DNA of 64,000 nt from Thermotogaceae bacterium (GTDB lineage Bacteria; Thermotogota; Thermotogae; B21-G9; HyVt-16): assembly GCA_029981435.1 (NCBI GenBank), contig JARRBB010000002.1, positions 1,042-65,041 on the forward strand, in the 5' to 3' direction. How positions within the stretch are numbered: the stretch's first letter is position 1; each line of letters begins with the position of its first letter. A program made the translations under genes and the position numbers. Below the pieces are notes generated by a model, which had not been told where the DNA came from, searched no databases, and saw only the letters and a program-made list of their open reading frames with translations. Below, one piece after another: positions 1 through 64,000 of the stretch.

Positions 1-872
1 GAAAGTTTCGTGGAATAGAAAATGTAGATCTATCTATTGAAGAAGGAGAAATCTTCGGATTCATAGGCCCTAACGGTGCTGGTAAATCTACTACTATAAG
101 GTTATTATTGAATTTTCTTTATCCTACTTCAGGGACAGCCCGGATATTTGGTAAGGACTGTTTCAAGGAATCACATGAAATTAAAAAATTAGTTGGATAT
201 ATCCCTGGCGAGGTTAATTATTATGAGGATGTTAAAGTGAAGGATCTTCTCGAATATTCAATCACTTTTTATCACGGTAACAAAAGCGAATATAGAAAAA
301 GAATGATAGATCTCTCTGAAAGATTTGATTTAAACCTTGATAGAAAAATAGGAGATCTTTCCTTAGGGAATAAAAAGAAAGTATCCGTTGTTCAATCTTT
401 AATCCATAATCCAAAACTTCTGATATACGATGAACCAACAAATGGACTTGATCCACTCATACAAAATGTCCTCTTCGATTTGATTCGAGAAGAAAACAAA
501 AGGGGAGTTACGGTCTTTTTCTCTTCACATATTCTATCAGAAGTGCAAAAGCTCTGCACAAAAGTTGCGATAATTCGAGATGGAAAAATTGCAACTATTG
601 AAGATATTGAAAGTCTCAGAAAAAAACATTATAAAGTTGTCAAAGTAGAAGGTAGAATTGATGAGATAAATCTACCGGGAATTAAAAATCTCAAGAACGA
701 AAATAACACATTATCTTTTATGTTCTCTGGTGATATTAACGAACTACTTTTATTTTTAAGCAGAAAAAAGATCACAGATATTACAATAGAAGATCCATCA
801 CTCGAGGAAATATTCATGGATTATTACTCAAAGGAGGATGAAAACAATGAACATATTCAGATGGGAATTTAA
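1..872 (+). CDS. ABC transporter ATP-binding protein (ABC-2/bacitracin-export type), 5'-truncated by the window edge
   Basis: Reading frame 3 is open from nt 3 and encodes KFRGIENVDLSIEEGEIFGFIGPNGAGKSTT (Walker A). The signature LSLGNKKK, the Walker B motif LLIYDEP and an H-loop SSH are all present. The ORF-track Met at 108 is internal. Confidence 0.9.
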   Translation, partial: KFRGIENVDLSIEEGEIFGFIGPNGAGKSTTIRLLLNFLYPTSGTARIFGKDCFKESHEIKKLVGYIPGEVNYYEDVKVKDLLEYSITFYHGNKSEYRKRMIDLSERFDLNLDRKIGDLSLGNKKKVSVVQSLIHNPKLLIYDEPTNGLDPLIQNVLFDLIREENKRGVTVFFSSHILSEVQKLCTKVAIIRDGKIATIEDIESLRKKHYKVVKVEGRIDEINLPGIKNLKNENNTLSFMFSGDINELLLFLSRKKITDITIEDPSLEEIFMDYYSKEDENNEHIQMGI

Positions 873-1653
873 GAGATTAAGGAAGTTATTATTAGCCTGG
901 ACACTTGCATTTGTACTGCTTCAATTTATGTATTCATCGTTTTTCCCATCCATGGCATCAGAAGAAGGTGGTTTACTTTTAGCAAAACTCAACATGCTTC
1001 CGAAAGTATTTCTGAAAATGTTTGGACTGGAAAATTTAGATTTGACAAATATCTTGCATTATTATGCCATGCAGGGACAATTTATAGTAATACTCATTGG
1101 AAGTGTTTTCGCAGCTAAGATAGGTTCTAATATAGTCGTAAAGGAAGAAAGTGATAAAACAGCAGAATTCTTGCTGGCTAAACCAGTTACAAGAAGTAGG
1201 ATACTAACAGGTAAATTACTTTCGACCATTGTATGCATAGCTGTATTTGACATCATTATAATGATTGCTAATCTTGCATTTTTCAATATCTACAACACTT
1301 CTGATACATTTGATTTCGAATTGTTCTGGCTGCTTTCCATCGCTCCTTTAATGATTCATATTGTCGTTGGACTTTTAAGCTTTATGATTTCCGTATTACA
1401 GCGCAAAACTGGAAGAGCTGACATATTCTCGCTTGGTGTTGTTTTTTCGCTCTACGCTGCATCTGTACTGGCAAAACTCACAGAGAAATTAGAACTCCTT
1501 AAATTCTTTACCCCTTATTCTTATTTTGATCCATCGAATATAGTTAAAACAAGAAGCTTTGAAGCAACATATATCACGTTATTTTTCATAGAAATACTGG
1601 GATTGATTATTGTATCCTATATACACTTTAGAAAGAAGGATGTTTACATTTAA
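847..1653 (+). CDS. ABC-2 family transporter permease
   Basis: The product is a polytopic hydrophobic protein with about six predicted helices, sitting directly downstream of and overlapping the ATPase gene. The ATG at 838 abuts the AAGGAGG at 831-837, so the ATG at 847 has better Shine-Dalgarno spacing. Confidence 0.75.
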   Translation: MNIFRWEFKRLRKLLLAWTLAFVLLQFMYSSFFPSMASEEGGLLLAKLNMLPKVFLKMFGLENLDLTNILHYYAMQGQFIVILIGSVFAAKIGSNIVVKEESDKTAEFLLAKPVTRSRILTGKLLSTIVCIAVFDIIIMIANLAFFNIYNTSDTFDFELFWLLSIAPLMIHIVVGLLSFMISVLQRKTGRADIFSLGVVFSLYAASVLAKLTEKLELLKFFTPYSYFDPSNIVKTRSFEATYITLFFIEILGLIIVSYIHFRKKDVYI

Positions 1654-1672
1654 GACGATCCGAGGTGATCTT

Positions 1673-2305
1673 TTGAAAAAAAGAAGCGAAAAATATTTCA
1701 AAATAATAGATTCTGCAATAAGAGAATTTGCGGACAAGGGATATGAAGCAGCATCTACAAACAATATAGCGAAAATAGCGAACGTCTCTAAAGGTTTGAT
1801 ATTCAAATACTTTGGTAACAAAGAAAATTTGTATATAGAATCGCTAATCAGAGCAATTGAGATTGTAAAAGACGAGTTTGAAAATTTTCTGAGCAACTCA
1901 AATAAGGAAGATTTTTTCATCCTTTTGAAAGAATGGAGTTTAAGAAAAATTCAAATTTTTCATAAAAATCCTGTTCTTTCAAAATTTTTATTAACTATTC
2001 TTGATATACCTGAGGAACTTTTTAAAAAAATTCAATTCATTTATGAGGATTCACTGGAAATAAGCGCCTCTAAACTTTTTGATTCTTTCTTGAAATTGCC
2101 TATCAGAGATGACCTGCCGAAAGAAAAAGTTTTTGATTTTCTTATGATACTTTTTCAGTCTATTGGTAATAAATATATCAGAGAATTTTACAAACATTCT
2201 GATAGGTTTCTGGAAAAGAAGGAAGAACTTCTAAATGATTTCGATTTGTACCTTGAAATAATCAAAAATGGTATACTTTCAAAAACTAATTTTAAAAATT
2301 CTTAA
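1673..2305 (+). CDS. TetR/AcrR family transcriptional regulator
   Basis: The N-terminal helix-turn-helix (SAIREFADKGYEAASTNNIAKIANVSKGLIFKYFGNKENLY) is typical of TetR proteins. The ORF is open from 1610, but a TTG at 1673 follows GAGGTGA (1662-1668) and sits just past the permease stop at 1651-1653. The start is uncertain among 1610, 1640 and 1673. Confidence 0.8.
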   Translation: MKKRSEKYFKIIDSAIREFADKGYEAASTNNIAKIANVSKGLIFKYFGNKENLYIESLIRAIEIVKDEFENFLSNSNKEDFFILLKEWSLRKIQIFHKNPVLSKFLLTILDIPEELFKKIQFIYEDSLEISASKLFDSFLKLPIRDDLPKEKVFDFLMILFQSIGNKYIREFYKHSDRFLEKKEELLNDFDLYLEIIKNGILSKTNFKNS

Positions 2306-2360
2306 ATTGTAATCCGTCTTTTTTCAATTATAATATAAACAAAAATGAAAGGACAGCATC

Positions 2361-3257
2361 ATGAATTTAAAAGGCCTTTTGAGTTTGTTTGTTGTGTATA
2401 TTGTTTGGGGGAGTACTTATCTTGCCATAAGAATTGGAGTCAAAGAAGGTTCAGGAGTCCCGCCGTTTACCTTTGCTATGATAAGGCTTTTAGTCGCTTC
2501 TGGAATATTATTTTTGATGGCTTTTCTTATGAAAAAGAGAATTAGACCTACTAAAAAAGAGTTGATAATCCTTCTGTTTTCTGGTGTTTTGTTATGGAAT
2601 GGTGGTAACGGTATTGTAATGTGGGCTGAGCAAAAGGTTGATTCTGGTTATGCTGCTTTAATGATGGGTACGATGACCATATGGGTATCTCTGATAGAAC
2701 GATTGCTCGACAGGAAGAGAATCACCTTAACGCTTGTGATGTCTCTGATTAGTGGGTTTATAGGTATCGCCCTTTTGAATCTCAAAGCTCTAATTAAATT
2801 GGATGTTGAGAGTATCGTTTATCTCATATTTCTTCTTCTGGCTGCCATATCCTGGGGAAGTGGAACTCTTATTCAGGGGAGAAAAAAATCGAATTTGAAT
2901 CCTCTGGTGAGTTCTGCTTATCAGCAGCTTGCAGGTGGAATAGGCTTCGTAGTTATGAAACTTATCTTTAACGAACCTACTCCATATTTTTCTTTTGAAA
3001 CAGCTCTTGCATTGATTTATCTGATAATTTTTGGTTCAGTAATTGCATTCACAGCTTTTGTGGTAGCCTTGAAAACACTCCCTTCAGGTATTGTTATGAC
3101 ATATGCGTACGTAAACCCAGTGATAGCACTTTTACTTGGCTGGATTGTTCTTGATGAAAAGATAACCTTCCTGACCATCTCGGGTACCATATTGATTCTT
3201 TTAGGGGTGACAGGAATTTTTAAGGAAAGATATGGAAAAAAGGCAGGAAATGTATAA
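2361..3257 (+). CDS. EamA/DMT family transporter
   Basis: The protein has 10 predicted transmembrane segments in a duplicated EamA-like pattern (AIRIG..., WGSG...). There is an AAAGGA ribosome-binding site upstream. Confidence 0.75.
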   Translation: MNLKGLLSLFVVYIVWGSTYLAIRIGVKEGSGVPPFTFAMIRLLVASGILFLMAFLMKKRIRPTKKELIILLFSGVLLWNGGNGIVMWAEQKVDSGYAALMMGTMTIWVSLIERLLDRKRITLTLVMSLISGFIGIALLNLKALIKLDVESIVYLIFLLLAAISWGSGTLIQGRKKSNLNPLVSSAYQQLAGGIGFVVMKLIFNEPTPYFSFETALALIYLIIFGSVIAFTAFVVALKTLPSGIVMTYAYVNPVIALLLGWIVLDEKITFLTISGTILILLGVTGIFKERYGKKAGNV

Positions 3258-3290
3258 TATTGTAGAAAACTTTCAAAAGAGGTGAACAAC

Positions 3291-3968
3291 ATGAGTAAAT
3301 CTTTTGTTATGTTGATGATCTTAGTTTCCTTTATTGTAATAACTTTTTCCTTTTCAGCTGAAAGTCATACTATGAAAATGATACTGATTCCGACTGAAAC
3401 AAATATCGCAACTGAGACTTTTTCAATAAAGGATATCGGTTCAAAATCTTTTGAGGTGACTTCTCAAACTGTTATTGATATAAATTATCAGGGTACAGTC
3501 TATAAGGCAGAATATCTTACCGCAGGAAACTTTGATGATTTTAAAGTTGAGTCCTACAGTGCAACCATCACTGCAACTAATGGAAATTTCTATTATTTTC
3601 TAAATAAAGTCGAAAACGGTTTTGAAATTTATTATCAAACTCCAGTTGCTTCTAATAAAAAAGTATTCAATACTTCTGAAGATCTATACCTTCTCGACAA
3701 CAACATAATGTGGAACTGGTTTTTGATTATAAAAGTACTTGAAAAGAGCAAAGAAAACAATTTAAAAGTAGTTATACCCCAACTTTCAAGTCATCCGATG
3801 ATAGATATCCCAGTTTTCGATTTAAAAGTACTTGATGAGTATTCAGAGGATAATTATAAGTTTTATATACTCAGTCTTGTGAACTCGCAAATAATCGTTA
3901 AGATAGATGAAACTGGGAAAATAACAGAGATACTCCAAGGAGCCTTTAAAGTTACTCAGTCAAATTAA
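3291..3968 (+). CDS. hypothetical secreted protein (N-terminal signal peptide)
   Basis: The hydrophobic N-terminus LVSFIVITFSFSA looks like a signal peptide. An ATG at 3291 follows AGAGGTGA (3278-3285). I recognise no domain. Confidence 0.55.
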   Translation: MSKSFVMLMILVSFIVITFSFSAESHTMKMILIPTETNIATETFSIKDIGSKSFEVTSQTVIDINYQGTVYKAEYLTAGNFDDFKVESYSATITATNGNFYYFLNKVENGFEIYYQTPVASNKKVFNTSEDLYLLDNNIMWNWFLIIKVLEKSKENNLKVVIPQLSSHPMIDIPVFDLKVLDEYSEDNYKFYILSLVNSQIIVKIDETGKITEILQGAFKVTQSN

Positions 3969-3981
3969 AGAAGGTGAGACA

Positions 3982-4581
3982 ATGGAACACTACTTTATTG
4001 AAGAGCCAAAGTCACCTTTGAAAGTTGCAAATGTCGAATTAATTCTTAAAAACGGTCATAAATATGTCTTCAAGACCCCAAGCGGTGTGTTTTCCTTCAA
4101 ACGAATTGATAAGGCAACCAAAATACTGATAGAAAATTGCATAATTCATGGAAAAGATGTTCTTGATATTGGTTGTGGTTACGGTGTTATCGGAATAACG
4201 TTGAAACTTGAGAATCCAGACATAAACATCTATATGAGTGATATAAACAAAAGAGCTGTGGAATTTGCAAAAATAAATGCAAAAAACAATAACATAGTAG
4301 CTGAGATTCGACAGAGCGATCTATACAATTGCTGGAAAGAATACAAGTTTGATGTAATAATATCCAATCCACCAATAGTGGCAGGTAAAAGAATCTGGCA
4401 AAAACTGATAGAAGGAGCTTATGAACATTTAAAACCTGGAGGTTCATTACAGCTTGTAGCCTACCATAATAAAGGAGGAAAAAGCATATCAAAGTATATG
4501 GAAGATGTATTTGGCAACGTGGATTACCTTGCAAAAGAAGGAGGAATAAGAGTTTATATCTCTAAAAGGGAGTTAGATTGA
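3982..4581 (+). CDS. class I SAM-dependent methyltransferase (RsmC/RlmG small-domain type, N2-guanine rRNA methyltransferase-like)
   Basis: It carries SAM-binding motif I (VLDIGCGYGVIG), an acidic SDIN motif and motif IV (ISNPPI), which is the NPPF/Y-type amino-methyltransferase signature. There is a GAAGGTGAG ribosome-binding site upstream. Confidence 0.8.
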   Translation: MEHYFIEEPKSPLKVANVELILKNGHKYVFKTPSGVFSFKRIDKATKILIENCIIHGKDVLDIGCGYGVIGITLKLENPDINIYMSDINKRAVEFAKINAKNNNIVAEIRQSDLYNCWKEYKFDVIISNPPIVAGKRIWQKLIEGAYEHLKPGGSLQLVAYHNKGGKSISKYMEDVFGNVDYLAKEGGIRVYISKRELD

Positions 4582-5411
4582 TGATAGTATTGAAAGCTGT
4601 TAGCTTTTCATACGGAAAAGAAATGATTCTAAAAGATATAGATCTTAGAATAAATGAAGGCGAATTTGTTGGAATAATAGGACCGAATGGTTCAGGAAAA
4701 ACGACGCTTTTAAAATTGATGAATGGACTTTTAATCCCCAATGCTGGTGAGGTAGAAGTTGATGGAATGAAAACAAATATCCAGGAACAGAACTGGGAAA
4801 TAAAAAAAATAGCGGGTTATGTTTTTCAAAATCCAGAAAACCAGATCGTTGGTATCACCGTTGAAGAGGACTTAGTGTTTGGAATGGAAAATGTTGGCCT
4901 TCCTGTGGATGAAATGAAAAGAAGAATAAAAGAAGTTTTACAGTTTGTAGGACTGGAAGGTTTTGAAAAAAGGAGTGTCAATTCTTTATCGGGAGGACAG
5001 AAACAAAGGCTTGCTGTTGCATCGATACTTGCCATAGGTCCCAAGTATTTTTTGTTTGATGAGCCCACCTCAATGCTCGATCCCAATTCACGGAAAGATT
5101 TCCTGCAGGTTCTTAAAAAACTCAGAGAGTCGGGTAAAACAATTGTTATGATCTCACACGACCTTGAAGAACTAATAGAGTGCAACAGATTGTTGTTCAT
5201 CTATGATGGTAGGGTATTGTTAGATGATAAACCTGTGAAAGCTTTAAAAGACATTCTGGAAAATGGTGAGATGATTAAATATGTTGACATACCCGATTCC
5301 ATACGTTTCCAAATTCTTTTGGAAAAGTACGGACTTATAGATAAAAAGGACTACCTTTTGAAAAAAATTGAACTAATAAAGGTGGTTAAAGACCTTGTCA
5401 ATACTTTTTAA
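4578..5411 (+). CDS. ecfA1: energy-coupling factor (ECF) transporter ATPase EcfA1
   Basis: Walker A GPNGSGKTT, signature LSGGQKQR and Walker B FLFDEP are present, along with the C-terminal EcfA-type extension. Its start overlaps the upstream gene as ATGA. Confidence 0.85.
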   Translation: MMIVLKAVSFSYGKEMILKDIDLRINEGEFVGIIGPNGSGKTTLLKLMNGLLIPNAGEVEVDGMKTNIQEQNWEIKKIAGYVFQNPENQIVGITVEEDLVFGMENVGLPVDEMKRRIKEVLQFVGLEGFEKRSVNSLSGGQKQRLAVASILAIGPKYFLFDEPTSMLDPNSRKDFLQVLKKLRESGKTIVMISHDLEELIECNRLLFIYDGRVLLDDKPVKALKDILENGEMIKYVDIPDSIRFQILLEKYGLIDKKDYLLKKIELIKVVKDLVNTF

Positions 5412-6237
5412 AAATGTATTTTTCAACTATAAATTTGCGAAACAGGACATAAAGGCTCTTGAAAATATAAATCTTGAATTTAAGAAAAGTACGATATCTG
5501 TGATACTTGGTGAAACAGGTTCTGGTAAATCAACCCTTCTTCAGCTTGCAAGTGCTCTCCTTTTACCTTCCAGTGGTTCGGTGATCGTTGAAGGAATAGA
5601 TTCCAGCCTGTCTGAAACCAGTAGATATGAGATAAGAAAAAAGGTGGGTATTGTCTTTCAATATCCAGAATCACAATTTTTTCTTGATACAGTATTTGAT
5701 GAGATAACTTTTGCACCTAAAAACTATGGAATCAAAGAGAATCTGAAAGATATAGTCCTCAAAATCATAAAAGAATTAGGCATAGATGAAAAATTGTTAA
5801 AAGAATCTCCTTTCAACCTTTCCGGGGGTGAAAAAAGAAAAGTTGCAATAGCGTCTGTTTTATCTTTTTCACCAGATTACATTGCGATGGATGAACCCTT
5901 TGTAGGACTGGATAAAACAGGTAAAAACAGATTGGTTGATTTGATTCTAAAACTCAAAGATCAGGGAAAAGGATGTATCATTGTCACTCATTACCTTGAA
6001 TTATTAAAAGATATCGCCGATGAAGTTTTTGTATTAAAAAATGGTAAACTCATATCAAAGTTCGAGGGTAAAATTTTCTTTGAACTGTTGATGAATTTGA
6101 AAAGACTCAAATTTGAGATGCCAACTTTCTGGGAAATTCTTGAAGTATTCATGAGTTCGGATAACAAACTTGAAAACTATATTCCACCAGAAGAGCTGGT
6201 GGAACTTTTGATAGATTTCAAAAAAAGGGGGGCTTGA
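5395..6237 (+). CDS. ecfA2: ECF transporter ATPase EcfA2
   Basis: This is a second tandem ATPase with GETGSGKST, LSGGEKRK and a Walker B motif. A TTG start follows AAAGGTGG. The tandem A1/A2 pair is typical of the ECF module, but no EcfT gene follows. Confidence 0.85.
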   Translation: MSILFKNVFFNYKFAKQDIKALENINLEFKKSTISVILGETGSGKSTLLQLASALLLPSSGSVIVEGIDSSLSETSRYEIRKKVGIVFQYPESQFFLDTVFDEITFAPKNYGIKENLKDIVLKIIKELGIDEKLLKESPFNLSGGEKRKVAIASVLSFSPDYIAMDEPFVGLDKTGKNRLVDLILKLKDQGKGCIIVTHYLELLKDIADEVFVLKNGKLISKFEGKIFFELLMNLKRLKFEMPTFWEILEVFMSSDNKLENYIPPEELVELLIDFKKRGA

Positions 6238-6238
6238 T

Positions 6239-7126
6239 ATGAAGACGAACAAAGACCGTCTTGTAATGATTTCGGTTCAAGGAACGATAGTTAAACCAGA
6301 ACACAGTGGTCGACATTCTGTGGATCATATGGGAAGACCTTTTATGTTGCCTGGCACTGGCGGAATAACTTACAATGTTAAAGTTGGAGATTCTGCTTTT
6401 GGTTGGGAAGCAGATCATGTCGAACCAGGGGTTTCGACGATATTAGATCAGGCGAAAAGATATGACGGTCCAAACAAAGGATACCATTTTTATGCATGTA
6501 TAGGAAACGAAGCAAAGGTGGTAACCGGTGACGCTAAAGGTGCAAAGGGTGTTGTTACAGGTCATCACGGTGGAGCAGAACATGTGCTCGTAGATTTTCC
6601 TGATGAAGTCCTTGAAAATTTGAATATGGATGACAAAATACTTATAAAAGCTTTTGGACAAGGATTTAAACTTTTAGATCACCCTGATATATATTTTTAC
6701 AACCTTGATCCCAATCTCTTTGAGAAAATGAATGTAAAGGAAGAAGGAGATTCAATAGTGGTTCCTGTTGTTGCCAAAATACCTGGGATGCTCATGGGTT
6801 CTGGTATCGGCTCAACAACAATGGGAACGGGTGATTATGATATTATGACGGCAGATGAAAAAACTCTGAAAAAATACGGTCTTCAAAATCTGAGACTCGG
6901 AGACATTGTGGCAATTATGGATCACGATAATGTTTTTGGAAGATGTTATAGAAAAGGTGCGGTAACCATTGGTATAGTGATACACAGTGATTGTAAGTAT
7001 GCAGGCCACGGCCCTGGAGTTACAACTATCATTTCCTGTCAAAAGCCAAAAATAAAACCTGTCATAGACGAGGACGCAAACATTGCAAAAATACTTGGAA
7101 TTGGGAGATTCAGAGAACAAAATTAA
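6239..7126 (+). CDS. conserved hypothetical soluble protein (possibly DUF4438 family)
   Basis: A 295-aa non-membrane ORF starts 1 nt after the ecfA2 stop, suggesting co-transcription. The family assignment is from memory only. Confidence 0.5.
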
Positions 7127-7145
7127 AAAGGTGGTGAGTTGGAAA

Positions 7146-7466
7146 ATGCTGGTTTTAACCACACCAAACATAGAAGGGAAAAAAGTCACTAAATATTTAG
7201 GTATAGTCAGTGGTGAAGCAATAATGGGTGCAAATATACTCAAAGATTTTTTTGCAGGGATAAGAGATATTGTAGGTGGAAGAGCGGGAGCATACGAACG
7301 AGAATTAAAAAGAGCCAAGGAGATTGCAATAAGCGAAATGATTGAAGAAGCTAGAAAGCTTGGTGCAAATGCCATACTCAGTGTTGATATTGATTACGAA
7401 ACGATAGGTCAAAGTATGTTGATGGTAAGCACAAGCGGAACGGCGGTTGTTGTAGAGGAAAATTAA
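7146..7466 (+). CDS. YbjQ/UPF0145 (DUF74) family protein
   Basis: [14 protein letters not shown]...[42 protein letters not shown] is characteristic of the family. The ATG at 7146 follows AAAGGTGGTGA, and the ORF-track start at 7083 overlaps the upstream gene. Confidence 0.8.
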
Positions 7467-7467
7467 G

Positions 7468-7950
7468 ATGATCAGTAAAAAACATCTCGACGTCCTGAAA
7501 AAAATTTACAATCAGCTCAAAGATAAAAACATAAACTGGGTAGTAACAGGTAGCCTTGGTTTTGCACTTCAAGGTGTACCTGTTGAACCTAACGATATTG
7601 ATATTCAGACTGACAAAAAAGGTGCTTATGAGATTGAACACATTTTCTCAGAATTTACAACTAAAAGGGTTAGATTTTCTTCCACAGAGAAAATACGTTC
7701 ACATTTTGGTGAACTGGTCATTGATGGAATAAAAGTTGAAATTATGGGAGATATTCAAAAGCGATTGGAAGATGGAAATTGGGAAGACCCTGTGAATTTG
7801 GATTGTTACAAGCGATTTGTAGAAATAGAAAAAATGAAAATACCAGTGCTTTCTTTGGAATATGAATATCAAGCATATTTAAAATTAGGCAGAGTAGAAA
7901 AAGCAAAATTATTGAGAGATTGGCTAAATAAAAATCCGGAGGTGTCATGA
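7468..7950 (+). CDS. nucleotidyltransferase-fold protein (Pol-beta superfamily, minimal NTase)
   Basis: The GS motif and DxD (VTGSLGFALQGVPVEPNDIDIQTD) are present. The 160-aa size fits minimal nucleotidyltransferases or antibiotic nucleotidyltransferases. No cognate HEPN partner is seen. Confidence 0.6.
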   Translation: MISKKHLDVLKKIYNQLKDKNINWVVTGSLGFALQGVPVEPNDIDIQTDKKGAYEIEHIFSEFTTKRVRFSSTEKIRSHFGELVIDGIKVEIMGDIQKRLEDGNWEDPVNLDCYKRFVEIEKMKIPVLSLEYEYQAYLKLGRVEKAKLLRDWLNKNPEVS

Positions 7951-8688
7951 TTGTTAATCTATATTTTAGTCCTTTTAACAGGTGTAGCTGCTGGATTTTT
8001 AAATACAGTTGCTGGAGGCGGTTCTCTCTTGAGTCTTCCTATTTTGACATTTCTTGGACTTGGCATTGATGTTGCAAACGGTACTAACAGAATAGCAATA
8101 TTGATGCAAAATATAGCAGCAACATACAGATTCAGAAAAAGTGGTATCAACGTTTCAAAAGAAATCTTTCAACTTGGAATTCCTACTCTTTTCGGTGCTG
8201 CTCTCGGTGCTACAATTGCAATAAATTTGAATAAAGAGCTACTTGAAAAAGTTATTGCGGTAATATTGATAGTCCTTGCGATACTTCTGGTGTTCAGACC
8301 AAAAATGTGGTCTGGTAAAGAACCTAAAAAGGAAATACCTAAAATAGCTCAGTACCTTGTATTCTTTGGTCTTGGAGTATACGGCGGCTTTATACAGGCC
8401 GGAATAGGATTCTTTCTGATAACCGCAATAGTACTGGTAAAAGGATTTGATCTGGTGAGAACCAATGCAGTGAAGGTTGGAGTGATAGCACTGTATACCG
8501 TCTTATCACTGATAATTTTCTTTATCGGTGGAAAGGTAGATTTGCTTTTAGGGCTGGTTCTGGGCGTGGGAAATTCCTTAGGTGGCATTCTTGGCGCTCA
8601 ATTCAGTGTTAAAAAAGGCTCCAAATGGATAAGGATCATACTTTTTGCTACCGTGACTTTCAGTGCATTGAAAATGCTCTTATCCTGA
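7951..8688 (+). CDS. sulfite exporter TauE/SafE family membrane protein
   Basis: It has two Gly-rich repeats (AGGGSLLSLPIL; GLGVYGGFIQAGIGFF) and about eight transmembrane helices. The start is TTG. Confidence 0.8.
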   Translation: MLIYILVLLTGVAAGFLNTVAGGGSLLSLPILTFLGLGIDVANGTNRIAILMQNIAATYRFRKSGINVSKEIFQLGIPTLFGAALGATIAINLNKELLEKVIAVILIVLAILLVFRPKMWSGKEPKKEIPKIAQYLVFFGLGVYGGFIQAGIGFFLITAIVLVKGFDLVRTNAVKVGVIALYTVLSLIIFFIGGKVDLLLGLVLGVGNSLGGILGAQFSVKKGSKWIRIILFATVTFSALKMLLS

Positions 8689-8704
8689 AACGAGGTGAAA
8701 GGAT

Positions 8705-9835
8705 TTGAAAAGAAAAATTGCAGTTGTCTTTGGTACACGTCCTGAAGCAATTAAACTTGCTCCTGTTATCAAAAAAATTTTTGAATCAGATATTCTGGAA
8801 CCTGTTGTTATTTCAACAGGTCAGCACAGGGAAATGTTAAAGCAAGTACTTAAAACATTCGAAATAAAGGTGGATCATGATTTAGATGTAATGGTTGAAA
8901 AACAAACTCTACCTTTTCTTACCGCGAGATTACTTGAAAAGTTGGACAAGATATTTCAAGAAGTATCCATCGATTTTACACTTGTACAGGGTGACACAAC
9001 AACCACTTTTGCCGCAGCTCTGATATCCTTTTACCATAAAATTCCAATTGGTCACGTTGAAGCAGGTCTGAGAACTTTAGATATTTACAACCCTTTTCCG
9101 GAAGAAGCAAATAGAAGATTAACATCCGTTATCAGCACACTTCAATTTGCACCAACAGAAATCGCAAAACAGAATTTAATCGAAGAAGGATTCGATGTTT
9201 CAAGAATATTCGTTACCGGTAATACCGTTGTTGATTCACTGAAGTGGGTTATAAACAACAAATCTGATCTACTTGAAAAAAAGTTCCACGAACTTCTAAA
9301 TGGAAGGGAAATACAGGGTAAAAAGCTGATCCTTTTGACGATGCACAGAAGAGAAAATTGGGGAACTAATATGAAAAATGCACTTTTGGGAGTCAAAGAT
9401 GTTTTGGGAGAAAAAGACGATGTATTCGTTGTTTTTCCAGTACATTTGAATCCAATCGTTAGGGAAACGGTTTTCTCTGTTTTTGATAATTTCGAAAATA
9501 TAATGCTTACTGATCCAGTAGATTACATAACCATGATTTCATTAATGAAAAATTCTTATGCCATTCTCACCGATTCTGGTGGAATACAGGAAGAAGCTCC
9601 AACTTTTAGAAAGCCAGTATTAATACTTAGAACCACCACAGAAAGACCCGAAATAATAAAAGCAGGCTGCGGAAAATTAATAGGAACAGATAGAAAAGAA
9701 GTTTATGAGAATCTAAAAAGAATCCTTGAAGATCAGAACATGCATTCGAAAATGTCCAAATCCAAAAACCCTTTCGGTGATGGTAGAGCTTCTGAGAGGA
9801 TTATCAATCTGATTGAGGCTTTTTTCAAGAGGTGA
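8705..9835 (+). CDS. wecB: UDP-N-acetylglucosamine 2-epimerase (non-hydrolysing)
   Basis: The sequence KIAVVFGTRPEAIKLAPV...GQHREM...HVEAGLRT...DSGGIQEEAP is collinear with WecB/MnaA. The start is TTG. Confidence 0.85.
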   Translation: MKRKIAVVFGTRPEAIKLAPVIKKIFESDILEPVVISTGQHREMLKQVLKTFEIKVDHDLDVMVEKQTLPFLTARLLEKLDKIFQEVSIDFTLVQGDTTTTFAAALISFYHKIPIGHVEAGLRTLDIYNPFPEEANRRLTSVISTLQFAPTEIAKQNLIEEGFDVSRIFVTGNTVVDSLKWVINNKSDLLEKKFHELLNGREIQGKKLILLTMHRRENWGTNMKNALLGVKDVLGEKDDVFVVFPVHLNPIVRETVFSVFDNFENIMLTDPVDYITMISLMKNSYAILTDSGGIQEEAPTFRKPVLILRTTTERPEIIKAGCGKLIGTDRKEVYENLKRILEDQNMHSKMSKSKNPFGDGRASERIINLIEAFFKR

Positions 9836-9843
9836 ATAGTTAA

Positions 9844-10929
9844 ATGAAAAAACTTCTTTTGGGATTTATTTTTTTTATTTCATTCACCGCAGTTGCACTT
9901 TCAGTTGAATTAGAATTCAAACTTTTTGGAGCTCCTTGGTGCGAGTACTGCGCTCAAGAAAAAATGATACTCACTGAAGCTTTTCCAGAGGCTTCAATTC
10001 AATTCTTTGACTTAACTTCTACAAACACTGCCAGAGAATTCGAGGTCATCTATCAACAGGTTTTCCCCGCAAAACAGGAAAGGTATTATCCCCTAACCAT
10101 CGGAATTAAAAATGGTAGAATATTTGCAATAGCAGTTGGGGCTCAGAGTGAAGAATTCTGGAAAGAAGCTTTAAATAGAAAAGATGTAACAATAAAATTC
10201 ATGGGGGAAAAAGAGAATTTCGTTGAAAATATAGAACTTCGAGATGTTTCATTCTTCAAACCTAAAAGTCTGGGTGAAATCCTCGCAATCTGTATTACTT
10301 CGGCTCTCCTTGATGCCATAAATCCCTGCGCCATAAATGTTTTACTCGTTTTTTTGACACTGATGCTTGTAAACATTGGTTCGAAGAAAAAGATAATTCA
10401 ATCCGGGTTGAGTTTCACTTTAGCGACTTTTGTGGTTTATTATTTAATGGGATTAGGTTTGATAACAGTTATAAAAAGCCTTTGGTGGATAAAATATCCT
10501 CTGTATATCTTCGCAGGCTGGATTGGTTTTATGGAAATGTTTAATGGATTCAAAGGAAAAGACTGGTCGCCAATACCTAAGCGCTGGAAAAGTTCTGTTG
10601 AAAAAGGAATGAGGACTATATTATCCCCTCTTGGAGCTCTTATAATTGGTTTTTTTGTTGGGATCGTACTTCTTCCATGTACTTCTGGTCCATACGTAGT
10701 GGCACTATCGGTCTTGAGCGGGATGGATAGTTTTATAAAATTTTTCATACTTGTACTATACAATCTGATATTTGTTTCACCGTTTATTGCCTTAACTTTT
10801 CTTGTTCCATTTGGCTTGAGTACCATGAAATTGAAAAAACTGAAGAAAAGTTCAACTGAAGTGATGGAAATAATTACCGGTGGGGCATTACTCACTTTGG
10901 TAATTGTATCGATAATATTTGGTTTTTAA
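9844..10929 (+). CDS. thioredoxin-like domain fused to a CcdA/DsbD-type transmembrane thiol:disulfide electron-transfer domain
   Basis: A signal peptide precedes a CxxC (WCEYC) thioredoxin fold of about 130 aa. A six-transmembrane domain follows with conserved Cys pairs (AINPCAINVLL; LLPCTSGP), as in CcdA. Confidence 0.75.
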   Translation: MKKLLLGFIFFISFTAVALSVELEFKLFGAPWCEYCAQEKMILTEAFPEASIQFFDLTSTNTAREFEVIYQQVFPAKQERYYPLTIGIKNGRIFAIAVGAQSEEFWKEALNRKDVTIKFMGEKENFVENIELRDVSFFKPKSLGEILAICITSALLDAINPCAINVLLVFLTLMLVNIGSKKKIIQSGLSFTLATFVVYYLMGLGLITVIKSLWWIKYPLYIFAGWIGFMEMFNGFKGKDWSPIPKRWKSSVEKGMRTILSPLGALIIGFFVGIVLLPCTSGPYVVALSVLSGMDSFIKFFILVLYNLIFVSPFIALTFLVPFGLSTMKLKKLKKSSTEVMEIITGGALLTLVIVSIIFGF

Positions 10930-10941
10930 GGGGGAGTACAG

Positions 10942-12219
10942 ATGATTAAATTTGAAGAACTTTTGGGAAAGGAATTCGATTGTGAGTGTGGTAAAACTCA
11001 TAGAATCAAAGTTGAAAGAATGATATCGAAGGATATGATATCTAATAAAGACCTTGAGTTTGAATTAGAAAGATTGAAAGCTAAAAAACCTGTTTTTGTC
11101 TGTGATGAGAATACTCTTGAAGCTGTTAAAAAAGATATCTCACTTGAAGGTATGAGAGTTTTCATTTTAGAACCTCGAAATAGAGTTCTGGCTGATATTG
11201 AAAATTCTAAAAAGATCATAAATGACTCGAAGAACAGCGACCTGTTGGTGTCAATTGGATCAGGAACCATAAACGACATAACCAAATACGCTGCACAAGA
11301 ATTGGGGCTTAATTACATCTGTATACCAACTGCACCATCGGTTGATGGCTATACTTCACCTGTTACGGCTTTACTTGTGAATGGTTTTAAAGAAACTCTC
11401 AATGCAGAGCCTCCAAAAACCGTTCTGGTAAGCCTAAGAGTAATAAAAGAGAGTCCAATCGATCTTATTAAAGCAGGTATTGGTGATGCAATGGCTAAAA
11501 TAACAGCCCGAATGGATTGGCTACTATCAAAAGTAATTAATTCAGAGTATGTTTGTGATTTTACGTGGAAAATAATGGTTGATGACATAAAACAGATAAC
11601 AAAAAACATTGATTTAGCAATTGAAAGAGATGGAAAAACGCTCAATATTCTCATGAGATTATTGTCAAATTCAGGGATTGCAATGTCGATGGCGGGAAAT
11701 TCTCGACCTGCATCAGGTGCCGAACACATCGTTTCACACTTTATAGAAATGTACTATGAATTAAACAATGAACTTCCATTGTTCCATGGTATACAGGTAT
11801 CCCTGGGGACACTGATATCTCTAAAAGCCTACAATTATCTGTTCAATGGATTAGATTCCTTGAAGGTTATTGATATTGACATTGATGAAAGGAAGAAAAA
11901 TCTAACAAAATTGTTTGGTGAATCTCTGGGAAATCAATTGATGGAAATTTATAATATGAAAATGAAAAAACTTAAAAAGCCAGACAAAGCACTTATTGAG
12001 AAAGCAAAAAATGAAATATTGCCTGTCTATAGTGAGTTTGTTGAAAGTGCTGAAAAGGCCATTTCGAAATTAAACCTTGAATCAGAGTATTCCAAAATCG
12101 ATGAAGATCTAATCAGAAAAGCTGTAATGTTCTCTAATAGTCTCCGTGACAGATATACGATCTTCGATCTCTTTGATTCCCTTGGACTAATAAAAGATTT
12201 TTCATCAAAATGTTTATGA
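10942..12219 (+). CDS. glycerol-1-phosphate dehydrogenase [NAD(P)+]-like protein (AraM/EgsA family, Fe-ADH_2 fold) with a C-terminal extension
   Basis: The Gly-rich NAD motif GSGTINDITKYAA and the metal-site motif IPTAPSVDGYTSP closely match the G1PDH/AraM signature. The protein is about 425 aa, roughly 80 aa longer than typical members. Confidence 0.65.
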   Translation: MIKFEELLGKEFDCECGKTHRIKVERMISKDMISNKDLEFELERLKAKKPVFVCDENTLEAVKKDISLEGMRVFILEPRNRVLADIENSKKIINDSKNSDLLVSIGSGTINDITKYAAQELGLNYICIPTAPSVDGYTSPVTALLVNGFKETLNAEPPKTVLVSLRVIKESPIDLIKAGIGDAMAKITARMDWLLSKVINSEYVCDFTWKIMVDDIKQITKNIDLAIERDGKTLNILMRLLSNSGIAMSMAGNSRPASGAEHIVSHFIEMYYELNNELPLFHGIQVSLGTLISLKAYNYLFNGLDSLKVIDIDIDERKKNLTKLFGESLGNQLMEIYNMKMKKLKKPDKALIEKAKNEILPVYSEFVESAEKAISKLNLESEYSKIDEDLIRKAVMFSNSLRDRYTIFDLFDSLGLIKDFSSKCL

Positions 12220-12235
12220 AAATGGAGGGATTCAA

Positions 12236-12781
12236 ATGTCTATATTAGTTTTGAATGGCTCGCCTCGAATAGGTGGAAACACCGATGTGGTGCTTGAACA
12301 CCTTAGAGAAATGGCACCTGAAAACAGGAACTGGATTCATTTGAAGCTTGGAAGACTGAAGATATCACCATGTACTGCCTGCGATATGTGCTGGAATCCC
12401 GAACCCTGTGTCTTCAAAGATGATATGTCTAAAGTATTTGATATTTTACCAGAATCAAATTTGATAATATTCGCTTCACCAATATACTGGTGGAATGTGA
12501 CTTCATACTTGAAAATAGTTATAGATAGACTTTATCCGCTTGCTTCTGCAAAATCGCCGATAAATCTTTCAGGAAAGAAAGCAGCGATTGTATTTGTTTT
12601 TGCTGACGATGATCCAACAACCGCTGATTCAGCTAATATTATGTTCGATAGAATTTTCGAATATTTAAAACTTAAGGATGTGGGGAGATTAATTTTACCA
12701 GGTTTATGGAAAAAAGGTGAAGCAGAAAATGAAAAGGTTTTAGAGAAAATAAAAGATTTTTCGAAAAAAATATTTTCATAA
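12236..12781 (+). CDS. iron-sulfur flavoprotein / NADPH-dependent FMN reductase family
   Basis: A flavodoxin-like N-terminus ([16 protein letters not shown]) is followed by a compact Cys motif C-x2-C-x2-C-x5-C ([13 protein letters not shown]), as in the Isf family. Confidence 0.75.
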
Positions 12782-12795
12782 AATTGGGTGATAGC

Positions 12796-13209
12796 ATGAA
12801 ATCATATACTGAATATCTCTGGTTCAATACAAATAAAAAAAGAGAGCTAGTGCACATAACCGATAAAGTGAGAGAAATCGTTAAAAAAAGTGGGATAAAA
12901 GAAGGATTTTGCCTTGTTTCAGCCATGCATATAACAGCTGGAATAATTGTGAATGATTATGAACCTGGTTTATGGGAAGACATATGGCAGTGGCTCGAAA
13001 GACTCGCACCATACAGAGAAGACTATTTACACAATCAGACAGGTGAAATCAACGGTGATGCACATTTAAAAAGAATTTTAACCCATCACCAAGTCATCAT
13101 ACCGGTTACAAATGGAGATCTTGATCTTGGACCATGGGAAGAAATTTTTTATGCAGAATATGATGGTCAAAGAAGGAAAAGAGTAGTTATAAAAATAATA
13201 GGTGAATAA
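12796..13209 (+). CDS. YjbQ/UPF0047 family (secondary thiamine-phosphate synthase-like) protein
   Basis: [23 protein letters not shown]...[19 protein letters not shown] is typical of YjbQ. The ATG at 12796 is preferred over the TTG at 12784. Confidence 0.75.
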
Positions 13210-13325
13210 CTTAATAATTATTGAAGTTATAAAAACTAAAAGTTTTGAAATTATAAGTTTATATTTTTATGATAGAATATACTTATAAAAGTAAAATTAT
13301 TAAAACTTAGGAGGTTTATAACTTT

Positions 13326-13691
13326 ATGAGTGAAATACTTATTAAGTCAAATATTCCTTTAAGAATCGACCAACTTGATAGGCTGACTCATATAACTACA
13401 GCCATAACAGCACTGAGAGAGAAAAATCAGGATAATGAAAGAATCACAAAAGCCACCATAATAAGAGCTTTGATTGATAATTTTGATTTTGCAAAGCTCA
13501 AGCTGGAAAATATAAGAGATGAAGCAACCTTAAAGGAAAGAGTTGCTGAAGTGATGAAAAACAACATTTCTCTTGATAAGTTTGCCGAATTTGAAAAGCA
13601 GTTCAAAGATAAACTTGGTGAGGAAAATTTCAATGAGATTAAAAAATGGTTCGTGGATCAAGGAATATTGCAGAACGAAAATCAGCACTAA
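13326..13691 (+). CDS. hypothetical protein (121 aa, charged and helical, no recognised domain)
   Basis: An isolated gene with its own AT-rich promoter (TGATAGAAT extended -10 at about 13270-13278), a strong ribosome-binding site TAGGAGG and a downstream hairpin. Confidence 0.5.
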   Translation: MSEILIKSNIPLRIDQLDRLTHITTAITALREKNQDNERITKATIIRALIDNFDFAKLKLENIRDEATLKERVAEVMKNNISLDKFAEFEKQFKDKLGEENFNEIKKWFVDQGILQNENQH

Positions 13692-13718
13692 TAAACGATT
13701 ACGTTAATCACATTGAAT

Positions 13719-13751
13719 CAACGCAACAAAATTAATTATTTTGTTGCGTTG
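13719..13751 (+). terminator. stem-loop (caacgcaacaaaa/ttttgttgcgttg) downstream of the 13326 gene; weak U-tract
   Basis: A 13-bp inverted repeat read directly from the sequence. It is followed by gaaaaag rather than a clean T-run. Confidence 0.45.
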
Positions 13752-13774
13752 AAAAAGGGGGATACAACATTATC

Positions 13775-14650
13775 TTGAATGACCTGAATATAAAAGAAAG
13801 CATAAAAGCGACTATAGAGGATTATGTATTCGTTACGATCGGTTCGTTGATAACAGCTATAGCGCTCGATCTCTTTCTAATACCTAACCAGATTATCGCT
13901 GGTGGAGTTAGCGGACTTGCAACCATAATTTACTACATGCTCAAGTTGCCAGTAGGACTTCAGATGTTAGGCTATAACGTGATACTTTTTATACTTGGAT
14001 TTAAATTACTTGGCTTACATTTCGGCTTTAAAAGCATTTATTCAGCAATAATTCTCTCTGTCTTCGTGGATTTTTTCAGTTTTATTGTAAAACTTCCCGT
14101 ACCTGATCTTTCTTCGGAATCACTTTTAGCACCTATTTATGGCGGTGCTCTGGCTGGATTGGGTATGGGAATCGTATTCTGGCGTGGTGCTTCAACCGGT
14201 GGTACGGACATAATCGCTCTAATTATAAATAGATATACCAATATATCCAACGGTACAGCCTTAATGATAATTGACACCCTTATAACTGTTTTTGCCATTT
14301 TCATCTTTGGACCTATAAAAGCAATGTATGGAATTTTAACTATTTTTGTAACAAGTAAAATCATAGATAGCGTATTGGAAGGTGTTGAGAGTACAAGAAG
14401 TGTGATGATTATAAGCGAAAAAATCGATGAAATAAAAAAAATGATACTCGATGATCTGGAACGTGGAGCAACGATAATAAACGCAACAGGAGCTTATACA
14501 AACACTAAAAGACCCGTTTTATGGGCCGTTGTTAGAAGAAGAGAGTTGGCCGTCTTGCGTAGACATATTCACAAGATAGATCCAAAAGCCTTTATTGTGA
14601 TATTAAAAAACTCTGAAGTTTTTGGAGAAGGATTTAAGAAAATAAGTTAA
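13775..14650 (+). CDS. YitT family membrane protein (DUF161/DUF2179)
   Basis: An N-terminal transmembrane domain is followed by a C-terminal DUF2179-like soluble domain (ISEKIDEIKKMILDDLERGATII). The start is TTG. Confidence 0.75.
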   Translation: MNDLNIKESIKATIEDYVFVTIGSLITAIALDLFLIPNQIIAGGVSGLATIIYYMLKLPVGLQMLGYNVILFILGFKLLGLHFGFKSIYSAIILSVFVDFFSFIVKLPVPDLSSESLLAPIYGGALAGLGMGIVFWRGASTGGTDIIALIINRYTNISNGTALMIIDTLITVFAIFIFGPIKAMYGILTIFVTSKIIDSVLEGVESTRSVMIISEKIDEIKKMILDDLERGATIINATGAYTNTKRPVLWAVVRRRELAVLRRHIHKIDPKAFIVILKNSEVFGEGFKKIS

Positions 14651-14749
14651 TGAATTAAAAACTTAAATAGTAAATAACTTATAAATCTAAAGACTTATAT
14701 ACTTTTTAAATCAAAAGATTACAAACCTAATAATAAAGGAGGTATTTAA

Positions 14750-15976
14750 GTGAATAATCAATTAATAAAATCAGGAATTAATAAAATAAGCTGGGCAATG
14801 AAGTATATGGATGTACTTTACACTTTAAAAAAAGAACTCGAAAGCGAAAAACCATTAAAAGGTGCAAGAATAGCCATGTCAATTCATTTAGAAGCCAAAA
14901 CAGCTAATCTTGCACTCGTTTTAAAAGATATGGGAGCAGAGGTTATTTCCACGGGTTGTAATCCTCTTTCAACTCAGGATGATGTGGCACAGGCACTTGC
15001 AACCATGGGAATAAAGGTTTTTGCAAAGAGAACCCATGATGAAAACGAATATTTTGAGAATCTTTATAAAACACTTGATCAGAAGCCTAATTTGATACTT
15101 GACGATGGTGCAGATTTGACGACTATACTTCATACTCAAAGAATGGATCAACTCAATGAAATTGTTGGAGCTTGTGAGGAAACAACAACGGGTTTGAAAA
15201 GAATGCGTTCTCTCGAAAAGGAAGGTAAACTTTCTTATCCTGTAATAGCGGTAAATGATGCCCAGATGAAGCATCTTTTTGACAATAGATATGGTACCGG
15301 TCAATCAACCTGGGATGCAATAATGAGGAATACAAACTTATTGGTAGCTGGAAAAAATGTTCTGGTCTGTGGATATGGTTGGTGTGGTAGAGGAATTGCT
15401 ATGAGGGCAAAAGGATTGGGGGCAAATGTAATTGTTTCAGAAGTAAATCCAATTAAAGCAATTGAAGCAGCGATGGATGGTTTCAGAGTTATGAATTCCC
15501 TTGAAGCTGCAAAGATTGCAGATATAATAGTAACAGCAACAGGTAATAGAGACGTTATAACACATGAACATTTTAAGGTAATGAAAGATAAAGTGATCCT
15601 TGCAAACGCCGGACATTTTAACGTTGAAATTCCTTTTGAATTACTTGAAAAACTTGCAAAATCAAAGAAAGAAGTTAGAGAAAATGTCGTTGAATATGAA
15701 ATGGAAGATGGAAAAAGGTTTTATCTATTAGCCGAGGGAAGATTGGTTAATTTAGCCGCTGGTGATGGGCATCCTGTTGAAATAATGGACATGTCTTTCT
15801 CAATACAACTTTTATCTTTGATATATCTATGGCAAAACAGAGGAAAATTAGAAAACAAAGTTATAAAAGTACCAGAAGAGATTGATATGAAAGTTGCAAG
15901 AACAAAATTAGAAACTCTTGGAATAAAGATCGACGAATTAACAGAAGCACAAAAAAGATACCTCGATAGTATTTAA
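14750..15976 (+). CDS. ahcY: adenosylhomocysteinase
   Basis: [15 protein letters not shown], the NAD-binding [24 protein letters not shown] and a C-terminal YLDS-type tail are present. A GTG start follows AAGGAGG. Confidence 0.9.
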
Positions 15977-16085
15977 GGAGGCTTAGAAGATTACAATAAC
16001 TGTTGAATACGTAAGAGAAAAGCTCAAAAGTAAAATCGAAATTTTAGATAGGTATTTAGAACTTGTTAGAAACAGAAATAAAAAC

Positions 16086-16685
16086 ATGAACCTTGTCTCG
16101 TTCCCAGAAGCTGAATTTTTCCTGGAAATAGTTGTAGATTCTATAACTCCGTGGCTGGCAGGAATTATTAAAAATCAAAAAGATAAAAAAATTCTTGATA
16201 TAGGAACAGGAGCAGGGATCCCAGGAATTCCTTTAGCTATAGTATTAGATAGAATCTCATTCCATCTGTTAGATTCAAAAAAGAAAAAAATAGACTTCGT
16301 TCATCAGGTAAAACAAGAATTGAAACTTTCAAACGTTGAAACACATTGTGAAAGAGTTGAAGTATTTGCTCTTAAAAATTTAAGAAGCTTCGATATGGTC
16401 GTTTCACGAGCCGTTGGTGAAATAGTTGTTTTACTGGAGTATGCAGCACCATTATTAAAATTAGGTGGAAAATTAATACTATACAAAGGTGAAAAAACCG
16501 TTGAAGAATTAGAAAAGGCCAGAAAAGCTATTGACTTGCTGGGATTTAATGAACCAGATATTTTTAAATACGAGTTAAATGAACAAAAAAGAAGAACTCT
16601 ATTGGTTTTCAGTAAAATTTTTGAAACACCTGAAGGATTCCCAAGAAAGCCTGGTATGGCTACGAAGAAACCTCTGGTCAAATAG
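16086..16685 (+). CDS. rsmG: 16S rRNA (guanine527-N7)-methyltransferase RsmG (GidB); first ATG shown, true start probably upstream at about 15990
   Basis: ILDIGTGAGIPGIPLAI and FDMVVSRAV are GidB motifs. The frame is open back to the TAG at 15984-15986 and encodes KITITVEYVREKLKSKIEILDRYLELVRNRNKN, which is the conserved RsmG N-terminus. Confidence 0.85.
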   Translation: MNLVSFPEAEFFLEIVVDSITPWLAGIIKNQKDKKILDIGTGAGIPGIPLAIVLDRISFHLLDSKKKKIDFVHQVKQELKLSNVETHCERVEVFALKNLRSFDMVVSRAVGEIVVLLEYAAPLLKLGGKLILYKGEKTVEELEKARKAIDLLGFNEPDIFKYELNEQKRRTLLVFSKIFETPEGFPRKPGMATKKPLVK

Positions 16686-16693
16686 GAGTGATA

Positions 16694-17800
16694 ATGATAA
16701 AGTACCTTGCAACTTGTGCATCAGGTTTAGAAGGTGCTCTATGTAAAGAACTCAGAAATATGGATTATAAAATTCTTCATACAATTAGAGGAAGGGTCTT
16801 ATTTGAAGCTCCTATTGAGGATGTTTTTAAACTGAACTTATGGCTCAGAACGGCCGAAAGAGTCATAATGGTTTTGAAACAATTCAAAGCTGAAAATTTT
16901 GATGAATTGTTTGATGGAATATCTCAAATATCTTGGGGAGATTACATAAATAAAAAAGGTGCTTTTCCCATAGCAAAAGTAAAATCAAACAAATCTAAAC
17001 TCTTCAGTCTTTCGGATATACAGGCAGTTTCCAAAAAGGCAATTGTTGCGAGTTTATCCAGAAAATATAAGATAAAAACATTTGAGGAAAAAGGTCCTGT
17101 TTTTCCAGTGCATCTGTATATAAAAAAGGACATAGTAACAATCGGTATAGATACAACAGGTGAAAATGGTTTACATAAGCGTGGCTATCGTATATATGTT
17201 TCTGAAGCACCGTTGCGTGAAACTATTGCTGCTGCAATGGTACTACTGAGCAACTGGAATTCAGAAAATCCCCTTTGGGATCCATTTTGCGGTTCGGGTA
17301 CAATACCAATAGAAGCTTCTATGATAGCCTTAAATATTGCTCCAGGACTTTTCAGAAAATTCATTTGCAATTATTGGCCCTTTCTTGATTCAAACCTATG
17401 GAAATTCGAAGTTGAAAAGGCGAAAAGTTCTATAAAAAGTAATGATTTCTCAATAACTGGTAGTGACATATCGGCAAAAATGATAGAAATTGCAATCTTA
17501 AACGCTAAAAATCTAAAGCTCCACAAAAAAATAAAATTTGAAAATAAGAATTTTTTTGAAATTACCAAGATCCCACCAAAAAGTTGGATTATAACCAATC
17601 CACCATATGGTCGAAGGTTGCAAACACAAGAGTCTCAAATATTGAAACAATTTAAAAAGATATTTGAAGGCAGTGAAGATGTTTCTCTACATTTTTTGAG
17701 TAGCTCAGAAAAAATTCCTAAAGTCTTTGAAAAGAAACCACGGAAAACCATCACAATTTACAACAGCAGTTTGAAAACCTATCTATATCAGTACTGGTAA
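16694..17800 (+). CDS. THUMP-domain class I SAM-dependent RNA methyltransferase (RlmL/RlmK-N-like, N6-adenine/N2-guanine amino-MTase type)
   Basis: An N-terminal THUMP-like region is followed by FCGSGTIPIEA (motif I) and ITNPPYGRRL (motif IV). The ATG at 16694 follows AGGAG. Confidence 0.75.
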   Translation: MIKYLATCASGLEGALCKELRNMDYKILHTIRGRVLFEAPIEDVFKLNLWLRTAERVIMVLKQFKAENFDELFDGISQISWGDYINKKGAFPIAKVKSNKSKLFSLSDIQAVSKKAIVASLSRKYKIKTFEEKGPVFPVHLYIKKDIVTIGIDTTGENGLHKRGYRIYVSEAPLRETIAAAMVLLSNWNSENPLWDPFCGSGTIPIEASMIALNIAPGLFRKFICNYWPFLDSNLWKFEVEKAKSSIKSNDFSITGSDISAKMIEIAILNAKNLKLHKKIKFENKNFFEITKIPPKSWIITNPPYGRRLQTQESQILKQFKKIFEGSEDVSLHFLSSSEKIPKVFEKKPRKTITIYNSSLKTYLYQYW

Positions 17801-17845
17801 GTTTTGAATTTTGATATGATATTATTTTAAAGAGGTGAATTTAAA

Positions 17846-18781
17846 ATGTTAAAACTGATTGAATCAGTGCCAAATTTCAGTGAAGGAAGAAGAATAGAAG
17901 TTGTTGAGGAAATAATAAGGACCTGCGAAAAGTTCGACAAAGTTTGGGTTTTAGACTGGTCCATGGATTACGATCATAATAGGTCGGTTGTAACTTTAAT
18001 TGGAACACCTGAACAAATAAATGATGCTCTATTCGATATGACTAAGAAAGCTTCTGAACTGATTGATCTAAGAAAACACAAAGGCGAGCATCCACGTATG
18101 GGAGCAACGGATGTGATTCCGTTGGTTCCTATCTGGAATTGTAAAATGGAAGAGTGCATAGAGATTTCCAAGGAACTTGGAAAAAGAATTGGCGAAGAAC
18201 TTAACATCCCTGTTTATCTTTATGAAAAGTCTGCCACTAAACCAGTGAGAGAAAATCTTGCTGAAATAAGAAAAGGGGAATTCGAGCATTTTCATGAAAA
18301 AATATTACTCGAAGGTTGGGAACCGGATTTCGGTCCGAGAAAAGTTCATCCTACAGCGGGTGTAACAGCAGTTGGAGCTCGCGAACATCTTATCGCTTTG
18401 AATGTGAATCTCCGAACAGATAGAATCGATATTGCAAAAAACATTGCAAAAGCTGTCAGACACTCAAGTGGTGGATTTAGATATGTTAAAGCGATTGGAA
18501 TTGAACTTAAAGAGAAAGGGATAGTCCAGGTTTCTATGAATCTCACTAATTATAAAAGAAGTCCCATACACAGAGTCTTTGAATTGATAAAACTTGAAGC
18601 AGAAAGATATGGTGTACAAATTGCAGGTACTGAGGTAATCGGTTTGATACCCATGGATGCACTGGTAAAAGTTGCTGAATTTTATCTTAAGTTTGAAGAT
18701 TTCGAATCCTCAAGAATATTAGAGAAAAAATTGCTGGAAATTTTTTCAAAGGAACTTGTAAAAGAAAATGGAGAGGATTGA
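17846..18781 (+). CDS. glutamate formimidoyltransferase (FtcD N-terminal formiminotransferase domain)
   Basis: The opening MLKLIESVPNFSEGRR is the hallmark of the formiminotransferase family. Size is about 310 aa. Confidence 0.75.
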   Translation: MLKLIESVPNFSEGRRIEVVEEIIRTCEKFDKVWVLDWSMDYDHNRSVVTLIGTPEQINDALFDMTKKASELIDLRKHKGEHPRMGATDVIPLVPIWNCKMEECIEISKELGKRIGEELNIPVYLYEKSATKPVRENLAEIRKGEFEHFHEKILLEGWEPDFGPRKVHPTAGVTAVGAREHLIALNVNLRTDRIDIAKNIAKAVRHSSGGFRYVKAIGIELKEKGIVQVSMNLTNYKRSPIHRVFELIKLEAERYGVQIAGTEVIGLIPMDALVKVAEFYLKFEDFESSRILEKKLLEIFSKELVKENGED

Positions 18782-18784
18782 AGC

Positions 18785-19258
18785 TTGAAAATAATTATCC
18801 TATGTGTTGGGGGAATAAAAACTAATTTTTTGAAAATGGGTATAAAACAGTACGAAAAATGGTTGTCGAGATATATAAAAGTGGAGACACTCTATTTAAA
18901 AAGTGGGGGTGACATAAACAGGGTTCCAAAAGAAAAAGTACTTCACAACGAAGCAACTAAATTGATAAAATACATTAAGGATGATTATTACAATATTCTT
19001 CTGGACAAAGGTGGAGAGGAATTTTCCTCTGAAGATTTTGCAAAGTTTATAGATCAAACAATTGTTGATGGAAGCAAGTCTGCTATTTTATTTGTTGTTG
19101 GTGGTGTTCATGGAGTTTCAGAAAACATTAAAAATAAGGTTGACAAAAAAATATCTCTGTCAAGAATGACGTTTACCCATGAGTTATCTGTTTTTATTCT
19201 ACTTGAACAATTGTACAGGGCATTCAAAATTATCAACAACGAAAAATATCATTACTGA
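18785..19258 (+). CDS. rlmH: 23S rRNA (pseudouridine1915-N3)-methyltransferase RlmH (SPOUT)
   Basis: The 157-aa product starts at a TTG and is collinear with RlmH (ILFVVGGVHGVS...LSLSRMTFTHEL). Confidence 0.8.
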   Translation: MKIIILCVGGIKTNFLKMGIKQYEKWLSRYIKVETLYLKSGGDINRVPKEKVLHNEATKLIKYIKDDYYNILLDKGGEEFSSEDFAKFIDQTIVDGSKSAILFVVGGVHGVSENIKNKVDKKISLSRMTFTHELSVFILLEQLYRAFKIINNEKYHY

Positions 19259-19276
19259 TAAAGAGGTGAGAGTTTA

Positions 19277-20629
19277 GTGGAAAGTACTGAACCTTTAAGT
19301 ATTTCGTTAAAAACTTTCATAGATTTTCTTGTGTTGATATTTCTACTTTTTCTTTCTGGTGTATTCTCTGGCTCCGAAACAGCGCTTACCAGTATTGGAA
19401 GGTTAAAATTAAAGGAAATGCTTGACAAATCAGATAATCCAAACAAAAGGCAGATTATACATGATGCCCTCCACAAACCAAATTGGCTTTTAACAACTAT
19501 CTTGGTTTGCAACAATCTTGTCAATATACTTGCCTCATCCATAGCGACAGTAATTGCACTTGATTTATTACCAAAGAGAGCAGAAGGTATTGCAGTAGCA
19601 ATAGTTACAGGAATAATGACTTTTGCAATCTTAGTTTTCGGTGAGATAACACCAAAGATCTATGCCAAAGAAAATACTGAAAAAGTTTTTAAGAGAACAA
19701 TACAATTCATAAATTTCCTCGGAGTCATTTTAGGACCTGTAGTTTTTGTATTAATGAAGATAAGCAATTTGTTCATAAAAATGTTTGGCGGTGAAAAACT
19801 TGATGAGGCACCCTTTATCACGGAAGACGAGATAATATTTGCTGTTGAGGTTGGAAAGAAAGAAGGTATCCTTAAAAAAGAAGAAAGCGAGTTTGTTTCA
19901 CGAATATTGGAAATGAAAGACACCGATGTTCGTGAGATAATGGTTCCACGGGTAGATATGGTATGTGTTGAAGATGAAGATAATTTACTTGAACTCATAA
20001 AACTGATAAAAGAAGAAGGTTTTTCAAGAATACCTGTGTATCATGAGACAATAGATAATATAATAGGTATATGCTATGCAAAAGACATAATAAATATATT
20101 AGCTGAAGAATCTGATTTAAGAAATATTGAGAAAATAAAAGTCAGAGAATTAATGCATCAACCTTACTTTATACCCGAAACAAAAAAAATAAGTGATTTA
20201 TTATCTGAGTTCAGAAAAATGAAAATACATATGGCGATAGTTGTTGACGAGTTTGGAGGCACCTTAGGATTAGCAACTTTAGAAGATATACTGGAATACA
20301 TAGTTGGTGAAATTATGGATGAGTTTGATCATGACGAAAAGCTCGGGATAAAGCAAATTAAAGAAAATGTTTATATAATTGATGCCAAAACCCCAATTGC
20401 TGATTTAGAAAGAGAATTAAATATCGAATTTCCTGAAACAGAGTTTGAAACAATAGGAGGATATCTATTAGAGGTTTTTGAAAAAGTCCCAAGTGTTGGT
20501 GAAGAAATAGATGTAAATGGATTCAATTTTAAAATTCTTGCCGCAAGTAAGAGTAGAATTGACAAGATTCAGATGGAGATAAAGCACAAATTAAAGCAAG
20601 AAGATTTAAGTATAGAAAGTGAGGAATGA
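19277..20629 (+). CDS. CNNM/CorC-HlyC family protein (DUF21 transmembrane domain, tandem CBS, CorC_HlyC domain)
   Basis: An N-terminal four-transmembrane DUF21 domain, a CBS pair and a C-terminal transporter-associated domain are present. A GTG start follows AAAGAGGTGA. Confidence 0.8.
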   Translation: MESTEPLSISLKTFIDFLVLIFLLFLSGVFSGSETALTSIGRLKLKEMLDKSDNPNKRQIIHDALHKPNWLLTTILVCNNLVNILASSIATVIALDLLPKRAEGIAVAIVTGIMTFAILVFGEITPKIYAKENTEKVFKRTIQFINFLGVILGPVVFVLMKISNLFIKMFGGEKLDEAPFITEDEIIFAVEVGKKEGILKKEESEFVSRILEMKDTDVREIMVPRVDMVCVEDEDNLLELIKLIKEEGFSRIPVYHETIDNIIGICYAKDIINILAEESDLRNIEKIKVRELMHQPYFIPETKKISDLLSEFRKMKIHMAIVVDEFGGTLGLATLEDILEYIVGEIMDEFDHDEKLGIKQIKENVYIIDAKTPIADLERELNIEFPETEFETIGGYLLEVFEKVPSVGEEIDVNGFNFKILAASKSRIDKIQMEIKHKLKQEDLSIESEE

Positions 20630-20631
20630 AC

Positions 20632-21030
20632 ATGGATGATAAACATTTAATTGAAATAGCACGCAAAGCAAAAGAGAATGCTTATTCACCTTATTCAAAA
20701 TTCAAAGTAGGAGCGGCTCTTTTGACTAAAAATGGAAAAGTATACACCGGCTGTAATATTGAAAATTCTTCTTTCGGTCTTTCAATTTGTGCTGAAAGAG
20801 TCGCGATTTTCAAAGCAATTTCGGAAGGAGAAAAAGATTTTGAAAAAATCGTAATAGTGGCTGACACTACCGAATCAATAAGGCCTTGCGGTGCTTGCAG
20901 ACAGGTGATGTCTGAATTCGGAGATTTTGAGATTGTAATGGTTTCAAAAAAGAATGAAATAGCTAAATCCTCTGTTAGAAAGCTTTTACCTTTCAACTTC
21001 AATGGTAGTTTTTTAGAAATTCAACACTGA
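20632..21030 (+). CDS. cdd: cytidine deaminase
   Basis: CAERVAI (C/H-A-E zinc site) and PCGACRQ are present, and the N-terminus matches Cdd (AYSPYSKFKVGAALL). The second ATG at 20632 has better ribosome-binding-site spacing. Confidence 0.9.
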   Translation: MDDKHLIEIARKAKENAYSPYSKFKVGAALLTKNGKVYTGCNIENSSFGLSICAERVAIFKAISEGEKDFEKIVIVADTTESIRPCGACRQVMSEFGDFEIVMVSKKNEIAKSSVRKLLPFNFNGSFLEIQH

Positions 21031-21031
21031 A

Positions 21032-21637
21032 TCACTCAGAATATTTGAGATATGCATAAGGTATCCATAGACTAACTAAAAAGCTTCCTAGTACTGAGCC
21101 TATGAATGGGATAAATGATATCAATATTCCTATAACAACTATTAGAAAAATTATCCAGAAATTTCCCTGCGAATATGTGAAATTGATGCTTTCTTTCATG
21201 GAATCTATAATTCCAAGTTTCTTTTTGACAATAGCAGGTACAGAAACAGCAAAACTTATCATTATTATTATTCCGGGTATGATGAACAAAATCAGCCCGA
21301 TTGAAGTAAGAATTGATATTATGAAACTTGTAATTAAAAGATTTCCAATCTGTTCGACAACTCTAAACCAGCTTTTTCTCAAATCAACGGTTCCTTGAGT
21401 GAGTATCTCATCCAGAATAGCAACAAGCCATCCTTGCATTAGTAAAACTACTATCCATTCGAAAATTGAAAGAATGAAAAATCTGAATCCAGATAAGAAG
21501 ATACCACCTCTAAAAGTGACAAGAATCACAATCAGTGATACCAGCGCTGACAACAATGGTGGAATTCCTACTATAGGATATTTTTTGAGTAATTCGAATG
21601 GAGCTTTTAAGGTGTCGGTAACATTAACTTTCGCCAT
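21032..21637 (-). CDS. hypothetical integral membrane protein
   Basis: The 201-aa product has about five transmembrane helices and lies last in the minus-strand ABC operon. I recognise no domain. Confidence 0.5.
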   Translation of the reverse strand: MAKVNVTDTLKAPFELLKKYPIVGIPPLLSALVSLIVILVTFRGGIFLSGFRFFILSIFEWIVVLLMQGWLVAILDEILTQGTVDLRKSWFRVVEQIGNLLITSFIISILTSIGLILFIIPGIIIMISFAVSVPAIVKKKLGIIDSMKESINFTYSQGNFWIIFLIVVIGILISFIPFIGSVLGSFLVSLWIPYAYLKYSE

Positions 21638-22862
21638 GGGTTCCCCTCCTTAAAACTTTTCTTTTAGCTTTTCCAACTATTATTCTATCTGAATTAAATA
21701 ATTTACTTATAATAGCTATCATTAATACAGCGAAGAAAGCTGTATAAGTTATACTCCAGGAAATCATGCTGTGATCTCCAATCATCAAATTGCGGATGGC
21801 AAGCATAGGGTGAATGAATGGGATCAAAAAAGTTATGATTTTCAATGCAAATGGGAGTGTGCTAAAATCCTTAAACATGGTTATTATCATACTAAATATT
21901 GCAAGAGCAATCAACGGAAAGTTCATACTTTGAGCACTTTTAAAATCACGAGAAAATATGCCAAGCAACATCGAAATTGATATTCCTGACAGTAAAGCTG
22001 TGAAAAGTAAAATTCCTATTAGAAAATAATCATAAAATCCAAGGCCTATATTTATCAAATTTGAAGAGTCTATTGCGAAAGATTTCATGTAAAAACTGAA
22101 GCCGATCATATATATTGCAGCCATTATCAAGCCAGAAATAGCTGATGATAGTATTTTCGAAAAAACTATTTGTGTTCTTTTAACAGGCATTGTTAAGAGT
22201 GTTTCAAGGGTTTTGTTTTCCTTCTCTAAACCCATCGAAGATATTACAGAACCTCCAGCCATAAGAATCAACATCATTATGATTACTGTAGTTATTGTTG
22301 ATTGAGAAGAAATTTTACTCATCAGTTGACTTGGTGAAATTCCCGCTAAATTTTTTTCTTTCAAAAAGGTTGTATCACTTTTTAGAACAGGGTTCAAAAT
22401 AAAATCAGGATCTTTCGTTCCCATTTTTACTAACAATGATTTCGATATTTCGTTTTTTAAATAATTCAACAAATTTTCCACGACTCCTGAAGAAACTGAA
22501 TCCATTATCCCCAGACCTTTTAAAAACCAAAAAACTTTTATCTCTGGTTGAATCCCACTGTTTATTTGAAGAGTAAAATCTTCAGGAATTACTAAAAATG
22601 CTATTCCCTTGTTATTAGTCTTTGCAATACCTTCATCTACGTTTTTCCCTTCGTACAAAACTATAGATATATTTCTCAAAATATTCACTATCAAAGCTCC
22701 AAGCTCTCCATTATCGAGATTTACAACTCCTATCGATGGTTTTTTTGAAATTTCATTCTCGATATTGCCAATACTTTGTCCAATAAGTGCGTACATGAAA
22801 GACAAAGAAGCAACTATTATTATGCTTGACAGGGTAAGTTGTTCTTTTAATTCTTTCTTCAA
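21624..22862 (-). CDS. ABC-2 family transporter permease
   Basis: A large extracytoplasmic loop is followed by six C-terminal transmembrane helices. The likely start is a TTG overlapping the ATPase stop as TTGA (22862), not the ORF-track 22916. Confidence 0.7.
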   Translation of the reverse strand: MKKELKEQLTLSSIIIVASLSFMYALIGQSIGNIENEISKKPSIGVVNLDNGELGALIVNILRNISIVLYEGKNVDEGIAKTNNKGIAFLVIPEDFTLQINSGIQPEIKVFWFLKGLGIMDSVSSGVVENLLNYLKNEISKSLLVKMGTKDPDFILNPVLKSDTTFLKEKNLAGISPSQLMSKISSQSTITTVIIMMLILMAGGSVISSMGLEKENKTLETLLTMPVKRTQIVFSKILSSAISGLIMAAIYMIGFSFYMKSFAIDSSNLINIGLGFYDYFLIGILLFTALLSGISISMLLGIFSRDFKSAQSMNFPLIALAIFSMIITMFKDFSTLPFALKIITFLIPFIHPMLAIRNLMIGDHSMISWSITYTAFFAVLMIAIISKLFNSDRIIVGKAKRKVLRRGTHGES

Positions 22863-23590
22863 AAGGTTCCAGAACACTTTATCACCTCTGTAAAAACTTC
22901 TTCTATGTTTCGACAATTGTATTTCTCTATGAGTTCTTTTGGTGAACCCATTTCAACTATCTTTCCATTATTTATAAGAGCGATTCTATCACATAAAAAT
23001 TCCACTTCCAGCATATTATGAGATGATAACAAGACGGTAATTCCATGTCTTGTTGAATCCTTTATTATCTTTCTTACTTCTTGTGCATTTAAAACGTCAA
23101 GACCTGATGTGGGTTCATCGAGTATGGCAAGTTTAGGAGATATCATCAGTGTACGTGCGACTAACAATCTTCTAATCATTCCTTTGCTGTAAGTATCCAC
23201 CTTATCGTTTATTCGATCTCCTAAATTGGCTATTTCAACACCCCTATTGACGATTTCTTTCATTTTGACACCTTTTGCGAAAAATCTTGCTATAAAAACA
23301 AGATAATCAATTCCTGTGAAGTTTTTGTATGCTCCAGCATCTTCGGGAAGGTAACTTATTATTTTTCTGACTTTATCTGATTCTCTCACAATATCATAAT
23401 CAAGAATTTTAATAATTCCAGCTGTTGGTTTCAGAAGAGTTGAAATTATTCTCAAAGTAGTGGTTTTTCCAGCACCATTCGGACCTATTAATCCAAATAT
23501 TTCCCCCTCTTCTATATTAAAATTTATTCCTTTAACAGCCTCAAAAGAGTCATATGATTTTTTCAAATCAATTACTTCAACAATTGGCAA
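22859..23590 (-). CDS. ABC transporter ATP-binding protein
   Basis: Walker A GPNGAGKTT, the Q-loop, an ABC signature (YSKGMIRRL) and the Walker B motif LAILDEPTSGLD are present. Confidence 0.9.
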   Translation of the reverse strand: MPIVEVIDLKKSYDSFEAVKGINFNIEEGEIFGLIGPNGAGKTTTLRIISTLLKPTAGIIKILDYDIVRESDKVRKIISYLPEDAGAYKNFTGIDYLVFIARFFAKGVKMKEIVNRGVEIANLGDRINDKVDTYSKGMIRRLLVARTLMISPKLAILDEPTSGLDVLNAQEVRKIIKDSTRHGITVLLSSHNMLEVEFLCDRIALINNGKIVEMGSPKELIEKYNCRNIEEVFTEVIKCSGTF

Positions 23591-23638
23591 ATTCGTTCTC
23601 CTCCTCTTATTGGTATATTGTCATTATACAACAAAAAA

Positions 23639-23656
23639 GAGCCCATTTCTGGGCTC
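23639..23656 (-). terminator. rho-independent terminator downstream of tRNA-Val (also reads as a hairpin on the + strand)
   Basis: On the minus strand the stem gagccca/tgggctc (loop gaaa) is followed by TTTTTTG. Confidence 0.65.
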
Positions 23657-23668
23657 CTTTATATTTGT

Positions 23669-23743
23669 TGGTGGGTGCGGCAGGGATTGAACCTGCGACC
23701 TCTTCCGCGTCAAGGAAGCGCTCTCCCGCTGAGCTACGCACCC
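23669..23743 (-). tRNA. tRNA-Val (anticodon GAC), 75 nt with encoded CCA
   Basis: The reverse complement is GGGTGCGTAGCTCAGCGGGAGAGCGCTTCCTTGACGCGGAAGAGGTCGCAGGTTCAATCCCTGCCGCACCCACCA. A full cloverleaf can be drawn by hand, with anticodon loop TTGACGC. Confidence 0.9.
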
Positions 23744-23801
23744 AACAAGCAATTTATATGATACCTAAAATATCATAAAGTGTCAAGAGTCTCAAATGAA
23801 A

Positions 23802-24848
23802 TTAAACCTTCTCAAAGTGAATTACATCTGTTCTTTTCCTGCTTCCAAAACCTGTTCCAACCTTTCGATTTAGATTTGTTATCATCTTTTTCATACAGGG
23901 AATACATCTCATGTCTGATTCAAAAACACATATTTTATTCGGATACAATTGATAAAGTGGTTTGTATTTAGCGGGTGTTAAATTGGGCATTATAACATTT
24001 GCACCTACTTTCAGCGCAAGTTCTCTACCATTTGGATGAATGGATCCCATAGCGGTTGTTGCTGGTATATTGCTGTCGGGTATTAGAAGTCTGGTCAAAG
24101 CTATCATCTTTAAGCACATTTTTAAATCACCTGCTTTTTCTTTTCCAAGCGGTGTATCCTGATGAGGTATAAAAGGTCCTATTCCAACCATATCAGCGTC
24201 CAATTCTCTTAAAAAAATCAGGTCCAATGCCAATTCTTTTGGGCCTTGGCCAGGCAATCCAACCATACAGCCTGCACCTGTTTCATATCCAAGTTTTTTA
24301 AGAGTTTTTAAATGTTTTACTCTCATCTCAAAAGAACTATCTGGATGTAAAAAGTTGTAAAGTTTTTCACTTGCGGTTTCGTGCCTCATTAAATATCTAT
24401 CAGCACCTGATTCTTTCCAAAGTTCATAATCCTTCTCTTCTCTTTCACCAAGGCTTAGTGTAACTGCTACATTCATTTTTTTTATACTTTTTACGATATC
24501 TGCTATCATTTCTGCGGTGTAATATGGATCTTCTCCAGATTGAAGTACTATAGTTTTTATACCACGCTCAGTTATTCTTTTTGCTCTTTCGATAATTTCT
24601 TCTTTTGTCATTCTGTATCTATCTATATTCTTATTTTCACTTCTTATACCACAATAAAGACAATGTCTTCTGCAATAATTTGAAAATTCTATTATCCCTC
24701 TCAAATGAACCTCATCACCAACATATCTTTTTCTAACTTCATCCGCAGCTTCGAAAAGTTTCTCAGTATAGTCATCTTTCTCAAGTAGATAAACTAATTC
24801 CTCATAAGTTACAGTATCAGGTTTTTGAACCAGTTTTTCTATCAACAA
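23802..24848 (-). CDS. hydE: [FeFe]-hydrogenase maturase HydE (radical SAM, BioB-like)
   Basis: The CxxxCxxC motif CRRHCLYCGIRSEN and a biotin-synthase-like TIM barrel of about 350 aa are present. It sits in a cluster with hydG. Confidence 0.85.
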   Translation of the reverse strand: MLIEKLVQKPDTVTYEELVYLLEKDDYTEKLFEAADEVRKRYVGDEVHLRGIIEFSNYCRRHCLYCGIRSENKNIDRYRMTKEEIIERAKRITERGIKTIVLQSGEDPYYTAEMIADIVKSIKKMNVAVTLSLGEREEKDYELWKESGADRYLMRHETASEKLYNFLHPDSSFEMRVKHLKTLKKLGYETGAGCMVGLPGQGPKELALDLIFLRELDADMVGIGPFIPHQDTPLGKEKAGDLKMCLKMIALTRLLIPDSNIPATTAMGSIHPNGRELALKVGANVIMPNLTPAKYKPLYQLYPNKICVFESDMRCIPCMKKMITNLNRKVGTGFGSRKRTDVIHFEKV

Positions 24849-25161
24849 AGTTTTGCACCACCTTCTCTAAAATTTCTAATATTTCAGAATTCAAAGTATC
24901 TAATCCTTCTGAGAAAACAACTATATCGTCTCTTTCATATACTTTGTTAGCCGGTAAGAATTTTTCTTCTCCTGCCTTCATTTCACTAATATACGCCAGT
25001 CTCTTTCCAATTCTTTTTGTCAGCCAGATTTTACAATCATATTTTTTAGCTATGTAAGCCAGTAATTTTTTTGCTTCAGAATCTGACATCTCTTTCACCT
25101 CTATCAAGGCGTTCCAACCCTTCCAAGATTGTTTTTCTATTCTTTTCATCAAATTTTTCAA
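24817..25161 (-). CDS. small conserved hypothetical protein between hydG and hydE
   Basis: A 90-114-aa ORF overlaps both neighbours. The start may be the internal Met at 25089. From memory, Thermotoga has a small ORF in the same position. Confidence 0.45.
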   Translation of the reverse strand: MKNLMKRIEKQSWKGWNALIEVKEMSDSEAKKLLAYIAKKYDCKIWLTKRIGKRLAYISEMKAGEEKFLPANKVYERDDIVVFSEGLDTLNSEILEILEKVVQNFVDRKTGSKT

Positions 25162-26488
25162 GCTCTTTGTTTATCAACTTCTCACCCAGTGCTTTTGTTT
25201 CAGGACTTGCATAATCATTTAGATATTCTTTCAACGTGAATAAAGCATTAGGTGTACAGAAACGTTTCACAAAACCAGGAATAGCGAACTCCATAAAATG
25301 TTCTCCCGTTCTTCCAGCTCTGTAGCATGCGGTACAGAAGGAAGGTATATAACCATCTTTCAACAATTCGTATATGACCTCGTCCAGACTTCTTCTGTCT
25401 CCAAGCAGGAATTGACTCTTCTTTATAACCTCTTCATCTGTAGATGAATATGAGCCTACTCCTATGCTTGACCCTGCGTCAATCTGTGAAACCCCAAGTT
25501 TTATAACTTCATCTCTGAGTTCAGGTCTTTCGCGTGCGGTCAATATCAAACCGGTGTAAGGAACAGATAACCTGAGTATCGCAACCAGCTTCTTGAACTC
25601 TTTATCGCTGACAGGTTTAGGTGGATTTTCAGAAAAAGGTGTACCAACTGCAGGCTCGATTCTCGGAAAGGAAATAGTATGAGGTCCAACTCCAAATCTT
25701 TCTTCAAGATGTATTGTATGATGCAACAGGCCCATGACTTCATATTTCCAGTCGTACAAACCAAATAAAGCACCTATTCCAACATCATCAATTCCTGCAA
25801 TCATTGCCCTGTCGAGCCCATAAAGTCTCCAGGCAAAATTTGATTTAGGTCCTCTTGGATGAAGTTTCCTGTATGTGGGCATGTGATAGGTTTCCTGAAA
25901 TATTTGAAAAGTACCAATTCCAACTTCTTTAATTATTTTGTATCCTTCAACTGTTTGAGGAGCGGCATTAACGTTTACTCTTCTTATCTCACCATTGTCG
26001 AACTTTGTGCTATAAATAAGATCTATAGTATGTGCTATAAATTCTGGGGAATACTTTGGATGCTCGCCGTATACTACTATAAGTCTTTTATGTCCTTTAC
26101 TAACAAGAGCTTTTACTTCTTCTTTCAACTCTTCATCTGTAAGTGTTTTTCTCAAAACCTCTCTGTTCGAGACTCTGAAACCGCAGTAAACACAATCATT
26201 ACAGCATTCATTACCAATGTATAGTGGCGCAAATAAAACAATTCTATTACCATAAATGATCGTTTTCAATTTACGTGCGGCTTCGAATATTTCTTCCAGA
26301 ATTTCTTCATCCTCAACATTTAGAAGTGTTGCCGTTTCTTCTGGTTCTAATCTCTGTTTAGAAAGAGATTTTGCCAGAATATCTCTAACTTTTTTAGGAT
26401 CTGGAGTAGCACTTTCAAGCTGTTTCTTTATCTTTTCTTCAGAAATAAAAGTTTTTTCATCTACCCTTTCTTTAGCAAATACAAACAT
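25076..26488 (-). CDS. hydG: [FeFe]-hydrogenase maturase HydG (radical SAM tyrosine lyase, ThiH-like)
   Basis: An N-terminal CxxxCxxC (CCNDCVYCGF) is present. The roughly 470-aa length and the C-terminal Cys-containing region (SFCTACYRAGRTGEHF) are typical of HydG rather than ThiH. Confidence 0.85.
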   Translation of the reverse strand: MFVFAKERVDEKTFISEEKIKKQLESATPDPKKVRDILAKSLSKQRLEPEETATLLNVEDEEILEEIFEAARKLKTIIYGNRIVLFAPLYIGNECCNDCVYCGFRVSNREVLRKTLTDEELKEEVKALVSKGHKRLIVVYGEHPKYSPEFIAHTIDLIYSTKFDNGEIRRVNVNAAPQTVEGYKIIKEVGIGTFQIFQETYHMPTYRKLHPRGPKSNFAWRLYGLDRAMIAGIDDVGIGALFGLYDWKYEVMGLLHHTIHLEERFGVGPHTISFPRIEPAVGTPFSENPPKPVSDKEFKKLVAILRLSVPYTGLILTARERPELRDEVIKLGVSQIDAGSSIGVGSYSSTDEEVIKKSQFLLGDRRSLDEVIYELLKDGYIPSFCTACYRAGRTGEHFMEFAIPGFVKRFCTPNALFTLKEYLNDYASPETKALGEKLINKELEKFDEKNRKTILEGLERLDRGERDVRF

Positions 26489-26501
26489 TATCTCACCACC
26501 C

Positions 26502-26741
26502 TTAACGTTTTATCATGATCGATTTGACACGTATCCCCTTTATTTGTCCTAATTTTCCACTAAAAGCACCCATCGTATCGTTATCAGCTTTGATAATTAA
26601 AATTATTATTCCAACATCTTCTTCCTTGACTGGATACCCTACTCTCAATTCAATGTATTTAGCGTACTGATGGAGTAGTTCATTCACCTCACGATATACA
26701 GCTTCTCTGTTCTCTACAAGGATATTCAAAAGATAGTACAA
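26502..26741 (-). CDS. putative iron-only hydrogenase system regulator (small ACT/NikR-C-like protein, TM1266-type)
   Basis: A 79-aa protein is encoded as the first gene of the hydG/hydE operon. The start is TTG. Confidence 0.6.
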   Translation of the reverse strand: MYYLLNILVENREAVYREVNELLHQYAKYIELRVGYPVKEEDVGIIILIIKADNDTMGAFSGKLGQIKGIRVKSIMIKR

Positions 26742-26745
26742 AAAA

Positions 26746-26779
26746 ATCCCCTCCCTTTTTCTACACCAAGGGAGGGGAT
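26746..26779 (-). terminator. intrinsic terminator / ribosome-binding-site sequestering hairpin in the 5' leader of the hyd maturase operon
   Basis: The minus-strand RNA reads AUCCCCUCCCUU-GGUGUAGAAA-AAGGGAGGGGAU-UUUUUUUG. The 12-bp perfect stem contains the GGAGG ribosome-binding site, and its U7 tract overlaps the UUG start. Confidence 0.7.
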
Positions 26780-26835
26780 CATAATATCTGTTACTACTTC
26801 TTTATATAATGAAAGCCACTTATTTCTCATTTACT

Positions 26836-26855
26836 GATCCCTCTCCCTTGGTGTC
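26836..26855 (-). promoter_or_regulatory. upstream leader element complementary to the 5' arm of the terminator (candidate antiterminator strand)
   Basis: Minus-strand GACACCAAGGGAGAGGGAUC can pair with GAUCCCCUCCCUUGGUGUAG (26761-26780) over about 18 bp with one bulge. Confidence 0.5.
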
Positions 26856-26976
26856 AGGTTTTTTAACCCTTCACCTCAGGAATTAGAGAAAAAATTCACA
26901 ACTCCATTTTAAATTATATCATATCCTTATTTTATATAAAAAGAATTTAACCTACACTAAAAATTCCTGATATAAT

Positions 26977-27005
26977 TTGACATTTCAATACAAAATGACT
27001 ATAAT
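26977..27005 (+). promoter_or_regulatory. consensus sigma-A promoter (TTGACA-17 nt-TATAAT) for the + strand gene at 27028
   Basis: TTGACA at 26977-26982 and TATAAT at 27000-27005 with a 17-nt spacer. Confidence 0.7.
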
Positions 27006-27027
27006 TATGGTCAGAGGTGATTGGAAC

Positions 27028-27318
27028 TTGAAAATATCAGATTTGGAATTCTATTCGTTAGCCGAGGCAAAAAAGAATTTTGCAAAGGTTGTGAAAAAAT
27101 CCGAAACAAATGATGTAGTCATAACCAGAAATGGTAAGCCCTCAGTAGTAATGGTTAACTATTCCAAATATGTAAAATTAATGGATTTCATATCTAATGT
27201 GTATGAACTTTATTTAATTGATGTTGGTGAGAAAGAATTTCCTCTAATAAAGGATATTAAAAAAATCATATTTGAATCAAGTGAGGAGGTAAGTGAAGAT
27301 GGCACAGGTACTTCTTGA
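27028..27318 (+). CDS. Phd/YefM-family antitoxin-like protein (solo)
   Basis: LAEAKKNFAKVVKKSETNDVVITRNGKPSVVMVNYSKY is the Phd/YefM N-terminal fold. The ORF-track start at 26977 overlaps the promoter. A TTG at 27028 follows GGTGA. No toxin gene follows. Confidence 0.55.
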   Translation: MKISDLEFYSLAEAKKNFAKVVKKSETNDVVITRNGKPSVVMVNYSKYVKLMDFISNVYELYLIDVGEKEFPLIKDIKKIIFESSEEVSEDGTGTS

Positions 27319-28402
27319 AAATGTTACAAAGATCTATGATAACAAGGTGGTCGCTGTTAAAGATGCAAATTTAGTTGTTGAAGATAAGGAGTTCGTGGTT
27401 CTTCTTGGACCATCTGGCTGTGGAAAAACTACAACTCTCAGGATGATAGCAGGATTAGAAGAAATAACAAAAGGTACTATCAAGATTGATGGAAGAGTTG
27501 TAAACGATGTTGAACCAAAGGACAGAGACATTGCTATGGTTTTCCAGAACTACGCATTGTATCCTCATATGACGGTTTATCAAAATATGGCTTTTGGTTT
27601 AAAACTAAGGAAGTATCCTAAAGACGAGATTGATAGAAGAGTAAAAGAAGCCGCAAAAATACTTGGAATAGAAGAGCTTCTTGACAGAAAACCTAAACAG
27701 CTTTCAGGTGGTCAAAGACAAAGGGTGGCAGTTGGAAGAGCCATTGTTAGAAATCCTAAAGTTTTCTTGTTCGATGAACCACTTTCGAACCTCGATGCAA
27801 AGTTAAGAGTGCAGATGAGAGCAGAACTTAAAAAATTACACAGTAGACTACAGGCTACCATTGTTTATGTTACGCATGATCAGGTTGAAGCAATGACTAT
27901 GGCAGATAAAATAGTCATAATGAAAGACGGGGTCATTCAGCAAATTGGTGACCCACATCAGATATACAACAAACCAGCTAATATTTTCGTTGCTGGTTTC
28001 ATTGGGAGTCCTGCTATGAACTTCATAAAAGCAAAAATCGTTAGAGGTGAAGGTGGTCTTTGGGTACAGGCAAGCGGATTCAAAGTCAAGTTAGTAAAAG
28101 AACACGAAGATTTGTTAGCAAACTATGTAGATAAAGATGTTATTTTCGGGATAAGACCTGAGAATGTATTTGATAAAGTTTTTGCGCTCGCACCAAGTTC
28201 TGAAAATACAATATCTGCACAAGTAGATATTGTCGAACCATTAGGAAATGCGACAATCCTTCATTTAAGATCTGGTGAAGATTCTATAGTAGCCAGTGTT
28301 GATCCAAGAACTAAAGCGAAAGAAGGAATGGAAATGGACGTTGTATTCGATATGTCAACAATTCATATTTTTGATCCTGAAACTGAAAAGGCCATTATCT
28401 AA
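27299..28402 (+). CDS. sugar ABC transporter ATP-binding protein (MalK/MsmX/UgpC family, CUT1 energiser)
   Basis: Walker A GPSGCGKTT, signature LSGGQRQR, Walker B LFDEPLSNLD and a C-terminal TOBE/regulatory domain are present. The ATG at 27299 follows GAGGAGG. Confidence 0.9.
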   Translation: MAQVLLENVTKIYDNKVVAVKDANLVVEDKEFVVLLGPSGCGKTTTLRMIAGLEEITKGTIKIDGRVVNDVEPKDRDIAMVFQNYALYPHMTVYQNMAFGLKLRKYPKDEIDRRVKEAAKILGIEELLDRKPKQLSGGQRQRVAVGRAIVRNPKVFLFDEPLSNLDAKLRVQMRAELKKLHSRLQATIVYVTHDQVEAMTMADKIVIMKDGVIQQIGDPHQIYNKPANIFVAGFIGSPAMNFIKAKIVRGEGGLWVQASGFKVKLVKEHEDLLANYVDKDVIFGIRPENVFDKVFALAPSSENTISAQVDIVEPLGNATILHLRSGEDSIVASVDPRTKAKEGMEMDVVFDMSTIHIFDPETEKAII

Positions 28403-28437
28403 AGAATTGCATCCTCAAAATAAAGTAGAAAATTTTA

Positions 28438-28461
28438 AAGCCGGGAGCATACCCGGCTTTC
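28438..28461. terminator. bidirectional hairpin terminator between convergent genes
   Basis: The stem aaagccggg/cccggcttt (loop agcata) has T-rich flanks on both strands. Confidence 0.6.
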
Positions 28462-28462
28462 T

Positions 28463-29899
28463 TTATACAGCCTCAGATAAAGTTTGTATTTTAAGCAAGT
28501 TAGTGGTTCCAGGTAGCCCCCATGGAATTCCAGCGGTTATTATTATTTGTTCTCCCTTTCTTGCTAAACCAAGTGTTAATATCAATTCTTCAATAGCATC
28601 GAGCATTTCGTCAGTATTTGTTGTTTTTCCAACCAATATTGGATATACCCCCCATACTAAACCAAGCTTTTGATATGTAGAAAACTCAGGGGTTATACCA
28701 ACTATAAGTGCTTTAGGTCTATACTTTGAAACACGTCTTGAAGTACTTCCACTTGTGGTTGGTGTCACAATAACATTTAAATCAAGGTCGTTTGAAATCT
28801 CCCAGCAAGCCTTCGCGATTGCTTCGTTGGTATCTTTTATCAAAGGATATTCACGTAAAGTATCAAGAAAATTTCTCTTGAATTCTTCATATCTTTCTTC
28901 CGTGACTCTTGCAACTTTATCCATCACCTGAACGGATTCGATCGGATAATAACCGATGGCTGTTTCACCCGATAACATTATTGCATCGGTTCCATCAAGT
29001 ATAGAATTTGTAATGTCTGCGACCTCAGCTCTTGTTGGAGTTGGCTTTGAGATCATTGATTCAAGCATTTGAGTTGCTGTTATAACCGGCTTAGAATAAA
29101 GATTGGCCAACTGGATAATTCGTTTCTGTTCTATAGCCACTCTTTCTATTGGCAGTTCAACACCTAAATCTCCTCTTGCTACAAGTATTCCATCTGAAAC
29201 TCTAACTATATCGTCTAAGTTTTTTAGAGCCTGAGGAGTTTCTATCTTTGCAATAACATCTATATCGGAATTTAATTCGTGTAGTATCCTTTTCAGTTCA
29301 AGTACATCAACAGCTTTTCTAACATAAGATTGTGCTATGAATTCTATATTTTCCTCTACAGCCAGAGCCACGAAGTCTCTATCTTTTTCAGATAAAGGTG
29401 GAAGATCAAAATCAATTCCAGGTACGCTCAATCCTTTCTTTGACCTTAATTTGCCGGAATTAAGGGCAACACATTTGAGTCTATCTTTTAGTTTATTCAA
29501 AACTTTCAGTTTTATGTTTCCGTCATCTATTAAAATTACATCGTCTATATTCAGATATTCTAAAACTTTTTCTCCACAGGTTGTTGCAAAACCTTTATCA
29601 TGAATTTGTTCAGAAGAAGCATAAATACTCAACTCTTCGCCTTTTTTTACATCAATCTCGTTTTCAATGCCGACTATTCTAACCTTAGGTCCTTCAAGAT
29701 CAAGAATTATAGGGAGTGAAATATTTAAACTTTCTCTCAAGGATTTAAGTAATTTGATCATTTTTCTATGTTCTTCTATAGTGCCATGTGAGGTATTCAA
29801 CCTCACAACGTTCATCCCTGCATTTATTAGCTTTTCCAGCATATCCTTGGAACTTGTTTGAGGTCCTAAAGTACATACTATCTTCGTTTTTCTAAGCAT
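28463..29899 (-). CDS. pyk: pyruvate kinase
   Basis: MLRKTKIVCTLGPQT... and the active-site region MVARGDLGVE are typical. The likely start is the internal Met at 29899. Confidence 0.9.
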   Translation of the reverse strand: MLRKTKIVCTLGPQTSSKDMLEKLINAGMNVVRLNTSHGTIEEHRKMIKLLKSLRESLNISLPIILDLEGPKVRIVGIENEIDVKKGEELSIYASSEQIHDKGFATTCGEKVLEYLNIDDVILIDDGNIKLKVLNKLKDRLKCVALNSGKLRSKKGLSVPGIDFDLPPLSEKDRDFVALAVEENIEFIAQSYVRKAVDVLELKRILHELNSDIDVIAKIETPQALKNLDDIVRVSDGILVARGDLGVELPIERVAIEQKRIIQLANLYSKPVITATQMLESMISKPTPTRAEVADITNSILDGTDAIMLSGETAIGYYPIESVQVMDKVARVTEERYEEFKRNFLDTLREYPLIKDTNEAIAKACWEISNDLDLNVIVTPTTSGSTSRRVSKYRPKALIVGITPEFSTYQKLGLVWGVYPILVGKTTNTDEMLDAIEELILTLGLARKGEQIIITAGIPWGLPGTTNLLKIQTLSEAV

Positions 29900-29925
29900 T
29901 TTATAACCTTCTTCCAAAAACAATT

Positions 29926-30888
29926 TTAAGATAAAACATTTGCAAGCTCATAGAGTGATAAGTCTAGTCTCTTTCTTTCTCTTAGAACCTCTTCAAATGG
30001 TGTGCGTACTATTTTATTTCCTTGCAAACCTGACATAACGCCATACTCACCATCAATGAGTGACTGAACAGCATCTGTACCAAGCCTTGAAGCAAGCAAT
30101 CTATCAAAAGATGTAGGACTTCCACCTCTTTGAATGTGACCGAGGATTGTTATTCGTGTTTCGTAACCAATTTTGTACTCCAGATATCTTGCGACTGTGT
30201 ACGCGCTTGCTGCACCTTCCGCAACCACGACTATGCTGTTTATTTTCCCTCGCTTTCTACCCATGAGTAATTTGTCCGCCACCGCCTGATAATCCACGGG
30301 AATCTCTGGAATTATAACAGCTTCAGAACCTGTTACTATGCCTGATATGAGTGCTATATATCCTGAATTTCTCCCCATAACTTCAACAATGAAAGCTCTT
30401 TCATGCGAAGAAGCTGTATCCTTTAACTTCTGTATAGCATCCATGACGGTATTCAAACAGGTATCCACACCTATGCACATATCTGTACCGTTTATATCAT
30501 TATCTATGCTTGCTGGCACACCAACGGTTGGAAAATCAAATAACTGTGAAAGTACAGCAGCGCCTGTTAAACTACCATCTCCTCCTATAACTACAAGACC
30601 CTCTATACCATGCTTTTCAAGATTCTGAAGCCCTTTCTTTCTTCCGCTCTCAACCTTAAACTCTTCACATCGAGCAGTTCTAAGAATCGTCCCACCTTTT
30701 TCCATTATTCCGCCAACATCTTTAAAAGTTAAAGGAACAAATTCATCATCAATTAAACCTGCATAACCTCTCATAATCCCGTAAACCTCTATTCCTTTTG
30801 TTGAAGCATATCTAACAACTGCTCTTATTGCTGCATTCATACCAGGTGCATCTCCACCACTTGTCATAACAGCTATTCTTTTCATCAC
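29926..30888 (-). CDS. pfkA: ATP-dependent 6-phosphofructokinase
   Basis: [23 protein letters not shown] and GGDGSLTGA are present. Confidence 0.9.
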
Positions 30889-30898
30889 ATTTACCTCC

Positions 30899-33388
30899 TT
30901 ATAAATTAAATAATCTTAATTGTTCGTTTGAAAATATTTTTTTCTTATTTCGCGTTTTTCTTTTTAATTCTTCTAATTCTTTATCACCTATGCTTTTTAC
31001 TCTTTTATCTATTTGACTTTCTTTTGAAATTATTTCCAGGATTTCCTTCGCTCTTTCCACTATTTCATCATCAATTCCAGCTATTTTAGCAACCTCTATA
31101 CCATAACTTCTCTCGGAAACACCGTCGATTAGCTTATGAAGAAAAATTATCCCTTCATCACTTTTCTTCACCAGAAATGTTTTGTTGAAAATGCCTTCGT
31201 AGAGATTTGACAACTCTGTCAGTTCAGTGTAATGAGTTGCAAAAATAACATAAGGATTTATAACTTTGTATAGATATTCCGAAACAGCCCAGGCTATACT
31301 TATACCATCGAAAGTACTTGTTCCTCGGCCAACTTCGTCAAGAATAACAAGACTGTTCTCAGTCGCATACCTCAAAATCAGAGCAGTTTCGCTCATTTCG
31401 ACCAAAAAAGTGCTTTTTCCTCCAGCAACATCGTCTCTCGCACCTATTCTGGTAAAAACTCTATCAAATATTGGTAAAATGGCTTCTTCCGCTGGAACAA
31501 AAGAACCAATCTGTGCCATTACAGCTATCAAAGCAACTTGGCGTATAAAAGTGGATTTTCCTGACATGTTAGGACCGGTTAATATCATAAATTTGTTTAC
31601 TGAATCCATTTTCAAATCATTTTTTATAAAATCTCTCTCGAATTTTTCGACTATAGGATGTCTTGAATTTTTTAAAATTATCATATCTGAAAATGAAGGT
31701 CTAACGTAGTTATTTTCAAGTGCACAAAGAGCTAATGAAGTTATAGCATCTATTTTCGACAGTGCATAGGCATTTGACTGAATATCACGGAGATAAGCCT
31801 GAACTTCAAGACATATTCTTGCAAAAAGTTCCTTCTCAAGTTCTTCTACGATTTCTCTGGAATGCAAAACTTTAGTTTCAAATGCTTTTAGTTCTTCTGT
31901 TATAAATCTCTCAGAATTGACAAGCGTTTGTTTTCTAATGTAATCATCAGGAACTTTCGATAAATTTCCTTTACTGACTTCGATATAATATCCAAATACT
32001 TTGTTATATCCTATTTTCAGATTACTTATGCCTGTTCTCTGACGTTCAATTTTTTCCATTTCTTTTATTCTTTCTTCGCTATGCTCTAACAATTCAACAT
32101 ACTCATCCAATTCTTTGCTAAATCCACGCTTTATAACATTGCCCGTTCCAAGTTGAGACGCAGGATCATCCCCTATAGATTCTTCTAAAAGCTTCGTGAG
32201 ATTATCAAGAACGATCAAAGCTTCTCCAAGTTTTGAAAGATTTGGATTGGTGAATAAAGCAGATTGAACATAAGGGATTATTCTCAAGGTTTCTCTCAGT
32301 GAAACCAGATCTCTGACAGTAGCTCTATTCAGTGAAACCCTTGTAATTATTCTTTCAAGGTCATACACACTTTTTAAGTATTCTCTGATTTCGTTTAGAA
32401 GTATTCTATCATTTATAAAAGCTTCCACAAAATCCAGGCGTTCCTCTATTTCTTTTAAGTTCAAAAGTGGTGTGACTATCCAATTTTTTAAAAGCCGACT
32501 CCCCATACTTGTAACACATTTGTCCAGCACTCCAAAAAGCGTCTTTGCTTTTTCTTTACCTTTAACTGGGATTAAATCGATATTATCTATCGTGGAAAAA
32601 TCTATCACCATGTAGTCACTTGTTGAAAGTTTTATTGGTATTTTAAGACTTTTAACAACTGTTTTTTGCATTAACTCGATGTACTCAAGTATAGCTCCTA
32701 TAAGCGGGATATAATCTTCCTCAAATCCAAAAGAATCTGTGGTTGAAATCGAATAAAAGTTCTTGACCTTTTCCAGAGCGTTATTTTTGTCATAGTACCA
32801 ATCATCAAGATATTCTAAAAACATTTCTTGGATAAGTTTGGTATAGATCTCAAATTTCTCCTGAAAACTTCTTGGTATTAGAAGTTGAGAAGCTGAGATT
32901 TTTTGTGCATGCTCTACGAATGACTCAACACTGTCAAACTCAAATACATAAAAATCACCAGTTGAAAAATCAATTTGAGCTGTTAAGATCTTTCCGCTTT
33001 TTTCAATCATTGCAAGGATATAATTGTTATGCTCTTCAAGAATAGTGTCTTCAAACACTACGCCAGGTGTAACAACTCTGGTAACTTCCCTTCTAACTAT
33101 TCCCTTTGCCTGCTTAGGATCTTCAACCTGATCACATATGGCGACTTTATAACCTTTTCTTATGAGCTTCTTTAGATAATTATCCAGAGAATGATGTGGA
33201 ATTCCTGCCATTGGAGCACCATTTCGCGAAGTTAAAACTATCTGTAGTTCTTTCGAAACTATTTTAGCGTCATCAAAAAAGGCTTCATAAAAATCACCAA
33301 GTCTGAAAAGCAAAATAGCATCTTTATAGTTGGACTTTATTTCTTTATATTGTTTCATCATAGGTGTAAGTAAGGTATCTTTGCTCAA
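30899..33388 (-). CDS. mutS: DNA mismatch repair protein MutS
   Basis: The N-terminal mismatch-binding domain ([30 protein letters not shown]), the Walker A motif GPNMSGKST and the motif [12 protein letters not shown] are all present. Confidence 0.9.
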
Positions 33389-33389
33389 T

Positions 33390-34712
33390 TTACACCTTTA
33401 CCTCCTGTTTTGTGATTTCACCGTAAAGAGGACCTGCTGTTGTTCGACAGATCTTAATATGTACTTTTTGTCCTATGAGTTCTCTTGAACCCTCAAATAT
33501 AACTATTTTATTATTTATTGTTCTACCGTAAAGAAATCCTGGTGTTTTTTCCAAAGTATTTTCGACTATTACTTCAACTTCTTTGTTTAGATACTCTTTG
33601 TTTATATCGCGATTTATTCGCTTCTGAAGTTCAAGCAGCTTTTGCAACCTTCTTGATTTTTCAGATTGAGCTATTTCATCTATAAAATGTTTAGCTGCGT
33701 AAGTTCCTTCTCGTGGTGAATAAACTGCTAAATTCACTCTTTCAAACCTCAAATTTTCCACTAATTCAATTGTTTCATAGAAATCTTCTTCCGACTCTCC
33801 AGGAAAACCAACTATTATGTCGGTACTTATTGAAACATCGGGGATTGCTTTCCTTATTTTTTGAATCAACTCAACAAAAAATTCTTTTGTGTACCCCCTA
33901 TTCATTAGTTTCAAAATCTTGTTGCTCCCTGATTGAACGGGCAAGTGAATAGAGCGCGCTATCTTGTTGGAGCGAGCTATAACTTCTATTAACTCATCTG
34001 AAAAATCTTTGGGATAAGATGTTAAAAACCACAAACGTTCTATACCTTCTATTTTTTCAGTTTCACTCAAAAGTTTGGCCAAACTACTACCATCTTTCAA
34101 ATCCTTGCCATATGAATCGACATTCTGACCCAAAAAGGTTATTTCGATGTAACCTTGAGAAGCAAGTGAACTCACTTCCTTCAATATATCAGGCATCGGT
34201 CTACTTTTCTCTCGACCTCTTGTATAAGGAACAATGCAGTAAGAGCAGAACTTATTGCAGCCATATATTATAGTAACCCAAGCGTGATGTTTACTATCCC
34301 TAATGCGCGGAAAACTTCCATCCAATTCCTCGATATGATCTTCCATATAAACGAATCTTTTCCCCTTCAAAGCTTCATCTATTATTTGATCTATCCGTGG
34401 TATCGAACGAGTTCCAAAAACAAAATCTACGACGTTATTTTCTAGGAGTTTCTCTTTTTCTTTCTCTGCAACACATCCACAAACACCCACAACCAAATTT
34501 TTCTTGCGCTTTTTCACTCTGTTTATTTCTCCAAGCTTTCCATAAAACTTATCTTCTGCCTTTTTTCTGACTGCGCAAGTGTTCACTATTATTATATCTG
34601 CCTCAGTAATGTCTTCCACTGGTGTAAAACCTTTAAGCTTCAAAATACCTTTTATAGCCTCAGAGTCGTTCATATTCATTTGACAACCAAAGGTTTTTAT
34701 ATGAAATTTCAA
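33390..34712 (-). CDS. miaB: tRNA (N6-isopentenyl adenosine(37)-C2)-methylthiotransferase MiaB
   Basis: An N-terminal MTTase domain (FGCQMN), a radical-SAM CxxxCxxC (CNKFCSYC) and a C-terminal TRAM domain are present. Confidence 0.85.
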
Positions 34713-34713
34713 A

Positions 34714-35994
34714 TTAATCCTCCTTTCTCACTATTTTTGGAATGGTTGTTAAACTGAATTCTGTGTCCAAACCCCTAAAAATCAGTTCTGCAAAGTAGCA
34801 GATGTTTTTATCAGACTCCGGTACTTCAAATTTCCAACAACCATTTTTTACCTTTTCAGGTTTTTCCATTTTCCAGATCGAATATCTGAAATCAAGGTTA
34901 TCAGAGAATGATATCCATATTTTACAATCAACAGCATCCTGAGATTCAACGAATATTTTCCTTTCATTTCCTTCAAAATACCAATTATATTTTACAAAAT
35001 TCCCTTTATGGACAAGAGCTTTAAAAAATTCTGAAATACTTCTAATTAGTAAACTCAAATTCTTTATACTGTGTTTTTCATTTGGAACGAAAAGGAGATA
35101 ATTTTCTCCTTTCAAATCATAGAAATAAAACTGCGAAGCATCTATAGTCCAGTATTCATCGTTAGTTGATTGAATTATTAACTTCGGCATATCAAGCCTT
35201 TCAATATAACTGTGAGGATCCACTATTTCCAGTAACTTTTTACCCAAATTTGTCCCAAATTTCTCTTGAAGCTTTAAATTAGTATAAGGAGATATTTTCT
35301 TGCTGTAATCTCCCCAATTTTCGAGCTGATGGTTAAGTTGCTTTTCGAAATTCAAATTATCAAAAACTATGGGGGCAATTGCAAATACTCGTTCATCAAC
35401 AGTGGCTGTTAACCAGGTAGTCCAACCTCTTTTGGAAGCACCTGAAACCAAAAATCTTTTCAATTCCATTCCTTTTATTTTTAGTATACTTTGTGTAACA
35501 TCCATTGCAGCTACAACGGATTGTACCATGGGTAATAAAAGCGCCCAGTCTTCTTCACCAGTTTCAAAAAATCTTTGGAAAGAATATGCTATCAATTCGT
35601 CTTCATATAGATTTCCAAAAAGCGGCTGATTAGGAATATCGCCTAATATTATAAATGGTGCAGCGAAAAAATCGGCTATCCAGCTCATTTTATCGGGATC
35701 TTCAAAGTTACCGGTTATGTAAATTACAGCTGCATCCGTTGTCTTCAAGTTTTTGGGTAATATTATTCCTAACCTGTGTTGCCAGCTTATTCCTTTCCAG
35801 ATTTGACTGTGAAGAGATACTGATATGAATAAATCATCATTTTTTAATCGCTTCTCACTTAATATGTGGTAATTTATCTCAGACGAATGCAAATCGATAT
35901 ATTCTTTCAAAGTAACCGGGAAAATCGTTACGGAGAATAAAATAATGATCACAAACAAATAACTTCTTTTGAAGAACATAATCACCACCTCCAA
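34714..35994 (-). CDS. secreted PhoPQ-activated pathogenicity-related (PqaA-like) family protein, alpha/beta-hydrolase-like
   Basis: A signal peptide is present, and [32 protein letters not shown] resembles the PqaA family. The family assignment is from memory only. The likely start is the Met at 35979. Confidence 0.5.
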
Positions 35995-36084
35995 GGCCTA
36001 TATTATTGTATCACCATTCCTGAAGTTGATCCCAATCAATATGTTAAAATATATCTTGTAAAAATATTAAGAGGGGGTGTTAGA

Positions 36085-37353
36085 GTGAAGAAACTTTCCT
36101 TTATATTGTCAATTTTACTTATTTTCGTTGTCTCATTTCTCTCAGCTGAAGAGGTTACCCTAAAAATGATTCAAGTTTTTACAAGTCCTCTTCGAACTAA
36201 AATAATAGAAGAGATCATCGAAAAATTCGAAGAACAAAACCCCGGTGTTAAAATCGAGCTAATATCACCACCTTACGAAACAGCATATCAAAAAATCTAT
36301 CTTATGGTTAGTACCAATCAGCCACTCGATATTGTAGAAGTCGGCGATTGGTCTTTAAGTGCACTCGCAAGCATGGGAAAACTTGAAAACCTTGAACCTT
36401 ATATTTCAAAATCTCCTTTAAAAGATTACTTTATAAATGGGATCATCGACGCAGCAAGAATATATAAGAATACCGCATATTTGCTCCCAAATGCTGTGTA
36501 CGTAAAAACACTTTTTTATAGACCGGATATCCTTGAAAAATACGGTATAAGAAGTGTTCCAAAAACAATGGACGAGCTTATGGCTTTCTGCAAATACATA
36601 ACAGATCCTAAAAATAACCAATATGGGTTTGACTTCAGAGGAAAGGGATTCCCAACCGCTTTTATCGATTTGGTAGTTACCTCGTTCTTCGATGATATTG
36701 ATCCTAACAACATGTATCTTACCAAAGATGGCAAATTAATATTCGAAGATCCAAGGGCAAAAGAAGGATTGAAATTTTACGTGGAATTTTATGAGAAAAC
36801 AGCCCCAAAAGATTCCATAAACTGGGGGTTTGATGAACAAGTAAATGCTTTTGTTGCAGGAATAACTCCTTATCTTTTCCAGGATCCTGACACCACAGGA
36901 TTGTTAAACGAGTTGCTAAAAAATGGCGTTTACAAGACAGCACCTCTACCGATTGGAAGAGGTGGTAAGGCCTATCCAACATTTGGATTTGCAGGTTGGG
37001 GCATAACAAGTTATTCCAAGCATAAGGATATAGCATGGAAATTCATAGAGTTCTTCAATTCTCCGGAGAATAACGCCTATTGGTGTAAGATGTACGGAGC
37101 CCTTCCCGTGGATAAAAGAGTTTACGAGAATGATCCTTATTTCAGCAGCGAAATATTCAAAGGATGGGCTGAAATGTTCAACGATCCAGAACATTATCAA
37201 TTCACTAAATATCCACTCGATAACGAAGCCTGGAGTAACTGGAATCAATTCCATGAAGAAACCATGCAAAAGGTCCTTCTCGGAAAAATGTCGATAGACG
37301 AAGCTTTAAAAGAGTGGGCTAAGTTCTGGAAAGAAGCCGGACTTGTAAAATAG
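36085..37353 (+). CDS. ABC transporter substrate-binding protein (CUT1 sugar family)
   Basis: A signal peptide is followed by a roughly 420-aa SBP_bac_1-like protein placed upstream of two CUT1 permeases. The start is GTG. Confidence 0.8.
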   Translation: MKKLSFILSILLIFVVSFLSAEEVTLKMIQVFTSPLRTKIIEEIIEKFEEQNPGVKIELISPPYETAYQKIYLMVSTNQPLDIVEVGDWSLSALASMGKLENLEPYISKSPLKDYFINGIIDAARIYKNTAYLLPNAVYVKTLFYRPDILEKYGIRSVPKTMDELMAFCKYITDPKNNQYGFDFRGKGFPTAFIDLVVTSFFDDIDPNNMYLTKDGKLIFEDPRAKEGLKFYVEFYEKTAPKDSINWGFDEQVNAFVAGITPYLFQDPDTTGLLNELLKNGVYKTAPLPIGRGGKAYPTFGFAGWGITSYSKHKDIAWKFIEFFNSPENNAYWCKMYGALPVDKRVYENDPYFSSEIFKGWAEMFNDPEHYQFTKYPLDNEAWSNWNQFHEETMQKVLLGKMSIDEALKEWAKFWKEAGLVK

Positions 37354-37358
37354 ATTTT

Positions 37359-37387
37359 AACCAGGTGGGGTTTGACCTCACCTGGTT
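37359..37387 (+). promoter_or_regulatory. intercistronic stem-loop between the binding-protein and permease genes
   Basis: aaccaggtg-gggtttgacct-cacctggtt forms a 9-bp stem. Confidence 0.55.
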
Positions 37388-37406
37388 AAATAATTTTTAT
37401 GGTGGG

Positions 37407-38294
37407 ATGATGGTGAAGAGTAAAAAGGTTCTTTTTATATTTTTTATGCTTTTTCCAACTTTTTTCATAATCTCTACGCTGAATATTTATCCCACAATCA
37501 AGGGGATTATTTTGTCCTTTCAGAACTTTACACTTTTCAATTTCAACAGAATAAAATTTATTGGCTTGAAAAATTATATCGATATTCTGACTGATCCAGA
37601 ATTCCCAAGTATTTTACTGAACACTTTACTTTGGATTGTTTGTTCAGTTATATTCCAATTCCTGTTGGGATTTGGACTGGCAATTTTGATGAAACGTCCT
37701 TTTAAAGGAAGATCTATATATGCTGGACTGGTATTCTATCCCTGGGCATTATCAGGTTTTGCAATAGGTTTACTCTGGTCCTGGTTATTGAATGGACAGT
37801 TTGGAATAATAAACGACATACTTTTACGCTTAGGGTTAATAGATTCAGGGATAAATTTTCTTTCCGATCCTAAACTGGCGATGTTCTCGGTTATAATAGT
37901 GAATATATGGTATGGGATACCCTTTTTCGCTATAATGTTGCTTGCAGCTTTGCAGTCAATTCCAGACTCTCTTTACGAAGCAGCAGAAATAGATGGTGCC
38001 GGACCAGTTAAAAAACTGATCTATATAACGATACCTTACATAAAGCCAACTATAATTAACACAATACTTTTAAGATCCATATGGATAATGAATTTTCCAG
38101 ATATAATCTATGGAATGACTCGGGGTGGCCCTGCAGGAAGTACTAATATTCTCGCCGTTCATATGATAAACATCGTGTACTATAAAAACGACTACAGTAA
38201 GGCATCTACTGTCGGAGTTATAATATTAACAATACTCATGATTTACACAATAATATATTTGCGAATTACCGAAAGTGGAGTTGTAGAAATATGA
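37407..38294 (+). CDS. sugar ABC transporter permease (MalF/UgpA-like)
   Basis: Six transmembrane helices and the EAA motif (SLYEAAEIDGAGPVKKLIYITIPYIKP) are present. The start is placed after the hairpin. Confidence 0.8.
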   Translation: MMVKSKKVLFIFFMLFPTFFIISTLNIYPTIKGIILSFQNFTLFNFNRIKFIGLKNYIDILTDPEFPSILLNTLLWIVCSVIFQFLLGFGLAILMKRPFKGRSIYAGLVFYPWALSGFAIGLLWSWLLNGQFGIINDILLRLGLIDSGINFLSDPKLAMFSVIIVNIWYGIPFFAIMLLAALQSIPDSLYEAAEIDGAGPVKKLIYITIPYIKPTIINTILLRSIWIMNFPDIIYGMTRGGPAGSTNILAVHMINIVYYKNDYSKASTVGVIILTILMIYTIIYLRITESGVVEI

Positions 38295-39121
38295 ATAGAA
38301 AAGGTCTTATATCAATTTTTCGTTGGATTGGTCTACTTTTCTATTTATTGATAGCCGTTTTTCCACTGTTCTGGATATTCATAACATCGATAAAACCGTC
38401 ACAGGAAGTTTACACCTTTCCAATAAAATATTTTCCAAGTAAACCAACTCTTGAAGCTTACAAATACCTGTTTAATTTCGCCAAATTTTCCATCTATTTT
38501 AAAAACAGTATAATAGTCTCTCTCAGTGCATCTTCGATTTCTACAATTTTTGCACTCTTGAGTGGTTATGTACTGGCTAAAACGAACTTCAAAGGCAAGT
38601 ATTTTTTAATCTTATTTCTGTTTTTTGTTCAGATGATACCTGCTTATCTTCTAATGGTACCTCAGTTTTCTATGTTTTCGAAATTGGGGTTGATAAATAG
38701 ATTAACCGGTATAACTTTTGTATACGTAGGTATCGGTGTGTCTTTTAGTACTATAATGGCAAGGGGATTTTTTTTAAGAATTCCAACAGCTTTAGAAGAG
38801 GCAGCCTTGATAGATGGGTGCACAAGACTACAAGCAATTGCCAAAATAATACTTCCCTTAATGCTTCCAGGAATAGCCGCCGTTTTCATCTTCTCATTCG
38901 TTAACAACTGGAATGAACTGTTTACTGCGGTACTGTTTTTAAACTCAGAGGAAAAATTAACAGTCCCGGTTGCGCTTTATTCATTTATTTCAAAAGCTGG
39001 AATTCAGTGGAACGTTCTTGCTGCAGGAATTGTGACAGCTCTTTTTCCAACGATAGTTGCTTTTGCCTTTGCACAAAAATACATAGTACAGGGTTTAACA
39101 AAAGGAGCTTTGAAGGAGTAA
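38291..39121 (+). CDS. sugar ABC transporter permease (MalG/UgpE-like)
   Basis: The EAA motif (LEEAALIDGCTRLQAIAKIILPLMLPG) is present. Its start overlaps the upstream gene as ATGA. Confidence 0.8.
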   Translation: MNRKGLISIFRWIGLLFYLLIAVFPLFWIFITSIKPSQEVYTFPIKYFPSKPTLEAYKYLFNFAKFSIYFKNSIIVSLSASSISTIFALLSGYVLAKTNFKGKYFLILFLFFVQMIPAYLLMVPQFSMFSKLGLINRLTGITFVYVGIGVSFSTIMARGFFLRIPTALEEAALIDGCTRLQAIAKIILPLMLPGIAAVFIFSFVNNWNELFTAVLFLNSEEKLTVPVALYSFISKAGIQWNVLAAGIVTALFPTIVAFAFAQKYIVQGLTKGALKE

Positions 39122-39164
39122 ATTACGTTTCTATACTAACGTTCTAAAGCTTCTAATTACTCGT

Positions 39165-39193
39165 TTGCATACAATTCGGGGGTATGGTATAAT
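39165..39193 (+). promoter_or_regulatory. candidate promoter of the Mbx/Ehr-like operon (TTGCAT-17 nt-TATAAT, extended TG)
   Basis: TTGCAT at 39165-39170 and TGgTATAAT at 39185-39193 with a 17-nt spacer. Confidence 0.55.
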
Positions 39194-39257
39194 TTTGGCG
39201 AATTATTGTTAATTATTTCACCTTATATGTACATAAATATTTTGAAGGGGTGATTTT

Positions 39258-39740
39258 ATGTTTTTTTCGGTGTTTATTGTGACATTTTTCACTTGGCTAA
39301 TTTTGACTAACAGTCTTGAGCCATCTGAAGTTGTAATCGGTTTGATAGTTTCGATAGTTGTTTCCACTACTTTTACCAGATATTATTCGATAAAATTTGA
39401 TTGGAAACTTCCAGTTAGAATTTTGAGGTTCGTTTTCATTTATCTACCAGTTTTTATATGGGAAATGATAAAAGCAAATCTTGATGTTGCAGTAAGAGTA
39501 CTTAATCCCTCTCTACCTCTTAACCCAGGATTTGTAAAAGTAAAAACATCTTTAAAAGGTAAGAATTCTAAGCTTGCACTTGCAAATTCTATCACACTAA
39601 CTCCCGGAACTCTGACTCTTGACGTGAAAGATGAAGAATTATACATTCATTGGGTCGATGTAAAAGCAACTTCTGAAGAGCAGAAACAAAAACACATAAC
39701 AACGAAATTTGAAAAGATTTTAAAGAAAATCTTTGAATAA
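39258..39740 (+). CDS. Na+/H+ antiporter subunit E-like (MrpE/MnhE; MbxA-like)
   Basis: A 160-aa protein with MnhE-like N-terminal transmembrane helices. It is the first gene of the operon. Confidence 0.75.
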   Translation: MFFSVFIVTFFTWLILTNSLEPSEVVIGLIVSIVVSTTFTRYYSIKFDWKLPVRILRFVFIYLPVFIWEMIKANLDVAVRVLNPSLPLNPGFVKVKTSLKGKNSKLALANSITLTPGTLTLDVKDEELYIHWVDVKATSEEQKQKHITTKFEKILKKIFE

Positions 39741-39791
39741 CTCAGATTTGAAGGGAGGTGTAGTTGTTCCTAAGAGGAACAACATTGAGCC

Positions 39792-40049
39792 ATGAGTATT
39801 TTAAGCTACCTGTTTTTTGGCCTAATTGGCTTGGGAGTAATTTTAGCATTTTTACGCATGATACTTGGTCCTACGAGTGCCGATAGATTAGCAGCTTTAG
39901 ATATGCTGAATATTATACTAACAGGAACAATAGCAATCCTTGCTTTGACTTTCAACAATGGTTTGTATCTGGACATTGCATTGGTGTATGGACTATTATC
40001 TTTCGTTGAAACTATCGTGATAGCAAGATATCTGGAGGCGAAAAAATGA
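39792..40049 (+). CDS. MrpF/MnhF-like subunit (MbxB-like)
   Basis: An 85-aa protein with three transmembrane helices, in the MrpF position. Confidence 0.7.
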   Translation: MSILSYLFFGLIGLGVILAFLRMILGPTSADRLAALDMLNIILTGTIAILALTFNNGLYLDIALVYGLLSFVETIVIARYLEAKK

Positions 40050-40384
40050 GTATAATCGGCTATTTACTGATAATCATCGGAGCTTTTTTTTATTTTCTTG
40101 GTGGTCTCGGTATGTTTAGAATGCCAGATGTATACAACAGGCTTCAGGCTGGTACCAAAGCAACAACCCTCGGAAGTTTTTCAACGCTGTTAGGAGTTGG
40201 ACTGGTCAATCCAGCATTTCTCGGAAAGGCTTTACTCATAATAGCTTTTATAGCTTTAACAAATCCCGTTGGAAGTTCGGTACTTGCCAGAGCAGCTTAT
40301 CTTAAAGGTGTAAAACCAACCTCCAAAACCGTTGTTGATGAATATGCCGACGAAGCAACAAAAAAGGCAGGTGAAGAACAATGA
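40046..40384 (+). CDS. MrpG/MnhG-like subunit (MbxC-like)
   Basis: A 112-aa MnhG-like protein (GGLGMFRMPDVYNRLQAGTKATTLG). Its start overlaps the upstream gene as ATGA. Confidence 0.75.
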   Translation: MSIIGYLLIIIGAFFYFLGGLGMFRMPDVYNRLQAGTKATTLGSFSTLLGVGLVNPAFLGKALLIIAFIALTNPVGSSVLARAAYLKGVKPTSKTVVDEYADEATKKAGEEQ

Positions 40385-40620
40385 CGGCAGCAACGATATT
40401 CGTGGGAATACTTATGGTGATTTCAGGTATACTTGCCATTGAATCAAAAAAGCTTCTTGACTCTTTCATATTCCTCTCTCTTTTAAGCCTTTTATCGGTT
40501 TTCTTATTCATTGTCCTGAAAGCTCCAGATGTTGCCATAACTGAGGCTTCGGTTGGTGCTGGTCTTGTGACAGCTGTGTTAATACTCGCCCTTAGAAAAA
40601 TAGGGGGGGATGAAAAGTGA
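40381..40620 (+). CDS. small membrane subunit (MbxD/MbhD-like, MrpB-N/DUF4040-like)
   Basis: A 79-aa protein with two to three transmembrane helices, overlap-coupled to its neighbours. Confidence 0.6.
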   Translation: MTAATIFVGILMVISGILAIESKKLLDSFIFLSLLSLLSVFLFIVLKAPDVAITEASVGAGLVTAVLILALRKIGGDEK

Positions 40621-41345
40621 GAAGATTTCTTTCAGCGTTGATTGCCCTTGGTTTAATAATAATTCTCCTGGAATTTTTGAATCTTATACCTGATTTTGGA
40701 AATGTTGACCTTTCAAAACGTGTTTCAAATAGTTTTATCAACAAATCTGTCGATGGAAATAACGAAACGATAGAATTTAAAAAATCCAAAGATCTGGAAG
40801 ACGGTTCTGCAAATGTTGTCACATCTATTGTTGTTAATTACAGATCTTTTGATACTCTTGGAGAAGTGACGGTACTTTTTACGGCAGCCTTGGGTGTTGG
40901 GTTGATTCTTAAAGGCCTAAGAAGAAAAAGATTTTACCGAGAACCTAATTTTATCCTTAAAACGGCAAATGGAATACTTTTACCCCTGATATTTTTGTTT
41001 GGTGCATATATTTTCATACACGGGCATTTAACACCTGGGGGCGGATTCCCTGGTGGAACTATTATTGCTGCCGGAATATTAGTTTTATACCTTTCAAATG
41101 AAAAGTTCGAACTCTCTCATAGAGCTAAAATCCTTGAAAGTGGCATGGGAACAGTTTACGTACTGTTTGGATTAGTTGGGTTGATATTGAGTGGGATATT
41201 CTTAAGGAATTTTCTCCCAACAGGTGTTATTGGTGAATTGTTCAGTGCGGGTATCGTTCCTCTGATCTATGTGGCTATAGGCTTTAAAGTTGGTGCAGAG
41301 TTATCCAACTTGATTTCCGAGTTTCAAAAGGAGGGACAACAGTGA
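40617..41345 (+). CDS. MrpB/MnhB-domain membrane subunit (MbxF-like)
   Basis: A 242-aa protein with a GTG start and a MnhB-like C-terminal transmembrane domain. Confidence 0.65.
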   Translation: MRRFLSALIALGLIIILLEFLNLIPDFGNVDLSKRVSNSFINKSVDGNNETIEFKKSKDLEDGSANVVTSIVVNYRSFDTLGEVTVLFTAALGVGLILKGLRRKRFYREPNFILKTANGILLPLIFLFGAYIFIHGHLTPGGGFPGGTIIAAGILVLYLSNEKFELSHRAKILESGMGTVYVLFGLVGLILSGIFLRNFLPTGVIGELFSAGIVPLIYVAIGFKVGAELSNLISEFQKEGQQ

Positions 41346-41677
41346 TTTACTATATATCTATAATACTCATTGGTATTGGAGTTTATGGTTTACTTTCCCA
41401 AAAAAATCTTTTTAAGCATTTGATTTCTCTGGCTTTGATCGATACTGCGATTAATCTTTTTATAGTTTCTACAGGATACATTAATGGAAAAGAGGCACCT
41501 ATATATTCTGAATTTACTCCGATAGCTAATTTTGTTGATCCTCTACCTCAGGCTCTTGTTTTGACTGCGATAGTCATAGGTGTTGGAGTTTTAGCACTTG
41601 GAGCTGCGATGCTTATAAAAATCAAAGAAAAATATGGAACATTGAACGTGGAAGAGATAAGGAGGGGAGATAAATGA
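41342..41677 (+). CDS. MrpC/NuoK-like subunit (MbxG-like)
   Basis: A 111-aa protein with three transmembrane helices and a NuoK/MnhC pattern. Confidence 0.7.
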   Translation: MIYYISIILIGIGVYGLLSQKNLFKHLISLALIDTAINLFIVSTGYINGKEAPIYSEFTPIANFVDPLPQALVLTAIVIGVGVLALGAAMLIKIKEKYGTLNVEEIRRGDK

Positions 41678-43026
41678 TCTCTCTTATGATAGCAATTCCG
41701 CTTTTATTCGCATTTGTATCTATAGTTTTTAAAGGGTTGGCAAAATATGCTTTGCCTTTTATAGTTCTGCTGAACATATTGATTCTATTGATAGCATCAA
41801 CTCCCGTTGTTGAAAACATAGGTGGTTGGAAGGCACCTTTTGGTATTTCACTCGTTCTTGATGACGCGAGTTACTACGTGGTTTTGGTTGTTAATCTGAT
41901 TTTTCTTTTACTCTCTTTAATTCCTCAGATAATTGACAAAGGATATGACACGATTATTCTTTTACTTCTGACATCGACGAATGGTTTGGTACTAACTGGT
42001 GATCTTTTCAATTCTTTTGTTTTTATTGAAATCACAGCCGCAGCTGCTTACATTCTTGCGTATCACAGAAACAACCCTTACGGTGCTTTCAAATACCTTA
42101 TCATAGGTGGAATATCGGGAAGTTTTTATCTCCTTGGAACGATCTTTTCATATGTAGGTGCTGGCTCTTTAAACATGGCACATATATCCAATAATTCTTT
42201 TGGACAGTTAACAGCTGCCATCGCGATCTTGTTTATACTTGGGCTTGGAGTAGAGGCAAAATTGTTTCCATTGGCTGGATGGGTCCCAGATGTATACGCT
42301 TCAGGTTCATCATTAACTCCAACAATACTCGGAACAGCTATTACTTTTGCGATAATGTATCTAACAGGAAGAATATTCATAACAGTTTTACACGGTACCT
42401 TCTTGGATGTGCTGTATATCCTTGGACTTTTAACCGTGATAGTTGGTGAAGTTGCCGCTTTGAGACAAGATAAACTTTTAAGAGCTCTTGCTTACTCGTC
42501 TATCGCACAAGCAGGTTTAGTTGTTGCAGCTATTTCTTTAAACAACATTGATAGTCTAACAGGTGCGTATTTTCATTCGATGAACGACTTAACAGCTAAA
42601 TTCATCTTATTCCCAATAGCAACTGTTGTTATAAAAGGATTTGAAAAAGATAGATTAGCTGGGTTTGCATTTTCTGTCGCATCTTTTTCATTGATAGGTT
42701 TTCCTCTTTTTGCTGGATTTAGAAGTAAACTGTTGATAATCTCCAGTGCTTTTTCGGCAGGAAATTATATACTTCCAGCAGTACTGTTTTTTGCAAGTAT
42801 AGTGGAAGCAGCTTACTTGCTGAAATGGAACATAAAACTATGGTTCGAAAAATCCGATACTTCCAACAACATTCCCTGGAATTTAAAAACAATCGTTCTT
42901 GTACTTTCAATTCTGCTGCTAATTATTGGCATATATCCTGATCTGTATCTTGATGCATCAAGAAAAATAGCACAGTCAATTCTCGATACACAGGGTTACA
43001 TTAACTCTGTACTGGGAGGGATATAA
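41674..43026 (+). CDS. MrpD/NuoN-like proton-conducting antiporter subunit (MbxH-like)
   Basis: A 450-aa protein with about 14 transmembrane helices in the NADH-ubiquinone/plastoquinone complex I antiporter-like family. Confidence 0.75.
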   Translation: MISLMIAIPLLFAFVSIVFKGLAKYALPFIVLLNILILLIASTPVVENIGGWKAPFGISLVLDDASYYVVLVVNLIFLLLSLIPQIIDKGYDTIILLLLTSTNGLVLTGDLFNSFVFIEITAAAAYILAYHRNNPYGAFKYLIIGGISGSFYLLGTIFSYVGAGSLNMAHISNNSFGQLTAAIAILFILGLGVEAKLFPLAGWVPDVYASGSSLTPTILGTAITFAIMYLTGRIFITVLHGTFLDVLYILGLLTVIVGEVAALRQDKLLRALAYSSIAQAGLVVAAISLNNIDSLTGAYFHSMNDLTAKFILFPIATVVIKGFEKDRLAGFAFSVASFSLIGFPLFAGFRSKLLIISSAFSAGNYILPAVLFFASIVEAAYLLKWNIKLWFEKSDTSNNIPWNLKTIVLVLSILLLIIGIYPDLYLDASRKIAQSILDTQGYINSVLGGI

Positions 43027-44856
43027 ATGAGCCAACTTTTGTTGATATTATTTATAGGTAGTTTTCTTGTGTATCTTTTAACACGAATGAACTGGATTAT
43101 TGGAGTACTTGCTAACATTGGATTAGCTATCTATTCTTTTTATAGACTTTTCACATTTAAAGTTGGAACTTCGGAAAGTATCTTTTCTTTGATAGTCAAT
43201 CAAAATGGTACTCTTGTCTACTCAGAGCTTTCAAAGTTCTTTGGAATAATTAGTTTGATAGTCGCTATATCAGTATATTTTTTCCTTATAAACTGGTTGG
43301 AAAAACAAAAAAATCGTGCGGTATTTAATTTCTTTTTAGCCCTTATAACTGCTTCAACGCTCGGGGTTTTTTTCTCGGGAGATTTGCTAACATTATATAT
43401 TTTCTGGGAAATAATGCTTCTCTTCTCTGTTCTATTAGTTCAAATGGGGAAAGAAGATTCAAAAAAAGCAGCACTAAATTATCTAACTATAAGCTTAATA
43501 GGAAGCTACATGTATCTATACGCTGTTTTCATGCTTTGGAATAGATATGGAACATTGGTTATAAAGGACATCGTTCAAAAGATTTCAGTTGAAACATCAA
43601 TTTTCAAGTGGGCAGTACTAATTCTCATAGCTGCTGCTGGAATTGCGAAAAGTGGTATCTTTCCTCTTCATACGTGGCTTCGAACAACTCAAGGTTCTTC
43701 TCCTGATGCATTTAGTGCTATCCTGGCTGGTCAGTTAGAAAAACTCGGGGCTTATATGCTTGTACTTACAGTTGCAGTATTTCCAAGTCTGAAAATGTTC
43801 CCAGTCTTGTACGGTGGAATACCTGTATTCAATTATGTGTTAATTGTTTTAGGTATGATATCTATCTTAATAGGAACACTTATGGCAATAAAACAAAATG
43901 ACATGAAAATGCTTATTGCATACTCGACTGTTTCCAACAGTGGCTACATACTTATAGGGTTAGCTACCATGGATAAAATTGGATTCGCTGGCGGATTATT
44001 TCATGCGTTTAATCACGCTATTGCGTCAGTAATGATTTTTCTATCTTTTGCGGCGGTAATTTACAGAACAAAAACATCCAAAATCGATGAGATGGGCGGA
44101 TTGATTTGGAAAATGCCTTTGACCTTTATAACCTACTTGGTTGGAATAATCTCCCTCGCTGGTATCCCGCCTATGAGTGGATTTATTTCCAAATGGATGA
44201 TATTCGTTGTGCTGGTTAAAAAAGGCATGTTTTTGACTGCAGCTGCTGCATTCATAGGTAGTGTTGGATCTTTCTTGTATGTCTTTAGACCGCTCGCAGG
44301 TGTCTTTTTAGGACAATTGAAGAGTAAACATAAAGATGTCAAAGAAGTTCCAATATTCATGTTGATACCGATGCTCGTATTGGTAGTAATAACAGTATTT
44401 TTTGGAGTTATTCCTGGACCTGTTCTTAACATGATAACTGCCGTAGAGAAAGAGCTTAACATTCAACCACTTGAACACACCATGACAGTTATAAAATCCT
44501 CCGTTGGGCAATGGAATACATTAACCGTATTCACAATGTTTGCTGTTGGCTTCATAATTGCTTTCATACTCTATATGGTGTTTCCAAAAGCTAAGAGAAT
44601 ACCTCTTACAAATCAATATACAGCTGGCGAGTTTCTCTATAACTACGATTTGTATCATTATTCAACCAGATTTTATGCCTTTTTTGAACGACTATATGAA
44701 AAACACCCTTCAGTTGAAAAACTTTACGAAATGTTTGGAAAATTTTTCAAAGATATTGGAGAATTTCTGAATAGATGGTTTTATTCCGCAAGTCCAAGCG
44801 CTTATCTGTTGTGGTTTTCAATAGTACTATTAGCAATATTCTGGGTGAGGTGGTAA
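43027..44856 (+). CDS. MrpA/NuoL-like antiporter-type subunit (MbxH'-like)
   Basis: A 609-aa second antiporter-like subunit (WLRTTQGSSPDAFSAI... TFITYLVGIISLAGIPPMSGFISKW). Confidence 0.75.
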   Translation: MSQLLLILFIGSFLVYLLTRMNWIIGVLANIGLAIYSFYRLFTFKVGTSESIFSLIVNQNGTLVYSELSKFFGIISLIVAISVYFFLINWLEKQKNRAVFNFFLALITASTLGVFFSGDLLTLYIFWEIMLLFSVLLVQMGKEDSKKAALNYLTISLIGSYMYLYAVFMLWNRYGTLVIKDIVQKISVETSIFKWAVLILIAAAGIAKSGIFPLHTWLRTTQGSSPDAFSAILAGQLEKLGAYMLVLTVAVFPSLKMFPVLYGGIPVFNYVLIVLGMISILIGTLMAIKQNDMKMLIAYSTVSNSGYILIGLATMDKIGFAGGLFHAFNHAIASVMIFLSFAAVIYRTKTSKIDEMGGLIWKMPLTFITYLVGIISLAGIPPMSGFISKWMIFVVLVKKGMFLTAAAAFIGSVGSFLYVFRPLAGVFLGQLKSKHKDVKEVPIFMLIPMLVLVVITVFFGVIPGPVLNMITAVEKELNIQPLEHTMTVIKSSVGQWNTLTVFTMFAVGFIIAFILYMVFPKAKRIPLTNQYTAGEFLYNYDLYHYSTRFYAFFERLYEKHPSVEKLYEMFGKFFKDIGEFLNRWFYSASPSAYLLWFSIVLLAIFWVRW

Positions 44857-44858
44857 GA

Positions 44859-45740
44859 ATGACCATATTTAAAGTCGCAGCGGTATTGTTAACTGGTTTC
44901 TTTGTTGGTTTGACTCTTGAAGGAATTGCAAGAAAAATAATCGCCAGAGTTCAGAGAAGGTATGGACCGCCTTGGTATCAGAATTTCATAGATGTGTTCA
45001 AAGCACTTTCAAAACATGGGTTTTCACATGGATGGATATTCGATTTTGGAGTCTTGATGGCTCTTGGTGGGGTTATAGCAACTCTTTCTTTCGTGCCGCT
45101 TGGAAATCTTGTTGCATTTCCAGGACTTGATAATGTTTTTGTAGTATTGTATTTGTTTGCTGTTGGAGCACTTGGTATGGCTATGGGAATGGTCGGTTCG
45201 GGCAATCCCAATGCCTCGATAGGTGTTGCAAGAGCACTTACCCAGATGCTTGGATACGAAGTCCCTTACCTTGTAAGCTTAGCGGCAATTATTTTCTATT
45301 ACAAAACTTCTTCTATAAGTAATCTTATGAACCTGCAAGCTGATAGTTGGAACCTTTTTAAGATGCCAATAGGTGCAGCGGTTGCTTTCATATCTTTAAT
45401 GGGAATGCTCGGAAAAAAACCTTTCGACACACCAATTGCTCCGGCTGAAATAGCTTCAGGGCCGATGGTAGAATTGTCCTCAAAGTACATGGGACTTTTA
45501 ATGTTGATGCATACGTTTTCAATATTCGTAGAAATTTCCCTGTTTGTTGACATATTTCTTGGCGGTGGAAGTTATTTAGTATTTCTTTTAAAGTTCACAG
45601 TAGTGTGGATCATAGCAACGTTGATATCGGCTGTACTGCCACGTTTTAGAATAGAACAGGTTGTAAAATTCTACTGGCGTGTTCCTCTTGGCTTAGCATT
45701 TCTACAAGCATTTTTTGTGTTAATAGGATGGGTCTTTTAG
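44859..45740 (+). CDS. NuoH/MbhM-like membrane subunit (MbxM-like)
   Basis: A NuoH-family membrane subunit (KIIARVQRRYGPPWYQNF... ). The ATG at 44859 follows GAGGTGG. The ORF-track start at 44775 lies inside the upstream gene. Confidence 0.75.
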   Translation: MTIFKVAAVLLTGFFVGLTLEGIARKIIARVQRRYGPPWYQNFIDVFKALSKHGFSHGWIFDFGVLMALGGVIATLSFVPLGNLVAFPGLDNVFVVLYLFAVGALGMAMGMVGSGNPNASIGVARALTQMLGYEVPYLVSLAAIIFYYKTSSISNLMNLQADSWNLFKMPIGAAVAFISLMGMLGKKPFDTPIAPAEIASGPMVELSSKYMGLLMLMHTFSIFVEISLFVDIFLGGGSYLVFLLKFTVVWIIATLISAVLPRFRIEQVVKFYWRVPLGLAFLQAFFVLIGWVF

Positions 45741-45752
45741 GAGGTGCCTGTG

Positions 45753-46292
45753 ATGAGCTATGAAAGAACTATTTGGGAGAAGATAGCTGACAATCTTAGA
45801 AGCAGATCTATGTGGATGCTTCATTATTGTACTGGATGTGGTGCTGTTGAACTACCACCTTCCATGACTTCAAGGTTCGATATGGAAAGGCTTGGTATGG
45901 GCCCAATGGCCACTCCAAGACAAGCTGACATATTTTTAATAACCGGATACCTAAGCGTTAAAACTTTACGAAGAGTTATATACACTTACGAACAAATGCC
46001 AGATCCAAAATACGTTGTTGGTTTTGGTTCATGTACAATCAACGGAGGAATTTACTATGATTCTTATGCAACGATAAATAGAGTAGATTATTACATACCA
46101 GTGGATCTATACATTGCGGGTTGTATGCCAAGACCTGAAGCAATTTTTGAAGCATTTACAGAACTTATGAGAATGATAAGAAAAGGTGAGGCAATAGGCT
46201 GGAAAAAATACAAGGAAAACTACGAATGGTATAAGCAAAATCAGCTTAAGTCCCTCGGGGAGGTGTATGTCCATGATGAATTCCATGAATGA
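45753..46292 (+). CDS. NuoB / [NiFe]-hydrogenase small-subunit-like protein (MbxJ-like) retaining four Cys for a [4Fe-4S] cluster
   Basis: Four Cys residues (HYCTGCGAVE...GFGSCTINGG...YIAGCMPRPE) can coordinate a [4Fe-4S] cluster. The ATG at 45753 follows AGGAGG. Confidence 0.8.
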   Translation: MSYERTIWEKIADNLRSRSMWMLHYCTGCGAVELPPSMTSRFDMERLGMGPMATPRQADIFLITGYLSVKTLRRVIYTYEQMPDPKYVVGFGSCTINGGIYYDSYATINRVDYYIPVDLYIAGCMPRPEAIFEAFTELMRMIRKGEAIGWKKYKENYEWYKQNQLKSLGEVYVHDEFHE

Positions 46293-46803
46293 CTTGTTGG
46301 AAGAACTTAAAAAACTGTTTGGAAACTTCGAAGTACAGGAAATAGATGAAAGAGAAGTAAAAATAGACGTTGAATCAGATAAAGTGGTTGGAATATTAAC
46401 AACCTTAAAAAGCAAAGGATACTCCCATTTATCACTCTTGACATGTGTTGACTGGATTAATGAGAACAAATTCGAACTTATTTATATCCTTTATTCTTGG
46501 CAAAATGGTTGCAAATTCATTGTTGCTACATGGATAGAAAGAAAGAACCCGAAATTTGTAACCGTTATGAATTTATGGCCAGTTGCAAGATTTTACGAAA
46601 GGGAAATACACGAATTTTTTGGTGTTGAATTTGAAGGTAACGATGATATGAAACCACTTATACTGGAACTTTGGGACGACATACCACCTTTGAGGAAAGA
46701 TTTTGACCCGCTTGAATATTCTAAAAAGAAATTCCCTGGAAGACAGTATGATAAAGATGTGATTCAAGAAGCTTTGATCTTCAGAGGTGATAAAAATGGG
46801 TGA
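46267..46803 (+). CDS. NuoC-like 30-kDa subunit (MbxK-like)
   Basis: LSLLTCVDW...WPVARFYEREIHEFFGVEFEG is characteristic of NuoC. Confidence 0.75.
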   Translation: MSMMNSMNDLLEELKKLFGNFEVQEIDEREVKIDVESDKVVGILTTLKSKGYSHLSLLTCVDWINENKFELIYILYSWQNGCKFIVATWIERKNPKFVTVMNLWPVARFYEREIHEFFGVEFEGNDDMKPLILELWDDIPPLRKDFDPLEYSKKKFPGRQYDKDVIQEALIFRGDKNG

Positions 46804-47899
46804 AGTGAAACTTTTCTTTGGTCCAAATCATCCAGGGATGCATGGTAATTTTTCGGTTCATCTGTATGTTGAAGGAGATACAGTTGTAAAGGCAAAACCA
46901 CTTCCTGGTTTTCTTCATAGAGGTTTTGAAAAACTTATGGAAAGAAGAACATGGTTTCAAAACGTTGCACTTATACCTCGTATATGCGTCCCAGAACCTG
47001 ATATAAATGAAGTTTGCTATTCAATGGCAATTGAAAAAATAGCAAAAATTGATGTTCCAGAAAGAGCCCAGTGGATAAGGATGATCGTACTTGAACTTGC
47101 CAGAATAGCCAACCACCTTTGGAGTTTTGCAGGAATAGGAGGCCCCTTAGGACTGTATACTGGCCCATTTTGGGGTGTCGCTGATAGAGATAGAATACTG
47201 GACATCTTTGAACAGCTCACCGGTGCGCGTATTTATCATATGTACATAATACCTGGCGGAGTTAGAAAAGAAATGCCATCAAAGATACAGGATATGATAT
47301 CTCAAACTCTTGATTATATTGAATCAAGGCTACCCGATTACGAAAACTTGATTCTTAGAAACAGGATAGTTCAAACTCGTTTAAAAGGTATTGCACTTCT
47401 TGATAGAGAATCCGCACTTACAATGGGAGTAACCGGCATAGGTTTGAGAGCTACAGGTGTTCCATATGACCTAAGAAAGGTTGACCCATATCTTTACTAT
47501 AACTATGTTGATTTTGAGGTGCCAACAGCCACAGAAGGAGATGCTTATTCAAGGATTAAACTGAAATACTTGGAGATAAAGCAAAGCATAAGGATAATTA
47601 GACAAGTTCTGGAGAAGATGCCAGAAGGTCCAATCAACACGAAATTCAGTGATGGGAATGCTCTGAGATATAGAGTACCCAAAGGTTATGCATATGTCCA
47701 TGTCGAGGCTACAAGAGGTGAATACGGTTACTTCGTTGTTTCGAATGGTGAAGATAAACCATATAGGGTTACTGTAAGAGGCGCATCGTATCCTCAAGGA
47801 CTGTATGGTATAGAAAAGTATTTACCAGGCACAAGAATAGAAGATGTACCGATTTGGCTTGATACTATGGGTGTTTGTGCTCCTGAAATAGACAGATAA
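46796..47899 (+). CDS. NuoD / [NiFe]-hydrogenase large-subunit-like protein lacking both CxxC Ni-Fe ligand pairs (MbxL/Ehr-type)
   Basis: The N-terminal motif is RICVPE instead of RxCGxC, and the C-terminal motif is DTMGVCAPEIDR instead of DPCxxCxxH/R. Each motif therefore has one Cys plus Glu (CxxE). The ATG at 46796 follows GAGGTGA. Confidence 0.75.
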   Translation: MGEVKLFFGPNHPGMHGNFSVHLYVEGDTVVKAKPLPGFLHRGFEKLMERRTWFQNVALIPRICVPEPDINEVCYSMAIEKIAKIDVPERAQWIRMIVLELARIANHLWSFAGIGGPLGLYTGPFWGVADRDRILDIFEQLTGARIYHMYIIPGGVRKEMPSKIQDMISQTLDYIESRLPDYENLILRNRIVQTRLKGIALLDRESALTMGVTGIGLRATGVPYDLRKVDPYLYYNYVDFEVPTATEGDAYSRIKLKYLEIKQSIRIIRQVLEKMPEGPINTKFSDGNALRYRVPKGYAYVHVEATRGEYGYFVVSNGEDKPYRVTVRGASYPQGLYGIEKYLPGTRIEDVPIWLDTMGVCAPEIDR

Positions 47900-47914
47900 C
47901 GGAGGTGCTGTGAA

Positions 47915-49729
47915 ATGGAAAAAAGTTTTTTTGCCCCGGTTAAAGCATGGAAATTTCTATTTGAAAAACCAGTTACTATAAAAGTACCGAAAGAAAAAAG
48001 AAAGGCGAGTGAAAGGTATAGAGGTTTCCACATAAACGATTGGGACAAGTGTATAGGCTGCGGAACCTGTTCAAAAGTTTGTCCTACCGATGCAATACAG
48101 ATGGTAGAAGTTCCCGTTCTGGAAAAAAAGTTTGGTGAAAAACCTCAAAGACCCTCGATAGATTATGGACGTTGTTCATTCTGTGCAATGTGTGTTGATA
48201 TATGTACAACTGGTTCTTTGCAGATGACACGTGAATATGTTCATCTATCATCTCAACCAGAAGCCTTCATTTTCGTACCAACTGAAAAAGGAATAAAAAA
48301 TGTTGAGAACGTTGAAATAGGCTGGATAAAAGACGAAGATTCTGAATTGCTTGAACTTGAACGTGTCGAAATGGAAATGATAGAAGCAGAGGAAAGAGTG
48401 AAGTCGTTTATAGAATACGTAAAAGGTTACAGCAAAGAACAGGCAATACATGAAGCTGCAAGGTGCGTTGAGTGTGGAATATGTACTGATAGATGTCCTG
48501 AACATATGGATATCCCTGAATACATAAAATCCATCTGGCTTGATGATCTTGAAGAAGGCTTAAGATGGCTTTACAAAACAAACCCATTGTCATCTGTTTG
48601 TGGAAGAGTTTGTACCCATAGATGTGAAGAAGTATGTGCTATATCCAACAGAGGAGAGGCAGTGGCAATAAGATGGTTGAAAAGATACATAGTTGATAAT
48701 GTACCCTCTGAAGATTATATGAAGATTTTGAATTTTAATCCCAAGCCGAAAGAAGAAAGAATAGCTATCGTCGGTTCTGGACCAGCGGGACTTTCTGCGG
48801 CATATTTTCTGGCAACTATGGGATACAAAGTTGATATTTTCGAATCCTTGGCAAAACCTGGTGGTGTTATGAGATACGGTATCCCAAGGTACAGACTTCC
48901 TGATGAAGCACTCGATAAAGATATTGCTTTAATACAGGCACTTGGGGTTAGAATATTCACAAACACAACAATTGGAAAAGATATAAAGTTGGAAGAATTA
49001 AAAGAAAAATATGATGCAATTTTTGTCTCCACTGGATTCACACTTGGTCGTTCAACTGGTGTTCCTGGCACTGACCATCCTAAGGTTGTACAAGCACTTC
49101 CGTTGCTAAAAGATATAAGAGATTACTTGAGAGGCGAAGCTCCAAAGCCTGAAATACCAGAAACTCTTGTGGTAATAGGTGGAGGAAATGTTGCAATGGA
49201 TGTGGCGAGAAGTGTTGCAAGACTTCAGAAGATGGAATATGGAAAGGTCAATGTAAAACTTGCATGTCTTGAAAGAAATTTTGAAGAAATGCCAGCGGAT
49301 ATGGAAGAAATTATTGAAGGAAAAGAAGAAGGTGTAGAATTTTATCCCGGTTGGGGTCCTATAAGAATCATGATAGAAAAAGATGAAATAAAAGGTGTCG
49401 AATTTCAAAAGTGCCTGGAAGTTTTCGATTCAGATGGTAAGTTCAACCCAAAATTCGATGCTAATAACAAGATGATACTCCAAGGCGACATGGTTGTTGA
49501 AGCAATTGGACAGGCACCTGATTACTCTTATCTTCCAGAGGAAATAAAGTCTAAATTGCAATTTATAAGAGGAAGAATCCTGACAAACGAATACAGGCAA
49601 ACAGATATTCCATGGTTGTTTGCGGGAGGTGATATTGTTAACGGCCCAGATATCATACATGGCGTTGCAGATGGCTACTGGGCTGCTCGAGGTATAGATG
49701 ATTATTTATCAAGTAAAGAAAGGAGTTGA
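47915..49729 (+). CDS. fusion protein: 2x[4Fe-4S] ferredoxin (NuoI/MbhN-like) plus GltD/NfnB/SudA-like NAD(P)H-dependent FAD oxidoreductase
   Basis: Residues 1-130 carry CIGCGTCSKVCP and CSFCAMCVDICT. These are followed by RCVECGICTDRCPE and CGRVCTHRCEEVC, an FAD-binding IAIVGSGPAGLSAAYFLA and an NAD(P)H-binding VVIGGGNVAMDVARS. Confidence 0.8.
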   Translation: MEKSFFAPVKAWKFLFEKPVTIKVPKEKRKASERYRGFHINDWDKCIGCGTCSKVCPTDAIQMVEVPVLEKKFGEKPQRPSIDYGRCSFCAMCVDICTTGSLQMTREYVHLSSQPEAFIFVPTEKGIKNVENVEIGWIKDEDSELLELERVEMEMIEAEERVKSFIEYVKGYSKEQAIHEAARCVECGICTDRCPEHMDIPEYIKSIWLDDLEEGLRWLYKTNPLSSVCGRVCTHRCEEVCAISNRGEAVAIRWLKRYIVDNVPSEDYMKILNFNPKPKEERIAIVGSGPAGLSAAYFLATMGYKVDIFESLAKPGGVMRYGIPRYRLPDEALDKDIALIQALGVRIFTNTTIGKDIKLEELKEKYDAIFVSTGFTLGRSTGVPGTDHPKVVQALPLLKDIRDYLRGEAPKPEIPETLVVIGGGNVAMDVARSVARLQKMEYGKVNVKLACLERNFEEMPADMEEIIEGKEEGVEFYPGWGPIRIMIEKDEIKGVEFQKCLEVFDSDGKFNPKFDANNKMILQGDMVVEAIGQAPDYSYLPEEIKSKLQFIRGRILTNEYRQTDIPWLFAGGDIVNGPDIIHGVADGYWAARGIDDYLSSKERS

Positions 49730-49733
49730 TATC

Positions 49734-50231
49734 ATGGCTTTAAGTGATATTCTCGATATTGCTGAAAAATTTGAGATAGAAGGCTATAACTTCTATAAAT
49801 CAAAGAGAGATGAAATAAGAAGTTCCACAGCAAAAGAAACGTTTGATTTTCTTGCTAATATGGAAAAAGAACATACCGAATACATAAGAAGAGTAAAAGA
49901 AAAAATTGAAAATGTTGAAGTAGTTGAAACCAATGACTCTGAAACTACAGAAGAGTTTTTTGAAAAAAGGTTAAAATCTCAAAAGCTCGATGAATCTTTT
50001 TCGAAAGAAAACGATCTCGCTGACCTATCCATTTTAAGAATGGCGCTTTTGATTGAAAAAGATTTCGTAAATTATTACGCCAAAGCATATGAAACTACCG
50101 TTGACGAAAAGGCAAAAAAAATCTTCAAAATGTTGAAAAACTGGGAAGAACAGCATGTAAAATTGGTAGAAGAACTCATAAAAGAAATTTATGACAGAAA
50201 CAGACTTGACTTAGGTTTTTATCCTTTCTAA
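49734..50231 (+). CDS. ferritin-like/rubrerythrin-like diiron-fold protein (no rubredoxin domain)
   Basis: E-x-x-H-like helices (NMEKEHTEYI; NWEEQHVKLVEE) are present. The ATG at 49734 follows AGGAG. It is the last gene of the operon, just before a terminator. Confidence 0.55.
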   Translation: MALSDILDIAEKFEIEGYNFYKSKRDEIRSSTAKETFDFLANMEKEHTEYIRRVKEKIENVEVVETNDSETTEEFFEKRLKSQKLDESFSKENDLADLSILRMALLIEKDFVNYYAKAYETTVDEKAKKIFKMLKNWEEQHVKLVEELIKEIYDRNRLDLGFYPF

Positions 50232-50253
50232 TTTAAACCTGATTGAATATTTT

Positions 50254-50286
50254 GGCGGGCATCACGAGATGCCCGCTTTATTTTTT
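50254..50286 (+). terminator. rho-independent terminator
   Basis: The stem ggcgggcatc/gatgcccgc (loop acga) is followed by TTTATTTTTT. Confidence 0.8.
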
Positions 50287-50427
50287 ATGAATTATCTTGA
50301 GGGGTTGATTCCATATCTGTACAAGCTTGAAAAATAGATTGCCACTTTCTGTTTACTTTTTTGAAAATTTGCTTTATAATTTCTTTAATAAAGTTCGAAC
50401 TCTTTCAAATTTCAAGGAGGACTGTTT

Positions 50428-52200
50428 ATGAAAAAAATTCTTATTTTTTTGCTGCTTGTTGGCACTTTTTTTGTTATTTCTTTAATTTCAGAAGAACCCT
50501 ATATCAACTGGTTTTTAAATTCGAAATTTGAGATTGCTTCAGCGAGAATAGAGCAGATAATGGATAAAGATGGTACTTTCAAAGTTCATGAAATCATAAC
50601 CTATAATATGAGAAAACCTTTTAGAGGAGTTTATAGATATATACCACCGGAAAGATCTGTTGAAATAAGTGATATTAAAGTCTGGACAGAGGGAATAGAA
50701 ACCAAACACGTTGAACTTGAAAAAACTAACAAATCTTTCAGTGCCAGAGTATGGCTCGTACCCTTTGGCAGCAGCCAACAGCTTGATCCAAAAGAATACA
50801 GCAAGGTTGTCTTGCATGTTTCTTACACTGCAAGATATATTTTTGAAACTGGTGAAGATGTTGCCCAGGTTTTTAGACAATTCTGGGGTTCAGATTGGGA
50901 ATCACCCGTAAAAAACATTGAGGGAGTCTTTGTTTTTCCAGAAGATATAAAGCCATTGAAAATTTACACACATCCGAAAACGAAGGTGGAATCCAGTGGA
51001 AATACCTACAAAATTTCAATTTCTAAATTTCCTCCGTATTCATTCGCAGAAGCAAGGTTCATATTTAACCCTGTTAACTTGAAGTATTCTGTTAAATCGG
51101 AATTCACTATGAATGAGATCGAAAGAATAGAGCAAAGTTACTTATCAGGATATCTAATTAGAAAGATTTTACTTATAACAATATATGTTGTTTTTATTCT
51201 GATGCTGATAATGATTTACGCGTTCCTTGGAAAGGAACACAGTATATCTTATCAGGGTATCTATGAACGCGAAATTCCGTTTAGAGATTCACCAGATATT
51301 GTGAACAGCATGGTAAAAAACCTTACCGGGAAAGTTGATCAGGATGGAATGGCATCGATTATAATGAGTCTGTACAAAAAGAATTATATAGACTTCATTC
51401 AAAAAAATAAAAATAAGAGATCTATATTCATCAAAAAAGAGATCGCTGATAATGATCTCGCACATTCAGAAAAGGTGTTTTTAGAATTACTGGTGGAATT
51501 TTCAAGAGACAAAGTATTTGATTTTGAACAGTTAAAAAAAGAATTCAAAAGATCAACTACTAAAGCCCGGCGATTCACTTCGAAACTACGGAAATACGAA
51601 AATACTGTTGCAAGGGAAGTTAAAAAAAGGAAATATCTATCGAATACGGGTAATGTTCTCGCAAAGATAGTAGCCGTGATAATAATGCTTCTTGCAGTTG
51701 TTTTGAAAGAGTTCGTTCCAAAATTTCCGTACAATGATATGTACGATTTCTATTTCATAATGTCAATGATTTACTGGATAAGTGGTTCTTTTGTTTTAGT
51801 ACTTCCAAGAAGTGTCTTCGGAAGGTGGACAAAAATCGGAAGAGAATACTATTTAAAATGGAAGAATTTCGCAAAGTTTCTTACAGATTTTTCAACGCTA
51901 TCACAACATCCACCAGAATCAATCATCTTGTGGGAAGATTATTTGATCTATGCTACTGCACTTGGTATAGCTGATAAAGTTGAAAAGAACCTTAAAAAAC
52001 TCGTACCCGAGGAAATCTGGGAGCAGGAAAGTGAACATCCATACATATATTACATGCCAATGAGTTATTTAAGAAGCGAATTCTCCTCCCTTCGAAGTGT
52101 AGCAGTCTCCTCGACTTCAAGTACTTCCTCTGGTAGCGGTGGAAGCAGTGCTGGTGGAGCTGGTGGAGGTTCTGGAGGTGGAGGAGGTGGAGCATTTTAA
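50428..52200 (+). CDS. DUF2207-domain membrane protein with C-terminal Gly/Ser-rich tail
   Basis: A signal peptide, a roughly 200-aa extracytoplasmic domain and two transmembrane helices are followed by the tail SSTSSTSSGSGGSSAGGAGGGSGGGGGGAF. Confidence 0.6.
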   Translation: MKKILIFLLLVGTFFVISLISEEPYINWFLNSKFEIASARIEQIMDKDGTFKVHEIITYNMRKPFRGVYRYIPPERSVEISDIKVWTEGIETKHVELEKTNKSFSARVWLVPFGSSQQLDPKEYSKVVLHVSYTARYIFETGEDVAQVFRQFWGSDWESPVKNIEGVFVFPEDIKPLKIYTHPKTKVESSGNTYKISISKFPPYSFAEARFIFNPVNLKYSVKSEFTMNEIERIEQSYLSGYLIRKILLITIYVVFILMLIMIYAFLGKEHSISYQGIYEREIPFRDSPDIVNSMVKNLTGKVDQDGMASIIMSLYKKNYIDFIQKNKNKRSIFIKKEIADNDLAHSEKVFLELLVEFSRDKVFDFEQLKKEFKRSTTKARRFTSKLRKYENTVAREVKKRKYLSNTGNVLAKIVAVIIMLLAVVLKEFVPKFPYNDMYDFYFIMSMIYWISGSFVLVLPRSVFGRWTKIGREYYLKWKNFAKFLTDFSTLSQHPPESIILWEDYLIYATALGIADKVEKNLKKLVPEEIWEQESEHPYIYYMPMSYLRSEFSSLRSVAVSSTSSTSSGSGGSSAGGAGGGSGGGGGGAF

Positions 52201-52214
52201 AAAGAAGCCTGATT

Positions 52215-53135
52215 TTGTTTTCAGTAATCCTGATAACAAGTATTTTTATATTAATCCAGAGTTTGAGTAGAGTTGAAATAAGTTTCTATCCTCCAAAACA
52301 TTATTATGTGAATGAAATTGTAGAGATAAAAATAAGTCCGATTCGTTTAGCTTTTTCAGTAAGAGTTTTCAACGGGAACAAAATAGAGGAAAAAGTGAAA
52401 AATGGAAAACTTGATTTGTTTGTTAGAGTTTATCGAAAAACGGAGATTCTGATTTTCAGCTTGATACCTTTGAAGTTAATAAAATTCGAAATACCCTATC
52501 ATGAGGATTACACCGATGATAATTCAAATGGGTTCCCTGATGTATTAGAACTAGATTACAGTGATTCAATTAATTTCAGAAACTGGTTCCTTGAGATTTC
52601 GAAAAGTCAATTTGCAAAGAAATCAAATTTGTGGAAAGATAGGGATTGTTCTGGTTTAATAAGGTTTGCCTATAAAGAAGCCTTAAAAAAACATGATGAA
52701 AACTGGGAAAAAAACTCCGATTTCGTACATCATTCTTCTATTCAGAAACCAGATGTAAAAAAATACAATTATCCCGATATTCCACTCATCGGTACTAAGA
52801 TTTTCAAAATATTGGACTTTGAGTTCGGAGTTTTTGCTGATGCATATCATCTTTTGAAATACAACGTTGATTTTGTTTCAAAAGACTACAAAAAGGCAAA
52901 ATCGGGAGATATTCTTTTTTTCTATCATCCTTCATCTGTAGATATGCCATATCATTCGATGATATATACCGGAGATGGTTTGCTTTATCATACAGGACCT
53001 ATAGAAGATAAAGAAGGCGAATTACGTTATTTAAAGCTCGAGGATGTACTCAAAAATTTTCCTCTGGATTGGCAACCATTGCCATCGAACAACAAATTTC
53101 TCGGTTTTTTCAAATTTAAAATATTGAGTTACTGA
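52215..53135 (+). CDS. hypothetical exported protein, possibly DUF1175/YfaT-like (Cys/His-containing)
   Basis: It has an N-terminal signal anchor, and the motifs DCSGLIRFAYKEAL and YHSMIYTGDGLLYHTGP. The TTG start has no clear ribosome-binding site. The family assignment is from memory. Confidence 0.4.
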   Translation: MFSVILITSIFILIQSLSRVEISFYPPKHYYVNEIVEIKISPIRLAFSVRVFNGNKIEEKVKNGKLDLFVRVYRKTEILIFSLIPLKLIKFEIPYHEDYTDDNSNGFPDVLELDYSDSINFRNWFLEISKSQFAKKSNLWKDRDCSGLIRFAYKEALKKHDENWEKNSDFVHHSSIQKPDVKKYNYPDIPLIGTKIFKILDFEFGVFADAYHLLKYNVDFVSKDYKKAKSGDILFFYHPSSVDMPYHSMIYTGDGLLYHTGPIEDKEGELRYLKLEDVLKNFPLDWQPLPSNNKFLGFFKFKILSY

Positions 53136-53146
53136 GAGGTGAAAAT

Positions 53147-56100
53147 ATGACATTTAAGAGAGGAATATCTATATTCTTTTTCCTGTTTTTGTTTTGTACT
53201 CTTTCATATTCAAATGTTTATTTGCAATCTTTCATAACAATTCATGGAGAAGGCAGCTTTAATTTCTATCAAAGTTCTGAAAAGGCAGAAAAAGTTGAAA
53301 TGGTTATGTATAAAATCACGCTTCAAGAGATGATTAGATATTTCAAAGATGGCAAACTACCATTTTCGTGGTTTAATAAACCTTTTCTTAAAAAGATCTG
53401 GAACGTTGAAGGTAAAAAATGGAATTCAATAAGAGTGAATACCGATAAGCTGGATTATGGTATTTACATGGTCATTGTGAAATCCGATGAAGATACAGCA
53501 ATATCAATACTTTCAAAAACAAGAATCTTGGGGAAAATAATCTATCTTGAGGACTCAGCTTTTTTGAAATTTTACGACATAATAACAGGGGAATTTTTGA
53601 AAGATACCACCATTTATGCTTTGGATCAAGATGGTGAAGTTGAAGTCATTGGTAAGACTGATTCAAAAGGTGAAATTGTGATTGAAAAGGAAAACAACGA
53701 GGGTAAACTCATTTTTATAGAATATGAAGGAGCACTTTTCAGCTTTTTGGACTGGCCATATTATTTCGAAAACAATCATACCCTCTCATTTTTTACTGAT
53801 AGGCCCATATACAAACCAGGAGATACCATAAAATTCGGTGGAATCATCAGGGAAAAATCAGACAATAATCAAACCAAAGTACCTGCGGGCAAAAAAATCA
53901 GGATTGAAATAACTGATTCAAACGATAGAAAATTTTATGATAAAGAACTTCAATTAGATGATTTCGGAATTTTTGAAGATTCTTTCGAAACCTTTCAGGA
54001 GATAAAGCGCGGAAGTTATTCGGTAAAAATTACCGTCGATGATTCAAGCTTTTGGAGAACATTCAGAATCGAGGACTATGTGAAACCGAAATTCGAGGTG
54101 AAATTGTTCGGGAAAGAACGGTTCAAGGCAGAAAACTTAGCAAAGTTCAAGGTTGTTGCGAAATACTATTATGGTTCACCATTAAATAATGTTGATTTTG
54201 GATATACCGTATACATGTTGAAAAATTACGAAAAGGTTTTTTATGATAGTGGAATAGCAAGATTGAATTCAAACGGAGAAGCGGAGATACCAATTCAATT
54301 TTCTGATATTACGACTCCAACCAAGTTTGTTATTTCCGTAAAAATAAGTGATGAAAGTGGTGCAGAAGTTGAAGAAGAGAAAGAATTCACCGTCTATCCT
54401 TATGATTTCTATGTAGAATCTGAATATGACTTCTATGTGAAACTTGGAGAAAAATTTCAGCTGGATCTTTCCGTAAAAGATTTGAATTCCACTCCTGTAT
54501 CGACGGATTTGTTGATACTTATAAAGTCGGATTCGACAACATCTCTTCGAGTCTTAGCAAAGAGTGATGAAAATGGGAAGGCATTTTTCGAGTATCTTCC
54601 AAATAAATCTGGAAGATATGAGTTTGAGATCTGGACTCTGGGCGAAAAGAAAGCAAGGTTATTCAAAGGAAATTTCCTAGTCTACAAATCCTACTATCAA
54701 ACCGTTCTTAAGGAACAATTTAGAATCAATCTTCTATCCGAAAAGATAATTCCTGGAAATTTCTTAACTCTCGAGTTGTTTGCACCATTTGAAGAGTTGA
54801 GTGCGAAACTGGTTATATTTGCAGACAACTGGACGAAATTTCTGGATGTTGATTTCAAAGATGGCAAAGCGTTGATAAAGCAACTTCTGCCAGATGAGAT
54901 ACTATCCAACAATATTTCGATTTTAGTTTTTGCTGCAAAAGCCGGTAGGAAACTGGAGCTGTATCGAAGTTATGGAATTTCAAAAGAAGCACTAACATTT
55001 GAGCTTGAAATTAAAACCGACAAAGAAATCTATTTACCTGGCAAAGAAGTACAATTATCCATTGTCAGTGAGGAAAAAGAAGCCGAGTTCTTTGCTGCGA
55101 TTGTAGACAAAGCTGTTCTCGATTTAACAGGTTTAGAGAACTTCTGGTTACAAGAAATCCAGCGGATATACGATTATTATTCTGGCCGAGTTTTTAGAGA
55201 TTTTGAATCTTATTCATGGGAATTGAGAGAATTTTTTAGCTTAATGACGGATGAAAAAGCTCAAGAATTGCTTGCACAAATTAAGAGTTCAGGAGTAGCA
55301 TTGAGATCGAACTTCAACGATACTGCACTTTGGTTTCCTAAATTAAGAACAGCTAAGAATGGGAAAGCAACTGTGCGGTTTAAACTACCTGATAATCTTA
55401 CAACATGGAAAATCCTGGTGGTTGGTATAAATAAAGAAGGCAAATACGGCTACAACGATAAAGAAATAAGAACTACAAAGGATATCGTTCTAACCCCAAT
55501 ACTGCCTGAATACCTTCTGGAAAAAGATGTAGTGAACATTGGAATGATGATAAACAACAATACTGAAGAAGGACAAAATTTTGAACTATTATGCCAGGCA
55601 GATGAATATGAATTTTATGATGATTTGTTCGTTCCAGAGAATTCGCGTGGAGTAATAAATTTTGTTTACGAAGTGCCATCGAACGAATCAAAGGTTAGTT
55701 TTAAAATGATCGCAGAATCGACCTCAACAGGCTTGGGAGATGGTGTTGTCGTTTCAAGAGAAATAAAACCACTCGTATTTGTAAAAAATTCAAAAAGATC
55801 AGGTGTGCTAAACAATCAAACAAACCAAATAGATCTTCCATCTGGTAAGTTCAACGGTGTTCTTTCAATATCTTCTGATATACTTGGAATGCTTGTTGAT
55901 TCTATAGAACAGCTTGTCGGTTATCCATATGGTTGTGTTGAACAAACCATGAGTAAATTTTTACCGACAATAATATACAAAAAACTATTGAGAAAAAGCC
56001 AGAGAGATTTTGTTGTTTCAATGGCATCAGAAGAAATAGATAAAATGATAGAGAGTTCTCTAAAAAGACTTTACAGTTTTCAACACTCTGATGGTGGATG

Positions 56101-57547
56101 GGGATGGTGGAAAAACGATGATACCTCATCTTTCATGACTGCTTATGTACTCCACGGGTTTCATATAGCCATAAAAGAAGGATACAAAATAAACGAAGAT
56201 GTTTTAAAAGAGGGATTGAACGCTTTGAAAAAGCTTCTAACCGAAAAAGACGACTCTTTCTTCTATTACATGCTATATGTACTCAGTATATATGGGAAAA
56301 ATAGTTTGAAACAGATAACTTTAAAAGACATTGAAAAAGATTATGAGAAAGTACTATATCTTTTGGTGCAATTAAGAACAAGCACAGAAAAAGAACCAAT
56401 CTTCAAGAATTTACTCGAAAAGGCAGGCAACTACGATCATATAAAATTGGACGAGACTCCATATTTTCTTGATGAAGTACAACTGAACGCTTTGGTTTTA
56501 CAGGAACTTTTCAGTATTGAAAAACCAACCGATGAAATAGCAAAATTTCGCGAACTATTGACAAATTACCTTATCAATAAACGAGTAGGAAGAACCTGGA
56601 AAAACACCAAACAATCGGCTTTCTGTGTTTTAGCATTGTCTAATTTAAACCTAACTACTCAGAACGGAGTTTATGCAGAAATAAAAATCAACAGCACAGA
56701 AAAATTCAAAGGTAAAATAACGGGAATTCTTCAAATACCTGTTGAAGCAGAAAATGTGTCTATTTACATGAATACAGATGAAATTCTTTTCTGGGGTCTG
56801 GATGGTGGCATGCCGATACCACTTGAAACTTATAAACCAATTTCTTCAAAATTTGCAATGACAAGAGAAATACAGAAAAGAACAAAGGTTAAAATAGATA
56901 AACAAGATATCTCTGTTTTTGTTCCGATAAAAAATAGATTCGTTGTTGAAAGTATTGAAACAATAAAAGCACCTGTATCCGAAGCAACTGTTTCTCATTT
57001 TTATCTTAACAATATGAATTCAAATGCCTTCATACTTCCAGATGGATCACTGATTTTCAACAACGAATACACAGGGCTAAAATTAAAAGGAGGTTTGATA
57101 GAACTCGACGAAGATAGTCTGACAATTTTAGGATCAATTTTTAGAGACAATATACAATTAACTGATAAAGGCATTTACAAATTGAAATTCACGGAAAATT
57201 CTCCAATAAAAATTGGCGATATATTGAGAAGCCAGATAAAATTTTTTGGTTCGGGAGATTACATTGTGGTTGAAGACCCGATACCATCAGCAGCTATCCC
57301 AATAAGAAATTATAGAGAAAGGGTCTTGAGAAAATTTTTTACAGATGATTTCCGATATTCAGAAAAAGAATTACGAAAAGATGGAACTCTAATATTTTTA
57401 CAGAGAATGCAGAACCACGTTTTGTACAATTATTATAGAATAATGTTATCTGGTAAATTCACTATCCTCCCTGCCAAAGCATGGGAAATGTATGAACCTG
57501 AGAATTTAGTAAGTTCCGAAATTGAAACGATAGAGGTGGAATTTTGA
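53147..57547 (+). CDS. bacterial alpha-2-macroglobulin family protein with intact thioester motif (GCVEQ)
   Basis: A signal peptide precedes a 1466-aa protein with MG-domain-like beta repeats. The thioester motif GYPYGCVEQTM lies at about nt 55918-55950, and an A2M_comp-like region follows. Confidence 0.8.
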   Translation: MTFKRGISIFFFLFLFCTLSYSNVYLQSFITIHGEGSFNFYQSSEKAEKVEMVMYKITLQEMIRYFKDGKLPFSWFNKPFLKKIWNVEGKKWNSIRVNTDKLDYGIYMVIVKSDEDTAISILSKTRILGKIIYLEDSAFLKFYDIITGEFLKDTTIYALDQDGEVEVIGKTDSKGEIVIEKENNEGKLIFIEYEGALFSFLDWPYYFENNHTLSFFTDRPIYKPGDTIKFGGIIREKSDNNQTKVPAGKKIRIEITDSNDRKFYDKELQLDDFGIFEDSFETFQEIKRGSYSVKITVDDSSFWRTFRIEDYVKPKFEVKLFGKERFKAENLAKFKVVAKYYYGSPLNNVDFGYTVYMLKNYEKVFYDSGIARLNSNGEAEIPIQFSDITTPTKFVISVKISDESGAEVEEEKEFTVYPYDFYVESEYDFYVKLGEKFQLDLSVKDLNSTPVSTDLLILIKSDSTTSLRVLAKSDENGKAFFEYLPNKSGRYEFEIWTLGEKKARLFKGNFLVYKSYYQTVLKEQFRINLLSEKIIPGNFLTLELFAPFEELSAKLVIFADNWTKFLDVDFKDGKALIKQLLPDEILSNNISILVFAAKAGRKLELYRSYGISKEALTFELEIKTDKEIYLPGKEVQLSIVSEEKEAEFFAAIVDKAVLDLTGLENFWLQEIQRIYDYYSGRVFRDFESYSWELREFFSLMTDEKAQELLAQIKSSGVALRSNFNDTALWFPKLRTAKNGKATVRFKLPDNLTTWKILVVGINKEGKYGYNDKEIRTTKDIVLTPILPEYLLEKDVVNIGMMINNNTEEGQNFELLCQADEYEFYDDLFVPENSRGVINFVYEVPSNESKVSFKMIAESTSTGLGDGVVVSREIKPLVFVKNSKRSGVLNNQTNQIDLPSGKFNGVLSISSDILGMLVDSIEQLVGYPYGCVEQTMSKFLPTIIYKKLLRKSQRDFVVSMASEEIDKMIESSLKRLYSFQHSDGGWGWWKNDDTSSFMTAYVLHGFHIAIKEGYKINEDVLKEGLNALKKLLTEKDDSFFYYMLYVLSIYGKNSLKQITLKDIEKDYEKVLYLLVQLRTSTEKEPIFKNLLEKAGNYDHIKLDETPYFLDEVQLNALVLQELFSIEKPTDEIAKFRELLTNYLINKRVGRTWKNTKQSAFCVLALSNLNLTTQNGVYAEIKINSTEKFKGKITGILQIPVEAENVSIYMNTDEILFWGLDGGMPIPLETYKPISSKFAMTREIQKRTKVKIDKQDISVFVPIKNRFVVESIETIKAPVSEATVSHFYLNNMNSNAFILPDGSLIFNNEYTGLKLKGGLIELDEDSLTILGSIFRDNIQLTDKGIYKLKFTENSPIKIGDILRSQIKFFGSGDYIVVEDPIPSAAIPIRNYRERVLRKFFTDDFRYSEKELRKDGTLIFLQRMQNHVLYNYYRIMLSGKFTILPAKAWEMYEPENLVSSEIETIEVEF

Positions 57548-58056
57548 GAATCTTTCCAATATCCGTATTTTTGATTTTAATAGCGATAATCAATTTTGGT
57601 TTCAGATCTTTTGAAATAAATCCTTTTGATTATCTGAATGAAAGAGATTTGAAAATTCTAAAAGCTTTGGGTTTGAATCTTGAAAATATTCCAGAACAGA
57701 TTTTGGTAATAGAAACTGATAACTTATCAGAATTTGTCAATATTTCGAATGCTCCACATTTTTTATCGGCAATAACCAGAGACGGTAAGATATTTATTCA
57801 GAATAAGAATTATCTTTTAAAGAAATTTGATAAAACTTTGAAACATGAGGTTCTTCATGTAATATTGCATGCACTGGATTTGCCATATTTTTTAGAGGAA
57901 GGACTGGTGTGCGAATTAACTGAGGAATGGAAAGGTAGAAAGAGAAGTATAATAAATGTAGAGAACACAAACTACACTGAACTTAGAACACTGTGGGAGT
58001 TGGAATCTTATTCTTATTCTTGTTGGATAAAAATTAAAGAGATCTTTGGATTCTAA
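57544..58056 (+). CDS. small exported protein with HExxH motif (putative mini zinc-metallopeptidase-like)
   Basis: A TTG start overlaps the A2M stop as TTGA. A signal peptide and the motif KHEVLHVILH are present. Confidence 0.5.
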   Translation: MRIFPISVFLILIAIINFGFRSFEINPFDYLNERDLKILKALGLNLENIPEQILVIETDNLSEFVNISNAPHFLSAITRDGKIFIQNKNYLLKKFDKTLKHEVLHVILHALDLPYFLEEGLVCELTEEWKGRKRSIINVENTNYTELRTLWELESYSYSCWIKIKEIFGF

Positions 58057-58094
58057 ATTTCTTGAATTACTTTTTGGTTATGTAAAACTTATCG

Positions 58095-58115
58095 TGATAT
58101 ACTTTCAATTGAAAG
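58095..58115 (+). promoter_or_regulatory. extended -10 element (TGaTATACT) overlapping a perfect 14-bp palindrome CTTTCAATTGAAAG (candidate operator)
   Basis: The extended -10 element lies at 58095-58103 and the palindrome at 58102-58115, upstream of the lipoprotein gene at 58154. Confidence 0.45.
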
Positions 58116-58153
58116 TGATTTCTATACAAGTAATTTTAAGGAGGTAAAGGAGG

Positions 58154-59746
58154 ATGCATAAAAAGAAATTCCTTGTTTTGATTCTAACTATTTTTATCGT
58201 AGTGGCTTTTGTAGTAACCTCGTGTGACCTTATAAAAAAAGAAACACCTAAACAAACGAATACTGCTCCCAATGAGCCTTCCTCTCCTGTTCCAGCAGAT
58301 GGTGCTACCAGCGTTTCAATAAACACATTGCTCAGCTGGGTTTGTTCTGATCCCGATGGTGATGTCTTAAGTTACGATTTGTATTTCGGCGAAAATGAAC
58401 AGAATCTTGTTTTGAAGGCATCAAATTTGACTTCAAACAGTTATCAACTGAGCAATCTTGAGTATTCAAAAACATATTACTGGAAAGTAGTCGCAAAGGA
58501 TACCGATGGTAAATCAGCCATCGGACCGGTATGGTCTTTCACTACAGAACCTCATCCAAACAGAGCGCCTAAATTTTCAACGCTTTCGCCATTGAACAAT
58601 TCAAACAACGTTCCTTTGGATGTCTTTTTGTCTTGGAATGCATATGATGAAGATGGTGATACTGTAACTTACGATATATACTTTGGAACCAATCCAAACC
58701 CATCGCTCATAAAACAGAATGTCCCAGTTGAAACCTTCCAACCTATAACGGAATTTGAGCTCAGTTACAACACTTATTATTACTGGAAAGTTGTGGCAAA
58801 AGACACAAAAGGTGCTCAAACAAGTAGCGATGTGATGGTTTTCAAAACTCAAATGCCGCCTAACAATCCGCCTGTAACTCCTTCTAACGGTTGGCCCTCG
58901 AATGTCACAAATATGCCACTTGATTTAACACTTTCTTGGACATGTTCAGATCCCGATGGTGATAACCTAACGTATGATCTGTATTTTGGTACAAGCTCAA
59001 ATCCATCAAAGATTTTGAATAATTACAGTGGTAATAGTTACACACTTCACAGTCTCAATGGTAACACAACATATTACTGGAAAGTTGTGGCGAAAGATGG
59101 AAAAGGTGGGGTAACATCAGGACCTGTATGGTCTTTTACAACCTTAGGAAATAATTCTCCAAATGCTTTTAATTTAATTAATCCATCAAATGGCCAGACA
59201 AATGTGCCGGTGAACGGAGTAACTTTGCAATGGAATCCATCGACAGATCAAGATGGTGACTCGGTATATTATGATCTGTATTTCGGCACCAATCCTAACC
59301 CACCTCTTTACGCAGGACATCTTTACGGCACAAGTTATGCATTACCAAGATTGAATTACAGCACAACTTATTACTGGAAAGTAATCGCAAGGGATGGAAA
59401 GGGTGGCAGTACAAGTTCTGGCGTGAGTAGCTTCACAACTGATGCAAACCAGGCTCCACAAATAAACTCCATGCAACCTTCAAATAATTCAAACAATCAA
59501 TTGAGAGCCAATTTAGCTTTGAACTGGAGTGTAACTGACCCCAACAACGATAACTGGACAGTTGATGTTTACCTTGGGACTAATCCGGTTAACCTCCAGA
59601 AAATAGCGGATGGTTTGACTGGTAACAGTTACGTTATAAAAGATGTTTTGGCAGCTAATACCACTTATTACTGGCAAATCGTTGTGAAGGATCAAGGAGG
59701 TCTTTCAACGACATCTTCTTTATATAATTTCACGACTGGAAAATAA
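58154..59746 (+). CDS. lipoprotein with five tandem FN3-like repeats of about 100 aa
   Basis: A signal peptide with a lipobox-like VTSC is followed by five repeats, each carrying DPDGD..YDLYFGTNPNP...TYYWKVVAKD...SFTT. Confidence 0.7.
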   Translation: MHKKKFLVLILTIFIVVAFVVTSCDLIKKETPKQTNTAPNEPSSPVPADGATSVSINTLLSWVCSDPDGDVLSYDLYFGENEQNLVLKASNLTSNSYQLSNLEYSKTYYWKVVAKDTDGKSAIGPVWSFTTEPHPNRAPKFSTLSPLNNSNNVPLDVFLSWNAYDEDGDTVTYDIYFGTNPNPSLIKQNVPVETFQPITEFELSYNTYYYWKVVAKDTKGAQTSSDVMVFKTQMPPNNPPVTPSNGWPSNVTNMPLDLTLSWTCSDPDGDNLTYDLYFGTSSNPSKILNNYSGNSYTLHSLNGNTTYYWKVVAKDGKGGVTSGPVWSFTTLGNNSPNAFNLINPSNGQTNVPVNGVTLQWNPSTDQDGDSVYYDLYFGTNPNPPLYAGHLYGTSYALPRLNYSTTYYWKVIARDGKGGSTSSGVSSFTTDANQAPQINSMQPSNNSNNQLRANLALNWSVTDPNNDNWTVDVYLGTNPVNLQKIADGLTGNSYVIKDVLAANTTYYWQIVVKDQGGLSTTSSLYNFTTGK

Positions 59747-59772
59747 TCTTTCAACAAGAAACTTTTTAATTT

Positions 59773-59808
59773 AATATCCCCCGATTTTCGGGGGATATTT
59801 TATTTTTT
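59773..59808. terminator. bidirectional rho-independent terminator between convergent genes
   Basis: The stem atatccccc/gggggatat (loop gattttc) is followed by TTTATTTTTT on the + strand and is T-rich on the minus side. Confidence 0.75.
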
Positions 59809-61513
59809 AAAGGTTTTTCTTTATCAAAACGGCTAGTTTTTCGCTCTTCACAACTTCTTTTATTTCATTTATGCTCGCATTCCTTACTTTCTCAACACTT
59901 CCAAATCTTTTCAAAAGTGCCTTCTTCCTTTTTGGACCTATTCCAGGTATATTGTCAAGTTTGGACTCCACAATTCTTTTATCTCTTAATTTTGAGTGGA
60001 AAGAGTTTGCAAATCGATGTGATTCATCCCTTACCTTTATAAGCAGTCTCAAAGCAATATCATCAAGGGGTAATTTTAAATCTGTTTTGGCACCAGGGAA
60101 AACTATTCTTTCATCTTCTTTTGCAATACCAACAACCGGACAACTTTTTCCAATACTTTTCAAAGCCTCAACTGCAGAATTGACCTGTCCTTTTCCACCA
60201 TCTATGAATAGAAGATCTGGTAGATCATATTTCTGATATCTGCGAATTACAACCTTTTTTATAGAAAGAAAATCGTCAGGGCTGTTTATACTATCAAATC
60301 TATACCGCCTGTATTCATTTTTCATCGGTTTACCATCTACAAAGACCACCAAAGATGCTACCGTAAAAAGCCCCTGCGTATGTGATATATCTATTCCTTC
60401 TATCCGACGTGGAAGATGAGGAAGTTCGAGTATTTCCTTTAACCTGTTAAGGGCATTTTCAGTATCTTCTATTTTTCTGTACTCTTCCTCCCAGTTCAGT
60501 CTGGATAGTTCGAGAATTTTAATCTCAAAATCATTCCTTGGTTTACCTACATAATTAGTGCCAAACGTTTTAGAGATTTCAGATTCAGTTTTAAAATTTG
60601 TCAAAATAATTTCTGGAATAGAGAGTTTCAAACCAAAATACAGCTGTCTTAAAAAATCTTCAGGTTCTCCATTGAATTCAAAAGAAAGTTTCCCCAGAAG
60701 ATTTCCATTCCTTATTCTGAGAACTTCTCCGACACCTTTTTTGAAAAATATACCATCGACATCTAAATTTTCATTAAAAACAACGAACTGTGGTTCGAAT
60801 ATATTCCTTATTCCAAAAATCAGGTCCCTTATGTTTGCTGCTTTCTCAAATTCCAACAATTCTGATAGTCTTTTCATCTCTTTTTCAAGTTCTTCTATGA
60901 GTTGTTTGATTTCACCATTCAAAAATTCTTTGAACTTTCTAACCTGCTTATTGTATTCCTCTGCTGTTATTTTACCGGCACATGGTGCTGAACACATATT
61001 TAGATGGTACTCAAGACAAGGCTTTCGGGATTTATCAGGTTTTATATCGATTGAACAGCTTCTTATCTTGAATAACTTGTATGATAAATTCAGAAGTCTT
61101 CTCACAAAACCTATATCTGTATAAGGACCGTAATACTCTCCTTCTTCTTTCTTTTCTCTAACAATTTTAATAGTCGGAAACTTTTCGTTGGATATGAATA
61201 TATAAGGATACCATCTTGTTTCCTTTAACATAGCATTGTAAACTGGTTTTTCTTTAAAAATCAGATTGGCTTCCAGCAGGAGAGCTTCTTTTTCTGAATT
61301 TACAACTATATAGTCAAGTTCATCTGCTTCATTCACAATTTTTTCAGCTTTTGAACCAGCATTTTTACTGAAATAGGAGAGAACTCGTTTTTTCAAATTT
61401 TTGGCCTTTCCTATGTATATCACCTTGCTGGAGTTTTTAAAAATATAAACTCCAGGAGTTTCAGGAAATTCATTCTTTACCTTTTCATACAATTTCAAAC
61501 TACTTTTTTTCAT
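59807..61513 (-). CDS. uvrC: excinuclease ABC subunit C
   Basis: An N-terminal GIY-YIG domain (PGVYIFKNSSKVIYIGKAKNLKKRVLSYF), a UvrBC-interaction region and a C-terminal RNaseH-like/HhH region are present. Confidence 0.85.
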   Translation of the reverse strand: MKKSSLKLYEKVKNEFPETPGVYIFKNSSKVIYIGKAKNLKKRVLSYFSKNAGSKAEKIVNEADELDYIVVNSEKEALLLEANLIFKEKPVYNAMLKETRWYPYIFISNEKFPTIKIVREKKEEGEYYGPYTDIGFVRRLLNLSYKLFKIRSCSIDIKPDKSRKPCLEYHLNMCSAPCAGKITAEEYNKQVRKFKEFLNGEIKQLIEELEKEMKRLSELLEFEKAANIRDLIFGIRNIFEPQFVVFNENLDVDGIFFKKGVGEVLRIRNGNLLGKLSFEFNGEPEDFLRQLYFGLKLSIPEIILTNFKTESEISKTFGTNYVGKPRNDFEIKILELSRLNWEEEYRKIEDTENALNRLKEILELPHLPRRIEGIDISHTQGLFTVASLVVFVDGKPMKNEYRRYRFDSINSPDDFLSIKKVVIRRYQKYDLPDLLFIDGGKGQVNSAVEALKSIGKSCPVVGIAKEDERIVFPGAKTDLKLPLDDIALRLLIKVRDESHRFANSFHSKLRDKRIVESKLDNIPGIGPKRKKALLKRFGSVEKVRNASINEIKEVVKSEKLAVLIKKNL

Positions 61514-62819
61514 AATTTTTCATACCCTGCCATAGATCTTCAAGACGTTTTTTTATGTTTTTTTCTGTTCCACGATCGTTTGGATAATAGAAAACCATAC
61601 CTTTCAACTTTTCAGGTAGATAATTATCCACAACAAATCCATTCTCAAAATCGTGGACATATTTGTAACCTTTTCCATATCCCATATTTTTCATGAGTTC
61701 TGTTACTGGATTTCTCAGCTTAAAAGGAACATCTTCATTGGCAGTTTTTCGAGCTATATCGGCTGCTTTTTCATAAGCTTCGTAAACTGAGTTACTTTTG
61801 GGACAGACAGAAAGATATATCACAGCTTCTGCGAGTGCAGTTGTACATTCAGGCATTCCTATGAATTGAGTCGCCTGATAAGCAGCTACAGCTATTAAAA
61901 GTGCTTTAGGATCAGCAAGTCCTACATCTTCGCTTGCAAACCTGACGATTCTTCTGGCTATGTAAAGTGGATCTTCACCTGCTTCAAGCATACGTGCCAT
62001 GTAGTACAATGCAGCGTCTGGGTCACTGCCACGCATACTTTTGTGAAAAGCCGAGATCAAGTCGAAATGCTCATCGCCTTTTTTTCTATATTTCGCAACG
62101 TTTCTTACAAGAAGTCTATCCAGAGATTCTAGATCTATATTTTTATTTCCAAAACTAAGAGAGCTTCTCACAACAAGTTCAAGGTAATTCAAAGCAGAAC
62201 GTGCATCGCCTTCAGAAACTTTTGAGATAACCTCAAGAACATCAGAAGATATTTCAAAATCATGAGATTTTTTCAAAAAATCCACCGCATTGGATAAAAT
62301 CTTAAGTATTTCTTCATCTTTGAGTTTTCTAAAAACAATAATTTCACATCTTGATAAAAGTGCTGGATTGACTTCAAAACTTGGATTTTCAGTTGTAGAA
62401 CCAATCAACACAACTTTCCCTTCTTCTACGTATGGGAGAAGAATATCCTGCTGCAACCTATTGAACCTATGAATTTCATCGAGAAAAATTATTGCTCCTC
62501 TTCCAGTTGTCTGAAAATACGTGTTCGCCTTTTCAAGAATAGGTCTAAGGTCAGACAGACCACTTGTTGCTGCACTGAATCTGTAAAGAGGTCTTTTAGT
62601 GTATTTTTCTATCAAATTCGCCACAGAGGTTTTACCGCAACCAGGTGGCCCGTACAGAATGCACGAAAAGAGCCGGTCTTCCTCAATAGCCTTTCTCAAT
62701 GTACCATTTTTACCTAATATATGTTCCTGTCCAATGAATTCGTCAAAAGTATTGGGCCTTAATTTTGAAGCCAATGGTTCATTGGAGTTATTATCATTCC
62801 AAAGTCCCTTTTGAAACAT
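61500..62819 (-). CDS. rarA: replication-associated recombination protein A (AAA+ ATPase RarA/MgsA)
   Basis: Walker A GPPGCGKTS, Walker B IIFLDEIHR, sensor regions and a C-terminal MgsA domain are present. Confidence 0.85.
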   Translation of the reverse strand: MFQKGLWNDNNSNEPLASKLRPNTFDEFIGQEHILGKNGTLRKAIEEDRLFSCILYGPPGCGKTSVANLIEKYTKRPLYRFSAATSGLSDLRPILEKANTYFQTTGRGAIIFLDEIHRFNRLQQDILLPYVEEGKVVLIGSTTENPSFEVNPALLSRCEIIVFRKLKDEEILKILSNAVDFLKKSHDFEISSDVLEVISKVSEGDARSALNYLELVVRSSLSFGNKNIDLESLDRLLVRNVAKYRKKGDEHFDLISAFHKSMRGSDPDAALYYMARMLEAGEDPLYIARRIVRFASEDVGLADPKALLIAVAAYQATQFIGMPECTTALAEAVIYLSVCPKSNSVYEAYEKAADIARKTANEDVPFKLRNPVTELMKNMGYGKGYKYVHDFENGFVVDNYLPEKLKGMVFYYPNDRGTEKNIKKRLEDLWQGMKNYEKK

Positions 62820-62822
62820 ATT

Positions 62823-63764
62823 TCAACTGTTCCCTCTAAACCATTCGACAGTTTCTCTTAAACCTTCTTCAAGATTCCACGATGGCTTCCAATCAAGTAT
62901 CTCAGCCGCGAGTGAATTGTCTAAAATGCTTTTCCTCAAATCTCCAGGTCTTGGAGGACCATAAACAGGTTCAAGATTGTATTCTGGTATTAATTGATGT
63001 ATCTTTTTGAAAAGCTCATTAACAGTTGTACCTAAACCAGTACTTATGTTCAAAGAGACATTCTTAGCTTTTTTCATAGCTTCCATATTCGCACTTACAA
63101 CATCTTTTACATAAATATAATCTCTTATATTCTCACCATCACCAAAAATTGTAACTTCCTTCCCTTCAAGCATTCGTTTTGTAAAAATAGCAACCACACC
63201 TGCTTCACCATGAGGATTCTGCCTGGGACCATAAACATTAGAGTATCTCAAAGCAACGTATTCCAAACCATGTTCTAAAGAGTAAAATTTCAGATATTTT
63301 TCCCCAGCCAGTTTTGAAATTCCGTAAGGTGATACGGGATCTTCTTTACACGACTCAGGTGTTGGTATTTTATCAGGGTTATCACCATACATAACTCCAC
63401 CAGAAGAACTGAATATGAATTTCTTAACACCATATTTTGCTGAAAGCATCAGTAAATTCAACATACCTATTATATTTATATCTGCATCTTTTTTTGGATC
63501 TCTCGTAGACTCAGAAACACTTATCTGTGCTGCCAGATGAAAAACATATGACGGTTTATGTATTTGGAAGAGCTTTTCAAGGGAATTGAATTCTCTGATG
63601 TCCCAACTATATAACAATGCACTTGGATCAAGATTCTCTACATTCCCTGTGGACAGATTATCAACAACCACCACACCATACTCTTGCTTTAATAGTTCAT
63701 CGACCAGATGGGATCCTATGAATCCAGCTCCACCTGTTACCAGTACCGTATCCAACTTCCTCAC
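62823..63764 (-). CDS. SDR-family NAD-dependent epimerase/dehydratase (GalE/UDP-sugar 4-epimerase-like)
   Basis: VLVTGGAGFIGSHLV at the N-terminus, the catalytic motif YGISK and a size of about 313 aa fit this family. Confidence 0.75.
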   Translation of the reverse strand: MRKLDTVLVTGGAGFIGSHLVDELLKQEYGVVVVDNLSTGNVENLDPSALLYSWDIREFNSLEKLFQIHKPSYVFHLAAQISVSESTRDPKKDADINIIGMLNLLMLSAKYGVKKFIFSSSGGVMYGDNPDKIPTPESCKEDPVSPYGISKLAGEKYLKFYSLEHGLEYVALRYSNVYGPRQNPHGEAGVVAIFTKRMLEGKEVTIFGDGENIRDYIYVKDVVSANMEAMKKAKNVSLNISTGLGTTVNELFKKIHQLIPEYNLEPVYGPPRPGDLRKSILDNSLAAEILDWKPSWNLEEGLRETVEWFRGNS

Positions 63765-63768
63765 CCTT

Positions 63769-64000
63769 TCAGATGCTTTTATTTTCTCTCAAAAATTTGT
63801 ACAGTTCATCGCAGCCTTCCTCGGGAACTTTCTTGAGTATCCCAACGAACTTTTCAAATCTTTCCTGAATTTTTGAGTCAATAAAATGTTCAATCTGGCA
63901 TGATATTTTCTCGGAAAGATGCTCTGGTATACCAATTATTTCAGTAAAGAAATCCAGTATTTCAGAATGAATTTTTTCCAAATCTTTTGCTCTATCTTTA
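63769..64000 (-). CDS. hypothetical protein, 5'-truncated by the window edge
   Basis: The minus-strand frame stays open to the window edge (...KDRAKDLEKIHSEIL...). Only about 77 C-terminal codons are visible, which is too little to assign a function. Confidence 0.4.
   Translation of the reverse strand, partial: KDRAKDLEKIHSEILDFFTEIIGIPEHLSEKISCQIEHFIDSKIQERFEKFVGILKKVPEEGCDELYKFLRENKSI

Follow-up and report, generated by a model that had tools for sequence, protein, structure and literature searches.

The five genes at positions 50428-59746 of the window, the 64,000-nucleotide stretch of Thermotogaceae DNA analysed here, probably form one operon, which would encode a Mag/Yfa-type protease-trap complex of the envelope in a Thermotogota-specific form. 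Rather than a hybrid of two systems, the operon is a variant, particular to this lineage, of one that is already known in bacteria. Its new element is a very rare HExxH protein outside every Pfam family, termed mini-gluzincin here.

Organization of the operon

All five open reading frames lie on the + strand, and the features of the locus are as follows.

50254..50287 (hairpin 50254-50277), + strand: terminator-like hairpin and T-run ending the upstream rubrerythrin gene; 5′ operon boundary
50352..50380, + strand: promoter-like TTTACT-17-TATAAT
50413-50420, + strand: ribosome-binding site AAGGAGGA ahead of the DUF2207 gene
50428..52200, + strand: DUF2207 polytopic membrane protein, 590 aa (PF09972 6e-25, PF20990 2e-55)
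52215..53135, + strand: MagC/YfaT-type DUF1175 protein, 306 aa (PF06672 2e-63; weak NlpC/P60 match)
53147..57547, + strand: α2-macroglobulin (A2M), 1466 aa (Pfam MG2, A2M, TED, bMG10; PDB relatives)
55931..55945, + strand: thioester G-C-V-E-Q codons (residues 929-933; Cys930, Gln933)
57544..58056, + strand: mini-gluzincin, 170 aa, membrane-anchored, Peptidase MA-like (HExxH motif, profile comparison)
57844-57858, + strand: HEVLH of mini-gluzincin
57895-57903, + strand: E118-E119-G120 of mini-gluzincin
58154..59746, + strand: FN3-repeat lipoprotein, 530 aa (fn3 and Ig-like Pfam matches, lipobox)
59773..59799, + strand: strong terminator-like hairpin separating the operon from convergent uvrC; 3′ boundary
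59807-61513, - strand: uvrC, convergent neighbour

The block is likely one transcription unit, because its genes are separated by short gaps or overlap (in order, gaps of 14 and 11 nt, a 4-nt overlap and a 97-nt gap) and terminators are found only at the two ends. The 5′ hairpin has a stem of 10 bp with 7 GC pairs and the 3′ hairpin one of 12 bp, each followed by TTATTTTTTA, and scanning of the block revealed no convincing + strand terminator between the five genes. The promoter-like site preceding the DUF2207 gene does no more than match the consensus, such sites being no commoner in the region than in shuffled sequence. The FN3 gene, preceded by the 97-nt gap and a strong ribosome-binding site of its own, might have its own promoter. 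The TTG start of mini-gluzincin overlaps the TGA stop of A2M as TTGA, with GAGGTGG just upstream, in line with the translational coupling of the two genes described in the initial annotation. A hydrophobic segment is present at the N-terminus of all five products.

Conservation of gene order and the two outer genes

The initial annotation had staked its proposal on DUF1175 homology of the 52215 product and on a gene order conserved in related genomes, and both were found. The product is a true DUF1175/MagC homologue that also matches the P. aeruginosa MagC structure (PDB 7bk8, 9e-21), and the order is kept in three further Thermotogota contigs, L001, L002 and L003, whose A2Ms are 46%, 57% and 76% identical to that of the window. 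In L001 and L003 the gene order starts with DUF2207, and L002 contains the 3′ end of this gene; the FN3 lipoprotein comes fifth, but only in L001 and L002.

Both outer genes encode what had been recognized from the sequence. In the DUF2207 protein an N-terminal signal or anchor is followed by the DUF2207 N domain, some three hydrophobic helices in the interior, DUF2207_C and a tail rich in Gly and Ser, with hydrophobic segments at residues 1-24, 239-270, 404-434 and 441-459. The lipoprotein has five FN3-like β-sandwich repeats of about 99 aa ending in YYW(K/Q)(V/I)V, and its lipobox [TA]TSC|D (TSC|D in the window) is conserved in the three orthologues of the window, L001 and L002.

When species-representative genomes were scanned, 84 MagC loci were obtained. 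Homologues of DUF2207 occur in 4 of these and of the FN3 lipoprotein in 3, all inside the window clade, and DUF2207 is absent from all MagC loci outside it. The two genes are clade-specific additions, and because they are confined to a narrow clade, some of their linkage could be due to common descent. For the same reason, the "self-contained" in the originally suggested self-contained protease-trap module is overstated, while the envelope protease trap itself stands as the best reading.

A MagC-A2M-HExxH core cassette recurs in Kosmotogaceae and Atribacter (L006, L007, L010-L013), with the same order, a YGC[VT]EQT thioester, a mini-gluzincin gene that overlaps or abuts the A2M stop, and A2Ms that lie closest to the window A2M in the tree. 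These loci differ from the window in having neither the upstream DUF2207 nor the downstream FN3 gene, and identity to the window is 25-30% for the HExxH protein, about 25% for A2M and 37-48% for MagC. We consider it rather unlikely that the functional unit is this cassette only, with DUF2207 and the FN3 lipoprotein as unrelated envelope genes left adjacent by recent common descent. The cassettes standing alone and the clade restriction favor such a unit, as do the gap and separate ribosome-binding site before the FN3 gene and the unrelatedness of DUF2207 to MagB (homology with MagB/DUF2138 was rejected at an hhalign probability of 0.15%). Against it, the gene order persists down to 46% A2M identity with completely different flanking genes among the window, L001 and L003, the DUF2207-magC gap is just 14 nt with no internal terminator, and five of five products are envelope proteins.

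The thioester motif and its distribution beside MagC

The window A2M (MDI3471885.1, annotated as 'alpha-2-macroglobulin [Thermotogaceae bacterium]') comprises a signal peptide, MG domains, TED and bMG10, as well as a weakly matching bait-region domain. The GCVEQ motif noted initially is intact and at the homologous position, since YPYGCVEQT (Cys930) and the YPYGCLEQT of E. coli YfhM (ECAM) correspond position by position in the alignment, and all four orthologues share an identical YGCVEQTM.

Bacterial A2Ms have been divided into Type I, with a thioester and PBP1c, and Type II, without CXEQ and in a six-gene operon (PMC5764988, PMC3735191), and the initial annotation regarded a thioester A2M beside DUF1175 as an unusual mix of the two. 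The survey contradicts this. Among the 69 MagC loci with an assessable adjacent A2M, 56 have CxEQ, and they come from Thermotogota, Atribacterota, Spirochaetota, Myxococcota, Acidobacteriota and Beta- and Gammaproteobacteria. Full mag-type operons with CxEQ occur in P. citronellolis as well as in Burkholderia and its relatives; one Burkholderia locus combines a complete DUF2138-MagC-A2M-DUF2300-DUF2135 operon with YGCAEQTS. Clear loss of the thioester is confined, in the survey, to fluorescent Pseudomonas A2Ms and E. coli YfaS. In a crude NJ tree, the window A2M groups with MagC-linked Thermotogota A2Ms and E. coli YfhM branches outside all MagC-linked A2Ms, while the thioester-less sequences nest within an otherwise thioester-positive proteobacterial clade.

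A novel hybrid, in which the thioester of a PbpC-type A2M was joined to the partners of a thioester-less YfaS-type operon, is therefore very improbable, even though the two-type division exists in the literature and CxEQ is indeed missing from the A2Ms just named. In addition, comparison of orthologue N-termini revealed no conserved lipobox Cys in the window A2M, and no pbpC gene neighbours it, so nothing PbpC-type is mixed in. The Type I proteins (E. coli YfhM and the Salmonella A2M with pbpC) share YPYGC[VL]EQT and the MG2, A2M, TED and bMG10 domains with it, but ECAM is a 1653-aa protein with lipobox LAGC adjoining pbpC, features that the window A2M lacks, and the similarity is only local (58 bits).

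The likeness to the Type II operons (P. aeruginosa magABCDEF, E. coli yfaA-yfaT-yfaS-yfaQ-yfaP) is in the arrangement: magC, in the same orientation, is immediately 5′ of A2M, the A2M protein carries a signal peptide and no lipobox, all products are envelope proteins, and a gene for a membrane protein of about 600 aa lies just upstream and one for an HExxH-motif protein just downstream. The window differs by retaining the thioester and by having DUF2207 (non-homologous to DUF2138), the 170-aa mini-gluzincin and the FN3 lipoprotein instead of DUF2138 (MagB), DUF2300 (MagE) and DUF2135 (MagA/F). In Burkholderia/Paraburkholderia, Bordetella and Lysobacterales (e.g. L051), the mag-type operons with a thioester likewise show MagC-A2M adjacency and an intact YGC[AV]EQT, but have the full partner set of DUF2138, SpoIID+DUF2300 and DUF2135 and no match to the mini-gluzincin profile.

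A compact HExxH protein

Mini-gluzincin has no sequence match in Pfam (even at E 1), NCBIfam or PDB. Profile comparison with a genuine PF13485 member (hhalign probability 98.7%, E 2.7e-16) assigns it, by a transitive link, to the Peptidase MA (gluzincin) superfamily as a compact member, indicating that the HExxH partner proposed earlier is peptidase-like. As in Peptidase_MA_2 (PF13485), a Glu downstream of HExxH sits in a W/F-L-x-E-G context, which resembles the WLNEG motif of M1 peptidases, and a β-sheet precedes the active-site helix in the AlphaFold2 model (pLDDT 94.8). Unlike that family, it falls below the Pfam threshold, its domain is much smaller (about 150 aa), the His-to-Glu spacer is shorter (13 residues), and it has two clade-conserved Cys, C123 and C160. 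H101, E102, E118, E119 and G120 are invariant, and H105 is almost invariant. A Foldseek search of the model against PDB gave nothing significant, the best hit being the collagenase H peptidase domain (E 0.39). There may also be a relationship, though the link is weak, to the C-terminal domain of MagE/YfaQ (DUF2300), which contains HEYxH.

HExxH-profile neighbours of MagC-A2M clusters were found at 25 loci in five phyla, always just downstream of A2M or abutting magC, with no other matches within the upstream flanks of about 10 kb of the surveyed clusters. The gene directly follows A2M in Thermotogota and Atribacterota, and homologous domains adjoin the clusters in Spirochaetota, Acidobacteriota and Myxococcota. 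Even in Petrotoga, where A2M is 4 kb away, magC is abutted by the HExxH gene.

Proposed function

In the window MagC, a membrane anchor at the N-terminus precedes an N-terminal domain of about 80 aa and an NlpC/P60-like domain, whose Cys145, His247 and His259 are all invariant across 27 diverse DUF1175 proteins. DUF1175 has been described as catalytically inactive (PMC10318531), and the same paper cites peptidoglycan binding by MagC.

This invariant triad would suit a module for cell-wall remodelling or repair, with MagC as an active NlpC/P60 endopeptidase, mini-gluzincin as a peptidoglycan peptidase and A2M only shielding the repair site, following the logic suggested for A2M-PBP1C. Genes for PBP-type transpeptidase and SpoIID-like proteins come after the MagC-A2M pair in Spirochaetota, Acidobacteriota and Myxococcota; in Vicinamibacteria a single 801-aa protein is a fusion of the HExxH domain with transpeptidase and SpoIID domains, and MagE-type proteins contain a SpoIID domain. 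The window operon, however, has no transpeptidase, glycosyltransferase or SpoIID gene, and no Peptidase_MA_2-type protein is known to be a peptidoglycan hydrolase. Moreover, Zouhir and colleagues are said to have found in 2021 that P. aeruginosa MagC bound peptidoglycan with its catalytic residues in an inactive conformation. We regard such a module as improbable.

In the preferred reading, a protease trap, the signal peptide would export A2M across the cytoplasmic membrane, into the space separating this membrane from the outer sheath. Bait-region cleavage by a protease would expose the buried Cys930-Gln933 thioester and link it to that protease by a covalent bond, as has been shown for the A2Ms of E. 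coli and Salmonella. The MagC-like protein, held in the membrane by its N-terminal helix, may by analogy tie the complex to peptidoglycan, a tethering proposed for P. aeruginosa MagC. DUF2207 could serve as the membrane scaffold. In P. aeruginosa, MagD traps protease, MagB anchors MagD, and deletion of magE prevents MagD processing (PMC5764988). Mini-gluzincin is a putative membrane-anchored zinc metallopeptidase, with H101, H105 and E119 as predicted ligands and E102 as catalytic residue, and most likely would mature or process A2M, or clear spent complexes.

Organization and conservation of the cluster

The cluster is a MagC-A2M module in a new form, found in Thermotogota, in which the accessory genes are different ones. 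Five ORFs were found exactly at the positions given in the initial annotation:

50428-52200, + strand, DUF2207 protein (PF09972, 6e-25; PF20990, 2e-55)
52215-53135, + strand, MagC-like protein (PF06672, 2e-63; weak NlpC/P60 match)
53147-57547, + strand, α2-macroglobulin (A2M) with MG2, A2M, TED and bMG10 domains
57544-58056, + strand, HExxH protein with an HEVLH motif (no Pfam, NCBIfam or PDB sequence match)
58154-59746, + strand, FN3 lipoprotein with a signal peptide that ends in a TSC|D lipobox, and five FN3-like repeats of ~99 aa

The first two gaps between the genes measure 14 and 11 nt. The A2M and HExxH genes overlap by 4 nt, the TTG start of the HExxH gene sharing bases with the TGA stop of the A2M gene, and GAGGTGG lies just upstream; 97 nt separate the HExxH and FN3 genes. 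No convincing + strand terminator was found between the five genes, and the cluster is bounded by a strong hairpin with a T-run at 50254-50277, 3′ of the rubrerythrin gene, and by a strong hairpin at 59773-59799, ahead of the convergent uvrC. An N-terminal hydrophobic segment is present in all five proteins. The Rfam scan of the window detected one tRNA only, far from the cluster, and NCBIfam gave nothing useful for any of the five proteins. Identical proteins are deposited as MDI3471883-MDI3471888 (‘Thermotogaceae bacterium’ MAG), where the A2M entry already bears the name alpha-2-macroglobulin and the neighbouring entries are listed as hypothetical. Directly upstream (46787-50231), a NuoD-like subunit is followed by a 604-aa oxidoreductase, of the PRK13984-type Fe-S/FAD class with a NuoI-like N-terminus, and then by the rubrerythrin-like gene; the strong terminator lies in between, and these genes appear unrelated to the A2M operon.

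Only four close relatives of the A2M, with 100, 76, 57 and 46% identity, were found among 5.8 billion clustered proteins, and the remaining matches in this set were at most ~40% identical and gave partial alignments only. The contigs of the three non-identical relatives (L003, L002 and L001 in descending identity) carry the order DUF2207, MagC, A2M, a 165-170-aa protein and FN3 protein, L003 ending inside the A2M gene. Their flanks are wholly different, with rubrerythrin and uvrC in the window, GCV_T/DUF2007 and HTH_11-3H in L001, and IclR in L003. Therefore, the gene order, on whose conservation the initial annotation had made its proposal depend, is kept in related genomes. In L001, the most distant of these loci, a fervidolysin-like S8 protease and a CarboxypepD_reg protein are located ~3.5 kb downstream of the cluster (L001:20161-23759), a pair without counterpart in the window.

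MagC-like, DUF2207 and FN3 proteins

The product starting at 52215, called DUF1175-like in the initial annotation, is indeed a DUF1175/MagC protein, scoring 214 bits against a cut-off of 27 over profile positions 6-225 of 226, and it matched the crystallised MagC of P. aeruginosa (PDB 7bk8) at 8.8e-21. C145, H247 and H259 of the papain-like fold are invariant among 27 DUF1175 sequences, and their catalytic role is putative; in a 2023 classification, which cites Zouhir et al. 2021, DUF1175 is entered as peptidoglycan-binding but inactive (PMC10318531). Public start calls for this gene differ, giving 306, 290 or 275 aa. The 306-aa call (TTG start) retains a hydrophobic N-terminal helix, which the orthologues share, and the shorter calls therefore probably lose the membrane anchor.

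The identity of the DUF2207 protein was likewise confirmed, PF09972 and PF20990 being matched with membrane helices between them and about three helices present beyond the N-terminal segment. It occupies the same slot as MagB of P. aeruginosa and is of roughly the same size, but is not homologous to it; homology to MagB was rejected by comparison with DUF2138 (hhalign probability 0.15%). Its C-terminus (window 52120-52197) is a Gly/Ser/Ala-rich tail of ~25 residues, …SSGSGGSSAGGAGGGSGGGGGGAF, encoded by a GGT/GGA-rich stretch, and the tail is conserved in orthologues. The FN3-repeat protein is predicted to be a lipoprotein by the lipobox criterion, with an invariant Cys in V-T-S-C|D of the window, T-T-S-C|D of L001 and A-T-S-C|D of L002. 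In the survey of MagC loci described below, the DUF2207 and FN3 lipoprotein genes were confined to the window clade, and their products may act as scaffold or anchor.

The A2M of the window

Pfam domains of the A2M are in canonical order (MG2 215-299, A2M 726-813, TED 907-1025 and bMG10 1353-1452), and its nearest solved relatives in the PDB are insect TEP1, complement C4, E. coli YfhM and CD109. The intact thioester motif reported in the initial annotation was verified: GCVEQ at 929-933 (Cys930), within YPYGCVEQT, falls in the same alignment columns as GCLEQ within YPYGCLEQT of E. coli YfhM, and it is identical in the four A2M orthologues. The CxEQ motif is thus at the homologous TED position, and the thioester itself is predicted. 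The bait-region domain PF07703 was matched weakly at residues 616-660 (18.3 bits, under the cut-off of 22.7), and matches in the orthologues were weak or faint. The A2M was rejected as a lipoprotein because Cys17, within the poor lipobox LFLFC, is not conserved; the orthologues have Y, S or G at this position.

Unlike Type I A2Ms (ECAM/YfhM-PbpC), the window A2M has no N-terminal lipobox cysteine, and pbpC (PBP1C) is not beside it; its neighbours are DUF2207, MagC, HExxH, FN3, rubrerythrin and uvrC, among which Pfam detected no transglycosylase or transpeptidase domain. As in Type II (MagD/YfaS), the DUF1175 gene is directly upstream, in the order of E. coli yfaT-yfaS. However, no window protein matched, in Pfam, the Type II partners MagB (DUF2138), MagE (DUF2300) or MagA/F (DUF2135), and the presence of GCVEQ differs from the literature definition of Type II, in which CXEQ is absent.

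Thioester state of MagC-linked A2Ms

Using an alignment of 27 diverse DUF1175 proteins as query, one genome per GTDB species was scanned and 285 MagC loci were confirmed. The best 80 were taken with 10-kb flanks, their ORFs were called and searched with the window proteins, and together with the window and its three relatives they formed a set of 84 loci. In this set (best 80 of 285, plus window and relatives), an A2M with [YWF][GR]CxEQ directly follows magC in 56 of the 84 loci, CxEQ is absent from the adjacent A2M in 13, the A2M is interrupted by the contig end in 4, and 11 have no adjacent A2M. Because the 80 loci were chosen by similarity to the query, the 81% thioester figure (56 of 69 adjacent A2Ms) shows taxonomic breadth rather than an unbiased frequency.

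CxEQ-positive A2Ms were found outside the Proteobacteria in Thermotogota, Atribacterota, Spirochaetota (Leptospira included), Myxococcota and Acidobacteriota, and within them in Burkholderia, Paraburkholderia, Bordetella, Lysobacterales and P. citronellolis. The Burkholderia locus L051 is a complete canonical operon of DUF2138, MagC, A2M (YGCAEQTS), SpoIID+DUF2300 and two DUF2135 genes. The genes in E. coli K-12 are yfaA (DUF2138), yfaT (DUF1175), yfaS, yfaQ (DUF2300) and yfaP (DUF2135), and CxEQ is absent from its YfaS frame. Eleven of the 13 A2Ms lacking CxEQ belong to fluorescent-group Pseudomonas, and the other two to heavily fragmented ‘delta’ MAGs. In a crude neighbour-joining tree (BLOSUM62 distances, no bootstrap), the thioester-less A2Ms were nested in an otherwise thioester-positive proteobacterial clade, the window A2M grouped with MagC-linked A2Ms of Thermotogota, and E. 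coli YfhM fell outside all MagC-linked A2Ms, close to the metazoan and archaeal members of the set.

Most MagC-linked A2Ms in the sample keep the thioester, and the well-studied YfaS proteins of Pseudomonas and E. coli are therefore the exceptions. Type II A2Ms have been described as lacking the thioester (PMC5764988, PMC3735191); this statement is a generalisation from Pseudomonas and E. coli, and the present result corrects the dichotomy between a thioester form with PbpC and a thioester-less form with the Mag operon. The initial annotation had regarded a thioester A2M with a DUF1175 partner as a hybrid of two operon types. This novelty does not hold, since the combination is the common state in the survey, whereas the proposed protease-trap function is the best available reading of the cluster.

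The HExxH protein is a candidate mini-gluzincin

Another new element is the HExxH protein, a rare, unannotated mini-gluzincin that tracks the MagC-A2M module over several phyla. Only three close homologues were found, and its profile gave 21 matches at E≤1e-3 among 1.84 billion representative proteins. In alignments of 18-20 sequences, H101, E102, E119 and G120 are invariant and H105 nearly so, giving the pattern HExxH-x13-E in the context P-x-W/F-x-E-E-G-L. The downstream Glu in this pattern is the predicted third zinc ligand.

The window protein alone had no Pfam match even at E 1. P0244, a weak match of the family profile, is itself a member of PF13485 (Peptidase_MA_2; 59.3 bits against a cut-off of 32.4), and the family profile aligned to it with the motifs in register (hhalign probability 98.7%, E 2.7e-16). 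Lacking a Pfam match of its own, the protein is a superfamily relative rather than a PF13485 member, and we place it in the Peptidase MA superfamily as a relative that is both compact and divergent.

AlphaFold2 with a 20-sequence alignment gave a model with pLDDT 94.8, in which an N-terminal helix and a β-sheet of four strands precede the HExxH helix (94-111), the Glu helix (115-126) and a last helix at the C-terminus. The prediction from an alignment of just four close sequences was poor (pLDDT 74, other models 33-55), and a Foldseek search with it gave nothing but noise. Foldseek of the pLDDT 94.8 model against the PDB gave nothing significant, the best match being collagenase H (E 0.39), and the weak matches, which included ACE2, aminopeptidase N, ERAP1 and lethal factor besides collagenase H, were enriched for gluzincins. 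The family profile against PDB sequences gave spurious RBM16 matches only, plus aminopeptidase N at E 3.1.

HExxH domains beside MagC-A2M in other lineages

Among the surveyed loci (best 80 of 285, plus window and relatives), 25 have a match to the HExxH family beside the cluster. Kosmotogaceae and Atribacter have a three-gene cassette, MagC-A2M-HExxH, which lacks DUF2207 and FN3 genes and in which the HExxH gene overlaps or abuts that for the A2M. The Petrotoga HExxH gene overlaps magC despite a distance of 4 kb to the A2M; this abutting gene is the only match of the family HMM in the upstream flanks. In Petrotoga sp. UBA5851 (L015:9453-12801), a 687-aa DUF4901 (YcdB/YcdC repeat) protein takes the place of the following A2M, and a 1549-aa thioester A2M is 4 kb upstream. 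The HMM also matches just downstream of MagC-A2M in Acidobacteriota, Myxococcota, Spirochaetota and Leptospira, and in 0 of the 33 Pseudomonadota loci of the survey. A small, very rare metallopeptidase-like family with genetic linkage to A2M-MagC is thereby identified. As the simplest form of the system, the three-gene Thermotogota cassette would suit biochemical work as a convenient minimal model; if the host is a thermophile, it would also be useful for studies of thioester stability.

In Acidobacteriota, Myxococcota and Spirochaetota, Leptospira among them, the gene order is MagC-A2M-DUF2135-transpeptidase-SpoIID. This makes a third kind of A2M operon, outside Proteobacteria and Thermotogota, in which peptidoglycan is a strong theme. 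In L022, L027, L036, L035 and L023 (Leptospira, Spirochaetes, Chloracidobacterium and Myxococcota), the genes after MagC and the thioester A2M encode a DUF2135/Glucodextran_B-like protein, then a transpeptidase of PBP type and a protein resembling SpoIID. A Vicinamibacteria MAG encodes an 801-aa fusion (L060:16101-18506, - strand) of PBP-type transpeptidase (54-252), SpoIID (307-388) and C-terminal HExxH (653-742) domains, the last being homologous to the mini-gluzincin of the window. The fusion is a Rosetta-stone-type link of the HExxH domain to cell-wall enzymes. Its gene is convergent to a MagC-A2M pair and ~0.8 kb after it; L048:14703-16460 is a further such locus.

A possible link to MagE

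The MagE/YfaQ proteins (SpoIID + DUF2300) of Proteobacteria have an invariant C-terminal motif, L-T-H-E-Y-x-H-L-A-F…E…E, of which we found no mention in two papers on the Mag system; examples are L084:2149-3798 (E. coli yfaQ) and L051:10535-12259. Profile-profile comparison of the DUF2300 C-terminal domain with the mini-gluzincin placed the motifs in register, but with modest scores, a probability of 12% that rose to 57% (E 1e-4) with broader profiles. The reciprocal search with an HMM of the DUF2300 C-terminal domain against all locus ORFs was not significant, the mini-gluzincins staying at noise level (L006 at E 0.68), and the tentative link is therefore drawn from these profile scores and the motif register.

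In P. aeruginosa, deletion of magE prevents MagD processing (PMC5764988), which makes it plausible, as a hypothesis, that both operon types have a processing metallopeptidase gene next after that for the A2M. We offer as a speculation, more probably wrong than right, that in every lineage the MagC-linked A2M adjoins a gluzincin-type metallopeptidase domain whose specific task is to process the macroglobulin or to activate it. The domain would stand alone as a 170-aa protein in Thermotogota/Atribacterota, form part of a SpoIID + transpeptidase fusion in Acidobacteriota, and be the HEYxH DUF2300 domain of MagE/YfaQ in Proteobacteria. If so, these A2Ms would be armed by a cognate partner rather than being purely passive traps, the part of MagE in MagD processing would be explained, and MagE/DUF2300 would gain a testable hypothesis.

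MagC homologues in atypical contexts

L017, L018, L020, L021, L025 and L045 have MagC homologues with no A2M gene directly downstream, indicating that DUF1175 is not strictly tied to A2M; in L017 (KSB1 MAG), a 1102-aa Sortilin/BNR-repeat protein follows. In L070, from the 7.1-Mb record OZ240079.1 with the label Leclercia tamurae chromosome N4, the mag operon is laid out as in P. kilonensis and P. brassicacearum, and this layout and the replicon size suggest that OZ240079.1 is Pseudomonas, not Leclercia.
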